Shown: in pieces, positions 1 through 64,000 of the stretch
Position numbering within the stretch: position 1 is the stretch's first letter
Layout: each line of letters starts with the position of its first letter
IMG/VR virus record: IMGVR_UViG_3300025168_000071
Location: 4,796 to 68,795 of that record
DNA length: 64,000 bases
Source of the DNA: a virus
Direction: 5' to 3' (one strand)
The notes under the pieces: generated by a model
What the model was told of the DNA's origin: nothing
Database searches by the model: none
Seen by the model: the letters and a program-made list of their open reading frames with translations, nothing else
Program-made: the position numbers and the translations under genes

Positions 1-531
1 GTCGTCTGAACCTGTATAATCTTCATTTAACTTGGTTAGATCCATTTTGAATCCCCAAGCCTCACTTAGGAGACTTTTAATCTCTCCATTCTTCCAATCT
101 TTTATTGACATAGCTTTTTCTACTCCTTTTTGTAGATGTTCAAAATAAATAGTCTGCTTTATGCTGTCTTCCCAATCTCGGAAGCATAAATTTCCAATTT
201 CATACGCCTGCCTTTCCATTTCACGGAGATGCGAGTCGTTTTGGGCATAACCTTCACCCATTTCACCGACATTTTCGAACTGGCCATTACAATTTTGTGT
301 ATGGTGTACTAACTCGTGTGATAATGAGCGCATAACGTCTTTTGGATGCCGACCATTGATATAAAGTGTTACGGCTTTCGCACTTGGATCATAATATGCT
401 GTTTTCCCAAGCGGATTTTGTGCATTTTGTTCATCTCGCCGTACAAAGAGCCTTGGAGGGTTTTGAAAGCCCATTCTTTCTTGCGCAAACGGCATAAACT
501 GCTTAATTAACGGCTTTATGATGTCAATCAT
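1..531 (-). CDS. Zincin-type metalloprotease domain protein (partial, runs off window)
   Basis: Hand translation MIDIIKPLIK...RSLSHELVHHTQ...EMERQAY...; HExxH plus downstream E; open to position 1. Confidence 0.75.
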   Translation of the reverse strand, partial: MIDIIKPLIKQFMPFAQERMGFQNPPRLFVRRDEQNAQNPLGKTAYYDPSAKAVTLYINGRHPKDVMRSLSHELVHHTQNCNGQFENVGEMGEGYAQNDSHLREMERQAYEIGNLCFRDWEDSIKQTIYFEHLQKGVEKAMSIKDWKNGEIKSLLSEAWGFKMDLTKLNEDYTGSDD

Positions 532-865
532 TCAAAAATACCTCTTTTTGCTTCGGAGAATACCAAATATATTCTAAATAGTTCCCAAATGGGTCTTCGA
601 CATAAACTCCTATAGTTCCATCGCGATGATGGATTACCATACCTTCATTGGTCGGCAAATCTTCTTTATTTTCGACTAAAATCGCAAAATGGGCGTTAGC
701 ATAGTGGTTTCTATCGATTAAAGCGATATTGGTGTTTGCAACTTGAATTCTAGTGTATTTTTCATCTCGGAAAGTTACCAGTCCATTTAATTTTTGGCTA
801 TACCACTTTTCTGCGACATCTAAGTCATCCACCAAGATAGCTATGTGGTCAATTTTTGAGTTCAT
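524..865 (-). CDS. VOC/glyoxalase family protein
   Basis: IDHIAILVDDL...AHFAILV...YVEDPFGNYLE motifs. Confidence 0.85.
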   Translation of the reverse strand: MNSKIDHIAILVDDLDVAEKWYSQKLNGLVTFRDEKYTRIQVANTNIALIDRNHYANAHFAILVENKEDLPTNEGMVIHHRDGTIGVYVEDPFGNYLEYIWYSPKQKEVFLND

Positions 866-1127
866 GGTTTAGCTCCTCTTTTTTAGAGGGTGAAACGAGT
901 CTTAAGCTTAAAGTAAAAAACTCTAGTTCGCGGGTTGCGTCATTTATCGGAATTACCCGCGAAATTGATACAAGTCTATTGGATTTAATTTCATTCTTTA
1001 CTTTAATAATTATCCCGTAATGCATATCCCAGCCATTTTTTTCTGAATTCCATCGCGACCACTCCACTATATCCCCTACATCGAGCCGATCCGCAAAGTT
1101 CTCACCAAAGATTGGCTTTTCATTCAT
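849..1127 (-). CDS. SH3/KOW-like small protein
   Basis: LDVGDIVEW...GIII...LRLVS; start moved to MNEK. Confidence 0.6.
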   Translation of the reverse strand: MNEKPIFGENFADRLDVGDIVEWSRWNSEKNGWDMHYGIIIKVKNEIKSNRLVSISRVIPINDATRELEFFTLSLRLVSPSKKEELNHELKN

Positions 1128-1347
1128 TATACGATACCATCCAAGCACAATAGCCTTTAAGTAACAAATCCTTCATCTTTTCATATGCTGACACCTCTTC
1201 GGTAAAAGGTCCATCTGTCATTAAGATGATATTTTCTGTGCTATAATAATACACAAGATAGGCTCGCGCACCTTTCTTCAAGGTATCATTAAAGATATAC
1301 CGGCGCCGCCGGCCCATTGCTCCACGTGTAGCTCTTTTGTTGCTCAT
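1120..1347 (-). CDS. Hypothetical protein
   Basis: ORF; ATG 10 nt downstream of CTATTTA motif. Confidence 0.55.
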   Translation of the reverse strand: MSNKRATRGAMGRRRRYIFNDTLKKGARAYLVYYYSTENIILMTDGPFTEEVSAYEKMKDLLLKGYCAWMVSYNE

Positions 1348-1383
1348 TGTCAAAATTAAATAGCAACAAAACGCATAACATAT

Positions 1384-1533
1384 TTAAAGATACATAGATT
1401 TTTTAACTTGACACATCAATAGGGCCGCTAAAAGACTGACTGTGGTGAATTCAAAACCCCACACTCCGTACGACACCCACGATAATACCATCAGTAATGC
1501 AAATTTCCAAAAGAAGCCAAATTCAAATAACAT
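1384..1533 (-). CDS. Small membrane protein (49 aa)
   Basis: Hand translation MLFEFGFFWKFALLMVLSWVSYGVWGFEFTTVSLLAALLMCQVKKSMYL. Confidence 0.55.
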   Translation of the reverse strand: MLFEFGFFWKFALLMVLSWVSYGVWGFEFTTVSLLAALLMCQVKKSMYL

Positions 1534-1820
1534 CAATCAAACCCTGTATAAATTAATTCTTCCGCCACTACTAGTATAACATCATTAGACGCAGTGTATA
1601 CCAAAATTCTTCCTAAATCATCTTGTTCACCACTTAGGATATAGCATTTAATACCTCGCGCCACTCGTACAACTGATTTTTGAGAAGGGTCATAAAACCA
1701 ATCATACCCTTGTCCCTGTATGGCATATTCGGGAATTAACTCATCATCTTCATCAATAGTACCACTCATCTGGCTAAAGATTCTCTTTAATAATTCTTTG
1801 TTAACATAAGTTGCAGCCAT
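1533..1820 (-). CDS. Hypothetical protein
   Basis: ORF; start MAAT follows a TAATTA motif. Confidence 0.6.
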   Translation of the reverse strand: MAATYVNKELLKRIFSQMSGTIDEDDELIPEYAIQGQGYDWFYDPSQKSVVRVARGIKCYILSGEQDDLGRILVYTASNDVILVVAEELIYTGFD

Positions 1821-1890
1821 ATAATAATTAGACGCTGTACATGTAGGATGCATAGTCAAAATATGCCCCTATTGTGTCAAAAACTTAAAT

Positions 1891-2211
1891 TTAAAAGAAT
1901 TTTGAAAATGCCAATGCTGTGGCCATCAAAAATTGGACGACTGTAAATGTCGTAATCGCCTTTGTTTTGAACTGTTTTAAATCTTCGATTTCTTGTAATG
2001 CTGATTTTAATTGAGGCGGCGATGCCACATCATCCATTTTTTCTTTCCAGACTTTAATATCTTGGACTCTGTCCTCTTTAGCTTTGAGTTCTGTTAGTTG
2101 ACTCTTCATGTCCTGCAGCTCAGTCCGAAGGCCTTCGATGCCATGTGACAAAGTTTCTAACTGTTGCAAAACTAATTTTGAATACGTTTCCCAGCTATTC
2201 GAATCGGCCAT
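1891..2211 (-). CDS. Coiled-coil protein with C-terminal TM helix (possibly lysis-related)
   Basis: Heptad pattern then hydrophobic tail; GGAGG RBS. Confidence 0.55.
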   Translation of the reverse strand: MADSNSWETYSKLVLQQLETLSHGIEGLRTELQDMKSQLTELKAKEDRVQDIKVWKEKMDDVASPPQLKSALQEIEDLKQFKTKAITTFTVVQFLMATALAFSKFF

Positions 2212-2267
2212 ATAATAAATCCTCCGGAGATATTTTAATTAGTCTCCCCCGGGGGAAGAAAATAAGT

Positions 2268-2855
2268 TTAATTTGCGTGATCTATATTTTCGTCGATATC
2301 TTCAGCATACTTAACTCTTCTTGCACGTATTTTGATGTCAGGGAAGACGTCTCTTAGTTCTTCCACTGCCTCTACGTTCTTACCGGAGTCATCAAAGAAT
2401 AACACGTCTGTTGCGCCGGCCCTAATTCTGTCATGAATCCAAGACGATTTGGCATGAGGATCTGAATCACCTAAAAGCTCAAATGTGATCATAGATGTAT
2501 CGAGCCCAATGCTCTCAAGATAATCTCGAATTGAGGCCTCTGCTTCCGGAGCCCGAGCCGTTAAGATAGCTATTTCTCGACCTTCTGTTCCTGCGTTAAG
2601 GGCGTTACGGATAATATTAGTTATCTGCTTAATCTCTCTTGGGTTGATAACTTCATCGAACTCAGAGAAGTCATATTCATAATCTGGATTGATTTTGTGA
2701 GTTGCATATTCGCCGGGAGTCATTTCGATTCTTTGTCCGGTATCAGTTGTAATATATATATTAGAATCGGACTTTGCGATTGTATCATCAAAATCAAAAA
2801 CACGAAGCTTTGATTCATTCAAATACTGACGCCAATTTTCAAGTAGGAGTTTCAT
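2268..2855 (-). CDS. HAD-superfamily phosphatase-like protein with MKLLLENW leader
   Basis: FDFDDT motif I, LTAR, K, FFDD motif IV. Confidence 0.8.
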   Translation of the reverse strand: MKLLLENWRQYLNESKLRVFDFDDTIAKSDSNIYITTDTGQRIEMTPGEYATHKINPDYEYDFSEFDEVINPREIKQITNIIRNALNAGTEGREIAILTARAPEAEASIRDYLESIGLDTSMITFELLGDSDPHAKSSWIHDRIRAGATDVLFFDDSGKNVEAVEELRDVFPDIKIRARRVKYAEDIDENIDHAN

Positions 2856-2856
2856 A

Positions 2857-3918
2857 TTAGCTAAATAGTCCGAGATCAGTGATTACGAAATCCTTTGTCC
2901 CGGGCCGAACCATCACATTTCCAGAGTGAACATCTTTTGGTTGCCACTTTTGATCATCATGGAAATATCTCATCGCATTCATGAGTTGCCGCGCTTCCGG
3001 AAACAGTTTTTCTATGCTCTTTGGTGAGCGGCCAGCTAATGAAACTTCACCATGGCCTTGATGTATAGGAACTATTTGTTTTTCGAGAACTCTTTCAATA
3101 GAACTTATAAGTGACTCTTTAAATACTGCCGGGAGTGAGTCATACCACCCCGGGTCTTGTTTTAAATAGGGTAGCGATTCCTCAACGATTAAATCAACTA
3201 TCACACTCGGAGCAACCCAGTTGATCGCCGGCCCAGCGCCCTCATCGCTATAGCTAATGATTTCTTCATCATTATCAATAATCCTCTTTATAACTTTATT
3301 CGGGACCTCCATAAGGATTTTCTTCATAACATCACGGGATCCTTGACTCAATATGAGGTTCCCATATAGAACGGTTGTAATAACATCATATGCGGCCTCG
3401 GGGTCTTTAAATATTGTGGCATACTTTTCGTGCCTTGACAAGTCGTTGTCTTTATCATTTAATCTGAATAGATCAGTTTTCACTCTTTCTGGGATGTCTT
3501 GGAGGACTTCCATAAAGATATAGTAGTCTTTGTCACCTACAACCACATCATAAACATCAGGTAGATACTTGGCATATTTTTCAGGCATCGAAGCTTTATT
3601 TTCCATCGCAAAACGATAGTTTCTAGCTTCCTGATCAGCACTGGCCGGCCCACCCCATAGGCGCCCGGTCACAACCTTTAGCGCATTACGCTCACCAGTT
3701 TCTCTGTTCTCGACCAAAAACACTTCGCCCATTTGGCCCTTGCCAAGTTTCTTAATATAGTGGAAACCGAGTTTATCAGCGGTCTTCTTGACTCTCGTTA
3801 AGAACTCCTCTTCTTCTTGGCGAGGTCCGCCAGCCATGGTGGCAGTGTCGGTGTTGTTAATACCAAGCGAAATTTCTTCGTTTACAAACTTTCGCCAATT
3901 TTCAAGTAGGAGTTTCAT
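2857..3918 (-). CDS. Ser/Thr protein kinase-like protein with MKLLLENW leader
   Basis: LGKGQMGEVF, ALK, QE, FME, DVHSGNVM, DLG. Confidence 0.8.
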   Translation of the reverse strand: MKLLLENWRKFVNEEISLGINNTDTATMAGGPRQEEEEFLTRVKKTADKLGFHYIKKLGKGQMGEVFLVENRETGERNALKVVTGRLWGGPASADQEARNYRFAMENKASMPEKYAKYLPDVYDVVVGDKDYYIFMEVLQDIPERVKTDLFRLNDKDNDLSRHEKYATIFKDPEAAYDVITTVLYGNLILSQGSRDVMKKILMEVPNKVIKRIIDNDEEIISYSDEGAGPAINWVAPSVIVDLIVEESLPYLKQDPGWYDSLPAVFKESLISSIERVLEKQIVPIHQGHGEVSLAGRSPKSIEKLFPEARQLMNAMRYFHDDQKWQPKDVHSGNVMVRPGTKDFVITDLGLFS

Positions 3919-4805
3919 TTATCACTCCTATGATATCCGCGCTTCTTCTTGCGAAGACCCCACGCGGTTCTACCTTGATATTTAGAGATGTCTACATCTG
4001 AGGATGCCTGCAGAGCCATGAAGATCACCTTTGTCATCTCCATCATCATCTTAACATCAGCTAAAGCATTGTGCCACTCGTCTGTACTAATCTCATAAGC
4101 TTTAGAAACTGGGCCCATCGAAGCAGTCACATAATCACCGAACTTCCCGGTCATTGTAAGCGCTTGTAGAATGGTTTGCGCTCTCTCATCTCCGCTATCG
4201 GCTAATGTTTTGATTAATGAGTTATGCCATAATTTGATTAACATCATTGTATCAAAAATTGGGTATTCTCGCATATTAACCGGTATATTATATAAATCAG
4301 CCCTTTTTTGTATGAAGTTAACATCAAACTCGGCATTTTGTGCGACTAACACTGGATTTGGTTGGCTTTCAAGATATGAAACAAACTGTCTGAGAACGTC
4401 TTCTTCACCGGGCATCCCCTTTGGATACTTCTCTTTATACTCATCGCTTGGCATGCCATAGCGGGTCAACTCTAAAGGGAACTTTGCTTTTGGGTCTTCT
4501 GATGCTTCGAACCCGGCCAAAGTCTCAGAATTCAACTTGATCTTATCATAAAATATTCCTCGTTTGGCTTCAACGTTATTAAACCGCCAATTGTCGGGCA
4601 GCGCTGATATCGCGCCGATTTCTGTTAGCTGATCAGTCGCCGGCTTAAATCCTGTGGTCTCCGTGTCAAAGAAAATCCAAGTATGATCCCCGAAAACCTT
4701 TAGCTTATCGAACAATTGTTCAATTGAAGAATCAAAAAAATCTTCGTCTAAGATATAAGATTCAGTAAGAAGGTATCCTCGCCAATTTTCAAGTAGGAGC
4801 TTCAT
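3915..4805 (-). CDS. DEDDh 3'-5' exonuclease with MKLLLENW leader
   Basis: DTETTG, AQNAEFD, HNALAD. Confidence 0.85.
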   Translation of the reverse strand: MKLLLENWRGYLLTESYILDEDFFDSSIEQLFDKLKVFGDHTWIFFDTETTGFKPATDQLTEIGAISALPDNWRFNNVEAKRGIFYDKIKLNSETLAGFEASEDPKAKFPLELTRYGMPSDEYKEKYPKGMPGEEDVLRQFVSYLESQPNPVLVAQNAEFDVNFIQKRADLYNIPVNMREYPIFDTMMLIKLWHNSLIKTLADSGDERAQTILQALTMTGKFGDYVTASMGPVSKAYEISTDEWHNALADVKMMMEMTKVIFMALQASSDVDISKYQGRTAWGLRKKKRGYHRSDK

Positions 4806-4807
4806 CG

Positions 4808-5425
4808 TTATGAACCTTGTTTAAGTGCTTGCTCAATATCAGCCAGAAGTTGTTTGAATGGTGGATTTATTTTATCATCTTTCGCGCCCATCAAACCTTC
4901 TACAGCCCACTGTGGCTTAAGTGCTTTTAAGCTGTTTAGCCAAGCATTTGTTAAATATGCAAAATAAGTTAACTGATTAGGTAGCTGAGCAGTTCGACCG
5001 GCTACTTGGTAGTCTTGAAGACTCGGAAAACCTTTCGAGGATACCCAAGACCAAATATCTGTTTCTGGAAACGGCTTCTTGTCGTATGCTTTTCCCAATC
5101 TAACACCAATGTCGTGCATAATATGTCCCTCTGGTGGTACTTTTCCTGATTTTTCAAATTTAGCAAGATGCAAGTTGTCTTTATAATACCCATAACCGCC
5201 CGCGGGCAGCCACATGTTTTCGGTACCTAACTGTGGGGTTCCTGTACCAGTGCTCCGATAAAAGGCAGTTGGTCCATGACCCGGCACATCTATTACAACC
5301 ATAAGACGGCCCTGATTGCTGTCGATTTGCGGTGTGCGAACAGCTTGAGGTAACGATTTGAAACTTTGAAGATCAAAATTACCTTCATTCAAGTATCCTC
5401 GCCAATTTTCAATTAGGAGTTTCAT
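4808..5425 (-). CDS. Hypothetical protein with MKLLIENW leader
   Basis: ORF, shared leader. Confidence 0.7.
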   Translation of the reverse strand: MKLLIENWRGYLNEGNFDLQSFKSLPQAVRTPQIDSNQGRLMVVIDVPGHGPTAFYRSTGTGTPQLGTENMWLPAGGYGYYKDNLHLAKFEKSGKVPPEGHIMHDIGVRLGKAYDKKPFPETDIWSWVSSKGFPSLQDYQVAGRTAQLPNQLTYFAYLTNAWLNSLKALKPQWAVEGLMGAKDDKINPPFKQLLADIEQALKQGS

Positions 5426-5437
5426 TTACTTTTTCCT

Positions 5438-6793
5438 TTATGCCGAAGAACTGTGTGACGAGAGAACGAGCCATACATCATTATCAGCAGAAACAGTCCA
5501 TGATTGTCCGAGAGTTCCAGTGAGTGAGCGCACCCCATCAATAGTTTGACTCCCCGAAGCATCAATGACCATAAGATTGCTATTGGCATTTTTAATGGTA
5601 TACACAATGCCATTGACCGTAGTCGCGTCGGGTAAAGAAGCAGTAAGAACTTGTGTTGTATTCATATAAATAATGCTATCAGAAGTTCCTAAAGTATAGT
5701 TTGCCCCTTTCGTACTAAAATTCCTATACCATGAACCGCTGGCAATAAGAGAAGTGTTGGCTTTAATTGTTCCAGCAGCCACAATATCTGCAGAAGAAGA
5801 TAAACTTACAGAAGCTGTTAAGGTACCTCTCCCGCCATCTAACGTCAAATAAGTAGTGTTGGCGCCACCGGGCTTAGCCTGCAGCAACAAATCACCACCT
5901 GTCGCATCTTGAGTTACTATTAAGTTTCCACCAGACCCAAGCTTAAGATATGATTTAGCAGTGCCGTTGGTCGCAAATCTTAAATAAGCATCAGCACCTG
6001 CCCCAGCATCGATTGTTGCTTCCGTCACTCCCGCGCCGTTAACATGTAAGTCATAGAGCGGCGCCACAGTACCAATGCCAAAATTTCCATTTCCCTTTAC
6101 AACAAACGCCGGGTTCGCCATATTGCTTTTAGCTGCGAGAAGAATCCCATCGTCTGAACCACTTACATTAAGGGTGCCAGTAAGGTACTCACCCCCAGCT
6201 GTGATCTTGCCAGAGCCAGATATATTTCCCGCCACAATTAAGGTAGTTCCAACAAAAGTAAGGTTACTTTCGGCGGAAGCCTGAGAACCTCCATCAGAAG
6301 TTATAATTCGATTGCTGCCTGCATTTGAAAGAGTCGTAATAGACGGTGCAGCACCATTCCCTGCTGTTGTGAGTCTCCCCTGCGCATCTACAGTTAAACT
6401 AGAATATGTATATGAACCTGCGCTGACACTGGTAGCGTCCAGCGAGACCGTAACTGTGCGACCGGATTCGGCGGTTGAAATTGGCGCAGTGCCGGCAATT
6501 GTAGCTGTTTGGCCATTGGTGATTGCAGTTGTGCCGGTGTCACCTGCAATGGTCCAGTTAGACATAGTGCCACCAGAACCAGTGATTCCTTGGAGCGCTG
6601 CCCCATCCCCTGAAAATGCAGATGCGGTTAAAGCGACTGCGCTTGTTATTGATGTATTAGTAACTGTGAGCCTAGCCGATCCACTAGTTGCCAAAGTAAT
6701 TGAGTCGGAACCAAAGTCAATCTGGGTATCCGGATCATCTTCGTTCTTAATATCTCCTAAGCCCCGCGGACCTTTTGAAGTGTTATATGCCAT
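5438..6793 (-). CDS. Tail fibre-like virion structural protein
   Basis: G/S/T/A-rich beta repeats; YTYSSLTVDAQGRLT and GNFGIGT..P...LHV motifs typical of fibres. Confidence 0.65.
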   Translation of the reverse strand: MAYNTSKGPRGLGDIKNEDDPDTQIDFGSDSITLATSGSARLTVTNTSITSAVALTASAFSGDGAALQGITGSGGTMSNWTIAGDTGTTAITNGQTATIAGTAPISTAESGRTVTVSLDATSVSAGSYTYSSLTVDAQGRLTTAGNGAAPSITTLSNAGSNRIITSDGGSQASAESNLTFVGTTLIVAGNISGSGKITAGGEYLTGTLNVSGSDDGILLAAKSNMANPAFVVKGNGNFGIGTVAPLYDLHVNGAGVTEATIDAGAGADAYLRFATNGTAKSYLKLGSGGNLIVTQDATGGDLLLQAKPGGANTTYLTLDGGRGTLTASVSLSSSADIVAAGTIKANTSLIASGSWYRNFSTKGANYTLGTSDSIIYMNTTQVLTASLPDATTVNGIVYTIKNANSNLMVIDASGSQTIDGVRSLTGTLGQSWTVSADNDVWLVLSSHSSSA

Positions 6794-6819
6794 TTGTTAA
6801 GTTCTCCTTAGAATAATTA

Positions 6820-7413
6820 TTACGCCACTGATTTACTGCCGCGGCATTTCCACTTTTTACGTGATAATGCGTTAGCGCAAGGTGGGTTCTTACATTTTTT
6901 AATCTTTGCTGACCGCGCGCAATACGCGTCACCTTTTTTTGTACCGGGCCGGATGCGATCACCGCCATCTTTAGCTTTCCCTGCTTGCCCAAATGAACGA
7001 CATTTGCCATCTACACGCTTTGCAGAACGCTTCCCTTTAGAGGGTTTACATGGTTTCTTTTTTTCGTCCAAAACTGCTTCAATTTCTTCATCGATAATAG
7101 TATCAAGATCTTGCTCTTCTTCTATGGGGACACATTTGTCCTTGCCGTCCTCTGTTCCGGCGTACTTGTATCCATCCCAACAGGCTTTTCCGTCGGCGCC
7201 TTGTTCTTTTCCAGCTTTATTCTTCTTTTCTTCAAGCTCTTCTTTTAATTTATCGTCATCGGTCTCGTCAAGCATCTGCTGAATACGTTTAGCCTGACCG
7301 GCATGCATTTCAGAGGCTTTCTCAAGCTCTCCAACAATGGTTTTAAGTTCTTCTTCGTGTTCTTTCGTGTGTGATTCGGCAAATAAGCGCCAATTTTCAA
7401 GTATCAGTTTCAT
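6820..7413 (-). CDS. Putative virion protein with MKLILENW leader and Cys-containing modules
   Basis: CWDGYK...KCVP and YCARS...KWKC modules separated by L-x-E acidic linkers. Confidence 0.65.
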   Translation of the reverse strand: MKLILENWRLFAESHTKEHEEELKTIVGELEKASEMHAGQAKRIQQMLDETDDDKLKEELEEKKNKAGKEQGADGKACWDGYKYAGTEDGKDKCVPIEEEQDLDTIIDEEIEAVLDEKKKPCKPSKGKRSAKRVDGKCRSFGQAGKAKDGGDRIRPGTKKGDAYCARSAKIKKCKNPPCANALSRKKWKCRGSKSVA

Positions 7414-7516
7414 TTGTATTCCTCGGCGTAACCTTCCAGCAACAATTGCTGATTAATATTGTATTCGCCTATAAATAGTGTGCCTATACATCTTCTGTAT
7501 TCGTTGGCCGGCATGA

Positions 7517-10444
7517 TTACTCGTTTTTCCTTGAAATATATATAATTGGAAGCGCTATATTTGTCAGGCACTTCTGTGCTGCCACGAAGCGATTGGCGCC
7601 ACCTACAACTAATTCTTTCACACCTGTCTGATCAATTATCACAGGTTTGTTAATTCCTTCATCACAAAGCTTTTTCCATATATCTTCTTGAACATCACCC
7701 TTATTTGGTCCTGACTCTACTTGTGATACATAACTGTCAATCTCTTCCTTGTGACTTTCCATACTAATGGTATCATTTTTAGTCACTACATCTTTTAGAT
7801 TAATATTATTATCCGCCAGCCACTTGTCTAAATCTGCATCTGCTGTTTCTTCTATCTCATTAAGGCGCCGCAACAGTCTGTCAATTTTTAATGTGCTTAG
7901 TTCTTCTCGGAGGTCTCCCACCGGAGTACCCGTCATATTAACTTTCTTTTGAAATATATCACGAAAAACCTCGCTAGCCACTCGGTCAATCTCGTCTTGG
8001 TCGTCCCAGATATTTACTAATTCTTTGAGAACATTAACCTGTTCGTCAGGGTCCTCCCCATATATTGAGAAATACAAATTAAGTTCTTGGCTTTCGCCTT
8101 CTGTCCCATCCTCACCAAACAAATCCATATCTAGCGGCATTTGTGGGTACATAGCACCACCAGTGGCCTCAAATGCCGGCGCTGCCATCCGCCGGCGAAT
8201 TTCAAGCCAGAAAATGCGATCATTCATAATCTGCATAGCTTGTTCTTCAGATGCTCCTAAATCCTTGTACCAGACCTCTGGGTGGGCAGTAAATTGTACA
8301 AACTCGAACTCGTCAGGCTCATTACTTTCTTCAGCTTCAGATTCCCAGTGATAAAGGCCCATTTCATCATACATCACCTCACGACCTAATACCATCGCGG
8401 CCCCACCAGCCATGTAGCCTTCTCGTTGAAAAAATTTAGTCAACGCTTGTTCAACGGCGCCATCCATGTCGTCAACTTCCTCATCAACTGCAATACAAAA
8501 CTCTTCATAGTTATCCGGCGCATACGCATATTCTTGCCCGTCAAATCCTACTAGTTTTTCTGGGTTGACTGTGATCGGGAGCTTCCACCGATTGGACATT
8601 TTCTCGAATATATATGGGTAGTCGCTATCGGGCCAGTTTATTCCCCATGACCCTTCTAATTCTTGCAAACCATGGCTAATCATCTCTACACCGGGCATTT
8701 TTGTAAAATCATCGGCGTTCCAGTATATATAAAGTTTAGCTTCACAAGTAATATAAACGCCGCCCCCTCCATCGTCAACTGCAGTGCCTGTGACGTCGGT
8801 AGATCTAAATTTGTTATTGTATCTATCCGAAATATTGTCACACTCAGTTTGATATTGTTGGATAAGGCCTCCAAGTAAAAGTTCATTATCTAAATCATCC
8901 TCTGTTTCACTGTTCTGCTGTACGTGCCCTTCCGTTCCCTCGATCTGATTGCCAAATAAATCTACCAGTTGGAAGCTCAAGGGAGTATCATATTGTGTAC
9001 CTCCGAATTGAACAAAATGGCTTAAGTTGAGTATAGAACCATCGCCTACCATGGGCGCCTTTTCCATCTGCTCTTTTTGGTTTTTTCTCAGCCAATCAAT
9101 CATGCGGTCTTGAAAACCGGGAATCTGAGCGCCATATACACGCCTTTCTACGGAGGCTACTTGAGTACCCTCATCCCAGCGCACCGGCGTACGAGTGTCA
9201 TAATAACGAAATTTGCGAACTCTTAACCGGGAAACTGGTGTGAGGTATCCCGAATCTGCGTTTCTTTCATCATCATGAAATATCTCGCCTTTTTGAATTT
9301 CTTGCTCTGCACTGTCTATATTACTTGTATTGGTGTCATGAAGTAAATCTTCTGTCTTCACCACGTATGCGAGGGCTCCATGTCCATGAGCCTCCGCAAC
9401 GGCACACTTATAATATTCTCCTCCTCCTCCTCTAGAAGGGGGAGAATGACAAGAACTAATATGTTCAAAGTCTGACATGCGCCAAACATCAATAGGGTCT
9501 CGTGTAATAATAATTGAATATTGATCAGATTCCACTGAATCAATGTTCTCTTTAATATATTTCGCGTTCTTGAGCCAGTATTTTCCCCAATCTACAAAAC
9601 GCGTTTCTGGGACTATAATCGGTTGTCGGGTTCTTGGTTTTTTATTGTGTTCTATGTCGGCTTTATCTTGTTGTTCTCGGCGCGCGCGCTCTTGCTCTTT
9701 CCACGCATATTTCTCTTTATCACTCAAAAAGTAATTACGAAATTCGCCTAGAAGAGAACGGCCGGTGAGAAGAGACAGCTGGTTTTGAAGTTGCTCATAT
9801 CTTTGGTTCTCCTTTTCGGTAAGATGTTCTTCCATCTCACCAATAGTCACCCGTGCAGTTCGCATGTCAATATTCGCTAAGCGAGCTGCGCTGAGTGGAT
9901 TCGCATGTCCTGCGTGGACCTTTTTGGCCACTTCGACTTTTAAATCTGAAAGTTGGTTTATTAAGTCATCAACTTTGGTCAAATATTTGCCGATTTTCAT
10001 TTGAAGTTTCTTTTTTATTTTTTTTGAGGTCCCGAACCCAACGCGCCCGGGAGGTCCCATAAACTGTGCTATCCGCTCGGTTGCCCCTATGTGGTCCTCC
10101 CACTCTCTTTCGACCGATATCATACCTTTATTCCAATCAGCCTCTAAACCAAAATCATTTTGTAATAAATTGACAAATTTACCAAGTTCAGAATTCTGAT
10201 CGAGAGAAGGAAAATCAATAACAATGCGCGACCTATCGCCAAAAATCTCTTGAAAAGCTAAATCATCGTACGATAGCTCATCTATAGCTTTCTCGATGTG
10301 GTCGAATTCATCATAGGTCACTTCTCGAAGAAGGTTTTGTTTGTTTTCGAGTTTTATTCGAATTCTTGTGTCTTTGAAAGGGACATTTTCTGCCCGTGAG
10401 TTTTCATTTAAGAAATTTCGCCAAGAATTATTCATTTTTTTCAT
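7517..10444 (-). CDS. Large putative virion protein, paralog of 40797..44678
   Basis: WRNFLNE leader; DVWRMSD..ISSCHS..EYYKCAVAE block shared with 40797..44678. Confidence 0.7.
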   Translation of the reverse strand: MKKMNNSWRNFLNENSRAENVPFKDTRIRIKLENKQNLLREVTYDEFDHIEKAIDELSYDDLAFQEIFGDRSRIVIDFPSLDQNSELGKFVNLLQNDFGLEADWNKGMISVEREWEDHIGATERIAQFMGPPGRVGFGTSKKIKKKLQMKIGKYLTKVDDLINQLSDLKVEVAKKVHAGHANPLSAARLANIDMRTARVTIGEMEEHLTEKENQRYEQLQNQLSLLTGRSLLGEFRNYFLSDKEKYAWKEQERARREQQDKADIEHNKKPRTRQPIIVPETRFVDWGKYWLKNAKYIKENIDSVESDQYSIIITRDPIDVWRMSDFEHISSCHSPPSRGGGGEYYKCAVAEAHGHGALAYVVKTEDLLHDTNTSNIDSAEQEIQKGEIFHDDERNADSGYLTPVSRLRVRKFRYYDTRTPVRWDEGTQVASVERRVYGAQIPGFQDRMIDWLRKNQKEQMEKAPMVGDGSILNLSHFVQFGGTQYDTPLSFQLVDLFGNQIEGTEGHVQQNSETEDDLDNELLLGGLIQQYQTECDNISDRYNNKFRSTDVTGTAVDDGGGGVYITCEAKLYIYWNADDFTKMPGVEMISHGLQELEGSWGINWPDSDYPYIFEKMSNRWKLPITVNPEKLVGFDGQEYAYAPDNYEEFCIAVDEEVDDMDGAVEQALTKFFQREGYMAGGAAMVLGREVMYDEMGLYHWESEAEESNEPDEFEFVQFTAHPEVWYKDLGASEEQAMQIMNDRIFWLEIRRRMAAPAFEATGGAMYPQMPLDMDLFGEDGTEGESQELNLYFSIYGEDPDEQVNVLKELVNIWDDQDEIDRVASEVFRDIFQKKVNMTGTPVGDLREELSTLKIDRLLRRLNEIEETADADLDKWLADNNINLKDVVTKNDTISMESHKEEIDSYVSQVESGPNKGDVQEDIWKKLCDEGINKPVIIDQTGVKELVVGGANRFVAAQKCLTNIALPIIYISRKNE

Positions 10445-10485
10445 AGTTTATCCATCCACAAGTGTGATCCAATCACAAAAAGCAC

Positions 10486-10950
10486 CTAACTAAGTTTTTC
10501 CAATGCTCTGTCCAATAAATAGGCTGGAAATGTTCTTAGTTCGAGAGATTTATCGTCTTTTACGTCTTCAATGGAGACCCACTTTGAATCACTGTGCTCA
10601 ATAGCCCCTGTTTTAGGGTTTTCTCGGAACCTTATTGTACCAGACCACTCTGTGGTTGTATAAAAATACTTATCTGCATCACCAGTGGTAACTTTAGCAA
10701 CATAAATGAGATCTTTTTTAGATGATGTCAGTCCGGTTTCCTCTTCTAATTCTCTAAGAGCCCCGTCTTCAATCGATTTGTCCTCATCATCAACGTGCCC
10801 ACCCGGCAGATCCCAGTGTCCCTGCTTAGTATCTTCATCTTTGGAGCGCTTAATAACTAAAACTTTGTCTTTTTTATCAACACAAATAACACAAGCGATA
10901 ATTTTGCGCTTTTTTTTGACTTCATTTAGAAAATTGTGCCATTTTTTCAT
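10486..10950 (-). CDS. Nudix hydrolase with WHNFLNE leader
   Basis: GGHVDDEDKSIEDGALRELEEETG Nudix box. Confidence 0.9.
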   Translation of the reverse strand: MKKWHNFLNEVKKKRKIIACVICVDKKDKVLVIKRSKDEDTKQGHWDLPGGHVDDEDKSIEDGALRELEEETGLTSSKKDLIYVAKVTTGDADKYFYTTTEWSGTIRFRENPKTGAIEHSDSKWVSIEDVKDDKSLELRTFPAYLLDRALEKLS

Positions 10951-10954
10951 TATT

Positions 10955-11704
10955 TTACTGGCATGCTTTGGCTTTAATAACACCGGTGCGGCAAAGAGCT
11001 TCCAAAGAGTGATCTAAATTTAAGACTTGAATTGGTTGCACCCAAATTAAGTTACCAATAACTTGTAAATCTGGCCTGTGTTCTACATCGACGCCCCATA
11101 GAATACCAACTATTTTGCCATCACTGTCGTAAACAACAGACCCGCTGCAGCCAAACCACCCATGAGTGTGAAGAAGTATCTGTACCCCCGCCCCATTAAG
11201 CACTTCATAACCCGCCACGCGCCCTCTGAAGGTCATCAATTGATGAGAAGAGGGAAAGCCAGAGTAAGTGATTTCCTGTCCAACAGAAGCTAGCTCAGTG
11301 CTCGGCGCGTATTTAAGAGGCTCAACATTTTCGAATTGCTCTACCATATATAGAATTGCTATATCATGTAGTGGATCACCGTGTACCAGAATCGATCTCC
11401 TTACTTCGGCGCCTCTCATTATCAAGTAGTCGGTTCCTAAAACACCATCAGCAACATGCTGTGCTGTCAATACTAAAGTGAGGCCTTTATATTTTATAAG
11501 CGATCCTGATCCATGGCCACCTCTGGAAGTGACAACTCTTACGGCAGCATCTCTCACCTTCTTTTCAGCACTCGTCATGCCAGCACTAATCGGAACTGGC
11601 TCAGTATTGATTTTAGAATCAAATGTGTTAGCTACTTTGGCTTCAGCTGCCATCGCCGGCTGAATGCACATTAGTGCTGCAGCTAATAATAATAAATGTT
11701 TCAT
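10955..11704 (-). CDS. Secreted trypsin-like serine protease
   Basis: Signal peptide; TAQHV, DIA, GCSGS. Confidence 0.85.
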   Translation of the reverse strand: MKHLLLLAAALMCIQPAMAAEAKVANTFDSKINTEPVPISAGMTSAEKKVRDAAVRVVTSRGGHGSGSLIKYKGLTLVLTAQHVADGVLGTDYLIMRGAEVRRSILVHGDPLHDIAILYMVEQFENVEPLKYAPSTELASVGQEITYSGFPSSHQLMTFRGRVAGYEVLNGAGVQILLHTHGWFGCSGSVVYDSDGKIVGILWGVDVEHRPDLQVIGNLIWVQPIQVLNLDHSLEALCRTGVIKAKACQ

Positions 11705-11728
11705 ACGGTTCCCCTTGTAGTATAAATA

Positions 11729-13327
11729 TTACATACACTCCGAAACAGGATTATAACTGATATAAATATCGGATCCGGCTCGCGGTATGTGGCCCTCATT
11801 AAAACTAACGGCGTTGGCAGAACTATCGTAAGTCCACTCGGTGTTGACAACGCCGTCCACCTCTATGTATATAGTGTCTTCCACTGCTTGTTTCGTGAGT
11901 GTAAAAGATGTTTTGAGGATAGATTCGTTTGCTAAGGTTTCTAATGGTGTGCCCCAGTCATCAGCACAGATTGAAAGAAAAGTGCCGTGTAAGTAACCAA
12001 CCACGGTATGATATAAATGAGCCTCAACAGCACCTCCATTAGCGCTGCATCCGCCGGGATAGTCTCCTGCGACCGCATGAGCAGTAACATAATCAGCGCC
12101 CCCCTTAACAGCGGTAATATAAGTGTAGAAAGTATGGGGCGATGTTGTTGAGGTGTCGTCTTCGTCAGATACAAAAACTATGATTAGCTTTGCATCATTT
12201 CTCCAGAAAGTACTCCCGGGCCCGAAGTCGGCGCCAGTTTGGAGTGCCTCATACGCGTAGTGTATCCCTTTCTCATGAGCGCTGCCGCGCGTACCTATAC
12301 CGTCAATAATGCCTTGCACATCGCCGACTGGATCAATAGCAGTGTCATCAACGATCCCGCCCACACTAATGGCTGAGTCTGTAGTAATAAACCCTATGTG
12401 GTAGTCGATTCCGGAAAGTATGAAAACGTTCATGAAACTTTCAATGTTGTCTTTTAGGTTGGTCTGGTTTCCACCCATCGAGCCAGAGTTGTCAACTACA
12501 AACAATATGTCGACTTCGTTTATCTCACTTTGTTCAAATACTTCTTCATACATTGAGTCGTAACTTCCGACCGCGCTCTGCTCAGACGTTGCTATCGGAG
12601 TATGTGGGTCATTAGAATAGACATCGATGTCGCCGTAATCTATTTCCAAATCCATTGGATTATGAAAAACTTCCACCATGGCGTAGGTACCGGGCGAGAT
12701 AATCCATGGCAGCGGCCCGTTGATCGTTTCGTAATCGTTGATGCCAAGGTCTGCAGGGTAAGTAATAAAATAGTCAATACGGTCTACTACAAGTTCCACG
12801 TTACCCAAATTCCATATGGAGATTTCTTGAGTTTCCTCACAACCAACAAGCGTGGTGCCAAAATCATAATAGTCTGGATCAATCCAGATAACGGGAGCAT
12901 CACCAGTTCCCGCAATAGGGACCTCAACACGCCAGTCATCTGGGTCATTAGAATCGATATGGATCGTGCCGGCATCCGTAGAATAAGTATCGGGGTCGTA
13001 TGTGATACTGAATGTTGCTTCTTCTCCGGGTTCTAACTCACCGTCCTCATCATTCAAAGCTGTTAAAGTATATACAGCGCCATCGGCATTGAGACTGATT
13101 TCATCGACTACAAGGGTATCTACCCCTATATTGCCAATTGTAATAGTTTGTGAGTCCGACTCTGCCTCTGCATTAAGGGCGCCGAAATTGATTTCTGCCG
13201 GCTCAACCGTGATGTTCGGAACACTTTCACCCGGGATCGGCTTGTCTTTTATTTTTGTGACACCATAGTCACTATGACACGCCGCGAGAATGCCCAAGAA
13301 GGTTAGTATTTTCCATGTGCGCCCCAT
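11729..13327 (-). CDS. Lipoprotein with two Ig-like (choice-of-anchor D type) domains and a vWA domain
   Basis: LAAC lipobox; I.NIG...L.V..I and SNDP repeats; DILFVVDNSGSM MIDAS; VSDEDD. Confidence 0.8.
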   Translation of the reverse strand: MGRTWKILTFLGILAACHSDYGVTKIKDKPIPGESVPNITVEPAEINFGALNAEAESDSQTITIGNIGVDTLVVDEISLNADGAVYTLTALNDEDGELEPGEEATFSITYDPDTYSTDAGTIHIDSNDPDDWRVEVPIAGTGDAPVIWIDPDYYDFGTTLVGCEETQEISIWNLGNVELVVDRIDYFITYPADLGINDYETINGPLPWIISPGTYAMVEVFHNPMDLEIDYGDIDVYSNDPHTPIATSEQSAVGSYDSMYEEVFEQSEINEVDILFVVDNSGSMGGNQTNLKDNIESFMNVFILSGIDYHIGFITTDSAISVGGIVDDTAIDPVGDVQGIIDGIGTRGSAHEKGIHYAYEALQTGADFGPGSTFWRNDAKLIIVFVSDEDDTSTTSPHTFYTYITAVKGGADYVTAHAVAGDYPGGCSANGGAVEAHLYHTVVGYLHGTFLSICADDWGTPLETLANESILKTSFTLTKQAVEDTIYIEVDGVVNTEWTYDSSANAVSFNEGHIPRAGSDIYISYNPVSECM

Positions 13328-13351
13328 ACTTTTAACTATAGGGTGTTGAAG

Positions 13352-13579
13352 CTATTCTCGCAAGAAAACAAAATTAAGTAAAAAAATATTAAGAATACTT
13401 AGTAGTTGGAGTGAAAAATCACCCATATAAGTGGCGAACCCAAACAAAAGGGTGTTTATTATAATCCCGGTGAGTGAAGCGTAATAAAAGACCTTACTAA
13501 GCACCTTACTTCCCCCTTCACATATAGATAGGCACCACCTTACGAAATAGAAATGATCTCCACGCTCCCGGGAATACAC
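13352..13579 (-). CDS. Small membrane protein (start uncertain)
   Basis: Two hydrophobic segments. Confidence 0.45.
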   Translation of the reverse strand: MYSRERGDHFYFVRWCLSICEGGSKVLSKVFYYASLTGIIINTLLFGFATYMGDFSLQLLSILNIFLLNFVFLRE

Positions 13580-13782
13580 TCACGCACAGTTCCAGTCTGG
13601 AAGACATAAACATCAACACTTGGCCAAATTGGTAGTTGTTGTTCGTTGTTATGCTTGATCTCGCTAATCACGATCCCCTTAACATATATGTAATCGTCTT
13701 CACGACCGGTGGGGTAATCTTTTAGTTTGACTAAGTCGCCCTTCTTTATTTCCCACAGGAAGCAATTATTAACAGCCATCAT
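13540..13782 (-). CDS. SH3/KOW-like small protein
   Basis: IKKGDLVKL...GIVI...VDVYV...VEIIS. Confidence 0.65.
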   Translation of the reverse strand: MMAVNNCFLWEIKKGDLVKLKDYPTGREDDYIYVKGIVISEIKHNNEQQLPIWPSVDVYVFQTGTVRECIPGSVEIISIS

Positions 13783-14249
13783 AGTTTGGATATTTCTTCG
13801 CTCATCCACTCGTCCGCGCGCGACGAAGTAGAGAAGGGAGGGGACAGTCCGGCAAGATAACGAGATGTGCCAGATTCAAGCGCCGCCCATTGCCACTTCC
13901 AGTTTGTTTCTTTGGATAGAACAAGGCCCCCCGCGACTTGGCAATTTTTGAATGCCGACGCGTCCACATTTTTGAGATATTTGGCGAAGACGCGATTTTT
14001 TCTTTTTTGTATTTTTTTCCTAAAATCAAGTTCATCTTCAACTTGTCGACCTTGTGGTAAGTCGCTCCTCAAAATCATAATCTTAGATCCGCGAAGTTTT
14101 TCCGTAAAATTTTCCTTAAATTCTTCCTCATAATATTCCCCTACACTCGCAGGGTCATCGTACTCAAACACGTGAAACGGTGCTTTCGCCCGTTTTCCGT
14201 TTTTAAACAGTTTATATACATTCCAATTATAGCTCAAAGGTAACTCCAT
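13779..14249 (-). CDS. Hypothetical protein
   Basis: 156-aa ORF in the operon. Confidence 0.65.
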   Translation of the reverse strand: MELPLSYNWNVYKLFKNGKRAKAPFHVFEYDDPASVGEYYEEEFKENFTEKLRGSKIMILRSDLPQGRQVEDELDFRKKIQKRKNRVFAKYLKNVDASAFKNCQVAGGLVLSKETNWKWQWAALESGTSRYLAGLSPPFSTSSRADEWMSEEISKL

Positions 14250-14511
14250 TTGTTGATTGCCATTTTATTATACCAAGAAAGATAGACATTTTCAAGTAAT
14301 CTTCTTCTAAAAAGTTATTTAAATATCGTTCGTCTTCTCCATCCGCTAGCGAAGTCCATCGTATCTTCCAAAAATACATGTCATCGAGCGCCATATCGAT
14401 TCGGTGGACACGCTCTATGAGTACGCCAACGTCGCCGCTAGCGTTGTCAATAATCATATCGCCAACCGAGAGGGTTATGGCGCCAACTTCTTCTTCTATC
14501 GCATCAATCAT
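14227..14511 (-). CDS. SH3/KOW-like small protein
   Basis: LSVGDMIID...GVLIER...WKIRW; similar to neighbour 14515..14874. Confidence 0.6.
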   Translation of the reverse strand: MIDAIEEEVGAITLSVGDMIIDNASGDVGVLIERVHRIDMALDDMYFWKIRWTSLADGEDERYLNNFLEEDYLKMSIFLGIIKWQSTNGVTFEL

Positions 14512-14514
14512 ACA

Positions 14515-14874
14515 TTAAATACTTTTGTAAAGTAATAATGCACCCGAATCGAATAATATTTCAAGGCCTTCTTCCGTATAAGTTTGCATTCGCTCGTGCA
14601 CCGGCAACACATTGGGCCCCGTCCAATACAAATCCCACACCATCACAACGCCGCAGTCATCGTATTCCTCGCGCCAATCTTCTTCAAAGATGTTATAACG
14701 TCGAAGCAGAACACCAACATCGTGATTAATCGTATCATACACAACATCCCCCACATTAAATATGGGTCTCCTATAAGGCTTCTTCCTTGTCGGCAAAATC
14801 GATATTGAGCCAATTGCGACGATTGGTGCATTGAAGCGCATACCGCTCCAAAATTTGGCCCTGCTCCCCACCAC
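14515..14874 (-). CDS. SH3/KOW-like small protein (true start probably near 14796)
   Basis: FNVGDVVYD...GVLLRR...WDLYW. Confidence 0.55.
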   Translation of the reverse strand: MVGSRAKFWSGMRFNAPIVAIGSISILPTRKKPYRRPIFNVGDVVYDTINHDVGVLLRRYNIFEEDWREEYDDCGVVMVWDLYWTGPNVLPVHERMQTYTEEGLEILFDSGALLLYKSI

Positions 14875-15049
14875 TAACTATACAGTTATTCGCAGGAACC
14901 TTAAGCATGTTAACTTTTTTCTCTAACACGATAGGGCCGATTCTTTTGTGTGGCGCAGAAGGCGCATGTATGCTTTCGCCGGCGCCCACATCAGTGCTAG
15001 CCCACAAAAAAGCCACAGTTATGATGAAGGCAGTTAAAAATTTAGCCAT
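14771..15049 (-). CDS. Secreted hypothetical protein
   Basis: Signal peptide; GGAG RBS. Confidence 0.55.
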   Translation of the reverse strand: MAKFLTAFIITVAFLWASTDVGAGESIHAPSAPHKRIGPIVLEKKVNMLKVPANNCIVSGGEQGQILERYALQCTNRRNWLNIDFADKEEAL

Positions 15050-15084
15050 TATTTATATCTCCAGAATGATACCACATATGTAGT

Positions 15085-15282
15085 CTATACAACTATGTAA
15101 TGTCCGTGATTATCCCAAATAACCCAACTTAATTTTCCTACCTTGGGGAACTTGACCTGCATCATGCCGGTATCTTCATCGATGCGAGTTACCATGCCAA
15201 GAGAACGCTTAAGCGGCGACATGTCTTTAATAAAATCGCCTTCATACGCAATGCGTCTTTGGGCAGCAAATGGGTCTCTCAT
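15085..15282 (-). CDS. SH3/KOW-like small protein
   Basis: EGDFIKD...GMVTRI...VKFPK. Confidence 0.55.
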   Translation of the reverse strand: MRDPFAAQRRIAYEGDFIKDMSPLKRSLGMVTRIDEDTGMMQVKFPKVGKLSWVIWDNHGHYIVV

Positions 15283-15283
15283 G

Positions 15284-15541
15284 TTATACCTTGATTCGGT
15301 CGATGATGTAAGGGTGATGGTAGGACAAATCTTTGTAGAGCTTCTTAATCACCTTCTTGGTGATTTCCGCAATCTCTTCTTTGGTAGACTTGGAATTGAG
15401 GGCTTTAGTAAGCTCTTCTTCGAGAGCAGACTTAAGTTCTTTCTTGAGTGACTTGTCCAGTTCCTTGGAGATCATGGATTTGATTTCCACTTTGTCAGAC
15501 TTGGTCAATTCCTCAAGAATTAGCGCTTTGACGATATTCAT
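15284..15541 (-). CDS. Lys/Glu-rich helical protein, putative virion/scaffold
   Basis: LILEELTK; ACTATTTAT motif upstream. Confidence 0.6.
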   Translation of the reverse strand: MNIVKALILEELTKSDKVEIKSMISKELDKSLKKELKSALEEELTKALNSKSTKEEIAEITKKVIKKLYKDLSYHHPYIIDRIKV

Positions 15542-15633
15542 TGTTGGTATCATACCATAAATAGTATCAAAAGTCAATGAGGCTACTTAAATTGCTCAGA
15601 AATCTTAGCAGATATCTCTGAAGAATGTAAACT

Positions 15634-15933
15634 TTACTTAGCCGGCTTTCTGTAGCGCACTACTTTATGCGGTACGCTACATCCGTCTATGCTAAATATA
15701 TCAACAGCACCGTTCCTGTTTCGTAGAACATAGCCTTCCCAATGACATGTCACCATCTTCTCCGGTTCAATTATGATGCGGCTAGCAGATGCGTTATTAG
15801 AGCAATAGGCCTCAGCGCGGTCGCCCTCGCGCCCACCGTACATTGACCAATATATGCTCCCGCGGCATTGCGGGCACATTGGTACTAACTCGATCTGTGC
15901 ACCAATTAGTTTGCGCGCGTAACGTTTAGCCAT
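15634..15933 (-). CDS. Zn-ribbon-like hypothetical protein
   Basis: CPQC...C...C.W.G. Confidence 0.55.
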   Translation of the reverse strand: MAKRYARKLIGAQIELVPMCPQCRGSIYWSMYGGREGDRAEAYCSNNASASRIIIEPEKMVTCHWEGYVLRNRNGAVDIFSIDGCSVPHKVVRYRKPAK

Positions 15934-15941
15934 ATTAATAA

Positions 15942-16193
15942 CTATAAGCTGTACGTACTATTCACTACTTTTAAAAACCGCGCGTTATTCACTCTCTTCT
16001 TCTCCGCATTCACGCTAGCTTCCTTAAACCAGTACACAACCACGCTATCATTGTTATCTTTAAACTGATTCGCTTTAACCTCTAATACAATACCGTACGG
16101 TTGCTGATTAGCTGCGTCTGGTATAGAGTCGGTTACGTAATCATATGTCCGCGTCACTAGGTCTCCCACGTGAATCTCTGATCGCCGGCTCAC
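15942..16193 (-). CDS. SH3/KOW-like small protein
   Basis: IHVGDLVTR...GIVLEV...VVYW...LKVVN. Confidence 0.65.
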   Translation of the reverse strand: MSRRSEIHVGDLVTRTYDYVTDSIPDAANQQPYGIVLEVKANQFKDNNDSVVVYWFKEASVNAEKKRVNNARFLKVVNSTYSL

Positions 16194-16393
16194 CCTCCGC
16201 GCCTCTTTCTGAAGTCCTCTATTCTCCGCGCCATTGCCATGGCCCTCTCACGTGCCTCTGCTTCCCTCAACAGGTCCAACGCCATGGCACACACGCGTGG
16301 CAGCCATTCGGCGCACTGTACCGGGTCTAGCAGCCCATTAGCGCTGTGCTTGTACAAGTCTCGTAGTTTTTCTTTGGGTATTTTTTGAGCCAT
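16190..16393 (-). CDS. Hypothetical protein
   Basis: Start MAQK after AAGGCGG RBS. Confidence 0.5.
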   Translation of the reverse strand: MAQKIPKEKLRDLYKHSANGLLDPVQCAEWLPRVCAMALDLLREAEARERAMAMARRIEDFRKRRGG

Positions 16394-16620
16394 GCATGGT
16401 ACCGCCTTCTTTTCACTTAAATATAATGTTAAAACTTTGTTAACCCTAAAGTTTGGGAATTTTTTAGGCGCATCGCGAGAAGGGGTAAGGCACGGCCTAC
16501 GCCCCCTGTCAAGCACCGATACATACATTCGGGTACGGGGGGAGGGGGAGGGTACCCCCATATGCTAGGTGTAACCTTGGTTATTTAGAAGTGATACATG
16601 TTGATACACATAGTGTGACA

Positions 16621-16658
16621 TGTCATATGTTTGTCAAGTGAGCGTCAGTTACTTGTCA
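16621..16658. repeat. Four (T/C)GTCA boxes at exact 11-bp period
   Basis: Boxes start at 16621, 16632, 16643, 16654. Confidence 0.7.
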
Positions 16659-16795
16659 GTTCTACTGTATACTATGTGATACGCCATGGCACCATACACT
16701 ATACCTAACACTGGTACCCAATACATTGCACCGAACGCAATGCTCGATGTCAACTTACTGTAATGTTTTATTCTTTCTTTAGTAGTCTCACGCAT
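16649..16795 (-). CDS. Small membrane protein (48 aa)
   Basis: MRETTKERIKHYSKLTSSIAFGAMYWVPVLGIVYGAMAYHIVYSRTDK; GGAGG RBS, ACTATTTA upstream. Confidence 0.6.
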   Translation of the reverse strand: MRETTKERIKHYSKLTSSIAFGAMYWVPVLGIVYGAMAYHIVYSRTDK

Positions 16796-17356
16796 TAATC
16801 TGTTAAGCCTCCATGATTAAATAGTATTACTCTCGGCACAATCGCATAGCCAACGTCATGACGCACTCCCCCATTAACGCATTGTCGCATTTTGTAACAT
16901 TTTAAAAGCTCTGAGATTACAGCCGCTTAGTTAAGGTTCCCCCTATAGGGAGAGGATTATATTATGTTGTACGCGGCACTCCTTGCACCGCCGGTTAGTT
17001 ATATTGTTTTGTAGCATAATGTAACATCGTGTGTTACGCTGGACGCAGTCGCATTAATGGTCATGTACGTTCGAGAAAGGTTTGTTTGAAAGCGCGGCGG
17101 TGTAGGCTGCATTGCTGTCACATATGTCACACCGTATATGTTACCACTCTATCAAAATGTATACGGACAATAAACGACTTGACACAAAATAGTGCTTGAC
17201 ACGTGTTGGGTGTGTATATACTAAACCCCTAAAGAAATAAGCACATTCATTCGCAACCACTTAAAAAACAAATACATTTGCATTTCCTTTAATCTTTATC
17301 GGATAAACCACCACCACCCACTACGATCCACTACACTACACAATGTGTATTACACA

Positions 17357-17566
17357 CTAAGGTCTTCGCTCTATTAAGCTATGTGACCTAACAGTACTGT
17401 GAATCTCATGAGAGTATTGGCTATAGTTAATATTAAGACTCTGGATATTAAATGCTATTCTCACATCTAAACCCATCTCCTTCCAGTTACTAAAGGCATG
17501 GAAGACATCAGATATTTTAGTATAAGTCTCAAACAACACTTCATTGATGTATAGATGATGTACCAT
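17357..17566 (-). CDS. Hypothetical protein
   Basis: ORF coupled to upstream gene. Confidence 0.45.
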   Translation of the reverse strand: MVHHLYINEVLFETYTKISDVFHAFSNWKEMGLDVRIAFNIQSLNINYSQYSHEIHSTVRSHSLIERRP

Positions 17567-17895
17567 TATTTATTTTTTACCCTCGCGAACTTGCCTTTGT
17601 TTAGATAATGGGGAAGTGTCACTTGCCGGCCATCAGGCGCGAGCAGGAGATACGCAAGTTTGATCCCCTTACTATTATAGATGTCGTCATCCGTTACTTT
17701 AATGCATACAAACAAATCCCCATCTGTATACAACTTGCTGCCATAGTTATAACGATTGTTTGGGTTAGCAGTTAATAGGCGCAAGTCTTGGGTTCCCCAA
17801 GCGTAGGCTTGCATGTGTGTATAGTCTTTATTTTTCTTTAACCCCTTGAGTCTGTATAGCTCTCCGGGTTTAAGGAATGGCGCCGGCTGTTTCAT
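17566..17895 (-). CDS. SH3-like hypothetical protein
   Basis: LKPGELYRL start motif. Confidence 0.55.
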   Translation of the reverse strand: MKQPAPFLKPGELYRLKGLKKNKDYTHMQAYAWGTQDLRLLTANPNNRYNYGSKLYTDGDLFVCIKVTDDDIYNSKGIKLAYLLLAPDGRQVTLPHYLNKGKFARVKNK

Positions 17896-17979
17896 GTCAT
17901 ACCCAGCAGTGAAGTTAGCAGACCTGCAATATCAAATCTAAACTCCCATATCACTATAGTGATTCCCGCCGTTACTATT

Positions 17980-18318
17980 CTATCCCTCGTCATTAGTTTT
18001 ATCCTCCTCGATATGTAAGATGTTAGCGTTAAGTATCAAAACACCCGCCGGAGCCTCGCCCGATGTGGCGCCGCCGTGCTTCACAACCAAATCCCTCACT
18101 ACGTTAGCCGGTACATGCGGATAAACGGTCATTGTGAGCTTCTGAGGGCTTTCTGCGTAGGGATCCAGCAGTGGATCCGGCCAACTCGGATACCCAAGCT
18201 CTACCTCAGTGTAGGGGCCAATATCATCGCGCGGTACGCAGTACTTACTAACGCCCGCTTGGACTGACACACTGTATCCGTCGAAGCATTTTATATGTTC
18301 ATAGAGTTTAGACTTCAT
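17980..18318 (-). CDS. Hypothetical protein
   Basis: ORF, ATGA-coupled to array 1. Confidence 0.65.
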   Translation of the reverse strand: MKSKLYEHIKCFDGYSVSVQAGVSKYCVPRDDIGPYTEVELGYPSWPDPLLDPYAESPQKLTMTVYPHVPANVVRDLVVKHGGATSGEAPAGVLILNANILHIEEDKTNDEG

Positions 18319-18458
18319 TTATTTATAACCTCCAAATAAGTTTGTGAGAACCATTCAGTTTCATCGCTAAACATGACTTTTACAAGATCCGCAGCGACTT
18401 TTATAATAAGCCCAAGATCTCCCCGCTCTGTATCTCTAACTAAATCACCCACTTGCAT
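18315..18458 (-). CDS. SH3/KOW-like array 1 unit (47 aa)
   Basis: MQVGDLVRDTERGDLGLIIKVAADLVKVMFSDETEWFSQTYLEVINK. Confidence 0.8.
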   Translation of the reverse strand: MQVGDLVRDTERGDLGLIIKVAADLVKVMFSDETEWFSQTYLEVINK

Positions 18459-18624
18459 TGATCACCTTTAGATTTCGTTCACTAACGATCTCAGTTTTAC
18501 CGTCTGTCCACAGGATCGACCACCAAGCAGTTTTCCACTTGCCCTTCTCGGCATTTTTAACAACAATACCTACAACGGGGGGAAACATCGTGCGCTTATA
18601 CATTACTAAGTCACCCGCTTGCAC
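18445..18624 (-). CDS. SH3/KOW-like array 1 unit (59 aa)
   Basis: MQAGDLVMYKRTMFPPVVGIVVKNAEKGKWKTAWWSILWTDGKTEIVSERNLKVINASG. Confidence 0.8.
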   Translation of the reverse strand: MQAGDLVMYKRTMFPPVVGIVVKNAEKGKWKTAWWSILWTDGKTEIVSERNLKVINASG

Positions 18625-18787
18625 TGATCACCTCTACGTCCCATGGGTTAGCCGCTATACGCCGCTGAGAGGCCATAACCAGCACAGTCACATCACACCC
18701 AAATACATCCTCATCGATCTTCTCAATCAAGCCCATCTTTGTGCCGTAGTGCTTTGTATCCACTTTAACCAAATCACCGACTTGCAT
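18611..18787 (-). CDS. SH3/KOW-like array 1 unit (58 aa)
   Basis: MQVGDLVKVDTKHYGTKMGLIEKIDEDVFGCDVTVLVMASQRRIAANPWDVEVISASG. Confidence 0.8.
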   Translation of the reverse strand: MQVGDLVKVDTKHYGTKMGLIEKIDEDVFGCDVTVLVMASQRRIAANPWDVEVISASG

Positions 18788-18983
18788 TGATCACCTCTAA
18801 GTCTTCCTCCAGCACGAAACCCAGTTGCCCGCTTCCACTCCAAAGGACGCGCCACCAATGCTCAACCGCACCGTTGCGGTCTGTGAGCGCGTGACTCTCG
18901 GTACCGACAATGACGCCCAGCACACCGGTGACACCCGGCAAGCGCCTAAAGTTATTCCGTCTAACCAAATCACCGACTTGCAT
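18774..18983 (-). CDS. SH3/KOW-like array 1 unit (69 aa)
   Basis: MQVGDLV...WRVLW...LEVINASR. Confidence 0.85.
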   Translation of the reverse strand: MQVGDLVRRNNFRRLPGVTGVLGVIVGTESHALTDRNGAVEHWWRVLWSGSGQLGFVLEEDLEVINASR

Positions 18984-19146
18984 TGAGCAACCTCAAGTCA
19001 ACAGGATTAGCCCAAATCTTCCGGCTACCGTCATTCGGCTGAATGACGCAGACGCAGTTATAATCGTCACGGGCAACTTCAATAACGATCCCATTCTTGG
19101 GATTTCTATGTGGCATACGCACCCTTACCAAATCACCTACTTTCAT
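18970..19146 (-). CDS. SH3/KOW-like array 1 unit (58 aa)
   Basis: MKVGDLVRVRMPHRNPKNGIVIEVARDDYNCVCVIQPNDGSRKIWANPVDLRLLNASR. Confidence 0.8.
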   Translation of the reverse strand: MKVGDLVRVRMPHRNPKNGIVIEVARDDYNCVCVIQPNDGSRKIWANPVDLRLLNASR

Positions 19147-19270
19147 TTACAGCCTCGTCATCAATCAAGCTGTTCCAATGCTTCCACGGGAACGCAGCCA
19201 ACACAAGGACACCAACCGGCAAGAGCCACATGCCATTGTCTAAAATCATAACTTGCCAATCATTTAGCAT
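19133..19270 (-). CDS. Small membrane peptide (45 aa) ending in array-junction tail
   Basis: MLNDWQVMILDNGMWLLPVGVLVLAAFPWKHWNSLIDDEAVNESR; GAGG RBS. Confidence 0.6.
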   Translation of the reverse strand: MLNDWQVMILDNGMWLLPVGVLVLAAFPWKHWNSLIDDEAVNESR

Positions 19271-19580
19271 ATTGTTTTACCTCTTCGATGTGGCGGCATG
19301 CGCGCCGGAACTGATAGCCCTTGCAAGAGCAGCTTAGGGAGCCGCTGACGGCCTCCACGGTGTAAGCCTGACCCTTGGACCCTTGGACGGTCCAAACGCT
19401 GCCTGACGGGGCTTGTGGGCCGTCTGATGGCGGGGTCCAAGTCATGTACTTGGGAAGGTCCGCGCGGGTCGTATTCTCAGGCACAGGGATCCACGTGCCG
19501 CCACTGATGGCGTAGGTGCTACTTTGCAGTCTCGCTATAAGGGGGTTCATGCTTACGCGCACAGGTAGTTCTAAGCTCAT
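19260..19580 (-). CDS. SWIM zinc-finger protein
   Basis: V.GSKG..YTV...CSCKGYQFRRACRH. Confidence 0.85.
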   Translation of the reverse strand: MSLELPVRVSMNPLIARLQSSTYAISGGTWIPVPENTTRADLPKYMTWTPPSDGPQAPSGSVWTVQGSKGQAYTVEAVSGSLSCSCKGYQFRRACRHIEEVKQYAK

Positions 19581-19756
19581 ACTTGTGAAGTCCCCGCAGC
19601 ATTACCCAGCTTGTTCGTTAACCCTTCAAGGTTTTCGATCTCGCTTACAATCTCGGTAGCATCGCCAAACATCGCACAATCTTGCAGATCGTCGATTCGG
19701 TTACCAACGCAATCCATCAACTCGATTATTTCGTCCCGTGTTAAATCAATGATCAC
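19577..19756 (-). CDS. Hypothetical protein (59 aa)
   Basis: Hand translation MIIDLTRDEIIELMDC...; coupled at both ends. Confidence 0.55.
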   Translation of the reverse strand: MIIDLTRDEIIELMDCVGNRIDDLQDCAMFGDATEIVSEIENLEGLTNKLGNAAGTSQV

Positions 19757-19965
19757 GCTTGGGCCGCATCCATGGTGGCCGCAAAGATGGTGGCAAACTT
19801 CTCTTCAAGTTCATCAGTCATTTGCCCCTCGGTGCGTGTCAGTTGCATCTCGGCATAAAGTCCAAGCTGTAGCACGATGGCGTTCGCTGTATTCTCGGCG
19901 CGCTCAAGCGGACCCATGGTTACAGAGTCTTCGGAAGTGGAGGTTGAAAGTTGAATATCGGTCAT
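19753..19965 (-). CDS. Hypothetical protein
   Basis: ORF with AAGGA RBS. Confidence 0.6.
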   Translation of the reverse strand: MTDIQLSTSTSEDSVTMGPLERAENTANAIVLQLGLYAEMQLTRTEGQMTDELEEKFATIFAATMDAAQA

Positions 19966-20031
19966 TTGAATAATCCTTGTTGTGGAACGTAAAGTAAAAG
20001 GTTTGTTTGGGGCCGCGCGCCCCGTTGGAGT

Positions 20032-20445
20032 TTAGGAGGTACGAGCAGCGTGATACTCGCCATCCGCTCCCCGCCAAAAATAGGCCGGGGCGCCATCAGT
20101 GGCGGGGATATTAGTGGAACCCACCGCGCACAAGGCAAACATCGCCGTTCTCTCTTCCACAGACCCGGAAACCCGGATCAAGAAGTTGTCCCAATACTCT
20201 CCGAAAGCGCCGGCGTGCCAGTTGCCGCCGCGCACAGGGGTGCCATCGTCGTTGGTGTAGCCGATGAACTCGACATCCACATAGTGACATGTCTGATGTG
20301 CGAAAGGCTTCTCAACGCGAAGCACACGGGCCTTGGTGCCAACGGGCAAGGCGGTGGGCGTTCCACCATGTCCGTACTTGTTTGCGATGCGCTCGCGGCA
20401 AAGGGTGATGGTGTCGCCGATCTTGATGGTGTGTCCGTAAGTCAT
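20032..20445 (-). CDS. Hypothetical protein with SH3-like N-terminus
   Basis: Start MTYG after AAGGA; IKIGDTITL. Confidence 0.6.
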   Translation of the reverse strand: MTYGHTIKIGDTITLCRERIANKYGHGGTPTALPVGTKARVLRVEKPFAHQTCHYVDVEFIGYTNDDGTPVRGGNWHAGAFGEYWDNFLIRVSGSVEERTAMFALCAVGSTNIPATDGAPAYFWRGADGEYHAARTS

Positions 20446-20488
20446 GAAAAAAGTCCTTGTTTGGGGGTGAAGCTCGATCTTATACCTT

Positions 20489-20542
20489 ATTATACACGTG
20501 TCGAAAGCAAAGGTCAAGCGGATCCTGTCAAGAGAATGTCAA
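20489..20542 (-). promoter_or_regulatory. Early promoter cassette copy 1
   Basis: TTGACA-N5-TTGACA...TTGACC-N17-TATAAT. Confidence 0.85.
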
Positions 20543-20769
20543 GGGTTTACAGCCTCCAGCCACATCGGGTGAAACTTGAGGATCGAAGCCCCAAACTGGA
20601 CATTATAGATATTGTTGCCTACAGAGTGGGATGTGGTTTCCAGAACCTCAACCACCAACCCAGTACGGTGAGAGGGGAGCGCAGGGTCATGAGTGCCATC
20701 GAGGACACGCACAAGATCGCCCACCCTGAACTGGCCGATTACCAGCGGGCTATGTTGTATCGTCTTCAT
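20539..20769 (-). CDS. SH3/KOW-like small protein
   Basis: FRVGDLVRV...GLVVEV...LEAVNP; stop supplied by cassette box. Confidence 0.75.
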   Translation of the reverse strand: MKTIQHSPLVIGQFRVGDLVRVLDGTHDPALPSHRTGLVVEVLETTSHSVGNNIYNVQFGASILKFHPMWLEAVNP

Positions 20770-20965
20770 AGCCTGAAAGGTTTGTTTGCGGGGTCAGGAA
20801 AGGCTCCAGAGCGTCCCCAAGTGGTAGAACCATAGGAGACATGTCTAAAGCCGGGAGGGACGCCAGAACGGCGTCCAGAAGCTCGCGCAAGTGTGTGACC
20901 TCTTCATCAAGTTCAGCTTCTTCTTTGGCGCGCCTAAACTCGGCAAGGTTTATAACATTATCCAT
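20750..20965 (-). CDS. Hypothetical protein
   Basis: MDNVINLAEFRRAK start. Confidence 0.6.
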   Translation of the reverse strand: MDNVINLAEFRRAKEEAELDEEVTHLRELLDAVLASLPALDMSPMVLPLGDALEPFLTPQTNLSGYEDDTT

Positions 20966-20966
20966 C

Positions 20967-21284
20967 TTAAAAAGGAACCCTTTCACTGAGTGGCGAGTGC
21001 GCCCAAACTTTGGGATTCATGGTCACAACCGAACCGCCCACTGTGGCGCGCTTGGCGAGGTTCACGTGACAAGATGTAGTCTGTGAGTGGTAGCCTTTGG
21101 CCCGGGCAGTGTAGTCCGCAAGGACACACACGCCGGCGGCCGTGCGCTGGCCAATGTGTAGGTCATAGGAGTACAACGCAGACCCATCGGTGTGGAGGGA
21201 GCCGCGACCATTTTTAGCATGCTCTCCGGCCTTCCATGCCTTGATGACTCCAGAGTTATCTGTACGTTTGATTTTGATTTTCAT
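20967..21284 (-). CDS. Hypothetical protein
   Basis: Start MKIK after GAGGA; LYSY...I...YS.TTS.H pattern. Confidence 0.65.
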   Translation of the reverse strand: MKIKIKRTDNSGVIKAWKAGEHAKNGRGSLHTDGSALYSYDLHIGQRTAAGVCVLADYTARAKGYHSQTTSCHVNLAKRATVGGSVVTMNPKVWAHSPLSERVPF

Positions 21285-21298
21285 AGGTTTATCCTCGT

Positions 21299-22540
21299 TT
21301 ATACGTCGATAGCGATTACACGCTCTTGGGTTTGAAAGTATGGGCGATCTGCGTAGGCTTTGGTGGTCATCCACATACGTTGGCATGCGCTGGCGATAGG
21401 TTTGGGGGCCATCATATCGGTCAGGATGATGTGGCCATCAAAGCCGTTGTCATTGACGTAGCGGGTTGGTGCATTAAAACACGTTCCACCACACAGAACC
21501 CGCTCCCATGGGCGCGTCTGGCCGCGCTTCCAGACATAGACCTTATCTTCTCCAACCTCAGAGTCAAAGGGGATCACGGTGAACTCGGCGATGTCGGCCA
21601 GTTCGTTAAGCTCGGCGAAGAACGCGGCAAGCATCGCATCATCCACCGATCCAGACTGATCGATACTAATCGCGATCTTGGCATGACGGCGTACGCGCTT
21701 GCCCGGGTGGATACGTGGGAAACGCCGGTTAATGCGTCGAGGCGTTGACCGACGATCAGCGCGCTGGCTGGTCTTAATGAAGTAACGCATCACCTTGCGC
21801 CAGTCTACGCGCGTCTGGATGCGATCCATGATCTCCTTACGCATCTGCGATGACACAGATCCCCAGTTGCGCGCGCGGCTGGCGTCTTCGGCCGCCTTCT
21901 TAATGGCATCTTTCAATCGTTCCTTGGCAATCTCGCCGGCGGTACCATCGGTGTCACCGAAAGCATCATGGTCATCGAAGGAGTCGGCACCATCGAAGGC
22001 ATCGCCACCTTCGCCGCCGGATCCACCTTCACCGTCTTGTTCTTGCTCTTTCTGCATCTTCTTCAGCGCGTTCAAGTACCATTCGTAGGTCATGCCGGTA
22101 GGCAGATCAGCAAACGGACCTTCTCCGGGGATGCAACCCTTCATAGGCTCACCGGATGGCATCATGGGGCCGGGGTTGGAGTCGCTTGGCAGCTTGCCGG
22201 CCATTTCGGGCAGTCCGTTGATAGCGAGATCCATGGCGATGTTATCAATACGCTTAAGGCCATCAATAGGCTTGCGCCCGGTCACATGCTCAAAAATGAT
22301 GTGATAGAACTCATGCATAAGAACACCCAGCTTATGCTCATCATCCAACGCAGCAAAAAACTCTGGATTGTATAGCAGTTCAAACTGCTCACGTTCAGGG
22401 TTGACGCGAACGCCAGCGGTAGGGATCGCGGTGGTCGGAGTCTTATCGATCCGGCGTGAGAGCGATGCGAAAAATGGCTCACTCATAAGCAAACGCGCGG
22501 TGTGCATGTTGAGGTTGAACTTGGGGGCTGTGTCGGTCAT
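21299..22540 (-). CDS. Metallopeptidase-like plus vWA domain protein (DUF2201-type), partner of MoxR AAA
   Basis: HEFYH, NIAMDLAIN, IDQSGS MIDAS, GGT.F, LTD. Confidence 0.85.
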   Translation of the reverse strand: MTDTAPKFNLNMHTARLLMSEPFFASLSRRIDKTPTTAIPTAGVRVNPEREQFELLYNPEFFAALDDEHKLGVLMHEFYHIIFEHVTGRKPIDGLKRIDNIAMDLAINGLPEMAGKLPSDSNPGPMMPSGEPMKGCIPGEGPFADLPTGMTYEWYLNALKKMQKEQEQDGEGGSGGEGGDAFDGADSFDDHDAFGDTDGTAGEIAKERLKDAIKKAAEDASRARNWGSVSSQMRKEIMDRIQTRVDWRKVMRYFIKTSQRADRRSTPRRINRRFPRIHPGKRVRRHAKIAISIDQSGSVDDAMLAAFFAELNELADIAEFTVIPFDSEVGEDKVYVWKRGQTRPWERVLCGGTCFNAPTRYVNDNGFDGHIILTDMMAPKPIASACQRMWMTTKAYADRPYFQTQERVIAIDV

Positions 22541-22566
22541 GTTGGAAACTCCGTGCTTACTCTGTA

Positions 22567-22620
22567 AGTATACACGCGGGGGAAGAAAAGGTCAAGTTGA
22601 TTGTGTCAAAGAAGTGTCAA
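22567..22620 (-). promoter_or_regulatory. Early promoter cassette copy 2
   Basis: Two TTGACA 11 bp apart, TTGACC-N17-TATACT. Confidence 0.85.
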
Positions 22621-22919
22621 GCGTTGCTTGCTTCTTTCTCGGCCGCTTCTTTCTCAAGCTCGGCAAGGTCAGCCGCAACATCAGCCATGGTCATTGCGCG
22701 CGTCTTGGTGCGCTTGGTCTGCTCACGGTCCAGCTTGCCCCAGCGGCGTGAACCTGCCGGATGCTCGCACATGTGCAGATCGGGGATGCCAAGGGCGCGC
22801 ATGCGTCGAAGCATCTCGCGGGTAGGCTTGGCAGCGTCGGGCTTAGTAAGCACAGTTTCATAGCCGACCGGCTTGCCAGAGTCGAGGGAAACGTGAGTGC
22901 GAGAAACGTAAAACTTCAT
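22617..22919 (-). CDS. Hypothetical protein
   Basis: AAGGAG RBS; stop in cassette box. Confidence 0.65.
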   Translation of the reverse strand: MKFYVSRTHVSLDSGKPVGYETVLTKPDAAKPTREMLRRMRALGIPDLHMCEHPAGSRRWGKLDREQTKRTKTRAMTMADVAADLAELEKEAAEKEASNA

Positions 22920-22948
22920 AGATATATCTCCTTACTTGATATGCTACC

Positions 22949-23002
22949 ATTATACCAGAAGAGTGGGGTGAAGTCAACAACAAAGTTGTCAAGTGAATGT
23001 CA
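22949..23002 (-). promoter_or_regulatory. Early promoter cassette copy 3
   Basis: TGACA/TTGACA boxes, TTGACT-N17-TATAAT. Confidence 0.85.
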
Positions 23003-23095
23003 GAGGTCACAGGTTTTCTTGCAAGCCCTGTGTGGCTCTGTGCTGGCGCGCGTAACCGGGGAAGGGTAAGGACACTCTGAGCGCGCTGGGGGCGC

Positions 23096-23317
23096 TTAGA
23101 AGGCGTCTGAGGCGTCTGGGCGCTGGTATTCGGCGGCAATCTGAAGGTCATGCTTCCAGACCTGTTGGCCGGCCTCCAGCAAGCGGAATAGCATGCGCGG
23201 GATACCGGGATCTCCATATGGCGTTCGGCGCGATGGGCGCTCTCCGGTGACAAGCGCGGTGGTGCCTGTGGAGACGCGGACCAGAAGATCACCGACTACT
23301 ATGGCTTGCTTGTTCAT
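23096..23317 (-). CDS. SH3/KOW-like small protein
   Basis: IVVGDLLVR...ALVTG. Confidence 0.6.
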   Translation of the reverse strand: MNKQAIVVGDLLVRVSTGTTALVTGERPSRRTPYGDPGIPRMLFRLLEAGQQVWKHDLQIAAEYQRPDASDAF

Positions 23318-23532
23318 TTTATTACCCTCATCAGACAATCGGCATGGAACTCCATTTCTACCCCGCTCTTTAGCCACCTAACCACGTATCGAGGCTTAAA
23401 GCCACCAATACGCCCCGTCACTTCCACCACCATACCCGGGCCATTTTTCTTGGTGAAGGGGGCATCGGCCGCACCACGCGCGAGGCGGTTAGTCAGATAG
23501 ACTAACTCGCCAAGGTGGTATAGGTTCGACAT
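23314..23532 (-). CDS. SH3/KOW-like small protein
   Basis: YHLGELVYL...GMVVEV...VVRW...LMRVIK. Confidence 0.7.
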   Translation of the reverse strand: MSNLYHLGELVYLTNRLARGAADAPFTKKNGPGMVVEVTGRIGGFKPRYVVRWLKSGVEMEFHADCLMRVIK

Positions 23533-23533
23533 G

Positions 23534-24610
23534 TTAGCCTCCGAGAATCACCACAAGATGCTCGGACACCTGTGTACCGCCGGCCGTCTTTGACTTGTGA
23601 AGCTCGACAACGTTGTGAACATTATCACAGTCACCCAGCACTGTCCACAACTTCATCGCCACCTCGGAGGGCAGTGTGACGAAGTACTCGGCGAGGTTCT
23701 GGATTTGAGCCTCGGTAAGATTTTCGCGGAATGTTTCGGCAGCTTCAAACTTTTCAATCATGGCAGCGTGATCATTGATCCCCCACTCGGAAGTCTTGGC
23801 GATCTCGCCACGGTCCAGAATATCCTCGACTGTCACTTGCCATGCGTAGTTGACCACAAAATCCTTGAGTGAGACGGCAGCTTCAAAGCCAAGGAAGGCG
23901 TTGGCAAGGTTGAACATGAGATCAAGATCGCCCTTCTCATCGAAGACGCCGGAAGGAGTAGCGGTATCGCTAAACCGCTTCCAGCTACGGCGGGAAGGGT
24001 AAACCTTGTTAGGCTCAAAATCTGACTTATGCTCCAAGTGGTTGCGGTTCTGGTTGATAAAGTCCCAAACCAGCGCGCTGACCTTGCCATTCGCCCACTT
24101 AAGCCAATCTTCATCGGTCGGCTCGACATCGAACACGGTCCAGCGGTCAAGCTCTGCCGGGTCCATTTCACCCACTTGGTACTGGGCGCCATGCTCGCCG
24201 CCATTGACAGCAGCCACGATCAGAGTCTTCGGGTGCAGGTGCCAGCCGTTGATCTTGCGGCTATCAGTAAGCTCAAATAGGCCCTGACGTACCTCCATGG
24301 TCGCGCGGTCCACTTCATCGAGGAACAACATGACTGGCTGTTCGCAAGCGGTCACAAGCCAGTCAGGGGCGTTCCATGTGGTACACTTACGGCCATTGAT
24401 CGCGGTGTCGGCCGTATCAGGTAGACCGAGCAGGTCGCCCTCGGTCATCTGAGAAGCTCGGCGCTCGACCACGGGCAAGCCACGACCCTCGGCGATCATG
24501 TAGACCACCTCTGACTTGCCAACACCGTGGCGACCACGGATAAGCACCGGAAGGCCGGCGGCGAGGATGTGAGGGGCGACGTTGAGGAAGGTTGCAAAAT
24601 CTACTGACAT
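23534..24610 (-). CDS. MoxR/dynein-related AAA+ ATPase
   Basis: GRHGVGKS Walker A, LFLDEVDR Walker B, AAVN, MDPAELDR, PSRRSW. Confidence 0.9.
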   Translation of the reverse strand: MSVDFATFLNVAPHILAAGLPVLIRGRHGVGKSEVVYMIAEGRGLPVVERRASQMTEGDLLGLPDTADTAINGRKCTTWNAPDWLVTACEQPVMLFLDEVDRATMEVRQGLFELTDSRKINGWHLHPKTLIVAAVNGGEHGAQYQVGEMDPAELDRWTVFDVEPTDEDWLKWANGKVSALVWDFINQNRNHLEHKSDFEPNKVYPSRRSWKRFSDTATPSGVFDEKGDLDLMFNLANAFLGFEAAVSLKDFVVNYAWQVTVEDILDRGEIAKTSEWGINDHAAMIEKFEAAETFRENLTEAQIQNLAEYFVTLPSEVAMKLWTVLGDCDNVHNVVELHKSKTAGGTQVSEHLVVILGG

Positions 24611-24656
24611 GTGATAATCTCCGAAAGGGGAAAAGGTTTTTTGTTCTTACTGTATA

Positions 24657-24711
24657 AATATAGCACCGAAAGTGCTTTAGGTCAAGGTTTTTCTTGTCAA
24701 GTGAATGTCAA
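24657..24711 (-). promoter_or_regulatory. Early promoter cassette copy 4
   Basis: Two TTGACA boxes, TTGACC-N17-TATATT with TG extension. Confidence 0.85.
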
Positions 24712-24720
24712 GAGGTGAAA

Positions 24721-24945
24721 TCAGTCGTTGCAGCAATCGGGGTGTTCCCAGTTACACACTTGCCAATCGCTGATTTCCTCATTGGTGTGGAGCGCGTCGG
24801 CGAAGTTGCTCCATGCCTCGGAGCGTGCAACGGTGTCGGCGTGACCCATGCGCTGCTCGCTCTCTTGGAACAGTGGAAGGATACATTCCTCAAACTGTGC
24901 TTCTGCTTGGTCAAAGGTCATAACGGTGTCGAGTTGTGAAGCCAT
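24721..24945 (-). CDS. Hypothetical protein
   Basis: AAGGAG RBS; EAWSNFADAL...I...Q...W pattern. Confidence 0.7.
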   Translation of the reverse strand: MASQLDTVMTFDQAEAQFEECILPLFQESEQRMGHADTVARSEAWSNFADALHTNEEISDWQVCNWEHPDCCND

Positions 24946-24972
24946 GGTGGTTTCTCCTTATTTGGTATAACC

Positions 24973-25027
24973 ATTATCTCATAGGCGAGAAGAAAAAGCA
25001 AGGGTTTTGTTGTCAGGGAAATGTCAA
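24973..25027 (-). promoter_or_regulatory. Early promoter cassette copy 5
   Basis: TTGACA/CTGACA boxes, TTGCTT-N17-GATAAT. Confidence 0.75.
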
Positions 25028-25050
25028 GAGTTGAAAACGCAGGTTGAAAG

Positions 25051-25226
25051 GGGACAATAGAGAGTGCCGCTGTCCTCGTCGCGCCACATTACCAGCCGCG
25101 TGTTGACTGCCTCGGAGGGGCGCGCCCATCTGAATCGTCCCCGATCCTGATTGCCTCACAATGGGCTGGGGTTCACTCGCGGCCTTGAACCCCGTTACGT
25201 TGATTTACACTTCTCTCTATCGTCCC
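25051..25226 (-). ncRNA. Candidate structured ncRNA (176 nt)
   Basis: 14-bp closing stem GGGACGATAGAGAG/CTCTCTATTGTCCC, internal hairpins, no ORF. Confidence 0.6.
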
Positions 25227-25241
25227 ACAATCATAATGCCC

Positions 25242-26051
25242 TTACTTCTTTTTGGGGGCGCGCCCTCGTTTTAGGTAGCGTTCCTCAATCAAAAATGTCT
25301 GCGCGCCACCTACCGGAAGCACTTTATAAACCTTGCACCCGCGTGCTGCGCTGGTGGGGATTGCGGCGTTAGTCGCCACCACCACGCAAAGATTATGCTT
25401 GTTGGGGCATTTCTCATTTCTATCGCGCCAAGTTGCACCGGCGGCCAATGCCACCATTGCGCCGGGTACAAACTTTGGTTCAGCATGCCAGCCGGCCAGC
25501 ACCTTACGCGCAAACTTGTTATCAGTCACTTTCCGGTACTCGTCTATTGTTGGCGTATGCGAGGGATCGGCTGTCAATGCATTGACTTGGCGCGTGAAGT
25601 AACCCGTTGTCTTATAATAACCAAGGGCGATCCGGTAGTTTTCTGCCATGATGTCATCCCACTGGCCGCTAAATGTTGTGCGCGCTGCCATGGCGTCATC
25701 ACTATACTTAGCAGCGATCTTGTCAAGGATGTCGGTCTGACGTTCGGAAAGCTCACGGCCGCCAATAAGTTGCGTGCGTACACTATTGATAAATCGGTCA
25801 TCCCACGACCCCGGATCAAGCTCTGCGATGCGCTCAATAATCGGCGCAAGCTCCTCGATGCCGGCGACCGGTTCAGGGCGCGAGGAATAACGTTCCTCCA
25901 TTTGCAAAAAGCAGCGCCGGCGACCAACAGAAAGCGCGCCCTTACGCTTATAGCTGGAGTAGAGGCTTTCCGCGAAGCTCCGATCTCGGGCGCTAACGTA
26001 GTCCTTCGCGAGAAGGGCAGCAAATCGGTCGTGGTAGGTGATGCGGGGCAT
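25242..26051 (-). CDS. Hypothetical protein with two internal helical repeats
   Basis: D.SFAESL...LS and D.RFINSV...LSERQ repeats; AGGAG RBS. Confidence 0.75.
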   Translation of the reverse strand: MPRITYHDRFAALLAKDYVSARDRSFAESLYSSYKRKGALSVGRRRCFLQMEERYSSRPEPVAGIEELAPIIERIAELDPGSWDDRFINSVRTQLIGGRELSERQTDILDKIAAKYSDDAMAARTTFSGQWDDIMAENYRIALGYYKTTGYFTRQVNALTADPSHTPTIDEYRKVTDNKFARKVLAGWHAEPKFVPGAMVALAAGATWRDRNEKCPNKHNLCVVVATNAAIPTSAARGCKVYKVLPVGGAQTFLIEERYLKRGRAPKKK

Positions 26052-26076
26052 TGGACTCCTTGATGATTACTTAGTA

Positions 26077-26129
26077 AGTATACAGGAAGCGAAAGAAAAG
26101 GTCAAGCGGTTTCTGTCAAGAGAATGTCA
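26077..26129 (-). promoter_or_regulatory. Early promoter cassette copy 6
   Basis: Boxes plus TTGACC-N17-TATACT. Confidence 0.85.
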
Positions 26130-26432
26130 TGAGTCTAAGCAATCTTTGAAAAGCCTTTTAGCAAGCTCAATATCAGCATTAACTTCCGGCTCTTCAACCC
26201 ATCCGATTGCCGCGTCAGTGACCACCCACGCATCGAGCCATTCGCCGGCAGGTGTACGGAAGCGTTCGATGATCCCCTCCAGCACCAACATGTCGAGTGC
26301 GGCCCGGTCGATCTCATCCGGCTCTTTTTCTGGTGCGTGAGTATGATCTGGGCGCGCCAGCATACCGGTTAACATGAAAACCTCGGAGGGCTTAAGGTCA
26401 AGGCCTCCGATGGTCATAAGGTTTGTTTGCAT
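26127..26432 (-). CDS. Hypothetical protein (possible winged helix)
   Basis: AAGGAG RBS; ALDMLVLEGII...WVVT. Confidence 0.6.
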   Translation of the reverse strand: MQTNLMTIGGLDLKPSEVFMLTGMLARPDHTHAPEKEPDEIDRAALDMLVLEGIIERFRTPAGEWLDAWVVTDAAIGWVEEPEVNADIELAKRLFKDCLDS

Positions 26433-26461
26433 TTTAGTGACTCCTTAGTCAGTTTTGTTGT

Positions 26462-27340
26462 TTATTTTTTCAGGTCAGCAAAGTGCGCTTTGAGCGCGGT
26501 ACAGTCGCCGGTTTCCCAGCCTTCGGGGGGTTGGATAGTCTCGCTCGGAACCATCGCCAGCATCTGAGTACCGGGGCCACCACGCAGTGCTTCTGACTGC
26601 GGAGACTCTGGTACGGGGGGTTCACCCCACTGGCCGACGAGGGCGCCCTCATCGCAGCCCCAGACACCACCATTCTTAGACGAGAATCTCAGGCTGTGGC
26701 CTTCTTCGTCAAAGGCCCGGGCGTGTGGAAGGGCGCTCGCGCCGCCCCTTTGATTAAACCTATCCATGCGCTGGGTCCATACACAATGATCGTGTGGGGT
26801 TGTATAACAAATCTTTTCCCAGTATATGCCCTTCACCATGGTCACAACAGGGCGCCGATCCCACGACTCGGTGCCATCGGCCTCCTTGAAGTGGCCCGAT
26901 ATAACTTGGCTAATCAGCGCGCCAGTCCCCAATCCGATCCGTCGCATGTTCTTCAAAATGCCAGCACGAAAAACCGCGTTTGCGGCAACCGCATCACTAT
27001 AGTCGGCTTTAAGATCCGGGCAGGTGCGCCGAGTGTGACCCAAGCCAAGGTCAGAATGTGACCCGTGCTTGTACTTACAATATGAACACTTTCGCGTTGG
27101 TCCGCGCTTGGTGATCACGGCGCCGGATAGCGGATTGGTCCCTGTGCGCTTCCCGATTTGTACGGCGAGCTTATTCACCGTCTTCATATAATGATCAGCA
27201 ACCTCTGGGTTCGCATCAGCCGACTCTTTATAGGTGTTCATTCGACGGGTAAGCGCACCCGTATAACCATTGCAGGTTCTTTTGTTGTGACCTGCGGCAT
27301 AGCAGTATGAGCAGCGAACTTTTCCATTATAGTTTCCCAC
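26462..27340 (-). CDS. Zinc-knuckle protein
   Basis: CSYC..AGHNKRTC and CSYC...GHTRRTC. Confidence 0.75.
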   Translation of the reverse strand: MGNYNGKVRCSYCYAAGHNKRTCNGYTGALTRRMNTYKESADANPEVADHYMKTVNKLAVQIGKRTGTNPLSGAVITKRGPTRKCSYCKYKHGSHSDLGLGHTRRTCPDLKADYSDAVAANAVFRAGILKNMRRIGLGTGALISQVISGHFKEADGTESWDRRPVVTMVKGIYWEKICYTTPHDHCVWTQRMDRFNQRGGASALPHARAFDEEGHSLRFSSKNGGVWGCDEGALVGQWGEPPVPESPQSEALRGGPGTQMLAMVPSETIQPPEGWETGDCTALKAHFADLKK

Positions 27341-27380
27341 GTTTTGATCTCCAAGGATGGGGGTTTTTTCTTACCTCTAT

Positions 27381-27434
27381 AATATAGCACCGTGGGGCAT
27401 AGAAGTCAACCCCAATCCTGTCAAGAGAATGTCA
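27381..27434 (-). promoter_or_regulatory. Early promoter cassette copy 7
   Basis: Boxes plus TTGACT-N17-TATATT. Confidence 0.85.
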
Positions 27435-27635
27435 GTACTTGTATGCCGGCGCGCCAAGCTCGGCGCCGGCGTCAAGGTGAGCGTTTTCAAGATCGATCAT
27501 GTGATCAACTATCTTCTGATAAGCCGCGCGGTCCCCATTGCTCAAAGCTGTGTCAGCCTGAGTGTTGAGCGTTGCGAGTCGGTCGTTCAGTCGGGCGAAG
27601 TCGGCGTTCAGCCGGGTGAAGTCTTCATAGGTCAT
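27432..27635 (-). CDS. Hypothetical coiled-coil protein
   Basis: AAGGAG RBS; stop in cassette box. Confidence 0.65.
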   Translation of the reverse strand: MTYEDFTRLNADFARLNDRLATLNTQADTALSNGDRAAYQKIVDHMIDLENAHLDAGAELGAPAYKY

Positions 27636-27661
27636 GGTGGATCTCCTTACTTGGTATAACC

Positions 27662-27715
27662 ATTATACCAGAAGAGTGGGGCGAAGTCAATAACAATGTT
27701 GTCAAGAGAATGTCA
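27662..27715 (-). promoter_or_regulatory. Early promoter cassette copy 8
   Basis: Nearly identical to copy 3; TTGACT-N17-TATAAT. Confidence 0.85.
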
Positions 27716-28210
27716 GGACACCAAGGCAAGATCGCGTACTGGGTAGTGGTTGGCGCGCTGGTATCGTGCGTTCTTACCTACCCACTTGACTGATACATAA
27801 TCACTGCCGGCGACACCGGAAGTGGTACCCGTCACCATGCCAACCAAACCCGCATAGCCTTGACGGTTAGCACGCTTGTTATCCTTGCCTCTCACCAGTT
27901 GGCCGGCCTTAAACTTTGATGGCTTCGGAAGGATCGATTCGACCATCTGAGTCGCGTTGTCACGGAATGAGCCAGCGAAATAGTCAGACTGAGAATCAGA
28001 GTGATCATCGCAACGGCGAACGTGGAAGTTGCACGCATCAGCTTCAAGTTGATGCTCCCAACCGGCTGACATCGCTCCGTTAGCCAAGAACGAGCCAACA
28101 TAATCGTTATGCTCAAAGTGCCAGCGCGTTCCGTTATATTCTACATCAATATCAATGCCCTGCTTCTTAAAGTGAGTTTTGATTTTCTTGATTACTGCTT
28201 TTACTTTCAT
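27713..28210 (-). CDS. Hypothetical protein with C-terminal SH3-like domain
   Basis: Start MKVK after GGAGG; FKAGQLVR...GMVTG...VKW...LALVS. Confidence 0.7.
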   Translation of the reverse strand: MKVKAVIKKIKTHFKKQGIDIDVEYNGTRWHFEHNDYVGSFLANGAMSAGWEHQLEADACNFHVRRCDDHSDSQSDYFAGSFRDNATQMVESILPKPSKFKAGQLVRGKDNKRANRQGYAGLVGMVTGTTSGVAGSDYVSVKWVGKNARYQRANHYPVRDLALVS

Positions 28211-28371
28211 GCTACCACCTCCATATCTTCGCACTTGACCCAGCCTGTTGACCGGTTGTGTGGCCAAAAGATTTGTGCAAGCTCTCCAACCATCTTCATC
28301 ACAAGACCCATGCGGGCCGTGTGGTTTTCCATTCTGAACTTACTCTTAACAACGCTTCCGACTTCAATCAT
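28207..28371 (-). CDS. SH3/KOW-like small protein (54 aa)
   Basis: MIEVGSVVKSKFRMENHTARMGLVMKMVGELAQIFWPHNRSTGWVKCEDMEVVA. Confidence 0.75.
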   Translation of the reverse strand: MIEVGSVVKSKFRMENHTARMGLVMKMVGELAQIFWPHNRSTGWVKCEDMEVVA

Positions 28372-28398
28372 AGATTTCTCTCCTTACTTGGTATGACC

Positions 28399-28453
28399 AT
28401 TATACCAAAAAAACGAGGGCAAGTCAACAACAAAGTTGTCAAGTAGATGTCAA
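28399..28453 (-). promoter_or_regulatory. Early promoter cassette copy 9
   Basis: Boxes plus TTGACT-N17-TATAAT. Confidence 0.85.
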
Positions 28454-28731
28454 GCCTCTTTAAGGCTATTCCAGTAGGAATCTACAAACTGCTTGCACTC
28501 CTTTAGTCCTGAGAACGTAGGGCTAACCCCTTTGCGTTCGCAGTTGGTCATGTGGTCCTCGCACACACGGCCGTATTCACGCACGAACTTGATGAGTGGA
28601 ATCTTTGCAAATACCGCTTTCTTAGAGGGGTATTGAGATTTGCTGTGTTTAGCAACTAATATGCGGGCAATCGTCAGAGCGTCATCCAATCCTTGCGGAT
28701 CGTCTGTGTCCAGCACCAGAGTCATCTTCAT
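28450..28731 (-). CDS. Protein with ribosomal L7/L12 C-terminal-like motif
   Basis: KIPLIKFVRE...GLKECKQFVD. Confidence 0.55.
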   Translation of the reverse strand: MKMTLVLDTDDPQGLDDALTIARILVAKHSKSQYPSKKAVFAKIPLIKFVREYGRVCEDHMTNCERKGVSPTFSGLKECKQFVDSYWNSLKEA

Positions 28732-28907
28732 TTTATTACCTTCAGAGCCGTGTGGATGTGTAAGGTTTGGCTACCGGGTTGGTTGTCACTTTCAGGGCCT
28801 TTGTGAAGCCTGACCCACGTATCGCTTTCGACCTCTACCACCAGAAAAATCCCCTTCTCGCTCTCGCGATAAGGTCGTGCGAACTGAACCAGATCACCGA
28901 CTTTCAC
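28728..28907 (-). CDS. SH3/KOW-like array 2 unit (59 aa)
   Basis: MKVGDLVQFARPYRESEKGIFLVVEVESDTWVRLHKGPESDNQPGSQTLHIHTALKVIK. Confidence 0.8.
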   Translation of the reverse strand: MKVGDLVQFARPYRESEKGIFLVVEVESDTWVRLHKGPESDNQPGSQTLHIHTALKVIK

Positions 28908-29064
28908 TCAGCACCTCACAATGGTGCGCCGGGAATCCTGTTCTAACATACTGGGTTTTCAGAAATAACAAATCTACAAACGCTTCACTCGCGATTGTAA
29001 TAGATGTGGTTAACACAATCGCAACATTACCCTTTCGGGTTCTCACAATGTCACCTACCTGCAT
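28894..29064 (-). CDS. SH3/KOW-like array 2 unit (56 aa)
   Basis: MQVGDIVRTRKGNVAIVLTTSITIASEAFVDLLFLKTQYVRTGFPAHHCEVLSESR. Confidence 0.8.
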   Translation of the reverse strand: MQVGDIVRTRKGNVAIVLTTSITIASEAFVDLLFLKTQYVRTGFPAHHCEVLSESR

Positions 29065-29209
29065 TGACCACCTCCAAGTCCGTCATAAGAAGCCACATCC
29101 CGCAGCCGAGTATTTTAACCCAGTTTATTCGTGACTCCACAACAAGATGCGCGCCATGAACATTGATCAGATCAGGAAAGTTTGCTTTTACCAGATCACC
29201 GACTTGCAC
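29051..29209 (-). CDS. SH3/KOW-like array 2 unit (52 aa)
   Basis: MQVGDLVKANFPDLINVHGAHLVVESRINWVKILGCGMWLLMTDLEVVNAGR. Confidence 0.8.
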   Translation of the reverse strand: MQVGDLVKANFPDLINVHGAHLVVESRINWVKILGCGMWLLMTDLEVVNAGR

Positions 29210-29393
29210 TGATCACCTCCAGATCGTAGTCAGCATGGGATACCGGCGCTTCTCCGTTCGCCCATAGGACAAGCCAATGTGAACCCCACTGCCAAGTCGA
29301 GCCTTGTCTGACAACAATACCCACTGGACCCAGCGATGGTGGCGGGAAAAGTCCAGAGCCTATCGACTGTTTTACTAAATCACCGACTTGCAT
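29196..29393 (-). CDS. SH3/KOW-like array 2 unit (65 aa)
   Basis: MQVGDLV...GIVV...WLVLW...LEVISASR. Confidence 0.85.
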   Translation of the reverse strand: MQVGDLVKQSIGSGLFPPPSLGPVGIVVRQGSTWQWGSHWLVLWANGEAPVSHADYDLEVISASR

Positions 29394-29586
29394 TTACTAA
29401 CTCCATTTGTCTGGTTCTGATCGGAAAGCTATCTTCATAGCCGGGGATCATCACATAGAATATATCCGGTCGCGACCCAAAGGCCACCGCGTCCAAGGGG
29501 TTGTGTGCTGGGTTGAACCTCCCCACAACCAGACCCACGGGCTTATTGTCTATCGTCATACATCTAACCAAATCACCTACTTGCAT
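29380..29586 (-). CDS. SH3/KOW-like array 2 first unit (68 aa)
   Basis: MQVGDLV...MELVNASR; AAGGAG RBS after promoter. Confidence 0.85.
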   Translation of the reverse strand: MQVGDLVRCMTIDNKPVGLVVGRFNPAHNPLDAVAFGSRPDIFYVMIPGYEDSFPIRTRQMELVNASR

Positions 29587-29606
29587 TTTCTTCTCCTTAC
29601 CCCTAT

Positions 29607-29661
29607 AATATAGCACCGGAGAGGCGAGTTGTCAAGGGGGGATTTGTCAAAGGCATGTCAA
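29607..29661 (-). promoter_or_regulatory. Early promoter cassette copy 10
   Basis: Three perfect TTGACA; -35 N17 TATATT. Confidence 0.85.
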
Positions 29662-29743
29662 CAATGAGGCGGGGCGTCGTGGGATCAAACACAGAGCCGG
29701 TACCGGGCTGGCTAAGGGCCACTAAGAGTGCGAGAAGCTTCAT

Positions 29744-30106
29744 TTAGTCATCATCCTCAACTGCCGATGTAGCAGTGCCGGACATCATTCGCTTGTTCAT
29801 TTCCTGACGCCGGATAGCTGCCAGCGATCCAGTACGGATCTGAAACTCTCCAAATGCTTCAGCGCCGGTATTAAACAACTCCTTCTCTTCGACCACGAAG
29901 GTGTGGCCGGTCAAGTCTCGGCTCCAATCGTCGTGGTGGCCACTGGCTTCGGCCAGCAGGTCATCATGTAGCTCGTTAAACTCGCTGATTTGATCGAGCT
30001 GCAATGCGCCGGCGGCTGGAGAGCGCATTAAGGTAGCGGCGTGGGTGTCGAGCGCGAGCATGATCATTTCAAGCTCGCGCGGTGTCAGGGTGATAGTGCG
30101 GTCCAT
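29744..30106 (-). CDS. Hypothetical protein
   Basis: AAGGA RBS. Confidence 0.65.
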   Translation of the reverse strand: MDRTITLTPRELEMIMLALDTHAATLMRSPAAGALQLDQISEFNELHDDLLAEASGHHDDWSRDLTGHTFVVEEKELFNTGAEAFGEFQIRTGSLAAIRRQEMNKRMMSGTATSAVEDDD

Positions 30107-30133
30107 TGGGTTCCTTTTTCAAAGTGTGTACCC

Positions 30134-30187
30134 ATTATCGCATAGGTAGCGCCTAAAGTCAAGTGACAAATGTCAAGGGAACGTCAA
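30134..30187 (-). promoter_or_regulatory. Early promoter cassette copy 11
   Basis: TTGACG/TTGACA boxes, TTGACT-N17-GATAAT. Confidence 0.8.
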
Positions 30188-30192
30188 AGCCT

Positions 30193-30438
30193 CTAAGGCG
30201 GGGTACGTGGTGGATCGGGGGCGGCTGATAACACCTCAAATCGATCCAGCGAGAAATGCGAACCTCGGACTTTGCTGCCATCGTATGACACCGGCTTAAG
30301 CCATGTGATTGCCACATGCTCAGACTGATCTATAGCACGCTTGGTGTAGTTTGTCACATAACCGACTGCACCAATAAACATCGGATAGCGATCATTGGCA
30401 ATACCCACATATTTTAGGATTGCTCCCAGCATTTTCAT
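30193..30438 (-). CDS. SH3-like small protein
   Basis: LGAILKY...GYV...ITW...FEVLS. Confidence 0.6.
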   Translation of the reverse strand: MKMLGAILKYVGIANDRYPMFIGAVGYVTNYTKRAIDQSEHVAITWLKPVSYDGSKVRGSHFSLDRFEVLSAAPDPPRTPP

Positions 30439-30773
30439 CCTTGCACCTGTGTTACATTATAATCAAGGAAGAAGTTGCGGTCACTCATTCGGTGGTAACC
30501 CAGTTCTTGCCATTCGTTAAAGATTATCCATAGCTGTTCGCTTTCAAGGGCGCCCATTTTATCCAAATCCCATTCGGGAGCTTCTGTCTGTTCACCGTCT
30601 GTTTCCCGGTAGGGGTTACAATCGTTCGCGAACTTCACTGCATCTTTTGTACTGTTAACCTGTAGAAAATCCAGCACTTCAGCTATAGCCATTAAGGCGC
30701 AACCTTTTTGCGTGAAGTGAACGGTACTAAACAGTTCATTTTCATAGCTACCATGTAAAACCCAAACTTTCAT
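30435..30773 (-). CDS. Hypothetical protein
   Basis: ORF, ATGA coupling. Confidence 0.65.
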   Translation of the reverse strand: MKVWVLHGSYENELFSTVHFTQKGCALMAIAEVLDFLQVNSTKDAVKFANDCNPYRETDGEQTEAPEWDLDKMGALESEQLWIIFNEWQELGYHRMSDRNFFLDYNVTQVQG

Positions 30774-31117
30774 TCCGCGCCCGCTCTTTTTGCTTTACTT
30801 TCCTCAAGCATATTGTTCACCCATGCGCCATTAAACTCGGCAGCGTATTGATCGCGCAACACAAGCAGGGTTTCACCGTCCTTAGTTTCATTCCGCAGCT
30901 TGTAGCCGGGAATCAAGAACTCGGTACCGGTCGGGGCGCCTATGAAGACCTCACAAATCGCGTAGGGTACGGACTTTGAGCCATGGCGTGTCTCACCAGT
31001 CTTCTTATCCTTCCAGCTACGCCGGAACCGGCGAAACTGCATGTCAACCACGCGGGCCTGAATCATGCCCGTGGTGGCGGGGATTACTACGATGTCGTTT
31101 TTCTTGAGATATGCCAT
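30770..31117 (-). CDS. Hypothetical protein
   Basis: AAGGAG RBS; LKKNDIVVI. Confidence 0.65.
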   Translation of the reverse strand: MAYLKKNDIVVIPATTGMIQARVVDMQFRRFRRSWKDKKTGETRHGSKSVPYAICEVFIGAPTGTEFLIPGYKLRNETKDGETLLVLRDQYAAEFNGAWVNNMLEESKAKRAGAE

Positions 31118-31144
31118 TTGTGGCTCCTTTTACTTTACCCTTAT

Positions 31145-31199
31145 AGTATAGCACCGATGAGCGGTGAAGTCAAGAGTTTGCCTGTCAAGAGAATGTCAA
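31145..31199 (-). promoter_or_regulatory. Early promoter cassette copy 12
   Basis: Boxes plus TTGACT-N17-TATACT. Confidence 0.85.
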
Positions 31200-31423
31200 G
31201 AGGCGCTAATCACTTTTATTTCGGATAGGCCCGCTGCCCAACCAATCACGATTTCTTGACCGCAATAAAGCGCGACGAATAGCGCATCATTGGGCGGATC
31301 GTATTGTTCCAATACTAACATTGGACCGATCCAGCCTTCATCGTTGGGCGGTGGCACAATCACCCGACCATCGCCATCGCGTGTCCATCCATCACGGTGC
31401 ATGACAATATCGCCGATTTTCAT
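31196..31423 (-). CDS. SH3/KOW-like small protein
   Basis: MKIGDIV...IKVISAS; stop in cassette box. Confidence 0.75.
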   Translation of the reverse strand: MKIGDIVMHRDGWTRDGDGRVIVPPPNDEGWIGPMLVLEQYDPPNDALFVALYCGQEIVIGWAAGLSEIKVISAS

Positions 31424-31434
31424 TATCAACTCTC

Positions 31435-31827
31435 CTAATACGCCGCACTACGCTCAATGTGGATGTCAAAGCCCCAGCCGGCCACCTCATTGTCATCCAT
31501 TTCTTCACCAATGCGAACGAAGCGGAAAAACTCTGAGGCAGCTTCAACTTCGTCCTCTCCATTTTCCTTCTTTTTTCCTGTGGGGATGGTTTCCTCATCA
31601 CACCACATGATAAAGTCTTGAATGGCGGATACTCCCTCGCAAGAGTCGTACCACTTGATCTGATCCCAACGGAACAGAAACGCGCCTTTAATGTCGTAGT
31701 AGTCCTTGACCATTTCGCTGTCTCTCCAGCACATTTCTCGCGCTTCGGGCGACTTTGCCATTGTGACCATAAACTGAGGCATAACCTCTGGACCGACTGC
31801 CAATATAACTTCTGAACGATAACCCAT
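31435..31827 (-). CDS. Conserved-looking phage hypothetical protein
   Basis: MGYRSEV...IKWY...FVRIGEEMDD.E motif; AAGGAG RBS. Confidence 0.75.
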   Translation of the reverse strand: MGYRSEVILAVGPEVMPQFMVTMAKSPEAREMCWRDSEMVKDYYDIKGAFLFRWDQIKWYDSCEGVSAIQDFIMWCDEETIPTGKKKENGEDEVEAASEFFRFVRIGEEMDDNEVAGWGFDIHIERSAAY

Positions 31828-31857
31828 TGTTGCTCTCCTTTCTTGAACTTCCCCTAT

Positions 31858-31911
31858 ATTATAGCCCCTGCGTACGCAAAAGTCAAGAGAACTCTTGTCA
31901 AGTAAATGTCA
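31858..31911 (-). promoter_or_regulatory. Early promoter cassette copy 13
   Basis: Boxes plus TTGACT-N17-TATAAT. Confidence 0.85.
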
Positions 31912-32095
31912 GGCCGGCTTCGCTGAGAACTTCGATCTCATCCTTCTGGGGGGAGAGAACATGTACGGCGGCGCGCTCAATGCACCACATCTGCCAAACC
32001 GCAAGGGGGCCGCTATCGGGTGTCTCCATAATAAATCCGTGATACCACTGATCATCAGGCTCATAGCGCACACGAATAAGATCACCAAGGTTCAT
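31898..32095 (-). CDS. SH3/KOW-like array 3 unit
   Basis: MNLGDLIRV...IEVLSE. Confidence 0.75.
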   Translation of the reverse strand: MNLGDLIRVRYEPDDQWYHGFIMETPDSGPLAVWQMWCIERAAVHVLSPQKDEIEVLSEAGLTFT

Positions 32096-32322
32096 TTGAT
32101 CGAGGGCGGGCCAATAACCTTGACATACCCTTGTGCTATATCGAACTCATCAAGGCGCGTTTGGCCACAATCAAACGACACGTGCCACCCATTGCGGGAA
32201 GCTGGGCCGGCAACCAGCCCAATGCGATTGGATTGGCCGTGACAAAAGAAACATTCACAATCAAAGTCTGACCAGCCTGAAGTTCCGCATGCGCGCACTT
32301 GGATTAGATCACCTACTTTCAC
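32092..32322 (-). CDS. SH3/KOW-like array 3 unit with Cys cluster
   Basis: MKVGDLIQV..C...CECFFC...VKVIG. Confidence 0.8.
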   Translation of the reverse strand: MKVGDLIQVRACGTSGWSDFDCECFFCHGQSNRIGLVAGPASRNGWHVSFDCGQTRLDEFDIAQGYVKVIGPPSIK

Positions 32323-32566
32323 TGATCACTTCCAAAGAGTTGGCAGCAAAGTTCTGGCTCACTTTTCCACATGACCACACAACATCAACCAAGATGCCGC
32401 CGAGCCACTTTGTCCACTGACTATAGCCTCCACCGTCGCCGTCGCCGGCACGAACTGGCGTGTGTACTGCTATAATGGTGCCGACCGAACGCATGCGTTT
32501 GGGATCCTCTGTATGGCGGATCTTAAGAACGCGGTTACTTTGTATCACCAGATCACCGACTTTCAC
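32309..32566 (-). CDS. SH3/KOW-like array 3 unit
   Basis: GTG start MKVGDLV...VDVVW...LEVISESR. Confidence 0.8.
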   Translation of the reverse strand: MKVGDLVIQSNRVLKIRHTEDPKRMRSVGTIIAVHTPVRAGDGDGGGYSQWTKWLGGILVDVVWSCGKVSQNFAANSLEVISESR

Positions 32567-32658
32567 AGCATGCCCCGTAGTGCATAGACAAGGCATGCAG
32601 TGGCGGCGATTATACCCCCAACGCTAATCAATATCGTCATTTGTTCATCTGCTTTCAC
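32563..32658 (-). CDS. Small membrane peptide (31 aa) inside array 3
   Basis: MKADEQMTILISVGGIIAATACLVYALRGML; 14-bp overlap upstream, GTGA coupling downstream. Confidence 0.6.
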   Translation of the reverse strand: MKADEQMTILISVGGIIAATACLVYALRGML

Positions 32659-32833
32659 TTATTACCTCCAGCCATGGTTCAGGTTCCCAGTCCACTTTGC
32701 CTGAACCACCTATCCATATTATGCCTATTTGCGGCTTTCTTGCGGAAATAGCTTTAGGATGCCGACCCACAACAATACCGACATGGGTGCCGGTACCCAT
32801 CCTCACCAGATCACCTTTTTTAATGCGCGCCAT
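32645..32833 (-). CDS. SH3/KOW-like array 3 unit
   Basis: IKKGDLVR...GIVV...IIW...LEVISESR. Confidence 0.8.
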   Translation of the reverse strand: MARIKKGDLVRMGTGTHVGIVVGRHPKAISARKPQIGIIWIGGSGKVDWEPEPWLEVISESR

Positions 32834-33014
32834 TTATCACCTTGATATACCCAATCGGATACCACTGTTCTTGTCCGTGTTTCAAGATTTTAACTAACCC
32901 CAAGCCGTTTGGGTGGTTCTCACTCCTATTGACCTCCAGCACAATGCTGATAAATCCTTCGCCGGTACGGGGGCGGGCGTTGCATGCCACCGTGACCAAA
33001 TCACCGACTTCCAC
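32820..33014 (-). CDS. SH3/KOW-like array 3 unit
   Basis: MEVGDLV...IKVINGAH. Confidence 0.8.
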   Translation of the reverse strand: MEVGDLVTVACNARPRTGEGFISIVLEVNRSENHPNGLGLVKILKHGQEQWYPIGYIKVINGAH

Positions 33015-33153
33015 CGATCACCTCCATCACTTCGCTGCGCCATTGGCGATCCATCTGGCTGCGCGTACGCGCGACACCAATACCAAGACCGGTCACAAGA
33101 CCGGCCGCCCAGCATGCTGCCATCCACATCAGGGGTTCAAAAAGTTCAATCAT
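33001..33153 (-). CDS. Small membrane protein ending in array-junction tail
   Basis: MIELFEPLMW...MEVIGGSR; AAGGAG RBS. Confidence 0.65.
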   Translation of the reverse strand: MIELFEPLMWMAACWAAGLVTGLGIGVARTRSQMDRQWRSEVMEVIGGSR

Positions 33154-33173
33154 TTTTTCTCCTTTATACCTAT

Positions 33174-33228
33174 AATATAACACCAAAACGGGTAGAAGTC
33201 AAGGTTTAAGTTGTCAAGAGGTTGTCAA
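33174..33228 (-). promoter_or_regulatory. Early promoter cassette copy 14
   Basis: Boxes plus TTGACT-N17-TATATT. Confidence 0.85.
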
Positions 33229-33406
33229 TGAGTTTAAGGTGTTCGCTTTTCTGCGTAACCGCTTCGGGGCTGCCAGTCCACAAAACTTTAACGTCAGTGT
33301 TACCGGTCCATTTGCCTGTTTCGACAACCAGACCCACATCCATCGCAACATCGTGAACGCGCTGAAAGTAATACGTCACCAGATCACCGGCTTTAATGCG
33401 ATTCAC
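33206..33406 (-). CDS. SH3/KOW-like array unit
   Basis: IKAGDLV...GLVV...VKVLW; reads through cassette boxes. Confidence 0.75.
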   Translation of the reverse strand: MNRIKAGDLVTYYFQRVHDVAMDVGLVVETGKWTGNTDVKVLWTGSPEAVTQKSEHLKLIDNLLTT

Positions 33407-33551
33407 TGATCACCTCTACCGTGTGGAACAGCTTGTGATCCAGATGGCACACCCGCGCGCCCTCAAAGGCAATCTGGGCGCCCTGATTCGTGACGCCAAT
33501 AACTATTCCCGTTCCATAGGTTTCATCATAAACCAAATCACCGACTCGCAT
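33393..33551 (-). CDS. SH3/KOW-like array unit (52 aa)
   Basis: MRVGDLVYDETYGTGIVIGVTNQGAQIAFEGARVCHLDHKLFHTVEVISESH. Confidence 0.8.
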   Translation of the reverse strand: MRVGDLVYDETYGTGIVIGVTNQGAQIAFEGARVCHLDHKLFHTVEVISESH

Positions 33552-33575
33552 TGACTAACTCCAATCTATACATAG

Positions 33576-33630
33576 ACTATATCATAAAGGGGGGGTGATT
33601 GCAACATGTTTCTTGTCAAGAAGATGTCAA
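33576..33630 (-). promoter_or_regulatory. Early promoter cassette copy 15
   Basis: Boxes plus TTGCAA-N17-TATAGT. Confidence 0.75.
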
Positions 33631-33828
33631 GGGTTCCAGCATCCTTGTGAAAGAGCGATCCGTGATTCGCCTTTCGCCGTTAACCATAAATGCATGGTTT
33701 ATAATGACCACCCCATCAGATCGGTTAATAACGCTCTCCCCCAAGTATAGCGCAATCTCACCCTTCCAAGTGCCGAATGTGTGATACTGCCCTCGTTTAC
33801 TCAATGTGTATAGCTCGCCAACCTTCAT
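33616..33828 (-). CDS. SH3-like small protein
   Basis: MKVGELY; AAGGAG RBS; stop in inner cassette box. Confidence 0.7.
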   Translation of the reverse strand: MKVGELYTLSKRGQYHTFGTWKGEIALYLGESVINRSDGVVIINHAFMVNGERRITDRSFTRMLEPLTSS

Positions 33829-33848
33829 ATCTCTCCTTTTATGCTTAT

Positions 33849-33902
33849 ACTATAGCACCTCCGAGATCGAAAGTCAACCCCGGAGTTGTCAAGTAAATGT
33901 CA
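33849..33902 (-). promoter_or_regulatory. Early promoter cassette copy 16
   Basis: Boxes plus TTGACT-N17-TATAGT. Confidence 0.85.
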
Positions 33903-33911
33903 GGTGAGCTT

Positions 33912-34127
33912 TTAGTTGTCGCCCCTCTTATCAAACATATCTTCGACGGAACCCGTAAAGCTATTCGGGGCCATTTCGCGAAGATTTTCCCGCGTGCGGT
34001 GGGCAATGATGCGGTTGGCACTACGGCCGCCGCAATCCAAGCAAGTTGGATAGCCCAACTCCCTACGTTTATAGTTGTAGTCCTCGCCACATTCAGTGCA
34101 TGTGGCATATCTAATCTTTGCTTTCAT
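33912..34127 (-). CDS. DksA/TraR-like C4 zinc-finger protein
   Basis: CTECGE...RRELGYPTCLDCG. Confidence 0.65.
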   Translation of the reverse strand: MKAKIRYATCTECGEDYNYKRRELGYPTCLDCGGRSANRIIAHRTRENLREMAPNSFTGSVEDMFDKRGDN

Positions 34128-34359
34128 AATACTCTCCTTCTTTGTTGTAGTAATAATAGCGGCGTCTTAAGTTGAAAAGGTTTATTTCCATTTCGGTGTC
34201 TTTGTCGCCAAAACAGACGGGGGCGCCGTTTAGCCAATGAATCTTCCAGACCATGTTGCCATGGCGCTCAAAGCGTTCCATTAAAATGCCTCGGTGTCCC
34301 GGGTATTCGTGGTGGACGCCGGTGATGACTAAATCACCCACTCTAAACTTATACCGCAT
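34111..34359 (-). CDS. SH3/KOW-like small protein
   Basis: FRVGDLV...GIL...WKIHW. Confidence 0.7.
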   Translation of the reverse strand: MRYKFRVGDLVITGVHHEYPGHRGILMERFERHGNMVWKIHWLNGAPVCFGDKDTEMEINLFNLRRRYYYYNKEGEYYESKD

Positions 34360-34500
34360 TGATTAGCTCCAGCATATCAGAGCGTATCCACCTGCGTGGT
34401 ATGCCCATACTAAATCTCCCCGTTTCATGCCTGTGTGCCTTATTGCGCTTGTGGAAAGGAAAAAAATAGCGCGAAGTTTTTCGACAACATCCCCTCTAAA

Positions 34501-34577
34501 TGGTGGACCCTGTGGGACTTGAACCCACGACCGACCGGTTATGAGCCGGATGCTCTGACCAACTGAGCTAAGGGTCC
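34501..34577 (-). tRNA. tRNA with CAT anticodon (probably Ile2, else Met)
   Basis: GGACCCTTAGCTCAG...CTCATAA...GTTCAAGTC...ACCA cloverleaf; resembles bacterial tRNA-Ile2. Confidence 0.9.
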
Positions 34578-34581
34578 GTTT

Positions 34582-35013
34582 TTAATCTCTCTTTCTCACG
34601 TGTCGCTGTGGAACCCGGTTTACTGGAAACGTATCTGGTTCGTACTTCTTCACACTGAAACTCTTTGTGGGAATGTGTTTGTATGAGTCGAGCCGATAAA
34701 AGAAGCACTCCCCTTCTTTGTTTACCCCAACAAGCCAATCGATCCCGTGCGCTGCATAGTCTGTGGAGTTGCGGACTTTGCCTGTTTTGCTGACAACTTC
34801 GCCGGAGCGATCTATCACTTTAGATATGCTATTGCCGCTCATTGTCTTAACTTGAACCGTGGCGAATATTCCCTCACCGTGGTCCACAACCAAATCATAG
34901 ATGCTATCCCGGCTGACGGGCTGAAGTACAATCCAGCCTCGTTCCGTAATCTCCAGCATGGCCAAGATTTGGCTGCGGTTGCCACTCTGATCTGATGTGT
35001 CGCGATAGCTCAC
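34582..35013 (-). CDS. PD-(D/E)XK endonuclease (free-standing homing-endonuclease-like)
   Basis: P....IYDLVVD...VQVKT...Y....IDWLVGV. Confidence 0.7.
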   Translation of the reverse strand: MSYRDTSDQSGNRSQILAMLEITERGWIVLQPVSRDSIYDLVVDHGEGIFATVQVKTMSGNSISKVIDRSGEVVSKTGKVRNSTDYAAHGIDWLVGVNKEGECFFYRLDSYKHIPTKSFSVKKYEPDTFPVNRVPQRHVRKRD

Positions 35014-35171
35014 TGCTTTTCTAACTCTTTTGACACAGTCTCGTATTGAGCAAGCGCCGCCTTTTCAAGTTGATTGCGCGCTTGTCTAATCTTGGCAGGA
35101 TTCTCTGCAATCCAGTCCAGCGCAAAAAATGCCAACACGGCAATAACAGTATAACGTAAAATAGTTTCCAT
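35010..35171 (-). CDS. Small membrane protein
   Basis: METILRYTVIAVLAFFALDW; GGGAG RBS. Confidence 0.6.
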   Translation of the reverse strand: METILRYTVIAVLAFFALDWIAENPAKIRQARNQLEKAALAQYETVSKELEKQ

Positions 35172-35197
35172 GTCTCTCTTCTCCCTCTTATTAAAAA

Positions 35198-35273
35198 TGG
35201 TAGGCCGAGCGGGATTTGAACCCGCGACAAATGGCATATAAGGCCACTGCTCTTACCCCTGAGCTACCAGCCA
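35198..35273 (-). tRNA. tRNA-Ile(TAT)
   Basis: Cloverleaf, anticodon arm GTGGC-CTTATAT-GCCAT, CCA end; T1:T72 mismatch. Confidence 0.8.
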
Positions 35274-35281
35274 TCATTGGT

Positions 35282-35353
35282 TTATGATGTAGCCAAGGCG
35301 AACAACATAATGCCGGCTATGATTGCTAAAAAGCCAAATCCTATAAATGTCAC
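35282..35353 (-). CDS. 23-aa hydrophobic peptide between tRNAs
   Basis: MTFIGFGFLAIIAGIMLFALATS; AGGAG RBS. Confidence 0.4.
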   Translation of the reverse strand: MTFIGFGFLAIIAGIMLFALATS

Positions 35354-35374
35354 TTCTTTCTCCTGTTTGTGATG

Positions 35375-35440
<66 letters not shown>

Positions 35441-35450
<10 letters not shown>

Positions 35451-35671
35451 GTACTACTCTTAGTATCTAATATAGCACATTCCGAAGCGTCTGTCAACCC
35501 CTCGGCGTTAAAAAATACGCCGTGGTGTCCCGGCACTATTGCAAGAACACGGCATGTCTTTGAACGTGCCTTAATCTGATTCAAAGCCTCGGACTTGTCT
35601 GGGTTCGCGATCTCTTGCGAATAGTATGGTTGATTTGTCGTGTAATCCAACCAAATAACTGTATAACACAT
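35441..35671 (-). CDS. Hypothetical protein
   Basis: GAGGAG RBS; tail overlaps promoter and tRNA 5' end. Confidence 0.5.
35469..35497 (-). promoter_or_regulatory. sigma70 promoter for tRNA-Arg operon
   Basis: TTGACA-N17-TATATT with TG extension. Confidence 0.7.
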
Positions 35672-35691
35672 ATCTCTTTCTCCTCTTTTTA

Positions 35692-35877
35692 TCATGTTGG
35701 TTCAATAAGCCACCACGGGCATGTCACTTTCTTGCCTTCGTGGTCATCCTTCTTTCTGGGGGTGCTGACCCACCCTTCGGGAGTCTCTATCACGCACTCA
35801 TCCCCCTCGCATCTATCAATAACACATTCTGGCTCCTCTGGCATGTCAAAGGCCAGAATCGTAAGCAACCATATCAT
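35692..35877 (-). CDS. Small exported Cys-containing protein
   Basis: AGGAG RBS; hydrophobic N-terminus. Confidence 0.55.
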   Translation of the reverse strand: MIWLLTILAFDMPEEPECVIDRCEGDECVIETPEGWVSTPRKKDDHEGKKVTCPWWLIEPT

Positions 35878-35880
35878 CTC

Positions 35881-36099
35881 CTATCTCCTTCGTTTTGTAA
35901 ATCTTGCTTTGCTGCGCTTTCCACGCTTTCGCTTGTTCTTTCTTTTACCACTCTTAAAAGTCGCGTTGGTACCTTTACTCTTTCCCTTCTTGAATACGCG
36001 GCGGGCTTTCCGTCGCAGCTTTTTAGGCTTACAAGAAGAGCAATCTCCTAACATAACGAGTGCGCCAAGTATGAGCGCGCCCTTTAGTAGATCCTCCAT
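35881..36099 (-). CDS. Small highly basic protein with N-terminal hydrophobic helix
   Basis: GGAGG RBS; K/R-rich tail. Confidence 0.5.
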   Translation of the reverse strand: MEDLLKGALILGALVMLGDCSSCKPKKLRRKARRVFKKGKSKGTNATFKSGKRKNKRKRGKRSKARFTKRRR

Positions 36100-36134
36100 T
36101 TTACCTCCTATCATTTTGTTATCTCCCCCTAAAG

Positions 36135-36210
36135 TGGTGGGTCATCTGGGACTCGAACCCAGAACCTACGGATTAAAAGTCCGGTGCTCTACCAGTTGAG
36201 CTAATGACCC
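36135..36210 (-). tRNA. tRNA-Lys(TTT)
   Basis: Cloverleaf, loop CTTTTAA, CCA end. Confidence 0.95.
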
Positions 36211-36213
36211 ATT

Positions 36214-36312
36214 GTTCCTCCAGCGCCGATTCGCTCCGATTGCTATCGCAACCAGTCGGTGACGGCATGCACCACGAGGCGGGCATGCTAACGCCGCCGC
36301 TGAACAAGGAAC
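36214..36312 (-). ncRNA. Candidate three-way-junction ncRNA between tRNAs
   Basis: GTTCC/GGAAC and TTCAGCG/CGCTGGA closing stem, two long hairpins. Confidence 0.55.
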
Positions 36313-36318
36313 TGCAAA

Positions 36319-36405
36319 TGGTAGCTCCGATGGGATTCGAACCCATAAGCCCGATACGGGCGTCAGATTTTAAGTCTAATGTGTATACCATTCCACCACG
36401 GAGCC
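36319..36405 (-). tRNA. tRNA-Leu(TAA)
   Basis: Cloverleaf with long variable arm, loop CTTAAAA, CCA end. Confidence 0.95.
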
Positions 36406-36420
36406 TCAATTGACTATACT

Positions 36421-36474
36421 AATATAGCACCAATGGGGGAAGAAGTCAAGCACTAAATGTCAGAGAAACGTCAA
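36421..36474 (-). promoter_or_regulatory. Early promoter cassette copy 17
   Basis: TTGACG/CTGACA boxes, TTGACT-N17-TATATT; drives tRNA cluster. Confidence 0.8.
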
Positions 36475-36731
36475 GGAGTGCGGGCGCGTCGAACTACTTC
36501 AACTTCCCACTGAGTAAACACTCTTATGTGACCATCAGTACATAGTATTTCATATACAAATTCTCGATCAAATAATATATAGTGTTCGTCTATCAATCGA
36601 AGTACGATGCCCATATAGAAAACTCCACGGGGAGCAGCGGCCGATGCCGGCCCGGGATAATAGAAGTATTCAAGATCGTATCGACAAACAACCAAATCTC
36701 CTACGCAAGCCATTGTATTTTTTTGTACCAC
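36471..36731 (-). CDS. SH3/KOW-like small protein
   Basis: CVGDLVVC...GIVL...VEVVR; stop in cassette box. Confidence 0.65.
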   Translation of the reverse strand: MVQKNTMACVGDLVVCRYDLEYFYYPGPASAAAPRGVFYMGIVLRLIDEHYILFDREFVYEILCTDGHIRVFTQWEVEVVRRARTP

Positions 36732-36747
36732 ACATTAAGTATGTGTC

Positions 36748-37152
36748 TCAACTAAGTTTCTTAAACCAGTCGGTGGGAAGCCACGATATATCTTCCCTCA
36801 TTTTGTCTGCCCCGTAGTCGGAGGGATGCTTGAACCACCTAATCATTACAAAATCTCGCTTAAGATTTTCTGGCATGGGGGCAGCACGATTACCATAGAA
36901 GGCGTTGTTTATAAGAAACGAATATACCAAGTCCTCATCAAGTTCGCTCTCGCTGATGAGATAGTCGCATGCTTTCTTCTTCGCTCTCCAACTTGGTGCA
37001 TCGGAATACATATCCATGAAGAGGTTGTAGGACTGACCCGACTCAAGTTTGTGAAAGGCGTCCTCTTCCCGCACCAATACGATACCGAGGCCCGGGATTT
37101 TTCTTCTGTAGAGGCTGACCAAGTCCCCCTTCCCTATCTCTACTCTTCCCAT
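36748..37152 (-). CDS. SH3-like protein with insertion
   Basis: GKGDLVSL...GIVL...MIRW. Confidence 0.6.
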   Translation of the reverse strand: MGRVEIGKGDLVSLYRRKIPGLGIVLVREEDAFHKLESGQSYNLFMDMYSDAPSWRAKKKACDYLISESELDEDLVYSFLINNAFYGNRAAPMPENLKRDFVMIRWFKHPSDYGADKMREDISWLPTDWFKKLS

Positions 37153-37448
37153 CGCTTACCTTCCAGCACAGCATCTATATAACCTATGGGTACCTTTACA
37201 ATAACGTAACGCCAGCCCAGCCACCACGGCTCAACAAGTGCGTCACGAATACCAGTATCCAAAGCTTTAGAAGGTTCTTCCACTTCTATATACAGACATA
37301 TAACTGAGCCACCATCGTCGTTCTCAAAGCGGACTGTAAATCGAAAATCGCATGCGGCTGCTGCATGAACGCGCAGCGTCTTTTCTGCTTCCTGTTTGGG
37401 GGCTTTATCCCCTAATCTAAACTTTTTGCTCATGTTGAATCCCCTCAC
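37140..37448 (-). CDS. Hypothetical protein
   Basis: ORF in operon. Confidence 0.6.
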   Translation of the reverse strand: MRGFNMSKKFRLGDKAPKQEAEKTLRVHAAAACDFRFTVRFENDDGGSVICLYIEVEEPSKALDTGIRDALVEPWWLGWRYVIVKVPIGYIDAVLEGKRWEE

Positions 37449-37674
37449 TCAAAATTTCAAACTGATCATGAATCATATTAAGCAGTGTCCAAGTGCCATC
37501 TTTATAGCACATAACGACCACCGCGTTGGGGTGTACATGCGATACCTCCAAGATAACCCCGTAATTGTATATAGGCTCTTGAGGGGTGACGCCATCGCTA
37601 AGATCGGAGGCCGCGTAAAATTTGTAGTCGATTATCCACCGTACCAAACAACCTTTATGTATTTTAGATGCCAC
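37417..37674 (-). CDS. SH3/KOW-like small protein
   Basis: IHKGCLVRW...GVILEV...FEILSE. Confidence 0.65.
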   Translation of the reverse strand: MASKIHKGCLVRWIIDYKFYAASDLSDGVTPQEPIYNYGVILEVSHVHPNAVVVMCYKDGTWTLLNMIHDQFEILSEGIQHEQKV

Positions 37675-37699
37675 ATAATAACTATCCCCACCTCAACAA

Positions 37700-37963
37700 T
37701 TACTCTTTTAGTTTAGTTTTAAGGATCTTCGCGCGGGATGGGCCGGCGCCATATGACACCCACACATCGTTACGCCCCTTGAATGTGTTTCGGAGTAGCG
37801 TAAGCGATGGCTTGTGTGGGCCATTCTCAGTTTCCATGAATACCGGATGAGTGCCGGTGTTAGCTATCTTAAGGGCGTCACGATGCACTGCTTTCAGTGA
37901 CGAATAAACCCCGCAAAAAACATCCCACCTATCAAAGAGGCAGTAAATATATATTTTAGTCAT
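37700..37963 (-). CDS. Hypothetical protein
   Basis: IYIYCLF...GVYSSLKA. Confidence 0.6.
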   Translation of the reverse strand: MTKIYIYCLFDRWDVFCGVYSSLKAVHRDALKIANTGTHPVFMETENGPHKPSLTLLRNTFKGRNDVWVSYGAGPSRAKILKTKLKE

Positions 37964-38228
37964 GAGAAGCTTCCTCTTGGGAAGCCACCATGGAGTGAGC
38001 GGTCAGATCAATGACACTTTCATAATATTGTAATTCTATTCTTTTCGCTTTTAATTCAGCTTCGTCCATTGATGATGAAACAGCAATCGAGTATTCCACT
38101 TTTAATTTTGCAAATTCTTCCATTGTCTGGGTCAGTGCATAAGACGCAAAGATGGAATTGCAGAAGTCATCAAGTCTTTCTTGCACTTCAAAAAACGGAC
38201 CCTCCTTAAAGAATATTTTATTACTCAT
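37956..38228 (-). CDS. Hypothetical protein
   Basis: ORF, coupled. Confidence 0.55.
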   Translation of the reverse strand: MSNKIFFKEGPFFEVQERLDDFCNSIFASYALTQTMEEFAKLKVEYSIAVSSSMDEAELKAKRIELQYYESVIDLTAHSMVASQEEASHD

Positions 38229-38467
38229 TTGCCCTTACAGCCTCCGCACCCTTTGCGGGCTGTTCGATCCTTTCGTTCGGTTCTATTAAGTTTTATTTTC
38301 TTGAAGTTGGAAATCTTGTCTTCCACAAGCTCACCATCAACAAGGGCGCGTATGCGATCCTCGTTCGGCTTAAAGGCGCCGCAGACAACTACCTTTTGGC
38401 GTGGTACATACAGCAGGTATTCACCGGGAAACACTGATTTGCCTTCGTTAATTTCTATAAATTCCAT
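38225..38467 (-). CDS. Hypothetical protein
   Basis: C-terminal GCGGC; GAGGA RBS. Confidence 0.6.
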   Translation of the reverse strand: MEFIEINEGKSVFPGEYLLYVPRQKVVVCGAFKPNEDRIRALVDGELVEDKISNFKKIKLNRTERKDRTARKGCGGCKGK

Positions 38468-39417
38468 TATTCCTCTTTCACGGTCATCAACTGATCATAT
38501 GCGGCGCGCTTTGCGTCACCTAAGCGTCCAAGCACACCATCGCGGCGAAGCATCTTAAAGGCTATGTTCTCGGCTGAAAACTCAGCCTCTTCAGATTCAA
38601 GGCCGGCTTGGCGCATATCTCTTATCTTTTGTTTAACTCTATCAACAGTGCGAATCGCTTGCTCATAATCCTTGCGCTTACCAATCATATCTTTTTCGAT
38701 GGACTCAGTGCGCTCTGTATAATCCCTTGCTTTCTTCTCGGCAGTGTCAAAATCAATCTGTGCATCGCTGGGCGCCGGCTTTACAAGCCAGTCAGTCCAA
38801 CGCTCTCCGGCTTCGGGGCCGGCACTCCATGAATCGTCGCCCAAAGAATAAATACCGGACGACTTATGCTCTTCGTTCACGTTCTCTACATAGATTTCCA
38901 CTTCAAAGCCGTGAATCTTTATGTCGTGCTTGTCGTTCCAGCGCATCCTCACCTCGTCAAAAAACGCTTTGACCAGCCCAGTATCCTCATTAATTTTAGA
39001 GAAGTCTACGACGATGTGTAGGTCCACGTCGGAGTACTTTGACCAGTTATAGTTGGCTAATGAACCAGTGAGTCGAATATCTTCAATAGTAATGGGGGCG
39101 CCAATATCTTTAGACTCTTCGATTGTGTCAATAAAGTCGCGTGCGATCTCTATCAGACGCGACTCTACTTCAGGATGCAGCCTTTCATCTTCCCAAATAT
39201 CCGGCTGTAACTCGTCATGGAGGGCGAAGCTATCCCGTTCAGCCTCTTCAAGCTGCTTGTCAAACGTGACATGGTTGCCCATGCTCTTTGTATAGGGGGG
39301 AGTGTTCTTCTGGCCGCCCTTGCCAAGCATCTTGTTGCGGTCTTTGATGTAGCTTCTAATCCGTTTCTTGTATGAGCCGGCTTCTTCGATGCCCTGCATA
39401 TAATCGTCCCAACTCAT
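38467..39417 (-). CDS. Phage nucleotidyltransferase (Pol-beta superfamily)
   Basis: GSLANYNWSKYSDVDLH; EVEIY; EFSAENIAFK. Confidence 0.8.
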   Translation of the reverse strand: MSWDDYMQGIEEAGSYKKRIRSYIKDRNKMLGKGGQKNTPPYTKSMGNHVTFDKQLEEAERDSFALHDELQPDIWEDERLHPEVESRLIEIARDFIDTIEESKDIGAPITIEDIRLTGSLANYNWSKYSDVDLHIVVDFSKINEDTGLVKAFFDEVRMRWNDKHDIKIHGFEVEIYVENVNEEHKSSGIYSLGDDSWSAGPEAGERWTDWLVKPAPSDAQIDFDTAEKKARDYTERTESIEKDMIGKRKDYEQAIRTVDRVKQKIRDMRQAGLESEEAEFSAENIAFKMLRRDGVLGRLGDAKRAAYDQLMTVKEE

Positions 39418-39764
39418 AGTGGTGGTTCTCCATCGTAAATAGCCTGTTCTCCGTCTTCAAACGTAATAATGGTTCCATTTCCCGGGTGTGATGTTACGTG
39501 TATCTTAATGAAATCGTCGAAAGCATCAAAAAACGCAATAGATCCTCGGGGTGCGGGCGTTAGCCAATGAATGACTGTGTGTCCGGTGGCGAACATTGCA
39601 CCTTCGATCACAACACCCTCTCCTGAAATGCCGGTTTCATCGTTTTGTCGGCATACCGTAAAGGTTCTAATTCCCTCGGGCGCTCGGTTGCTTGGCTTCT
39701 TAGGCTTCAGGTCTTCCGGCTCTGTGGACGGAACCAATTGTTCGGTGTCTTCGTTAGGCATCAT
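39414..39764 (-). CDS. Hypothetical protein
   Basis: R..DETGISGEGVVIEG.F..G..VIHW motif. Confidence 0.7.
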   Translation of the reverse strand: MMPNEDTEQLVPSTEPEDLKPKKPSNRAPEGIRTFTVCRQNDETGISGEGVVIEGAMFATGHTVIHWLTPAPRGSIAFFDAFDDFIKIHVTSHPGNGTIITFEDGEQAIYDGEPPL

Positions 39765-39991
39765 GCATCCCCCTTGGGTTCCACATCAAATAATGCATCT
39801 AAGCAAATACCTTCAATAGCCTTTGCGGCGGCCTGATCAGCAGCCACTTCGTCAGGACACACTTCCTCGGGTCCATCATAATCATTCCTTAGTTTGTTAA
39901 CGCAGTCCATTAACATATCAATACTGCTCTCCATACTCTGAAGTCTTTCCATTAGATCTCCTAAACAATCTTTGGTTTTGTTGTTACTCAT
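39761..39991 (-). CDS. Hypothetical protein
   Basis: AAGGA RBS. Confidence 0.6.
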   Translation of the reverse strand: MSNNKTKDCLGDLMERLQSMESSIDMLMDCVNKLRNDYDGPEEVCPDEVAADQAAAKAIEGICLDALFDVEPKGDA

Positions 39992-40020
39992 TGTTGATTT
40001 CCTTTACATTCTATCATAGT

Positions 40021-40788
40021 TTAATTCATAATTGAAGTCCAATCCACTTTGAAAGTTGGTACAACGATAACCACACTTTCTAATGCTTGAATTCCAAATT
40101 CTGTTACCCCTACGTCGATTGCTAATAAATATCCTATCAATTTGCCATCAGTGGTAAAGACTCCTGAACCAGAGGCTCCACTAAACGCATATGAATATAA
40201 ATAGATGTAGTCGGAGCTATCATACCCTACTATTGTTCCCGGCACTGTGAGTGGGCCGGCGCTGTTGGGATAGCCGGTATAATAAACCTTTGTTTGGGAC
40301 GAAAGAGCTTGCTTCCACTCTGAAGCTTTTGGCAGGCTGCGTCGGATATTTATAGGGGTGCGCGAGGGGATTTCGGTAATCTCCATGATGGCATAATCCA
40401 AAGCAGGATCATAGGCCAACATATCTATACAGTCCACAATTCCATCCTCGGGTGTCCACACTTTAGTATCATCACATGGGCCGGCCAAGCCATGGGCGAC
40501 GGTGAAAATAAAATATCGATCACCATTCTTAATATACGTGCCAGTAGATGAGGCTATCACTCCGTCATACGATAATGACAAAACTTGTACCGTGCTCTTA
40601 CGAGATTTCTTTACTGCGTTCCTTTCGTTTAAGGGAAGCGCCGGCGCTACATTGTCAAAGTCTGTTATTTCTTCTACAGTTGATATGCGTGCTAGAGAGG
40701 TATGAGTAGCATAAAAAACACAACATGCTATAGCGGTCCCCAGACATAAGGCCAAAAGGGTTCTAGCGATTTTCTTAAGCAAACTCAT
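40021..40788 (-). CDS. Membrane-anchored trypsin-like serine protease
   Basis: TVAHG, DYA, GASGSG. Confidence 0.85.
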   Translation of the reverse strand: MSLLKKIARTLLALCLGTAIACCVFYATHTSLARISTVEEITDFDNVAPALPLNERNAVKKSRKSTVQVLSLSYDGVIASSTGTYIKNGDRYFIFTVAHGLAGPCDDTKVWTPEDGIVDCIDMLAYDPALDYAIMEITEIPSRTPINIRRSLPKASEWKQALSSQTKVYYTGYPNSAGPLTVPGTIVGYDSSDYIYLYSYAFSGASGSGVFTTDGKLIGYLLAIDVGVTEFGIQALESVVIVVPTFKVDWTSIMN

Positions 40789-40796
40789 GCATGCTC

Positions 40797-43700
40797 CTAT
40801 ACTTGCTTCTGATAGCTAAAAAATACTGGTAGCTCCTCCAATCCCGACTTCTTGGCGAACCACACTAAATCCTCTCCACCTGTAACTCTTGCTCTTCCGT
40901 TCTGTCCCAATGCCACATACACTGGCATTTGGGCGCCGTCTTTGATAAAATGTTTGTACCTTCCGTCGAAATCAGTCTTGTTCCCTCTATAGTATCTAGA
41001 GCAAAGTTTCCATAATTCACTTACCGGCATCATAACATGATACTGCATTTGATTAGTGTTCTGAGGAGTGTCATAGATTTGCACACCTCCTTCCGCCCAA
41101 TCTTCTATTACAGACTCAAGCGACACTCTGGGTGTGACCATCTCCGGGCGGTAAGGTTCGGGGGTGGCGGCTGCATAGCCAAGGCCACCCCACTCGCGCA
41201 GTGGTGCATCGGCAAGCTCGGGCAAGCCGCGATCTCGCACGGTGACACCAATAACGTTCTTTTGAATAGCGGGTACCAACACGCTATCGCGGTATGTGTC
41301 ACGGGCTTGCTGGCCATATAATTCAAACTTAATCTCATACACTCGGTAGATTGAGTCAATACCAACTTTGCGCTCCAGTTCCACAACGTTTTTAACGGTG
41401 GTCACTTCGGGAATACCGCGAATCTGATTCTCAATCTGTTCGTCTCGGCCAGAAAGAACCGTGTCCACTATGCAACCCATCTTAACTTTATAGATGCGAA
41501 GATCAATTGGCTCGCGTTCGATGAGCATCCGATCTATTCTGCTAATCTGATCTTCAAGGCTCTCATTCATGGTTCCCTTGAGTGTGTGGACGAAGGCACT
41601 AACGTCCCCTGCAACCAAGGCGTCCATGGCCTTCGAACGTTGTTCGGGGGATAACCGCCCCAGTTCAGATTCGGCTTGCGCGGATTCCTCCGGACTGTAG
41701 CCAAACCGGTTTTGCAGGCGCGCCATCAGGTTGGGTTCGTTTTTCCATTCAGCCCCAAAAGAGTAAGAGCCGGCGTTGGCAACCGATGCGTGGCGCATTT
41801 GGGAGCGCACCATCCCATCCCACTGGTTTGGCGTGTTGTTATCATTGTGCCAGCTTCCATACGGGGCTGCGGAGCCAATAGCCAATGGGCGCAAGTAATT
41901 TTCAATGGCCGCAAGTTTCTCAAATTTGCTAAACTGTGGCCAGTTTTGCTTAACGAACATCACTACCAGCATAACTTGTTCTGCGGCGGGATTGCCATGG
42001 TCGGCTAAGGAGTCATATATATCTTCTAACGAGTCAGCGTATTGAGACATCAAAGTGCCGTCCAGAACGCTGCGCTCCTCTACTTGCTTCTTCTCTACTG
42101 CATGCTGTACAAACTCTTGATACGTGCTTGTTAATGCATTCTGAATCTGATTGGGGTAAGAGTCCGTAAACTTCATAAACTCAAAGGCGCCGGTAATATC
42201 CGCTTCATCCGAGCTGGCTTCAATGATGACCTTCATTTTAATCTCAACCGGTAATGACTTCTCGGTCGACCTGAAATTGGGCACCAATCTAACTTGTGCA
42301 TGTCCGAAATCCACGCCATCATACGAAGGGCGGGCGTATTCATCGCCAAAATCAAATTCCATTTGCGCCTCTACATACCCATTTGCCGCATCTTGCAATG
42401 GCTTAAGTTTTTCGGCCATGATATTCATGAAATTAACGCCGGGATAGACTTCTTTAGCTCCGGCGCCGGGCAGCACATCCGCCGATGAGCCGAACACAAG
42501 TCGCAGAGCCTCAAGAGTGTTGCCAAGAATCGGCGGCAAACTGTCTAACGGGATAAGCATGCTCCCACCGGGCTTGAAGCGATACCATATTTCTCCGTCG
42601 TCATCTAAGTCGCCGTTCTCATCAAAACCCAGAACTTCCCATGTCCGAAGCGCTTCGCCGTCAGCCTGAAGGCCGGGTAAAAGGCGATCCAAATCGTTTT
42701 CGGCGATAAAGTTCTCATTAGCGAGGGCGCGTCGGATCTTTTCATAGATTCCATCGTAGTTATCGCCGATGTCATCAATTATATAGTCAGCAAAGCTATC
42801 ATATTCATCAGGCGAGGATTCTTCGAAGCTCATTCTAAATCGTATTGTTAATTCGCCGGCGACAACTTCCCACTCTATATGTTCTGTGTGTTCTGGAAAT
42901 GTTTTGTCTAATATTTTCGTAAAGTAACTAAAGTTGGAACTCTGAGAATTCACGGTGTTGGGTATCGTGGCGTAGTCGCGTTCTTCATCCACCCAGTGGT
43001 ATCCATCGCGATCACTCGGATCCTGACGGCCCTTCCACCCTACATCAAACCCAAATACTACGTCTGCTCCGCCCATTACATACGGGTACTCGGTATCACC
43101 GTATTCTGATACCTCGGCATCAAAATGAATATTTGCCGGCGCGCGGTTTATGGCTGTGTTGAGCACCTCTTCAAGCTCGTCTGCGGCCACTTCGAACTGG
43201 TCGTTCTCTTCATTGAATTCATGTTCGACCGAACCACTATACTGATCAATCTTTTGGCCCGACATAGAAAAGAACAGGTTCAGTATATCGCCATCAGGGT
43301 TGTCACTCCATGAGCCACCATAGCGTACGAGATACTCCTCCCTTGGAAGCTCCAAGTGATCTGGCTCAGACGGGTCAATGAATATTTCCTTCTGTTGTTC
43401 CCATGCCCACTCGCGTACAGCTTGTCGAAAACGCTCAGTTTGTGAGCCGTACAGACGTTGTTCTGGGACCGCTATGAAGTCACCACTGGCTGTGTCAAGG
43501 AACTTTCTAAGGCGTACACGGGCAGTCGCGCTGATGCCGGGGATACTGCGGTCGGGATCTCTGAATATCTCTTGCTTATCATAATCCTCAAGGGGCCTTG
43601 GCGCTGGCAAGTCTCCTTCTTGTGGCCAAGTCCGCTGATTGTTCAGCTTGGCGTGCACCGCATCGCGGACCATGTCTGGGGTGATAAATGCTGTCATCTC

Positions 43701-44678
43701 TGAGGAATAATTAGGGCCGTCGCGGTCTGGTCGGCCTCCTGACCACCTTGCGATCTCAGCGCGGATGAGGCCGACTATCATCTCAAATTGGTCGGCATCG
43801 TTCAAATATTTGTGTGTCGCATCGAAGCGGCGCTGGTCAGCTAAATATCGCCACAACGCTCGCTGTGCGTCGTGCTTCATGGGTTCTGTAAGCGACTGGC
43901 TTTGCTTTCGAAGAAAATCATTTAAATCGACCGTCTTGACCATATAAGCAATGAGGCCGTTGCCCTTAGATTCTTCCACTGCACATTTAAAATATTCGGA
44001 TCCTTCCGAATGGCACGAAGATATGGTGCCGACATCACTCATTCGTAATACGTCCACAGGATGGCGAGAAAGGATAATCCGCCACTCATCACCATCTATG
44101 TTGCCGGAGAAAGCATTTTGGGCCATATTCCAGCCGTCTTCATCTCTAGTATAAAAGGTTTGTTTCTTTCGCCACCATTGTAGAAGCTCGGGGCGCATGC
44201 GACCTTGTTTTACTCCGTGAGCAATTGCGCGCGTCATCGTTGTTCGATTTGTCTTTTGAATGGTCTCGCCCTTGCGGGGGCCGGCCGGGATCTTAAAGTC
44301 AAACGTCTTTGTTAAATCCAAGGAAGCAACCTGCACATCCTCTTCGTATTCCTCCCCGGTACCAAGGCGGCGCTTCTTTTGTTTGACCCATTTCTTCTCA
44401 AACGTGGCGCCACCCACTGCCGGGGCCCAGCCTTCGGTTTTCAAGGCATCAACAATCTCAATTAAATTCTTGGTATCTCCCTCAACAAGCGGAATCGCCA
44501 CTCTTAAGTGGCCACCAAACAGGTCGTCAAACTCTGTTTGAATCTGTGTGCCGTGATCCGACATGTAATCAAACGCCACTTCTATATTTTGGCGGTTCAT
44601 CTCATCTAAACGTCTTGGGCCTTTCTTCCGCTTTGTTTGCCGAAGGCTGTCAAACCAAAGTTCAGTTGCAATATTCAT
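40797..44678 (-). CDS. Large putative virion protein, paralog of 7517..10444
   Basis: DVLRMSD..ISSCHS..EYFKCAVEE block; ACTATTTAT upstream. Confidence 0.7.
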   Translation of the reverse strand: MNIATELWFDSLRQTKRKKGPRRLDEMNRQNIEVAFDYMSDHGTQIQTEFDDLFGGHLRVAIPLVEGDTKNLIEIVDALKTEGWAPAVGGATFEKKWVKQKKRRLGTGEEYEEDVQVASLDLTKTFDFKIPAGPRKGETIQKTNRTTMTRAIAHGVKQGRMRPELLQWWRKKQTFYTRDEDGWNMAQNAFSGNIDGDEWRIILSRHPVDVLRMSDVGTISSCHSEGSEYFKCAVEESKGNGLIAYMVKTVDLNDFLRKQSQSLTEPMKHDAQRALWRYLADQRRFDATHKYLNDADQFEMIVGLIRAEIARWSGGRPDRDGPNYSSEMTAFITPDMVRDAVHAKLNNQRTWPQEGDLPAPRPLEDYDKQEIFRDPDRSIPGISATARVRLRKFLDTASGDFIAVPEQRLYGSQTERFRQAVREWAWEQQKEIFIDPSEPDHLELPREEYLVRYGGSWSDNPDGDILNLFFSMSGQKIDQYSGSVEHEFNEENDQFEVAADELEEVLNTAINRAPANIHFDAEVSEYGDTEYPYVMGGADVVFGFDVGWKGRQDPSDRDGYHWVDEERDYATIPNTVNSQSSNFSYFTKILDKTFPEHTEHIEWEVVAGELTIRFRMSFEESSPDEYDSFADYIIDDIGDNYDGIYEKIRRALANENFIAENDLDRLLPGLQADGEALRTWEVLGFDENGDLDDDGEIWYRFKPGGSMLIPLDSLPPILGNTLEALRLVFGSSADVLPGAGAKEVYPGVNFMNIMAEKLKPLQDAANGYVEAQMEFDFGDEYARPSYDGVDFGHAQVRLVPNFRSTEKSLPVEIKMKVIIEASSDEADITGAFEFMKFTDSYPNQIQNALTSTYQEFVQHAVEKKQVEERSVLDGTLMSQYADSLEDIYDSLADHGNPAAEQVMLVVMFVKQNWPQFSKFEKLAAIENYLRPLAIGSAAPYGSWHNDNNTPNQWDGMVRSQMRHASVANAGSYSFGAEWKNEPNLMARLQNRFGYSPEESAQAESELGRLSPEQRSKAMDALVAGDVSAFVHTLKGTMNESLEDQISRIDRMLIEREPIDLRIYKVKMGCIVDTVLSGRDEQIENQIRGIPEVTTVKNVVELERKVGIDSIYRVYEIKFELYGQQARDTYRDSVLVPAIQKNVIGVTVRDRGLPELADAPLREWGGLGYAAATPEPYRPEMVTPRVSLESVIEDWAEGGVQIYDTPQNTNQMQYHVMMPVSELWKLCSRYYRGNKTDFDGRYKHFIKDGAQMPVYVALGQNGRARVTGGEDLVWFAKKSGLEELPVFFSYQKQV

Positions 44679-44721
44679 TTAATTGTGCTCCATCCTATAA
44701 ATAGTTAGCTTTTAATGATTC

Positions 44722-45078
44722 TCACCGGTTGTAATCATCTTCTATCCTAACCACATCGTCAAGCTCTGGGGTGCTCACTTCGATCAATTCAACGTTGACC
44801 TCATTAGCTCCGAATCGGTGGACTTGCCCCGGTGTGACATGAAATGTATCACCAGAATAAAACTTTGTAATTTTATCGTTCTCATCATAATTGTATAGAA
44901 TACCCTTGAGGACAAACACTGTTTCCTCTTTAACTTCATGGTATTGCTTAGAAAGTCGGTGGCCGGCTTTAATAAACAATAGCTTGCCTACATACTTGTC
45001 CGTTTGCGCCCAGTGAAGCTCATAGCCCCACGGCTTCTCCACCTTGGCAGATTTAATATCATCCCAGTTTTTACTCAT
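44722..45078 (-). CDS. Cupin (mannose-6-phosphate isomerase type II-like)
   Basis: KPWG, LSKQYH..KEE, HRF, EVSTP..DDVVR..D.Y.R. Confidence 0.85.
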   Translation of the reverse strand: MSKNWDDIKSAKVEKPWGYELHWAQTDKYVGKLLFIKAGHRLSKQYHEVKEETVFVLKGILYNYDENDKITKFYSGDTFHVTPGQVHRFGANEVNVELIEVSTPELDDVVRIEDDYNR

Positions 45079-45079
45079 C

Positions 45080-45430
45080 TCATCTCCATAATAATTGTAT
45101 TAATGCTATAATAAATGCTAACGTTACGCACACCATAGTCTTGGCTGTAAACATACTTTCATTTAAAAAATACCATGTCAAGAAGGGAAAGGTAAGATAT
45201 GAGAGTGCAAATATCAAAAATCGTGGACCCCATACCTCGCCCATCTCGTTGTACGCCATCTGTATACCTAGCCAAAAACAAAGGCCGGCGGGTAAAGAGA
45301 ACACCAACAGTGCAGCGAAGGGCTTATCCTTCCACCAATCCCATACAAACTGAGAGTTTAAGTGAAACCAACCCAAGCCTTGCCCCAACGTAAAGAGGAG
45401 GCAGGCGTAAAATAGCTTAGAAGTTAGCAA
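45080..45430 (-). CDS. 4-TM membrane protein (DMT/SMR-like)
   Basis: Four hydrophobic helices, FLNE near C-terminus. Confidence 0.6.
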   Translation of the reverse strand: MLTSKLFYACLLFTLGQGLGWFHLNSQFVWDWWKDKPFAALLVFSLPAGLCFWLGIQMAYNEMGEVWGPRFLIFALSYLTFPFLTWYFLNESMFTAKTMVCVTLAFIIALIQLLWR

Positions 45431-46175
45431 TCGTCATCTCCTCGCACCTTCCCCGGTCATCCGTTGGGCGCCCGTATGCATCCACCATCTGAATATTGTG
45501 TTCCTTGTACAAGTCAAACAAGGCCGGATGGTTTTTATACATTAGCACAACCTTCTGATCGCTTTGACCTACGAACTCGGCTAAGTCTCGGTGGTGGACC
45601 GGCGTGACGTCTGCTGCACGACTTTTGCCGTACTCAAAAAGATTAAAGCTATAATTTCCGACAGGTAGCAGCGTATACTCTGTGTCAGACGCATCTTTAA
45701 TGTTTTGGATCAGGTCGTCATCTTTGTCGTAAACTGGATACAGGTTCTCCACGTCGAACCTCTTCAATAGGGCGAACGCTGCGGGGTTGAAGTTATCGCG
45801 AGATAGCTCACCGCAGGATACTAGCCCAGTGGATGAAGAACGATTCATTATAAAAAACAATGCGGCTCTCAGCTTCGCATCCTTATAGTTAGTCCAGTCT
45901 TCCTGCAAAAAGTAAAATTGTGCATCGTCAATCGTCGGGTGTACATGTGCGGCGGCGCGCGCGAGTGCATGCCGGTCAGCGAGCAAGTGCATCCAAAATT
46001 CATAAATAGCATAACGATTGGTGTGAGCCATCATTTGTCGGCCGGTAGCCGCTAGCGATGCCTCAACTTCGCCACTATAAAACAAAAAGGAATTAACCTT
46101 GCTGTTAGTCGGGATGAGCTTTTTAACTGTTGTTACACTTCTAAACGATACGTTACTCTTGAGGGGGGTTTTCAC
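45417..46175 (-). CDS. Degenerate Dam (D12-class) methyltransferase-like protein
   Basis: RAALFFIMNRSS..G motif; no FxGxG or DPPY. Confidence 0.5.
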   Translation of the reverse strand: MKTPLKSNVSFRSVTTVKKLIPTNSKVNSFLFYSGEVEASLAATGRQMMAHTNRYAIYEFWMHLLADRHALARAAAHVHPTIDDAQFYFLQEDWTNYKDAKLRAALFFIMNRSSSTGLVSCGELSRDNFNPAAFALLKRFDVENLYPVYDKDDDLIQNIKDASDTEYTLLPVGNYSFNLFEYGKSRAADVTPVHHRDLAEFVGQSDQKVVLMYKNHPALFDLYKEHNIQMVDAYGRPTDDRGRCEEMTIANF

Positions 46176-46476
46176 TGACCATCACCCCTTCATCGGTGTC
46201 GGTCGGCTCTGCTTCTTGGGACAGAGCGGTCCGATAGTTAATATACGCCCCGATGATATTGTTGATATCACGCAAACAATAATCAAGTTTAGCCAATCTC
46301 TGTCGAATATCATCGACGTTCTCCAGCGTGCGCAAAGAAAGCACTTCAGGCTCATTATTCGGCTGTGGTATGCTCACCACGTCTAGCTGAGTGTGGGCCT
46401 CTGTGAGGAGTCGTGACACTTCCATGCTTAGATCCTCCAGCTCGATTGTGTATTGTAAGTTTACTCTTTCTCCCAT
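46153..46476 (-). CDS. Hypothetical coiled-coil protein
   Basis: ORF with AAGGA RBS. Confidence 0.6.
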   Translation of the reverse strand: MGERVNLQYTIELEDLSMEVSRLLTEAHTQLDVVSIPQPNNEPEVLSLRTLENVDDIRQRLAKLDYCLRDINNIIGAYINYRTALSQEAEPTDTDEGVMVSENPPQE

Positions 46477-46481
46477 TATCT

Positions 46482-46775
46482 TTATCCTTTTAATAGTTGT
46501 TTAGAATTTTGTTGAAGTTTTGTTTCAACGGTGTCGGGGGCACCTATGACCACTATCTCGGTGCCAGTGTGTCCCCGGTTGATTATCAGTTTTGAAAACC
46601 GGTGTGTCGTATCGAGGTCTTCATTTAATAGGCCTCGTTCATTAAGCTCTTGAATTCGCTTCTCTTCTCGTATCATGATCACATGCTCTGGGTTAACGAA
46701 AACTTCTCGTAAGATGTAGTTGTTCGGCCTCGTAACGGCGCCGGTGGCGCATACTTCTGTAAGTCTAACTAACAC
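46482..46775 (-). CDS. FlbD-like small protein
   Basis: LVRLT...VFVNPEHVIMIRE. Confidence 0.5.
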   Translation of the reverse strand: MLVRLTEVCATGAVTRPNNYILREVFVNPEHVIMIREEKRIQELNERGLLNEDLDTTHRFSKLIINRGHTGTEIVVIGAPDTVETKLQQNSKQLLKG

Positions 46776-47022
46776 TGGCCACCTCCGTCACTCCCATTGG
46801 GTATACGTCTTTCTCGTGTACTGCCCATGCTTGCCCTCTCGTATAGATTTGTATAAGGCGGTCATTCGTTTTCGGGTTTAACTCAGCGGTGCCTCCCATA
46901 CACACTCCTGTGATTGGCTTGTCCGTCTTCATATAGGGCGCGGTACTCTGGCTTGTGTCCGACCACAGCATAACTGCTTGTGGAATGTATACCAGATCTC
47001 CCTCATTAAATTTGCGTACCAT
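46765..47022 (-). CDS. SH3-like small protein
   Basis: FNEGDLVYI. Confidence 0.55.
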   Translation of the reverse strand: MVRKFNEGDLVYIPQAVMLWSDTSQSTAPYMKTDKPITGVCMGGTAELNPKTNDRLIQIYTRGQAWAVHEKDVYPMGVTEVASVS

Positions 47023-47026
47023 TTGG

Positions 47027-48598
47027 TTACTCCGTTTGTATAATACCGTAATTAGTGGTAATCAGCGTACCAGCACAACTTACCGCATTTTGGAGTGCTG
47101 TACGAGTTACCTTAACTGGATCTAGGATTCCTGCATCGTGCAAGTTTACCATCTTGCCACCGCGGAAATCCCAGCCACTGTTATCATCTGCGGCTAAAAC
47201 ATCTCTCACAACAAGGTCGGGAGAGATGCCGGCGTTCAAAGCCATCTGTCGTATAGGCTCCTTGCATGCCTCTTGGATAATCCCTCCGGCCATGGCTTGA
47301 TCACTACTATTAACTGACATCACCATGGAAGATGAGGCACGAAGCAACGCTGTGCCACCGCCGCCGACAATACCTTCTTCTTGGGCTGAGCGGACTGCTT
47401 CTAATGCGTCTTCAACCCTGTGTTTCTTTTCAATCATCTCGATCTCAGTAGCACCGCCGACACGGATAATTGCTACACCAGATGAAAGGCGCACAATGCG
47501 ATCTTGAATCTGCTCGCATATCTGTAGTGAGTCTGTTTGTCCAATGAGTGCCTTTAGCTGGATGATTTGTTCTTCGATCTTTTCGAAGTCACCGTTACCT
47601 CCAACTATCGTGGTTACATACTTGTTACTTTCAACGAACTTAGCTGAGCCCAAGTGGCCCATTTTTACTTCTGGCAGCTTTATGCCACCCTCGCGAGATA
47701 CAAACGTGGCACCAACAGAGAGTGCGAGATCCTGCATGGTGTTGCGGCGATCTTCTCCGTACCTCGGCGCCTTGATAGCGGCGATCTTCATGGTGCCGCG
47801 CACTGCATTCATAATCAAAGCAGCTAATGCCTGACCTTCAATGTCTTCAGACACGATAACCAGTGGGCGGCCTTCTCTTGCCACCATCTCAAGAATGGGT
47901 AGGATCTGATCAACAGCGTTAATCTTATAGTCGGTGACCAAAAACAGCGGCTCATCATGATACATCGTGGCGCGGCGCTCATCGGTAACAAATGCGCCGG
48001 CACAGTACCCCGCGTCTAAGCGAAAGCCTTCGGTGATGTCCAGCGAAGTTTCTAATGATCGTGACTCCTCAATCGTGATAGAGCCATCCTGCCCCACCTT
48101 GTCCACCGCAGAAGCAATAAGCTGCCCTATCTTCTCGTCATTGTTGGCAGAAATAGTTGCGATATGGCGAATGTCTTCAATACTTTTAACCGGCCGGCTG
48201 GCGGCCTTAAGGCACGTTACTACCTCGTTTGCTGCCACAGCCATGCCGCGCTGTAACTCGATAGGTGAGATGCCAGCCAGTATATAGCGTTGAGCTTCTC
48301 GTAGAATGGCGCGCGCTAAGACTGTGGCTGTGGTCGTGCCATCTCCAGCGTCACTATTCGTTTGTACTGCCGCTTGCTTGATTACTTGCGCGCCGGCGTT
48401 TTCAAAGGGGTCATCAAGCGCCACAAAATGTGCTACTGTCACACCGTCCTTCGTAATAAATGGGGGCTTCCCCTTCTCTTGTAGTAAAACGTTTCTTCCC
48501 TTGGGTCCCAGCGTTGATGCAACGTTATCCGCTAGGATGTTGGCTCCTTCGATAATCTTTCGTTGAAGGGCCTCTTTACTCTCATAGTTTCTACTCAT
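47027..48598 (-). CDS. groEL: Chaperonin GroEL
   Basis: TLGPKGRNV, ITKDGVTVA, AGDGTTTATVLA, GGGTAL, DPVKVTR. Confidence 0.97.
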   Translation of the reverse strand: MSRNYESKEALQRKIIEGANILADNVASTLGPKGRNVLLQEKGKPPFITKDGVTVAHFVALDDPFENAGAQVIKQAAVQTNSDAGDGTTTATVLARAILREAQRYILAGISPIELQRGMAVAANEVVTCLKAASRPVKSIEDIRHIATISANNDEKIGQLIASAVDKVGQDGSITIEESRSLETSLDITEGFRLDAGYCAGAFVTDERRATMYHDEPLFLVTDYKINAVDQILPILEMVAREGRPLVIVSEDIEGQALAALIMNAVRGTMKIAAIKAPRYGEDRRNTMQDLALSVGATFVSREGGIKLPEVKMGHLGSAKFVESNKYVTTIVGGNGDFEKIEEQIIQLKALIGQTDSLQICEQIQDRIVRLSSGVAIIRVGGATEIEMIEKKHRVEDALEAVRSAQEEGIVGGGGTALLRASSSMVMSVNSSDQAMAGGIIQEACKEPIRQMALNAGISPDLVVRDVLAADDNSGWDFRGGKMVNLHDAGILDPVKVTRTALQNAVSCAGTLITTNYGIIQTE

Positions 48599-48627
48599 TA
48601 ATACCTCTTAGTTTGAGTTATGTATCT

Positions 48628-48656
48628 ATTATACCCGCTCGTCATAATAATGTCAA
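48628..48656 (-). promoter_or_regulatory. Consensus sigma70 promoter of groEL
   Basis: TTGACA-N17-TATAAT. Confidence 0.8.
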
Positions 48657-48661
48657 GGGAT

Positions 48662-50356
48662 TTATTCATCAACATCTGCAATTTTTCTTGTATCAGTTCC
48701 AACCTTATCCGCTGCAGTCGCGGCGACCTTTGCTTCGTCTGGCTCGCTGAGGCCATTAGCGAAAAATGCATTAAGGCTGTCAGACATCGCTGATACCTGA
48801 TCAAAGATTCCAAATACTTCGTCCATAAGTTCGCCGCGCGCTGATTCTAGCACCCTCATAACTGCTGCGGCGCCAATCTCTAATCTAGCGAATGGTGCAC
48901 CTCCGCCGAGCTTAATTGTCACACCTCTTGACAATACCCAGTGAGAGTGAGTTAGATATCCTTTAGTATTCTTGATTGCCATGGCTTTAAGTTCGGGTGT
49001 TAAAGAGTTGTACCACTCTACCACCGGTGCACCCGTGACCCATTCGCCTGACTTGTCGAGGAATTGAGCGCGGGCGTCACGGGTTCTTATAACTTCTTTC
49101 TTAAATTGCATGAAAAGAGGTTTAACAATCTGATCTCTAATGCCTCTAGCCATAACTTTGTCCTCTTTCGAAGGGTTGCTATTGAGAGCTAATGCAATCT
49201 GCTCTCCTAAAGCACCATCTGCAAGAAGCGTGTTAGCGTTTTGGGTCGCCTCTATGCTGTCTGTATACACTTTAACCAGTGTGTTGAGAATTGCTTTCTC
49301 TTGTTCTTGGTCGACCCCTGCTTTTCTGAGAGACGGCAGGTCTGTTTTAGAGAGGTAGTCGGCCCACAGGCTGGATATCTCTGCGGAGTCGCTGGTGTCG
49401 CTGCGGGCTGGAATGCTCGCTGCCCAATTAAGCGCGTCGGTTTGTTCGCCGGTATTCATATATTCAGTTAAAGCTGCCATGAAAGTCGTGTTCGACAATA
49501 TGGCTTTTCGGCCGGCGTCTGTTGCCGACAACAATTCAAATAGATTTTTGCGTGTAATATCGAACTGATAGAAGTCAATTCTACCTTCTTGCTCCACACC
49601 GGCGCCCTCTAAAATTTTAGTGCATGCAATATATCTCATTGCACCGCCTTCAAATTCGCGGTTCGCGTTTACCCATGCTGCCCATTCGGTATTAGGCTCA
49701 AGCATGTCGTTGCACAGATCAAAGAAGCTGCCTCCGACTTCCAGTCCCTTGTCGCTATACAATTTGAGGCTGATAGGCACCCTCTCTCCCTCTATGTTGG
49801 CAGTGATATCAGCGATAGTCTTGGCTCCACCGGCTGGGATCTGTCTTCCTTGCATCAGTGCGGCAAGGAATGCTTCAAAGTTGAAGCCCGCAGCAGATGC
49901 GTTAAAATTGGTAATCGCCATTGTCAGAGTTTTATAAAAGACCAAATAGGCCATGGCCTGTTGGATGAACTCTTTGGGATTGTCTTTCGGAATTGAATTA
50001 ATGCCATCGGCCATAATACGAGAGACTGCATTAAGCTTGTCCTCAAAACCTGAGCCGGGGATCTTGCTTAGATATTGTTCAAGGCCGCGACGTTGTGATG
50101 GCGGTGCGTTTGGATCATCCGATAGGGCATCGTCATCCGCATTCGCCCATCCGAGTTCTGAGATTGGGATCATTGGGATCTCGGAGATGTGATAAGTTCG
50201 AATCTTGGGCCTTTGGCCGGCCTCTTGTATGGGTTCGGATAATACTCGCGAGAACTCTTCCATCGCTTCTTCGATCATCCCAATCAGTGAGTGGGGGGAC
50301 ATGATACTCTTCTTCTTCTTGTATTCCTCGCGAAGAATCTTGTTTAAATCAGACAT
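48662..50356 (-). CDS. Hypothetical (probably virion) protein with possible PD-(D/E)XK-like motif
   Basis: ILREE leader; GFNFEAFLAAL...IADI...ISLKL. Confidence 0.6.
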   Translation of the reverse strand: MSDLNKILREEYKKKKSIMSPHSLIGMIEEAMEEFSRVLSEPIQEAGQRPKIRTYHISEIPMIPISELGWANADDDALSDDPNAPPSQRRGLEQYLSKIPGSGFEDKLNAVSRIMADGINSIPKDNPKEFIQQAMAYLVFYKTLTMAITNFNASAAGFNFEAFLAALMQGRQIPAGGAKTIADITANIEGERVPISLKLYSDKGLEVGGSFFDLCNDMLEPNTEWAAWVNANREFEGGAMRYIACTKILEGAGVEQEGRIDFYQFDITRKNLFELLSATDAGRKAILSNTTFMAALTEYMNTGEQTDALNWAASIPARSDTSDSAEISSLWADYLSKTDLPSLRKAGVDQEQEKAILNTLVKVYTDSIEATQNANTLLADGALGEQIALALNSNPSKEDKVMARGIRDQIVKPLFMQFKKEVIRTRDARAQFLDKSGEWVTGAPVVEWYNSLTPELKAMAIKNTKGYLTHSHWVLSRGVTIKLGGGAPFARLEIGAAAVMRVLESARGELMDEVFGIFDQVSAMSDSLNAFFANGLSEPDEAKVAATAADKVGTDTRKIADVDE

Positions 50357-50365
50357 TTGCTTTCC

Positions 50366-51001
50366 TCATATAATTTCGTCAGCGATTCCATACTCAACCG
50401 CTTGTTCTGCTGATAAATAGATGTTAACTTTTTGTTCTAGCATTTTTTTGAGTTGCTTTTTGGTCATTTTTGTTTCTTCCACCAAACGATCTATATACAT
50501 TTCTTGCAGGTCTTGGATTGCCTCCATTTCGTTGATGAGGTTATGAAGCGAACCTTGATTGCCGGCCACTACAGAGTGTAGCATTACTCGGCAGTTGCGA
50601 CCAATCTTTCGCTTGCCTTGTGTACCCCCTGCTAAAATAAGCACGCCGGCAGACATGACCTTACCCATTCCAATAGTGCTGATGTCAGTTGTCTGTTGGA
50701 TGGCCTTCATCATGTCATACAGCGCAAACATATCATCGGCATTGCCGCCGTACGTCGAGAGATAGAATTCAATATCTCTTTTATTCTTGGGATCTTTAAT
50801 GGCCTTGTTAAGCTCGTTCATATACAACATCGCGTGAACAATCTCTGCCACCTTCTCATCTATCACCTCGCTAAACAGTCCCACAATTCGCATGTCAGGC
50901 TCGCTATCGGCTGCAGCGGACGCCAAATCAGCTAAGCTGATACCCTCAGCGCCACCACCTTCTGCTATTTCTTCCAATAGTTTTTTTATTTTTCTAATCA
51001 T
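50366..51001 (-). CDS. clpP: ClpP-family protease
   Basis: STYGG, GKVMSAG, MLH, YLSAEQAVEYGIADEI. Confidence 0.9.
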   Translation of the reverse strand: MIRKIKKLLEEIAEGGGAEGISLADLASAAADSEPDMRIVGLFSEVIDEKVAEIVHAMLYMNELNKAIKDPKNKRDIEFYLSTYGGNADDMFALYDMMKAIQQTTDISTIGMGKVMSAGVLILAGGTQGKRKIGRNCRVMLHSVVAGNQGSLHNLINEMEAIQDLQEMYIDRLVEETKMTKKQLKKMLEQKVNIYLSAEQAVEYGIADEII

Positions 51002-51002
51002 T

Positions 51003-51407
51003 TTAGTCCCTCCGTAAAAATTTAAATAACTCTTCTTTATTAGAATCGATATGTGTCATTGCACTTCTCCAATCGGAGAACTGCGTCACAGGTGAAAAGA
51101 AATCCCCTGTTAATTCAATTATGCCTTGCACCGAATTGTATTTATAAAGGCGAACTTCCTCATCGTGATGAAGCTTAAAGGCTTTTACATTGTGTTCAGA
51201 TGCGTCGTTTTCTTTCATCAGATTAATCCGGTACTGGCGGGACCATTCTAAGTTCTCAAGGCCCCGGGCTATAATAAATAGTCCGATAGTTTGTGCAAAT
51301 TGTACTATTTTAGCACTGGTCCTGACAGAACCCAAAAAATAGAAGGTGCGGCAGGTAACATAGCCGAAAATAAATACTAAAATATGTAGGAGCCATTGCT
51401 CGTTCAT
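51003..51407 (-). CDS. Membrane-anchored hypothetical protein
   Basis: N-terminal TM. Confidence 0.6.
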   Translation of the reverse strand: MNEQWLLHILVFIFGYVTCRTFYFLGSVRTSAKIVQFAQTIGLFIIARGLENLEWSRQYRINLMKENDASEHNVKAFKLHHDEEVRLYKYNSVQGIIELTGDFFSPVTQFSDWRSAMTHIDSNKEELFKFLRRD

Positions 51408-51427
51408 TATTTTACCTTTAAATAAAT

Positions 51428-51452
51428 AACCACCGGGGGATCCCAGTGGTTA
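51428..51452 (-). terminator. Probable intrinsic terminator
   Basis: TAACCACTGGG-ATC-CCCCGGTGGTTA hairpin followed by TTTATTT. Confidence 0.55.
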
Positions 51453-51453
51453 T

Positions 51454-51482
51454 ATTATAACTGATCGCAAGACTTATGTCAA
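51454..51482 (-). promoter_or_regulatory. Consensus sigma70 promoter
   Basis: TTGACA-N17-TATAAT. Confidence 0.75.
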
Positions 51483-51485
51483 CAA

Positions 51486-52103
51486 TTATTTGCTTCGTTG
51501 TGTTAGTCTTTTAAAGATTCGCTCAGTAAGCTCATCAGTCATAGCAGTCTTACGGTTCTCTTTTACAAGACGCTTTGCCACACGGGCAGCTACCTTGTTC
51601 ACGAGTTGCTCCTGCATGGCCAGCTCATCTTCCATTGCGCCGGGATCGACGTCTGGTACAGGCTCTGCCTCTGGGCCATCTAGTGAAATATCACCTCCCT
51701 CTAGGCCCTCGGGATCGGCGTCATCTAATGCGCCTTCATCATTGAGATCAACTGTACTGTCGACCTCTTCGCCTGTAACCTCTTCCATAGCCGTTTCAAA
51801 AGCAGCCATGAAATCATCAACGGAAATCATCATACCTTCTCCGGTACCCATGTCATCCATGGCGTCGTCAGTGGATAGCTCGTCATCTGCGGCCCCAAGG
51901 TCTCCCTCAAGGTCATCGATCTCAGCGCCTTCCTCATCAGCCATGGCGTCCATACCACCAAGCTCATCTTCTGTAGCCTCAAGCTCGTCGTCGCGTGCTC
52001 CGGGGTACATGCCCTCCATTTTTTCATTGCCAAGGGGTCCCATATTGGCCAGTTTCATAAAGCGGCGAATCTCCGCTTCGTTTAAAAGTGTCTTACGAGC
52101 CAT
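51486..52103 (-). CDS. Acidic scaffold-like virion protein
   Basis: LLNEAEIRRFMKLA, D/E-rich core, VAARVAKRL; ACTATTTA upstream. Confidence 0.6.
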   Translation of the reverse strand: MARKTLLNEAEIRRFMKLANMGPLGNEKMEGMYPGARDDELEATEDELGGMDAMADEEGAEIDDLEGDLGAADDELSTDDAMDDMGTGEGMMISVDDFMAAFETAMEEVTGEEVDSTVDLNDEGALDDADPEGLEGGDISLDGPEAEPVPDVDPGAMEDELAMQEQLVNKVAARVAKRLVKENRKTAMTDELTERIFKRLTQRSK

Positions 52104-52161
52104 TATATTTCTCCTTTAATAAAAACTCATCTGTAAATAGTGTTGCATTTAGGTAAATACC

Positions 52162-52425
52162 TTAAAAAGTTATGCCTTTATTGAGGCAGCGCTTCTTAAT
52201 CTTAATTAGTGCTTGGGATTCTATCTGTTTTACTCTTGCAAAAGAAATCCCTAAACGTTCCGCAACTTCCCTTAATGTCATCCGTCCGTGTTCATAAATC
52301 GCCACTAAAGTACAGTTACGGTCATCTGGGAAATCTATCCAGTATTTGCAATCCGACTCGCCGCAGCTAGTTTTATTTCGCATACATATGCGTGAGCACT
52401 CTCGTAATCCGTCGTAGTTTCTCAT
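52162..52425 (-). CDS. Stand-alone sigma-70 region 4 HTH protein with Cys cluster
   Basis: MTLREVAERLGISFARVKQIESQALIKI. Confidence 0.8.
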   Translation of the reverse strand: MRNYDGLRECSRICMRNKTSCGESDCKYWIDFPDDRNCTLVAIYEHGRMTLREVAERLGISFARVKQIESQALIKIKKRCLNKGITF

Positions 52426-52745
52426 AGCTCGGGACCTTCCTGCTCAATTAAATCAAAGATGTTATCTACATCATCTTCCGAAAGTCCAAAATCTCTAATT
52501 TTTTGAGACCCGATTTTTTCGAGTTTTTCGGATTTAGCTCTCTTCTCCTTTGATTTGTAAGAGACGTCATTCGCGTATTCGACTATTCTAGGGTCGTCAT
52601 TGATAAGACCGCTGACGACATGCCTAAAGAACGCTGCTTGTGTTATTCGAAGATATTTCAGCTTCAATACAAGCTGTGCGTGGCGATGATCGTTCTCAGT
52701 GAAAACTATGCGTTTGGTCATCTTTCCATATTCTTCGGCCGGCAT
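52422..52745 (-). CDS. Hypothetical protein (possible RHH-like)
   Basis: KRIVF...ITQAAFFR. Confidence 0.55.
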   Translation of the reverse strand: MPAEEYGKMTKRIVFTENDHRHAQLVLKLKYLRITQAAFFRHVVSGLINDDPRIVEYANDVSYKSKEKRAKSEKLEKIGSQKIRDFGLSEDDVDNIFDLIEQEGPEL

Positions 52746-52746
52746 A

Positions 52747-53787
52747 TTACCACTTCCTTCCTACTATATGGGTATGACTTTCTGATAACCCTGATGTAGT
52801 CTGTTTTATAAACTTAGCGCGGCTATGGAGACTATCAAGATCCTTGGCGCCCGAATAACTAAAGCCGGAGCGGATTCCAGTCTCTAAGTCGCGCAGGATG
52901 TCACCTACGGGACCTCGATAGGGAATCCGAGTAGCCACGCCCTCTTGGGAGTTATAGCGGCCGCGCCAACTGATTTGAGCTTCTTTGCTTGCCATGCCTC
53001 GATAGGACCTCCAGCGTACGCCATCGATGTCTTGGTAGGTATCTCCGGGGGCCTCGTCTGTGCCGGCGAGAAGTGAACCACACATAACTGCATCTGCTCC
53101 GGCGGCCAAAGCTTTCACAATATCACCACTCGTTCGGATGCCGCCATCAGCAACAATCTTAATATCCCTATCGGTCTGCGCACAATCTAATATTGTCTGT
53201 AAGCCCGGAAGGCCATGGCCTGTTTGAATGCGCGTTGAGCAGATTGAACCTCCACCGATATTGCATCGGGCTGAGTCGGCACCCCAATCGGCAAGGTCAT
53301 TAATGCCTTCTAGGGTGGCAACGTTGCCTGCCATGATATGGAAGTGCTCGCCCAGCACCTTTCGAAGGGCGTATAGGGCTTTCTTCATTAAGACGTGGTG
53401 GCCATGGGCTACGTCCACACAAATAAACTTAACGTGCTGTGCTCTCAGGGCCTGTGCTCTCTCTAAATAATCTCCCGAGACACCGAGGGCAGCACCTATA
53501 TTAATTTGATAGTACTTGTCACTACACATTGTTTTAGTAATGCCGACCAATCTCATTTGTTCTTCAATAGAGTTATACCGATGTATAATGGCGGCCCCGC
53601 CGGCGCGTTGCATAGCTATAGCCATACTAGACTCCGATACTGTGTCCATCGGCGATGCGAAAATGGGTAAAGTCAGGTTAAGACCGCTGCCCATGCGTGT
53701 ACCTATGTTTATGTCTGCCCGAGACTCAATCTCTGAATACTGGGGCACCAACAACACATCGTCGTACGATAATCCTTTCTTAATCAT
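52747..53787 (-). CDS. IMP dehydrogenase / GMP reductase family, CBS-less
   Basis: SPMDTV, DVAHGH, GGGSICSTR, ADGGI, YRGMAS. Confidence 0.9.
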   Translation of the reverse strand: MIKKGLSYDDVLLVPQYSEIESRADINIGTRMGSGLNLTLPIFASPMDTVSESSMAIAMQRAGGAAIIHRYNSIEEQMRLVGITKTMCSDKYYQINIGAALGVSGDYLERAQALRAQHVKFICVDVAHGHHVLMKKALYALRKVLGEHFHIMAGNVATLEGINDLADWGADSARCNIGGGSICSTRIQTGHGLPGLQTILDCAQTDRDIKIVADGGIRTSGDIVKALAAGADAVMCGSLLAGTDEAPGDTYQDIDGVRWRSYRGMASKEAQISWRGRYNSQEGVATRIPYRGPVGDILRDLETGIRSGFSYSGAKDLDSLHSRAKFIKQTTSGLSESHTHIVGRKW

Positions 53788-54151
53788 CTTTCTTTGTGCT
53801 CCGCTTCTTGGTGGGGGCGCGTCTCTTTTTGCCGGGGGGTGAATTCCTGTACGATTCCGAACGCTCCATCAGTTGCTCTTCAGTAACGGGGGAAGCCTCT
53901 TCGGAAGGTGGTGGGGGTGGTGGGGGAGCTGGCTGTGGGGGAGCTGGTTTCTTTCCAAAGTATTGCTCCAAGGTGAGCATAGCGCCCTCGTATTCAGCCA
54001 GCAGTCTAGCGTGCTTTGTTATTTCATCAACCAAACTTGTGTGGTCAGGAACCATCGTGGGGTTGGTGAGCAGCACATCTATGAGTGCCAAAGATTCAAC
54101 AGCTTTTGCCTGTAAGGTGGCACGTGCTGCCGTATAAAGTTTAATATTCAT
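53780..54151 (-). CDS. Hypothetical protein with Pro-rich linker
   Basis: ORF. Confidence 0.6.
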   Translation of the reverse strand: MNIKLYTAARATLQAKAVESLALIDVLLTNPTMVPDHTSLVDEITKHARLLAEYEGAMLTLEQYFGKKPAPPQPAPPPPPPPSEEASPVTEEQLMERSESYRNSPPGKKRRAPTKKRSTKKDD

Positions 54152-54516
54152 TTTGATTTTCTCCTTTGATCTTCGATGAATTTTCTAATATCTGAGACTT
54201 CATACCATGTGTCATCATTCGGTTCCTCTGGCTCAGACATCAGACGAATGCGTGGGTTGCTACCCACCTTCATAAAACAAATTGCCGGGACTCCTCTGAA
54301 ATTTAAGATGTTCTCAATCTCGGGATAATCTTCGACATTGAAGGCGTAAAAGTACACTTCGTCATCAAATTCTTCAGACAGTTCCTCGTATCGTTCCTTC
54401 AATGAATGACAATAGTGGCAGCCGTTGCTGTAGAATTTGACTGCAAGGGCGGCTTCCTCTTTTATTTTGCCTGACAAAAGTATTTGCAGGGCCTTCTTGC
54501 TCAACCTTTCAGCCAT
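54148..54516 (-). CDS. Thioredoxin-like protein
   Basis: FYSNGCHYC, GVP. Confidence 0.8.
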   Translation of the reverse strand: MAERLSKKALQILLSGKIKEEAALAVKFYSNGCHYCHSLKERYEELSEEFDDEVYFYAFNVEDYPEIENILNFRGVPAICFMKVGSNPRIRLMSEPEEPNDDTWYEVSDIRKFIEDQRRKSK

Positions 54517-54703
54517 TCTTGTCTCCCTGTTTTTCAGAACCGGTATAGGCTCGCTCGACTTCTTCTGTATCAAGGCCCAATGTCTTTAGGACGCTGGTTA
54601 CCTCCTCGGTAATATCCTCGGAGTCCGGCACTTCCCAGACATCATGTGTCTGGATAGGTGTTAGTAGCCTACTGATCAGTGACTTTTTCAATTTCTTGCT
54701 CAT
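54509..54703 (-). CDS. Hypothetical protein
   Basis: GGAGG RBS. Confidence 0.5.
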   Translation of the reverse strand: MSKKLKKSLISRLLTPIQTHDVWEVPDSEDITEEVTSVLKTLGLDTEEVERAYTGSEKQGDKNG

Positions 54704-54944
54704 GGTTTTTTAATACCTCCTTTGTTGTTTCAATGCATTCAGGGCAGAAGAGACGAACCGCCTCTTGTTTTACCACCACATTCCAAGAGAATACCATATC
54801 TCGGTCCTTCTTGTCAAATGATTTCTGACAAGCGCTACACTGCTCGGGAAGCTTCCCAAACAACTGGACCTGATCGGCCATTGCTTGTTCGGCATCGCCG
54901 GAGCGGCGCTTGCGCTCTACGTCTCTTCGGTGCTTCCTACTCAT
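54669..54944 (-). CDS. Zinc-finger hypothetical protein
   Basis: CSAC...FCPEC. Confidence 0.65.
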   Translation of the reverse strand: MSRKHRRDVERKRRSGDAEQAMADQVQLFGKLPEQCSACQKSFDKKDRDMVFSWNVVVKQEAVRLFCPECIETTKEVLKNHEQEIEKVTDQ

Positions 54945-55426
54945 TTAACAAGCATCACTCCCAATTGTGGCATGTCTCGCTGTGCCTTTTCCTTCTTAAA
55001 TACTATCACGGCGGACGGAAATGGGGCACTGTTTTCCCCGTTGCCAAACTTAAGCCTCCCTTTCACAAAGTAGATCGCGTGAGCCTTCATGACATAATCA
55101 TGCCAGTACCGTGTGTCAGTGCGGGCTGGGATAAGTGCAACCACCATGGTTTCTTCCTTCTGGCCTTCTTCGTACGCCTTTTTAATCCAGTGCTTGATCA
55201 CTCGGCCATAAGGAGGGTTCATAAACACCTTATTTCCTGACCAATCTTGCTTGAGGCCATCCTCTGTTTCCGTAAACCTATTCTTAACCTTATAATTCGA
55301 ATCATTAGTGCAGGGGTCTAGTGTAAATTCTCCAAACGTTGCTTCCAACTGGTCGAAGAAGTGTTGGGGTGTTGCCCACTCTAATGATTTAGAGCTGAAC
55401 ATTGCATCTTGTGTTGCCTTATCCAT
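54941..55426 (-). CDS. Phage N6-adenine DNA methyltransferase
   Basis: WATP, LDPC, FMNPPY, PARTDTRYWH, GRLKF. Confidence 0.9.
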   Translation of the reverse strand: MDKATQDAMFSSKSLEWATPQHFFDQLEATFGEFTLDPCTNDSNYKVKNRFTETEDGLKQDWSGNKVFMNPPYGRVIKHWIKKAYEEGQKEETMVVALIPARTDTRYWHDYVMKAHAIYFVKGRLKFGNGENSAPFPSAVIVFKKEKAQRDMPQLGVMLVK

Positions 55427-56568
55427 TATCCCACCTTCTTGTAGTCGCGCTTCATGAAATCCCACTCGTAGGCTTCGGTCTCATCGCGGTCCATCTGTTT
55501 CACAAACATTACATGAGTTGGTTGGGGCATTCCTGCACCCACAACATTCACGTTGTTGTTCCACGCAGTCAATTGCTTGATTGCGCTCTGTCGATATTGT
55601 TTGACAGTCTCGGTAGACGTCACGGTCGCATCAATAGTTTTGCCGGCGCGCAATACTAGGATGCCAAACTTGCGAACGGGCGTCCATTGCCCCTTCGCAT
55701 ACCAGTGTCCAATCAGCTTCTCGCGAATCTTGCCGTGTCGAGTAGAGCAGCTAATCTTGAACAGGTCATCTTCGGGTTCGGTCCAGTTTGTATCGGGCCA
55801 GTACTTCTGTAGATTCTTCTCAATTTGGTCATCATCTGGCATCGGCAGTGAGGCGCCTCGGTGGTCTGCGAATGCGGCATTGATAATGCGCCCCCTGTAG
55901 CGACTCTGACTTTCGTGGCCAAAGTCTGGTGAGACCTCATTGACGAGCCATTCGCTAGCCCATTCTTTAATTTGAGGGAGTTCCCACTTGATTGCGAGCG
56001 GATTCACTTCACACTCTAACTCATACGCAGTCTCAAGCTGGCATGGATAATCAATAATGGCCACCTCATCGCGCACCGTGTTCTGCTGTTTGTTCCCCAT
56101 GCGAGCTAGCCGGTGAGCTACAGCGCGCTTCTGGGAGTCCTTCATGCTCGGCGTGCCAATCAACACAACATCACAGCGTGAAGTGAGGCCTTCGCTGATT
56201 GCCTTTTCGTGGGCGCGAATACGCTTGTTGCCCACAAAGACAAAGACTTCTCCATTGGACATCCTCATCCCAATAAGAATGCGTTGGGGTGCCTTCTTGA
56301 GGACATAGAACTCTTGATAATAGTCCTTGATTCCCTGCTCGTTGTTCGCTCGGGTCTGGAAGAACTTGTAGTGTGGGGATGTTCGGGCGCCCAATTTGTC
56401 ACAATCGTATCCAGCCAGAATCTCTATCTCGTAGTTCCCTTCTTCGATTTCTTGCCATACCTTGCGCTGGCGGTCGTCAGTATCAACCGAGGGATCATTA
56501 TAACCCAGCTTGTTGATGTGGTTTAGCGCTTCTACATAATAGCGCTGGTCTTTTACTTCATTTAACAT
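55426..56568 (-). CDS. Hypothetical protein, possible ParB-like N-terminal domain
   Basis: VFVGNKRIRAH resembles ParB GxxR. Confidence 0.55.
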   Translation of the reverse strand: MLNEVKDQRYYVEALNHINKLGYNDPSVDTDDRQRKVWQEIEEGNYEIEILAGYDCDKLGARTSPHYKFFQTRANNEQGIKDYYQEFYVLKKAPQRILIGMRMSNGEVFVFVGNKRIRAHEKAISEGLTSRCDVVLIGTPSMKDSQKRAVAHRLARMGNKQQNTVRDEVAIIDYPCQLETAYELECEVNPLAIKWELPQIKEWASEWLVNEVSPDFGHESQSRYRGRIINAAFADHRGASLPMPDDDQIEKNLQKYWPDTNWTEPEDDLFKISCSTRHGKIREKLIGHWYAKGQWTPVRKFGILVLRAGKTIDATVTSTETVKQYRQSAIKQLTAWNNNVNVVGAGMPQPTHVMFVKQMDRDETEAYEWDFMKRDYKKVG

Positions 56569-57060
56569 TTACTTTCCTTTTGTGTTTGTGTTATTTGTAT
56601 TGTTATCGGTGCTTCCGAGGGCACCGTCACCTCGATTACTAATGGTCATTGGGTAATCATATAGGTTTCCCACAGTCTCTTGCGGCCTAAAATGTACAAC
56701 CGGGAGAAGAACTACCTGTGCAATTTTATCGCCGGGCTGGACGTCCTGTGGCTCTCGACCCACGTTGTGTAGGTTGATGAAGACCTCGCCTTCGTAGCCC
56801 GAGTCGATTACACATGCACCAACAAGTAGGCTTTTCTTAGCGGCATTGCCTGAACGGTTCTTTACCTCCAGCATGTAGCCATGTGGCACACCAAACTTAA
56901 GGCCCGTCGGCAAGATAACCGAGTCGCCGGGTACGACGCTAACGGGTTCACGAATGTCTCCCCACTGCGGGGAATAGAACACGTCCAAACCAGCATCCGA
57001 GGGATTAGCTCGGTCAGGAGTGTGTACATCTTCGTGAGTCTTTTGATATTCTAAGATCAT
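56569..57060 (-). CDS. dut: dUTPase
   Basis: AGLD, NRSG, IDSGYEGE, IAQ, RGDGALGST. Confidence 0.95.
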   Translation of the reverse strand: MILEYQKTHEDVHTPDRANPSDAGLDVFYSPQWGDIREPVSVVPGDSVILPTGLKFGVPHGYMLEVKNRSGNAAKKSLLVGACVIDSGYEGEVFINLHNVGREPQDVQPGDKIAQVVLLPVVHFRPQETVGNLYDYPMTISNRGDGALGSTDNNTNNTNTKGK

Positions 57061-57323
57061 TACTCTTCACCCTCCTTAGCGTCAGTGCCGGAAAAAGTAT
57101 TGAAGTTATCTACAATCTCATCAATATCATATTTTCCCTGAAACAATCTAAACGCCTTTACCGCTGACCGGATCTCGTCTGCGCTGAGCCATGAGTTCTC
57201 CTTGAACTCTTGGCGCAGATCGCGCTTCTGCTCCTTGTATGGTTCCATAGCTTCTTCAATAGCTTTAAGTGAACGGATGTATTCCTTCACGTAACGCTTC
57301 TTCTCTTCATGTGTGTTGGCCAT
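57060..57323 (-). CDS. Small dsDNA-binding protein (T4 DsbA/GapR-like)
   Basis: YIRSLKAIEE...KEQKRDL..E.K. Confidence 0.5.
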   Translation of the reverse strand: MANTHEEKKRYVKEYIRSLKAIEEAMEPYKEQKRDLRQEFKENSWLSADEIRSAVKAFRLFQGKYDIDEIVDNFNTFSGTDAKEGEE

Positions 57324-57346
57324 TAAGCCCTCCTTTATTCTTTATT

Positions 57347-57375
57347 ATAATAACAAACTTGAAGCCGAATGTCAA
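57347..57375 (-). promoter_or_regulatory. sigma70 promoter
   Basis: TTGACA-N17-TATTAT. Confidence 0.65.
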
Positions 57376-57382
57376 TAGTTTT

Positions 57383-58108
57383 TTATAAAATTCTTTCGCC
57401 GAATAGCTGAAAAATAAACTGTTTGACGAGGTTATCCTTATCCACGATGTCATCTCGCTCGGCGAACATGTAGTTGTAGCTTTGCATTTGTGTTGTGATG
57501 AGATTTTGTAGTACATCTATCTCTCTTTTCATCCACTTCAGCTGCTGCCGGTAGTTTTTTGGTAACGGCACTTTGAGCTTCTCTGCATAATCTATCAACA
57601 GAAAGTATTGAGATTCTTCAAGTGCTGTCTTAGCTTTGGTAAACATAATCTCGTATTCTTTCTTTTCTTCATCAGTTAAATCTGCAGTTGCTACTTTATC
57701 TGGGTGGAGCTTTTGTGCCAATTTCTTAAATAGCTTAGTAAAAACCTCGTGCATTTCTTTTTCATCTGCACTGGTGGTGGAGTCTTTTGTCCCCACCTCG
57801 GGTTGTTCTGAGCCGGCTTCGCCGTCATATAATATTATCTCTGTCGAGCCGGCGTAATCTGATGTCTTTCTTTTGTTTGTTTCGCGGAGATGTTCAGCGT
57901 GTTCTGCGAAAGCTTTATCTCGATGGGCGGCGCTTCCTCTGTTGAGTTCTTCAATGTCTACTTTGTGTCTTTTACAAAAATCTTCATAGTGTGCCTGAAA
58001 TTCAGGCGCCATCTCTTCACTAATTTGTTGTACGATCCCCAACTCTTCGTGCATGTAGCGCAATTGGTTGACGATCTTACGCCATTTAAGTTTCTGGGAA
58101 GCTGACAC
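57383..58108 (-). CDS. J-domain-like protein
   Basis: LFKKLAQKLHPDK. Confidence 0.7.
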   Translation of the reverse strand: MSASQKLKWRKIVNQLRYMHEELGIVQQISEEMAPEFQAHYEDFCKRHKVDIEELNRGSAAHRDKAFAEHAEHLRETNKRKTSDYAGSTEIILYDGEAGSEQPEVGTKDSTTSADEKEMHEVFTKLFKKLAQKLHPDKVATADLTDEEKKEYEIMFTKAKTALEESQYFLLIDYAEKLKVPLPKNYRQQLKWMKREIDVLQNLITTQMQSYNYMFAERDDIVDKDNLVKQFIFQLFGERIL

Positions 58109-58137
58109 ATCGATTACCTCGCTGTACTAACTATGTC

Positions 58138-58743
58138 CTACTTGAAGTCAAACTTAACACTGGCAGTAATTTTTAATGCCGGGATGTGTGCATGGTTAAC
58201 AAGATTGTGCCGGCGGGCCTCATCAATGTCAAGAAACCAGTCGGCATGACCCTTCTCGTGGACAGCGTCTAAGAAGTAATTCTTATGATGGCCACAATTC
58301 TCAGCCATCATCTGATAAACCTTTTTATTGAGGCGGTCGACTTCTTCAGCATCGGCTTTGATCTCTTCAACTTTCCCCCACCCCATTGAGCTAACATCGT
58401 GAATCATTAATGTAGCGTCGGGATCCATATAACGATGACCTTCGCTACCAAAGCTGAATAAGATGGCGCCGCATGACATAGCTTTCCCCTGTACAATAGT
58501 AGCCACTGGTATATTGGAGTGTTTGATGTCAGAAATCATGGACATCAAACTATACACTTGGCCACCGTAACTATCGATTATAATAGGGACAATCGGCTGG
58601 CCCGTATTCTGGGCCTTCGACATTTTAGTGCTGAACTCGTTCGCAGCACTCTCATCAAACTTTCTAACTCTAATGACCATCGGAAGGTCATCAATTAGCT
58701 CTTTCTCTTTTAAGAGCGGACTAAAGAATTTCATTACTTTCAT
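58138..58743 (-). CDS. clpP: Second ClpP-family protease
   Basis: IDSYGG, GKAMSCG, MIHDV, DWF. Confidence 0.85.
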   Translation of the reverse strand: MKVMKFFSPLLKEKELIDDLPMVIRVRKFDESAANEFSTKMSKAQNTGQPIVPIIIDSYGGQVYSLMSMISDIKHSNIPVATIVQGKAMSCGAILFSFGSEGHRYMDPDATLMIHDVSSMGWGKVEEIKADAEEVDRLNKKVYQMMAENCGHHKNYFLDAVHEKGHADWFLDIDEARRHNLVNHAHIPALKITASVKFDFK

Positions 58744-58748
58744 GTTGT

Positions 58749-61700
58749 TTACCCCAGTTGTTTAAACGACTTTCCTACGGCATAGGTGGAGAATCCCCAC
58801 TGTTCATCGTATTTCAGACGTGCCATATATGGTCGGTTTAAGTATATACGATCCTTCTCGGGTTTAATACCCCAACATCTAATCTTTGTTGACTGATTGT
58901 TTGAATCGATGACCTCTACGATCCAGTAAAGCTTACCGTTCTTCGTCTTCTTTGGTATGATCTTGCGAGGAATAAACCAGCACAAGAAAAGATCCGGGTC
59001 AAACTCAGAGATAGGTGGAACACCCTTCTCCTTGAGACGTTCGACTGTGGCCTGTTTGATCACCAAGTTAAGCGGGAAAACGCCAGTTAAATCTGACTTA
59101 AACTGGATGATCTCCTCCTCACTAAAGTCTCCCTCTGGCCTGAATGTCTCGATGTTATCGCCGAAGCGCTTAAGGTTCTTGGGCCTGTCTACAATACATG
59201 CAGACCAAAAATGTTTACGACCAGTAAACCGATCATCTACAATGTGATCCAGCGCGCCGGCGCGACACATGGCATCCAACGCCTTCTTATTGAGTTTGCT
59301 ATAAACTACCTCTTCTCGGAACAAAAGATCCTCGGCGTTCGTGAACGGGCGATTGTTTAGAATCTGCTCAATGGCCGACATTCCCAAGCCCTTAATGGAT
59401 GTGAGGGGTTGGATGAGTGTCTTCCCGTCGTCGCTAATTTCCCACACAGTACCAGACTTATTGATGTCCAACGCTGCAATCTCAAAACCAAACTGCTTGG
59501 CAATATTAATAGCCTTCTCTTTACGAGTCTCTGGCTCTTTGTCCAAGAATGCTGCCATCCATTCGGCTGGGTAGTAAGTCCAGAGCCAAGCACATTGATA
59601 AGAAATCATGCTGTATGAAACGGCATGTGACTTGTTAAAGCCATAGCCCGAGAAGAATTCAAACTTGTTCCACAGGCTAATTGCTGCGTCCTTGTCGATT
59701 CCCTTCCCCACACAACCTTCCACAAACTTAATGCGAAGTTTTGTTTTGATGCCACCTTTTCCAGTACCCTTCTTGGTCAGTACTTTGCGAAGCTTGTTTC
59801 CTTCGTCAAGCGTAAGGTCGCCCAGCTTGTGGGCTAACAGTGCGATCTGCTCTTGGAAGATTAGGAATCCGAATGTTTCTTCGGTGATCTCTCTATCATC
59901 ATCTGAAAGGTATTGGATGCGGTGGGGGTGTCCCATTGCTTCAATATACTCCTCATGTACATCGGCCGACAGTGGGCCGGGCCGATAGATGGATGTGATG
60001 GCTGAGATATCAATGATATTGTTCGGCTTCACTCTCTTGCAGAAGTTCTGTGCACCTGTCTCAGTGAACTGGAAGATGCCGGCCCACTTTCCTTTATGGA
60101 AGGTGTTCTTGTAAACTTTCTTGTCTTCAAGATCAACTACATCAGGATGGATAGTTTCGTCATAGTACCTCTTTACGTCGTTGAACGTCGGATTCTCGAC
60201 ACCGTGATGACGGCGCAGGATGTGCTCAATGCAGCCCTCCATCATCTTAAGTGTTGAAAGCCCAAGCAAATCGAACTTAATGAAGCCCATTGGCTCAAGG
60301 TGCCGAACGTTCTGACCCTCGGACCATGGTGTTTGTCGTACCCCGCCGGAGTTAATCAGCGGCATGTAGTTGTCAAGATTCTCAGCAACCACCACTCCAC
60401 CAGCGTGACGTGAACAACTACGTACCTGACCCACTAAGCCCTCTACGTGAGACTTGACGGCAGGATACTTAGCAAGGTATAACTGCAGCGAAGAAGAGTA
60501 TTCTATAACTTCTTCCCACGTTGGCACATATACGCCGGCTTTGATGCCGTGCTTCTGCTTGGCAAACGGCGTAGCTTCCCGCATCATAACGCTAGTGACG
60601 GTGTTGGCTTCTGTAAAGGGAACGCCATAAAGCTTAGAGATATCCTTGATCAACGAACGAAGCTGCAGAGTGTTCCAGTTGGAAATCGGAGCTACTGTAT
60701 CTTCTCCCCACATGTCGACCAGCTTCTCCTTCAACATCATACTGTCTGATACATCATAATCGATATCAGGATAGTCGGTGGCGTCGGAACGCAAGAACCG
60801 AGAAAACAGTAGATTGTATTTGATCGGATCTATCTGTGTGATGCCAAGTGCGTACGCTACCAGTGAGCCGGCGGCTGAACCTCGGCCGGGACCTGCGAGC
60901 ATCATACTATTCGCCACATCAGAGATTGCTTTCATTGTCAGGAAGTATTTGCTGAATCCTCGGTCATCGATGACATGCAACTCATGGTTGAGGCGATCCA
61001 TATACTCTTGATTTTCGTGCAGCCCTGCCTCTCTCAAGCCTTCTAATGAAAGATTGATCAAAGCCTCGGTGTCTGTAAATCCAGCCGGCACCACAAACGA
61101 TGGCAAGCGCACAGTATTGTCAGGCAAGAACCTGTCGATGCGCTCATGGGCAATCTTATGTGTCTGTTCGATTGAATCGAGAACAAGTTGATCATCATAA
61201 TCATATCCCTCGGAGTACTTCTTGTAGCTCTCCCACATCTGGTCGCCGTTCTTGGGATACAATTCGTATCCAATCTCATCTACATCGACTGGAAGTTCAT
61301 TATCCTTAGCCCACTCTGGGGCGCCCTTACCAAGCCAGCCTAAGCGCTTGTAAAGCTCACGGTCCTTCCAAGCGTCGGGGTTGGGGTAGTGGCTATCGGC
61401 TGTAGAGATCATACCGACACCAAATTCTTTGGCAACAGTAATAATGTGCTGGTTAAGCGCATGTTGTTCTGGGATGTTATTCCATTGCAGTTCTGCATAC
61501 CAACGATCCCCAAAGATGTCTACCATCTTCTCGGTCGTCTCGCGCATTGCGTCGAGTACTGCGGGTTCTCCGGAGTCGCGGTTCTCCCAGTAGTTACCCG
61601 CATACACACCGCCAAGACAAGCGGACGCGGCGATGATGCCTTCGTTATACTTCTTAAGCAACGCATAATCAATGCGCGGATATCGGTAATAGTTCTCCGG

Positions 61701-62171
61701 CTGGTATGACTCGGAGATGAGCTTGAACAGATTGTTGAGACCGGTCTGATTTTGAACCAGAAGAATCAGGTGGCGGCGCCGGCGCAATAGATCTTGTACC
61801 CGCTTGCTGTCACCCTCGTTCTCAACAGTTGCCCCAGACTGTTCATCTTTCTTCGCGCTTCTGGCGCGCTTCTTATCTTCCATGACGGTAGTGTACTCGT
61901 CACGCCACTCATCGAGAGACGGCAAGAAATATGCTTCACACCCAAAGATAGGCTTGAATTCCTTACCCTCCTCTTGCATCTTACGCGCATGTAAGACTTG
62001 ATACGCTAACCCATTCATGTTCCCATGATCGGTCAGTGCCAGTGCGTCACCCCCATTCTCATAAGCGTAATCCATGTGTGCTTGGGGATACCCCAGTGCG
62101 TCGAAAATAGAACCCGCCACGCTATGCGCATGCAGGCCTACAAATTTAATCTTGGATGTGGTTCTATCCAA
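58749..62171 (-). CDS. dnaE: DNA polymerase III alpha subunit
   Basis: PHP LHAHS/LTDHG, GRGSAAGSLVAY, PDIDYD, KFDLLGL, FNKSH. Confidence 0.97.
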   Translation of the reverse strand: MDRTTSKIKFVGLHAHSVAGSIFDALGYPQAHMDYAYENGGDALALTDHGNMNGLAYQVLHARKMQEEGKEFKPIFGCEAYFLPSLDEWRDEYTTVMEDKKRARSAKKDEQSGATVENEGDSKRVQDLLRRRRHLILLVQNQTGLNNLFKLISESYQPENYYRYPRIDYALLKKYNEGIIAASACLGGVYAGNYWENRDSGEPAVLDAMRETTEKMVDIFGDRWYAELQWNNIPEQHALNQHIITVAKEFGVGMISTADSHYPNPDAWKDRELYKRLGWLGKGAPEWAKDNELPVDVDEIGYELYPKNGDQMWESYKKYSEGYDYDDQLVLDSIEQTHKIAHERIDRFLPDNTVRLPSFVVPAGFTDTEALINLSLEGLREAGLHENQEYMDRLNHELHVIDDRGFSKYFLTMKAISDVANSMMLAGPGRGSAAGSLVAYALGITQIDPIKYNLLFSRFLRSDATDYPDIDYDVSDSMMLKEKLVDMWGEDTVAPISNWNTLQLRSLIKDISKLYGVPFTEANTVTSVMMREATPFAKQKHGIKAGVYVPTWEEVIEYSSSLQLYLAKYPAVKSHVEGLVGQVRSCSRHAGGVVVAENLDNYMPLINSGGVRQTPWSEGQNVRHLEPMGFIKFDLLGLSTLKMMEGCIEHILRRHHGVENPTFNDVKRYYDETIHPDVVDLEDKKVYKNTFHKGKWAGIFQFTETGAQNFCKRVKPNNIIDISAITSIYRPGPLSADVHEEYIEAMGHPHRIQYLSDDDREITEETFGFLIFQEQIALLAHKLGDLTLDEGNKLRKVLTKKGTGKGGIKTKLRIKFVEGCVGKGIDKDAAISLWNKFEFFSGYGFNKSHAVSYSMISYQCAWLWTYYPAEWMAAFLDKEPETRKEKAINIAKQFGFEIAALDINKSGTVWEISDDGKTLIQPLTSIKGLGMSAIEQILNNRPFTNAEDLLFREEVVYSKLNKKALDAMCRAGALDHIVDDRFTGRKHFWSACIVDRPKNLKRFGDNIETFRPEGDFSEEEIIQFKSDLTGVFPLNLVIKQATVERLKEKGVPPISEFDPDLFLCWFIPRKIIPKKTKNGKLYWIVEVIDSNNQSTKIRCWGIKPEKDRIYLNRPYMARLKYDEQWGFSTYAVGKSFKQLG

Positions 62172-62189
62172 AATACCCTCCTGTTTTAT

Positions 62190-63062
62190 TTACTCTACTA
62201 ATGTAGCATGTTTGTGGGGTCCTGTCAACCCCTTATATGGTTTTTCTATAACTTTCTCGGAACCGAGGAATGCCCTATAGCCTTCCCAAGTAGACATGTC
62301 ATAGGCCCACTCCAATTCAACAGAGTGGGAATCGACTTCGCTTACTTCGCTAAAAACCTGATTGAAATTGAAGTTTTTTGCGGACCACCTCTCCGCTAGA
62401 GGGAGGCGTTTTGATGGGTACTTTTCTCCCGGGGATGGTGGTAAAAACTCCCGCGTTGTTAGTTGGTTTATTTTTCTTCGACATTGTATAAAATCTTCTC
62501 CTGTCATTGTGAACGACAAAGGTAATTGCCCTTTCACGTTCTTGTCGTTATAAGTTAAAAAGAAATTAACCTTTGGATTGGCAATCTCTCTTCTGTATTC
62601 TCGCAATGAATAAATGTCATGTGCACTCATGGGAAACGAAACAAAATACTTCTCTGGGACGAGCCATTTAGATATCTTGTTTGCTACCCACCATGCTGAA
62701 TTCACTCCATGTAGAACTGACCACCCGTAAGAATCACGGCGGTCGTGGTCACGATAATTAATCGGTACGTAATAAATAGGTATCTCTCGCCGTACTTCTT
62801 TGTAGAATTTAATTTTTGTTCGATTATAATAAACGGGATCTTGTACCCAGTCCCCTACACACTTGCGGATAATTGGAGCCAGATCTTGGTTGGCCACGAT
62901 CCATATGGTCTTGCAACCGGCGATGGCACATTCAAAAACAGACTTTTGAATAGCTGTGAACCCCTTATCAACTGGCAGCATACAAGACGGCAAGTCTAAG
63001 TTGTGTTCTGTAGTCATGTTGGCTAAGGGGATAATCCCGGCGACGTGTCTTCTCTGGCTCAC
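62190..63062 (-). CDS. Sugar-phosphate nucleotidyltransferase-like protein (degenerate)
   Basis: AGIIPLA...P.CMLPV...AGC..IWIV; W.YDMSTWEGY. Confidence 0.5.
   Translation of the reverse strand: MSQRRHVAGIIPLANMTTEHNLDLPSCMLPVDKGFTAIQKSVFECAIAGCKTIWIVANQDLAPIIRKCVGDWVQDPVYYNRTKIKFYKEVRREIPIYYVPINYRDHDRRDSYGWSVLHGVNSAWWVANKISKWLVPEKYFVSFPMSAHDIYSLREYRREIANPKVNFFLTYNDKNVKGQLPLSFTMTGEDFIQCRRKINQLTTREFLPPSPGEKYPSKRLPLAERWSAKNFNFNQVFSEVSEVDSHSVELEWAYDMSTWEGYRAFLGSEKVIEKPYKGLTGPHKHATLVE
62200..62228 (-). promoter_or_regulatory. Probable sigma70 promoter of dnaE
   Basis: TTGACA-N17-TACATT with TG extension. Confidence 0.5.
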
Positions 63063-63940
63063 AAAACCCTCAAAAGTCTATCGTAGGCCACACTAGCCGA
63101 TGATAGATTTTTGTATAGACTGTGTTCAGTGTATCTTGGAATCTCGACATAGCTCTGTGACGATTCAATCTTCTCATTGTCTTTTTGCGCTCCTCGCGCG
63201 ATGTGTGTTGTTCTAAATTTATAGTGTTTGGGCTTTCCATTTGGTCCGTATCCATTAAATTTTCCTTTCATCCCTCGATTCTCCATCTCGTGGATCATCT
63301 TGAATCTTGCCATGGTTTCTGAGTAATCGAAATCTGTCAACTGTTCAGCCGTCAAGCGTGATACCACACAAGCGTCTTTAACAGGACTATTGCCATCAAT
63401 TCTATCAGAAGAATAGAACCATATGGTCCCAACGAAATCATCTTTAGTTTTAATGAAGTCAACATCGTGCTTCCCTCCTCGATTGAATGCTATCCAATCA
63501 TAACATATATAGGTGCGCCTGTCAATAGGCTTTTCATTTAAAAGTTTGTGACAATTTTTGTCACCGAAGTAATAGCAGTGGTTAAAATTAACTTCAGCTA
63601 TCTTGGAGTATTCGTCTGAGAAGATAATAGAAGAGCCGGTGTAGCGCATCGACCGGCAAAGTGCGGCAAGGGGGGCCTTACCAAAATAGGAAAGAATGAA
63701 CATCAGTCGTTCCCATAGTATTTCTTTGGGTAGTCCAACTTTTATTTCTCCAGCTATTGACTTTAAGACTCTCTCCTCATTCTCCAAGTTCAAATCAGAT
63801 AAGTCCAATGACGGATCAACAAAGTCGAACCGAAATGGTCGTTCAGCCTCCGAAAAGAAAACCGGCAGTTGATTGTTAAAAGCAAACATTAATGCTTCAA
63901 GCGAGCTACCGATCACTATCTTGTCATAATCAAGAATCAC
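63059..63940 (-). CDS. Hypothetical protein with Rossmann-like N-terminus
   Basis: YDKIVIGSSLEAL. Confidence 0.55.
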   Translation of the reverse strand: MILDYDKIVIGSSLEALMFAFNNQLPVFFSEAERPFRFDFVDPSLDLSDLNLENEERVLKSIAGEIKVGLPKEILWERLMFILSYFGKAPLAALCRSMRYTGSSIIFSDEYSKIAEVNFNHCYYFGDKNCHKLLNEKPIDRRTYICYDWIAFNRGGKHDVDFIKTKDDFVGTIWFYSSDRIDGNSPVKDACVVSRLTAEQLTDFDYSETMARFKMIHEMENRGMKGKFNGYGPNGKPKHYKFRTTHIARGAQKDNEKIESSQSYVEIPRYTEHSLYKNLSSASVAYDRLLRVL

Positions 63941-64000
63941 TCTTCGTTCTTAATATCTTGAATTAGCTGGTGAATATCCAAGCCGGCACAATCAATCTTT

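Follow-up and report, generated by a model that had tools for sequence, protein, structure and literature searches.

Nearly all long ORFs of the 64-kb stretch of viral DNA analysed here (hereafter the window) lie on the minus strand, and behind one of them, the gene of a 269-aa protein (p269), a gene-sized slot extends up to a promoter cassette. What does this slot hold? A preliminary description made from the letters alone had placed there an unrecognised structured RNA of 176 nt with a possible pseudoknot. We examined the fold of this segment, its conservation, its relatives and its genomic surroundings, and compared it with the known classes of RNA. The features of the locus are the following.

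26077–26105, minus strand: sigma-70-like promoter before p269 (TTGACC, 17-nt spacer, TATACT; 10 of 12 consensus matches)
25242–26051, minus strand: p269 gene, 269 aa, without a Pfam family; its stop codon lies 15 nt ahead of the RNA start
25217–25234, minus strand: mini-ORF MIVGR*, 5 codons, between p269 and the RNA, with its last codons inside the P1 5' strand
25051–25226, minus strand: whole RNA, the sole match of covariance model R1 in the window (112 bits, E 5.2e-28, model positions 1–175 of 175)
24973–25027, minus strand: downstream promoter cassette (TTGACA, CTGACA, TTGCTT, then TGAGATAAT), 3' border of the slot
34501–36405, minus strand: five tRNA genes, Met(cat), Ile(tat), Arg(tct), Lys(ttt) and Leu(taa), from ARAGORN and Rfam, with small ORFs interspersed

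A structured RNA lies between p269 and a promoter cassette

Minus-strand positions 25226–25051 of the window form a 176-nt structured RNA, present once in the window and once in the 68,795-base record to which the window belongs (rated 35% complete). The minus strand folds at −71.9 kcal/mol (z = −2.87), with 1 of 200 shuffles equally good, while the fold of the plus strand is weaker (z = −1.42; 19 of 200 shuffles equally good). In an alignment of 40 distinct sequences (A6), G.U cells outnumber A.C cells by 23 to 6 and the RNA is therefore read from the minus strand, in agreement with the fold energies. Any fully open reading frame is held by only 7 of the 40 distinct sequences, which indicates that the element is non-coding.

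The slot is bounded as the preliminary description had it: the cassette starts 23 nt after the RNA end and is one of 14 composite cassettes, all on the minus strand between window positions 20542 and 33903 (none on the plus strand), that stand before almost every small gene of this region. Such a cassette is made of two or three TTGACA-like hexamers about 11 bp (one helical turn) apart, followed by TGn and a TATAAT-like −10 hexamer. The one at 24973–25027 was recognised as one of the 14 alike and is absent from the list of the consensus promoter scan. Over the window, TTGACA occurs 60 times on the minus strand versus 12 times on the plus strand. The genes downstream of the RNA are a 74-aa ORF, a MoxR-type AAA ATPase and a DUF2201/VWA protein; the ATPase has 163 distant matches in 50,697 deposited phage records, the best 15 of the 163 being at most 25.6% identical. 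Elsewhere on the minus strand (2268–3918, 47027–48598 and 58749–62171), genes of large phages are found: a polynucleotide-kinase-like gene adjoining a 353-aa ORF, a GroEL-type chaperonin, a 1140-aa DNA polymerase and two head-maturation-protease-like genes.

The RNA folds into a long closing helix around a pseudoknotted core

The fold is a long closing helix, P1, around a multi-helix core. Its elements are listed from the 5' to the 3' end of the RNA.

25213–25226, minus strand: P1 5' strand, GGGACGAUAGAGAG, pairs with 25051–25064 (14 bp, one G.U)
25194–25212, minus strand: J1/2, A/U-rich single-stranded linker, 13–20 nt across the family (from alignments)
25168–25193, minus strand: P2 hairpin, stem GGGGUUC/GAACCCC, loop of 12 nt, 97.9% paired in A6
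25178–25184, minus strand: pseudoknot 5' strand GGCCGCG, within the P2 loop; helix 98.0% paired in A6
25124–25166, minus strand: P3, variable hairpin domain, closing stem GCCCAU/AUGGGC plus an inner hairpin (single-sequence folds)
25109–25121, minus strand: P5 hairpin, GCC, 7-nt loop, GGC, directly abutting a conserved AGU
25094–25100, minus strand: pseudoknot 3' strand CGCGGCU, 78 nt downstream of the loop, covarying
25068–25083, minus strand: P6 hairpin, CGC-GACGAGGACA-GCG, conserved 10-nt purine-rich loop, covarying outer pair
25051–25064, minus strand: P1 3' strand, CUCUCUAUUGUCCC, pairs with 25213–25226

All complementary segments named in the preliminary description were found on the minus strand. 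Its 14-bp terminal stem with a single G-U pair is P1, in which the G.U lies at position 6 and which covaries. Measured by script, P1 is 11–19 bp long in 33 of the 34 rows examined, mostly 14–16 bp (the 34th, L270, is cut at a bulge), and every one of its outer six pairs changes on both sides in A6. The hairpin GGGGUUCA / UGAACCCC is P2 (25193–25168): its inner UUC/GAA (U-A, U-A, C-G) is invariant in 40 of 40 distinct sequences and its outer three pairs covary, with pair types GC/CG, GC/AU and GC/CG/UA.

The suspected pairing of loop GGCCGCG (25184–25178) with distal CGCGGCT (25100–25094) also covaries. A 5-bp core of this pseudoknot is conserved family-wide and is extended to 7 bp in the window; the pair types observed in the core are CG22/UA12/UG6, UA17/GC12/CG5/GU2/AU1 and CG25/UA9/UG6. 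A single pair beside it, U25175-A25101, covaries as well (CG20/UA20, columns 53:147), and the pseudoknot with this neighbouring pair occurs in 17 different sequence versions among the 40 distinct sequences. Covariation is strong for P2, for the pseudoknot and for the pair that flanks it.

The remaining hairpins are described in less uniform ways. GCCCAT/ATGGGC closes P3 in the window, and close relatives with other letters (GCUCAC/GUGAGC, GCCUG/CAGGC) are still paired at this place; P3 is known from single-sequence folds and has no fixed alignment columns for a pairing count. P5 abuts AGU in 39 of the 40 distinct sequences with closing pairs GC19, CG12, UA5 and GU3, a descriptive, uncontrolled count obtained by fitting the nearest hairpin in each sequence separately; in relatives its loop is often a GNRA-type tetraloop. 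The outer pair of P6 is CG37/UA3 (columns 170:185) and its stem reaches 4–7 bp in subclades. Two bases of the P6 loop, A25079 and C25078, form a two-pair contact with U25091 and G25092 on the strand after the pseudoknot, with pair types CG26/UA13/UG1 (columns 159:174) and GC37/GU3. The support for P6 and for the P6-loop contact is one covarying pair each. As for the stem GCGCC/GGCGC of the preliminary description, its segments are present but the helix is not conserved, each position being paired in 12–24 of the 40 distinct sequences; the RNA probably does not use this pairing, and the letters concerned belong to P5 and P6. The window copy shows all the features of family R1, namely P1, P2 with UUC/GAA, the 5-bp pseudoknot, P5 abutting AGU, and P6.

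Other candidate pairings were discarded. A long-range helix between the strand after P2 and CGCGG of P6 appears only in some single-sequence folds and competes with the covarying P6. The pairing CUG/CAG (GGCUGG segment with ACAGC) is broken without compensation in L262, L263 and L350, and an AGU/RCU helix given by RNAalifold overlaps the pseudoknot and has no double changes.

The letters of P1 vary between subclades. In one of them (L318, L335, L337, L340, L366 at 1913–2087, L371, L373 and L393; also L360 and L402), the TTGACA-like hexamer that opens the downstream cassette forms part of the P1 3' strand, and the 5' strand carries the matching complement; the closing helix is built there from whatever sequence stood at the border. 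In L262, L263, L350, L398, L173, L342 and L430, the outer part of P1 has a purine-rich 5' strand of GGAG/GAGG type and a pyrimidine-rich 3' strand. We take this P1 to resemble a Shine-Dalgarno:anti-Shine-Dalgarno duplex, unlike that of the window.

Covariation in two alignments

Two alignments were analysed: A4, a plain MAFFT alignment of 34 sequences that is not fitted to structure, and A6, made with the model from 40 distinct sequences. Standard pairs filled 93.2% of the cells in A4 and 98.6% in A6, versus 32–48% (A4) and 31–47% (A6) when the 3' partners were slid by 1–3 columns. The covariation score was 0.441 in A4 and 0.527 in A6, the best slid version reaching 0.159 and 0.154 respectively, and the observed score was matched by 0 of 500 shuffles in either alignment. 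The pseudoknot and the two extra contacts are absent from model R1, so that those columns of A6 were not fitted to the model. An unbiased scan of all column pairs of the MAFFT alignment (34 sequences) placed the pseudoknot columns among the top covarying pairs. MAFFT leaves P1 and P5 out of register; P1 was measured by script and P5 by its nearest hairpin. In addition, many unpaired bases are invariant across the family (about 25 invariant bases).

The preliminary description had left the structure to be judged by covariation, which proved strong for P1, P2 and the pseudoknot. The RNA-level fold is under strong purifying selection.

The RNA is a core gene of an uncultured phage clade

At least 56 homologues including the window copy, 40 of them distinct, were collected from viral and metagenome contigs with the covariance model and aligned in A6. 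Three viral contigs with p269 relatives carry a homologous RNA right behind the gene, with a closing helix of wholly different sequence in which pairing is kept. A profile-based scan for p269 returned 56 loci; the RNA lies directly downstream in 7 of the 36 that were read, and the covariance model confirms 7 of 51. The pattern of invariant bases was found on at least 119 stretches of metagenome contigs, and among those listed 48 match the model and 71 are chance. Since this figure is a lower bound, more copies must exist than the 56 or more collected.

The covariance model was searched on loci preselected by pattern and on ten whole virus records. It matches 8 of these 10 records, all of which have p269 relatives. 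Eight of the ten are at least 90% complete (185–205 kb, two with direct terminal repeats), and 7 of these contain a match. The matches in whole records score 56–115 bits, keep P1, P2, the pseudoknot and P6, and include genomes where the RNA does not adjoin p269. These data show that the RNA is a core, single-copy, near-universal gene of an uncultured phage clade with genomes of about 200 kb.

When the same pattern was applied to one genome for each of 185,579 prokaryote species, 59 stretches were obtained and 0 of the 59 match R1; the strict pattern would miss diverged copies, and no cellular or prophage copy was found with it. The DNA of the element had no match in the 50,697 deposited phage records in near or distant modes. 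Among the other patterns, a strict one gave 6 stretches (4 true, 2 chance), a hairpin-only one gave 14 loci in viral contigs, none related, and two loose ones gave, among the matches listed, mostly chance hits in G+C-rich phages with only L173 true.

A shorter relative lies beside phage tmRNA

Two genomes contain a weak second match (26–27 bits), at L438:1501–1627 and L443:1501–1638. It is shorter than the main RNA, keeps the layout of P1, P2 and the loop-to-downstream pairing, and may constitute a second family. The distance from this paralogue to the phage tmRNA downstream of it is 12 nt in L438 (tmRNA tag ANNNNHFEAVALAA) and 830 nt in L443 (tmRNA tag ANNNNHFDSVRLAA). A tmRNA_permuted row (48.8 bits, gathering score 47) begins within the 3' half of the L438 paralogue and extends into the adjacent tmRNA; because the same model also matches beside the L443 tmRNA, the row in L438 is read as tmRNA.

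Linkage to p269 and transcription signals

In 24 of 33 loci, and also in the window, the gene immediately upstream of the RNA is p269, regardless of changes in the gene order downstream, and the RNA begins 6–60 nt past the stop codon of this gene. A 124-aa protein is encoded there instead in 6 loci and, by inspection, in L434 and L437; the homologue of this protein in the window (31438–31827, 70% identity) is 6 kb away from the RNA. In L435 the RNA is located between tRNA genes.

As a sigma-70-like promoter precedes p269, the gene and the RNA look like one transcription unit, and judging from its sequence this promoter (26077–26105) is likely the start of the RNA-carrying transcript. A promoter consensus scan of the window found no promoter of the RNA's own. 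Neither was a terminator-like site seen at the RNA 3' end: the scan of the minus strand gave only 25929–25915 and 24676–24662, and the window has no G+C-rich hairpin followed by a U-run at this place. A U-run after P1 is present in only a few relatives (L259, L266 and L442). The neighbouring unit (24721–24945) abuts its cassette, without room for a terminator.

The mini-ORF that precedes the RNA in the window has counterparts. A Shine-Dalgarno-like word followed by a mini-ORF of 3–6 codons was found in 15 of 37 distinct upstream contexts, whereas 200 shuffles gave 2.9 on average and 7 at most; L342, L403, L259, L327, L398, L362, L429, L350, L263 and L416 are among these loci. In several relatives the start codon of the mini-ORF lies within a short palindrome.

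The p269 family comprises 49 metagenome clusters, none with a Pfam domain, and the only name given to its members is 'hypothetical protein'. Queried against the 50,697 deposited phage records, the protein had no relative. Its AlphaFold model is confident (mean pLDDT 91.8) and consists of an all-helical N-terminal part, a small KOW/Tudor/SH3-like barrel and a lysine-rich basic tail. A Foldseek search of the fold gave no significant match, and VIA-align of residues 190–268 returned a generic small barrel whose best Z of 7.4 (rmsd 2.1 over 56 residues) is within the range reached by unrelated models.

Possible roles as a trans-acting small RNA or a cis-acting 3'-UTR element

Our best explanation, which we hold tentatively, is that the element encodes a new structured small RNA, which is cut from mRNA and acts in trans with a protein partner. 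Transcription from the promoter at 26105–26077 would yield an mRNA of the p269 unit with the RNA in its 3' part, and the RNA would be excised from this read-through transcript at or next to P1, by a double-strand-specific cut of RNase III type or by cuts in the flanking A/U-rich single strands. With its 11–19 bp, P1 is long enough for a double-strand RNase; it resembles an RNase III-type processing stem by length only, taken as an unbroken duplex of about one turn or more (a predicted stem of 14 bp in the window). Once free, the molecule would act in trans as a stable RNA, its compact pseudoknotted core serving as the binding platform for the partner. A role in translation or RNA metabolism seems most likely because of the tRNA-gene neighbours in relatives and the tmRNA-side paralogue, a gene link that rests on two or three genomes. 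We prefer a stable RNA because the full structure is kept in different gene contexts, including tRNA and tmRNA neighbourhoods, because the RNA is unique among the 14 unit borders of the window, and because it is far more elaborate than a stability hairpin.

The linkage to p269 in 24 of 33 loci, kept under gene rearrangement, fits a cis-acting 3'-UTR role equally well. The RNA would then govern how stable the p269 message is, as a structured barrier or a processing site, or would serve p269 as an operator for autoregulation, and the enriched upstream mini-ORF could couple RNA folding to translation. We regard this as possible but rather unlikely. The close spacing behind the stop codon survives downstream reordering, and the predicted barrel and basic tail of p269 would be compatible with RNA binding, but the fold match is no better than what unrelated models reach. 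Moreover, in at least 8 lineages the RNA follows another gene, lies among tRNA genes or is kilobases from p269, and conversely 29 of 36 p269-relative loci have no RNA directly downstream and 44 of 51 no model match in the locus. The pseudoknot, the two further covarying contacts and the roughly 25 invariant bases also go far beyond what a stability hairpin needs.

Comparison with known RNA classes

The RNA had been described as unrecognised, and as neither a tRNA, a riboswitch nor a known ribozyme, and the searches agree on each count. At gathering score, Rfam 15 (4227 models) finds in the whole window five tRNAs only, none on the RNA. At E<=10, positions 24900–25400 give one chance row (an lncRNA region, E = 1, other strand, 24953–25057), and in 19 related loci no row overlaps the main RNA in the 17 holding it. 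ARAGORN calls no tRNA or tmRNA at 25051–25226, only the 5 tRNAs at 34501–36405, and the tRNA and tmRNA hits in related loci lie beside the RNA and not on it. No Rfam ribozyme row and no row of the phi29-type pRNA model RF00044 appears at E<=10 in positions 24900–25400 or in the 19 related loci. A resemblance to RNase P RNA or to a hammerhead core was likewise dropped, with no Rfam support at E<=10, as was the reading of AGGA in the P6 loop as a Shine-Dalgarno-like or binding site, diverged members having AGAACA, AAGACA or AAAACA.

Several phage and bacterial RNAs share part of this architecture. The phi29-like pRNA is phage-encoded, about 170 nt long, with paired 5' and 3' ends and covarying loop-to-loop pairs. 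The RNA described here is similar to it in origin, size, end-closing helix and covarying loop contact, but differs in its helix layout, has no Rfam match and belongs to genomes of about 200 kb instead of small phi29-like phages; the partner of its loop is an intramolecular strand, in a nested H-type arrangement, though loop pairing between molecules may also occur. The stable small RNAs C and D of phage T4 are encoded with tRNA genes. By description only, the RNA resembles them in being phage-borne and, in L435, in adjoining tRNA genes; in the window it immediately follows a protein gene and is 9 kb away from the tRNA cluster. As in the first pseudoknot of tmRNA, a hairpin loop pairs with a downstream strand; in contrast to tmRNA, there is neither a tRNA-like domain nor a tag reading frame, and neither ARAGORN nor RF00023 calls it. 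Bacterial small RNAs derived from mRNA 3' UTRs are mostly simple and end in an intrinsic terminator. The RNA likewise comes last in a protein-coding unit and seems to lack its own promoter, but has five or six helices plus a pseudoknot and no terminator. Within the tentatively favoured reading of a trans-acting small RNA, the molecule would work most like other phage-borne stable small RNAs; its layout recalls RNAs that have an end-closing helix and covarying loop contacts.

Ribozymes and ligand-binding RNAs, too, typically have folds of such complexity. A bolder proposal, which we judge unlikely, is a new, clade-universal class of RNA machine, either a new ribozyme that processes the early transcripts of the phage, or an RNA whose binding to the host ribosome or to a translation factor would let the phage seize translation; if this were true, the tmRNA-side paralogue would be a second member of the same machinery. 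The narrower possibility of a new self-cleaving or otherwise catalytic RNA that processes polycistronic early transcripts appears quite unlikely to us. Pistol, twister and HDV-like ribozymes are built on a compact core with a pseudoknot and invariant junction bases and are frequently associated with phages, and small ribozymes in general are often phage-borne. The phage-borne RNA has such a core and such junction bases, frequent GNRA-type P5 loops and a position at a transcription-unit border. However, it is about three times larger than those ribozymes, offers no candidate cleavage site that can be named, has no Rfam ribozyme match at E<=10 and is limited to one copy per genome, against 14 unit borders in the window alone.

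A ligand-sensing, riboswitch-like aptamer controlling read-through into the next unit is very unlikely. Covarying stems around invariant junction bases do resemble aptamer conservation, but the RNA lies upstream of the next gene's own promoter cassette and not in a 5' UTR, no expression platform or terminator-like site follows it, and the downstream genes vary between relatives. Finally, a DNA-level element (a miniature transposable element, a replication origin or a protein-binding palindrome), to which the 14-bp inverted repeat at the ends could point, is most improbable: the element is single-copy (1–2 model hits per complete genome), its end sequences are unconserved and change only in compensating pairs, the 23 G.U versus 6 A.C cells fit one-strand RNA pairing, and the internal pseudoknot covaries.

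Novelty and significance

As far as sequence comparison reaches, the RNA is a new family with a new fold, 'new' applying to family and fold and not to functional class. Word searches of the literature found no description of such an RNA; since they cannot reach an unnamed motif, this is weak evidence of absence from print. Fremin et al. 2023 (PMC10690425) report a screen of viral sequences for 10,006 candidate structured RNAs, and the supplementary catalogue of that paper may list the element without description.

Complex pseudoknotted RNAs with many invariant unpaired bases are rare, and they have repeatedly proved to be ribozymes, riboswitches or the cores of RNA-protein machines. Here such an RNA is a near-universal single-copy gene in a phage clade whose neighbouring proteins lack relatives in 50,697 phage genomes. 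It is a defined object of 176 nt with a known fold, for which compensatory mutants can be designed from the alignment, and it provides a handle on the RNA-based functions that giant phages bring into their hosts.
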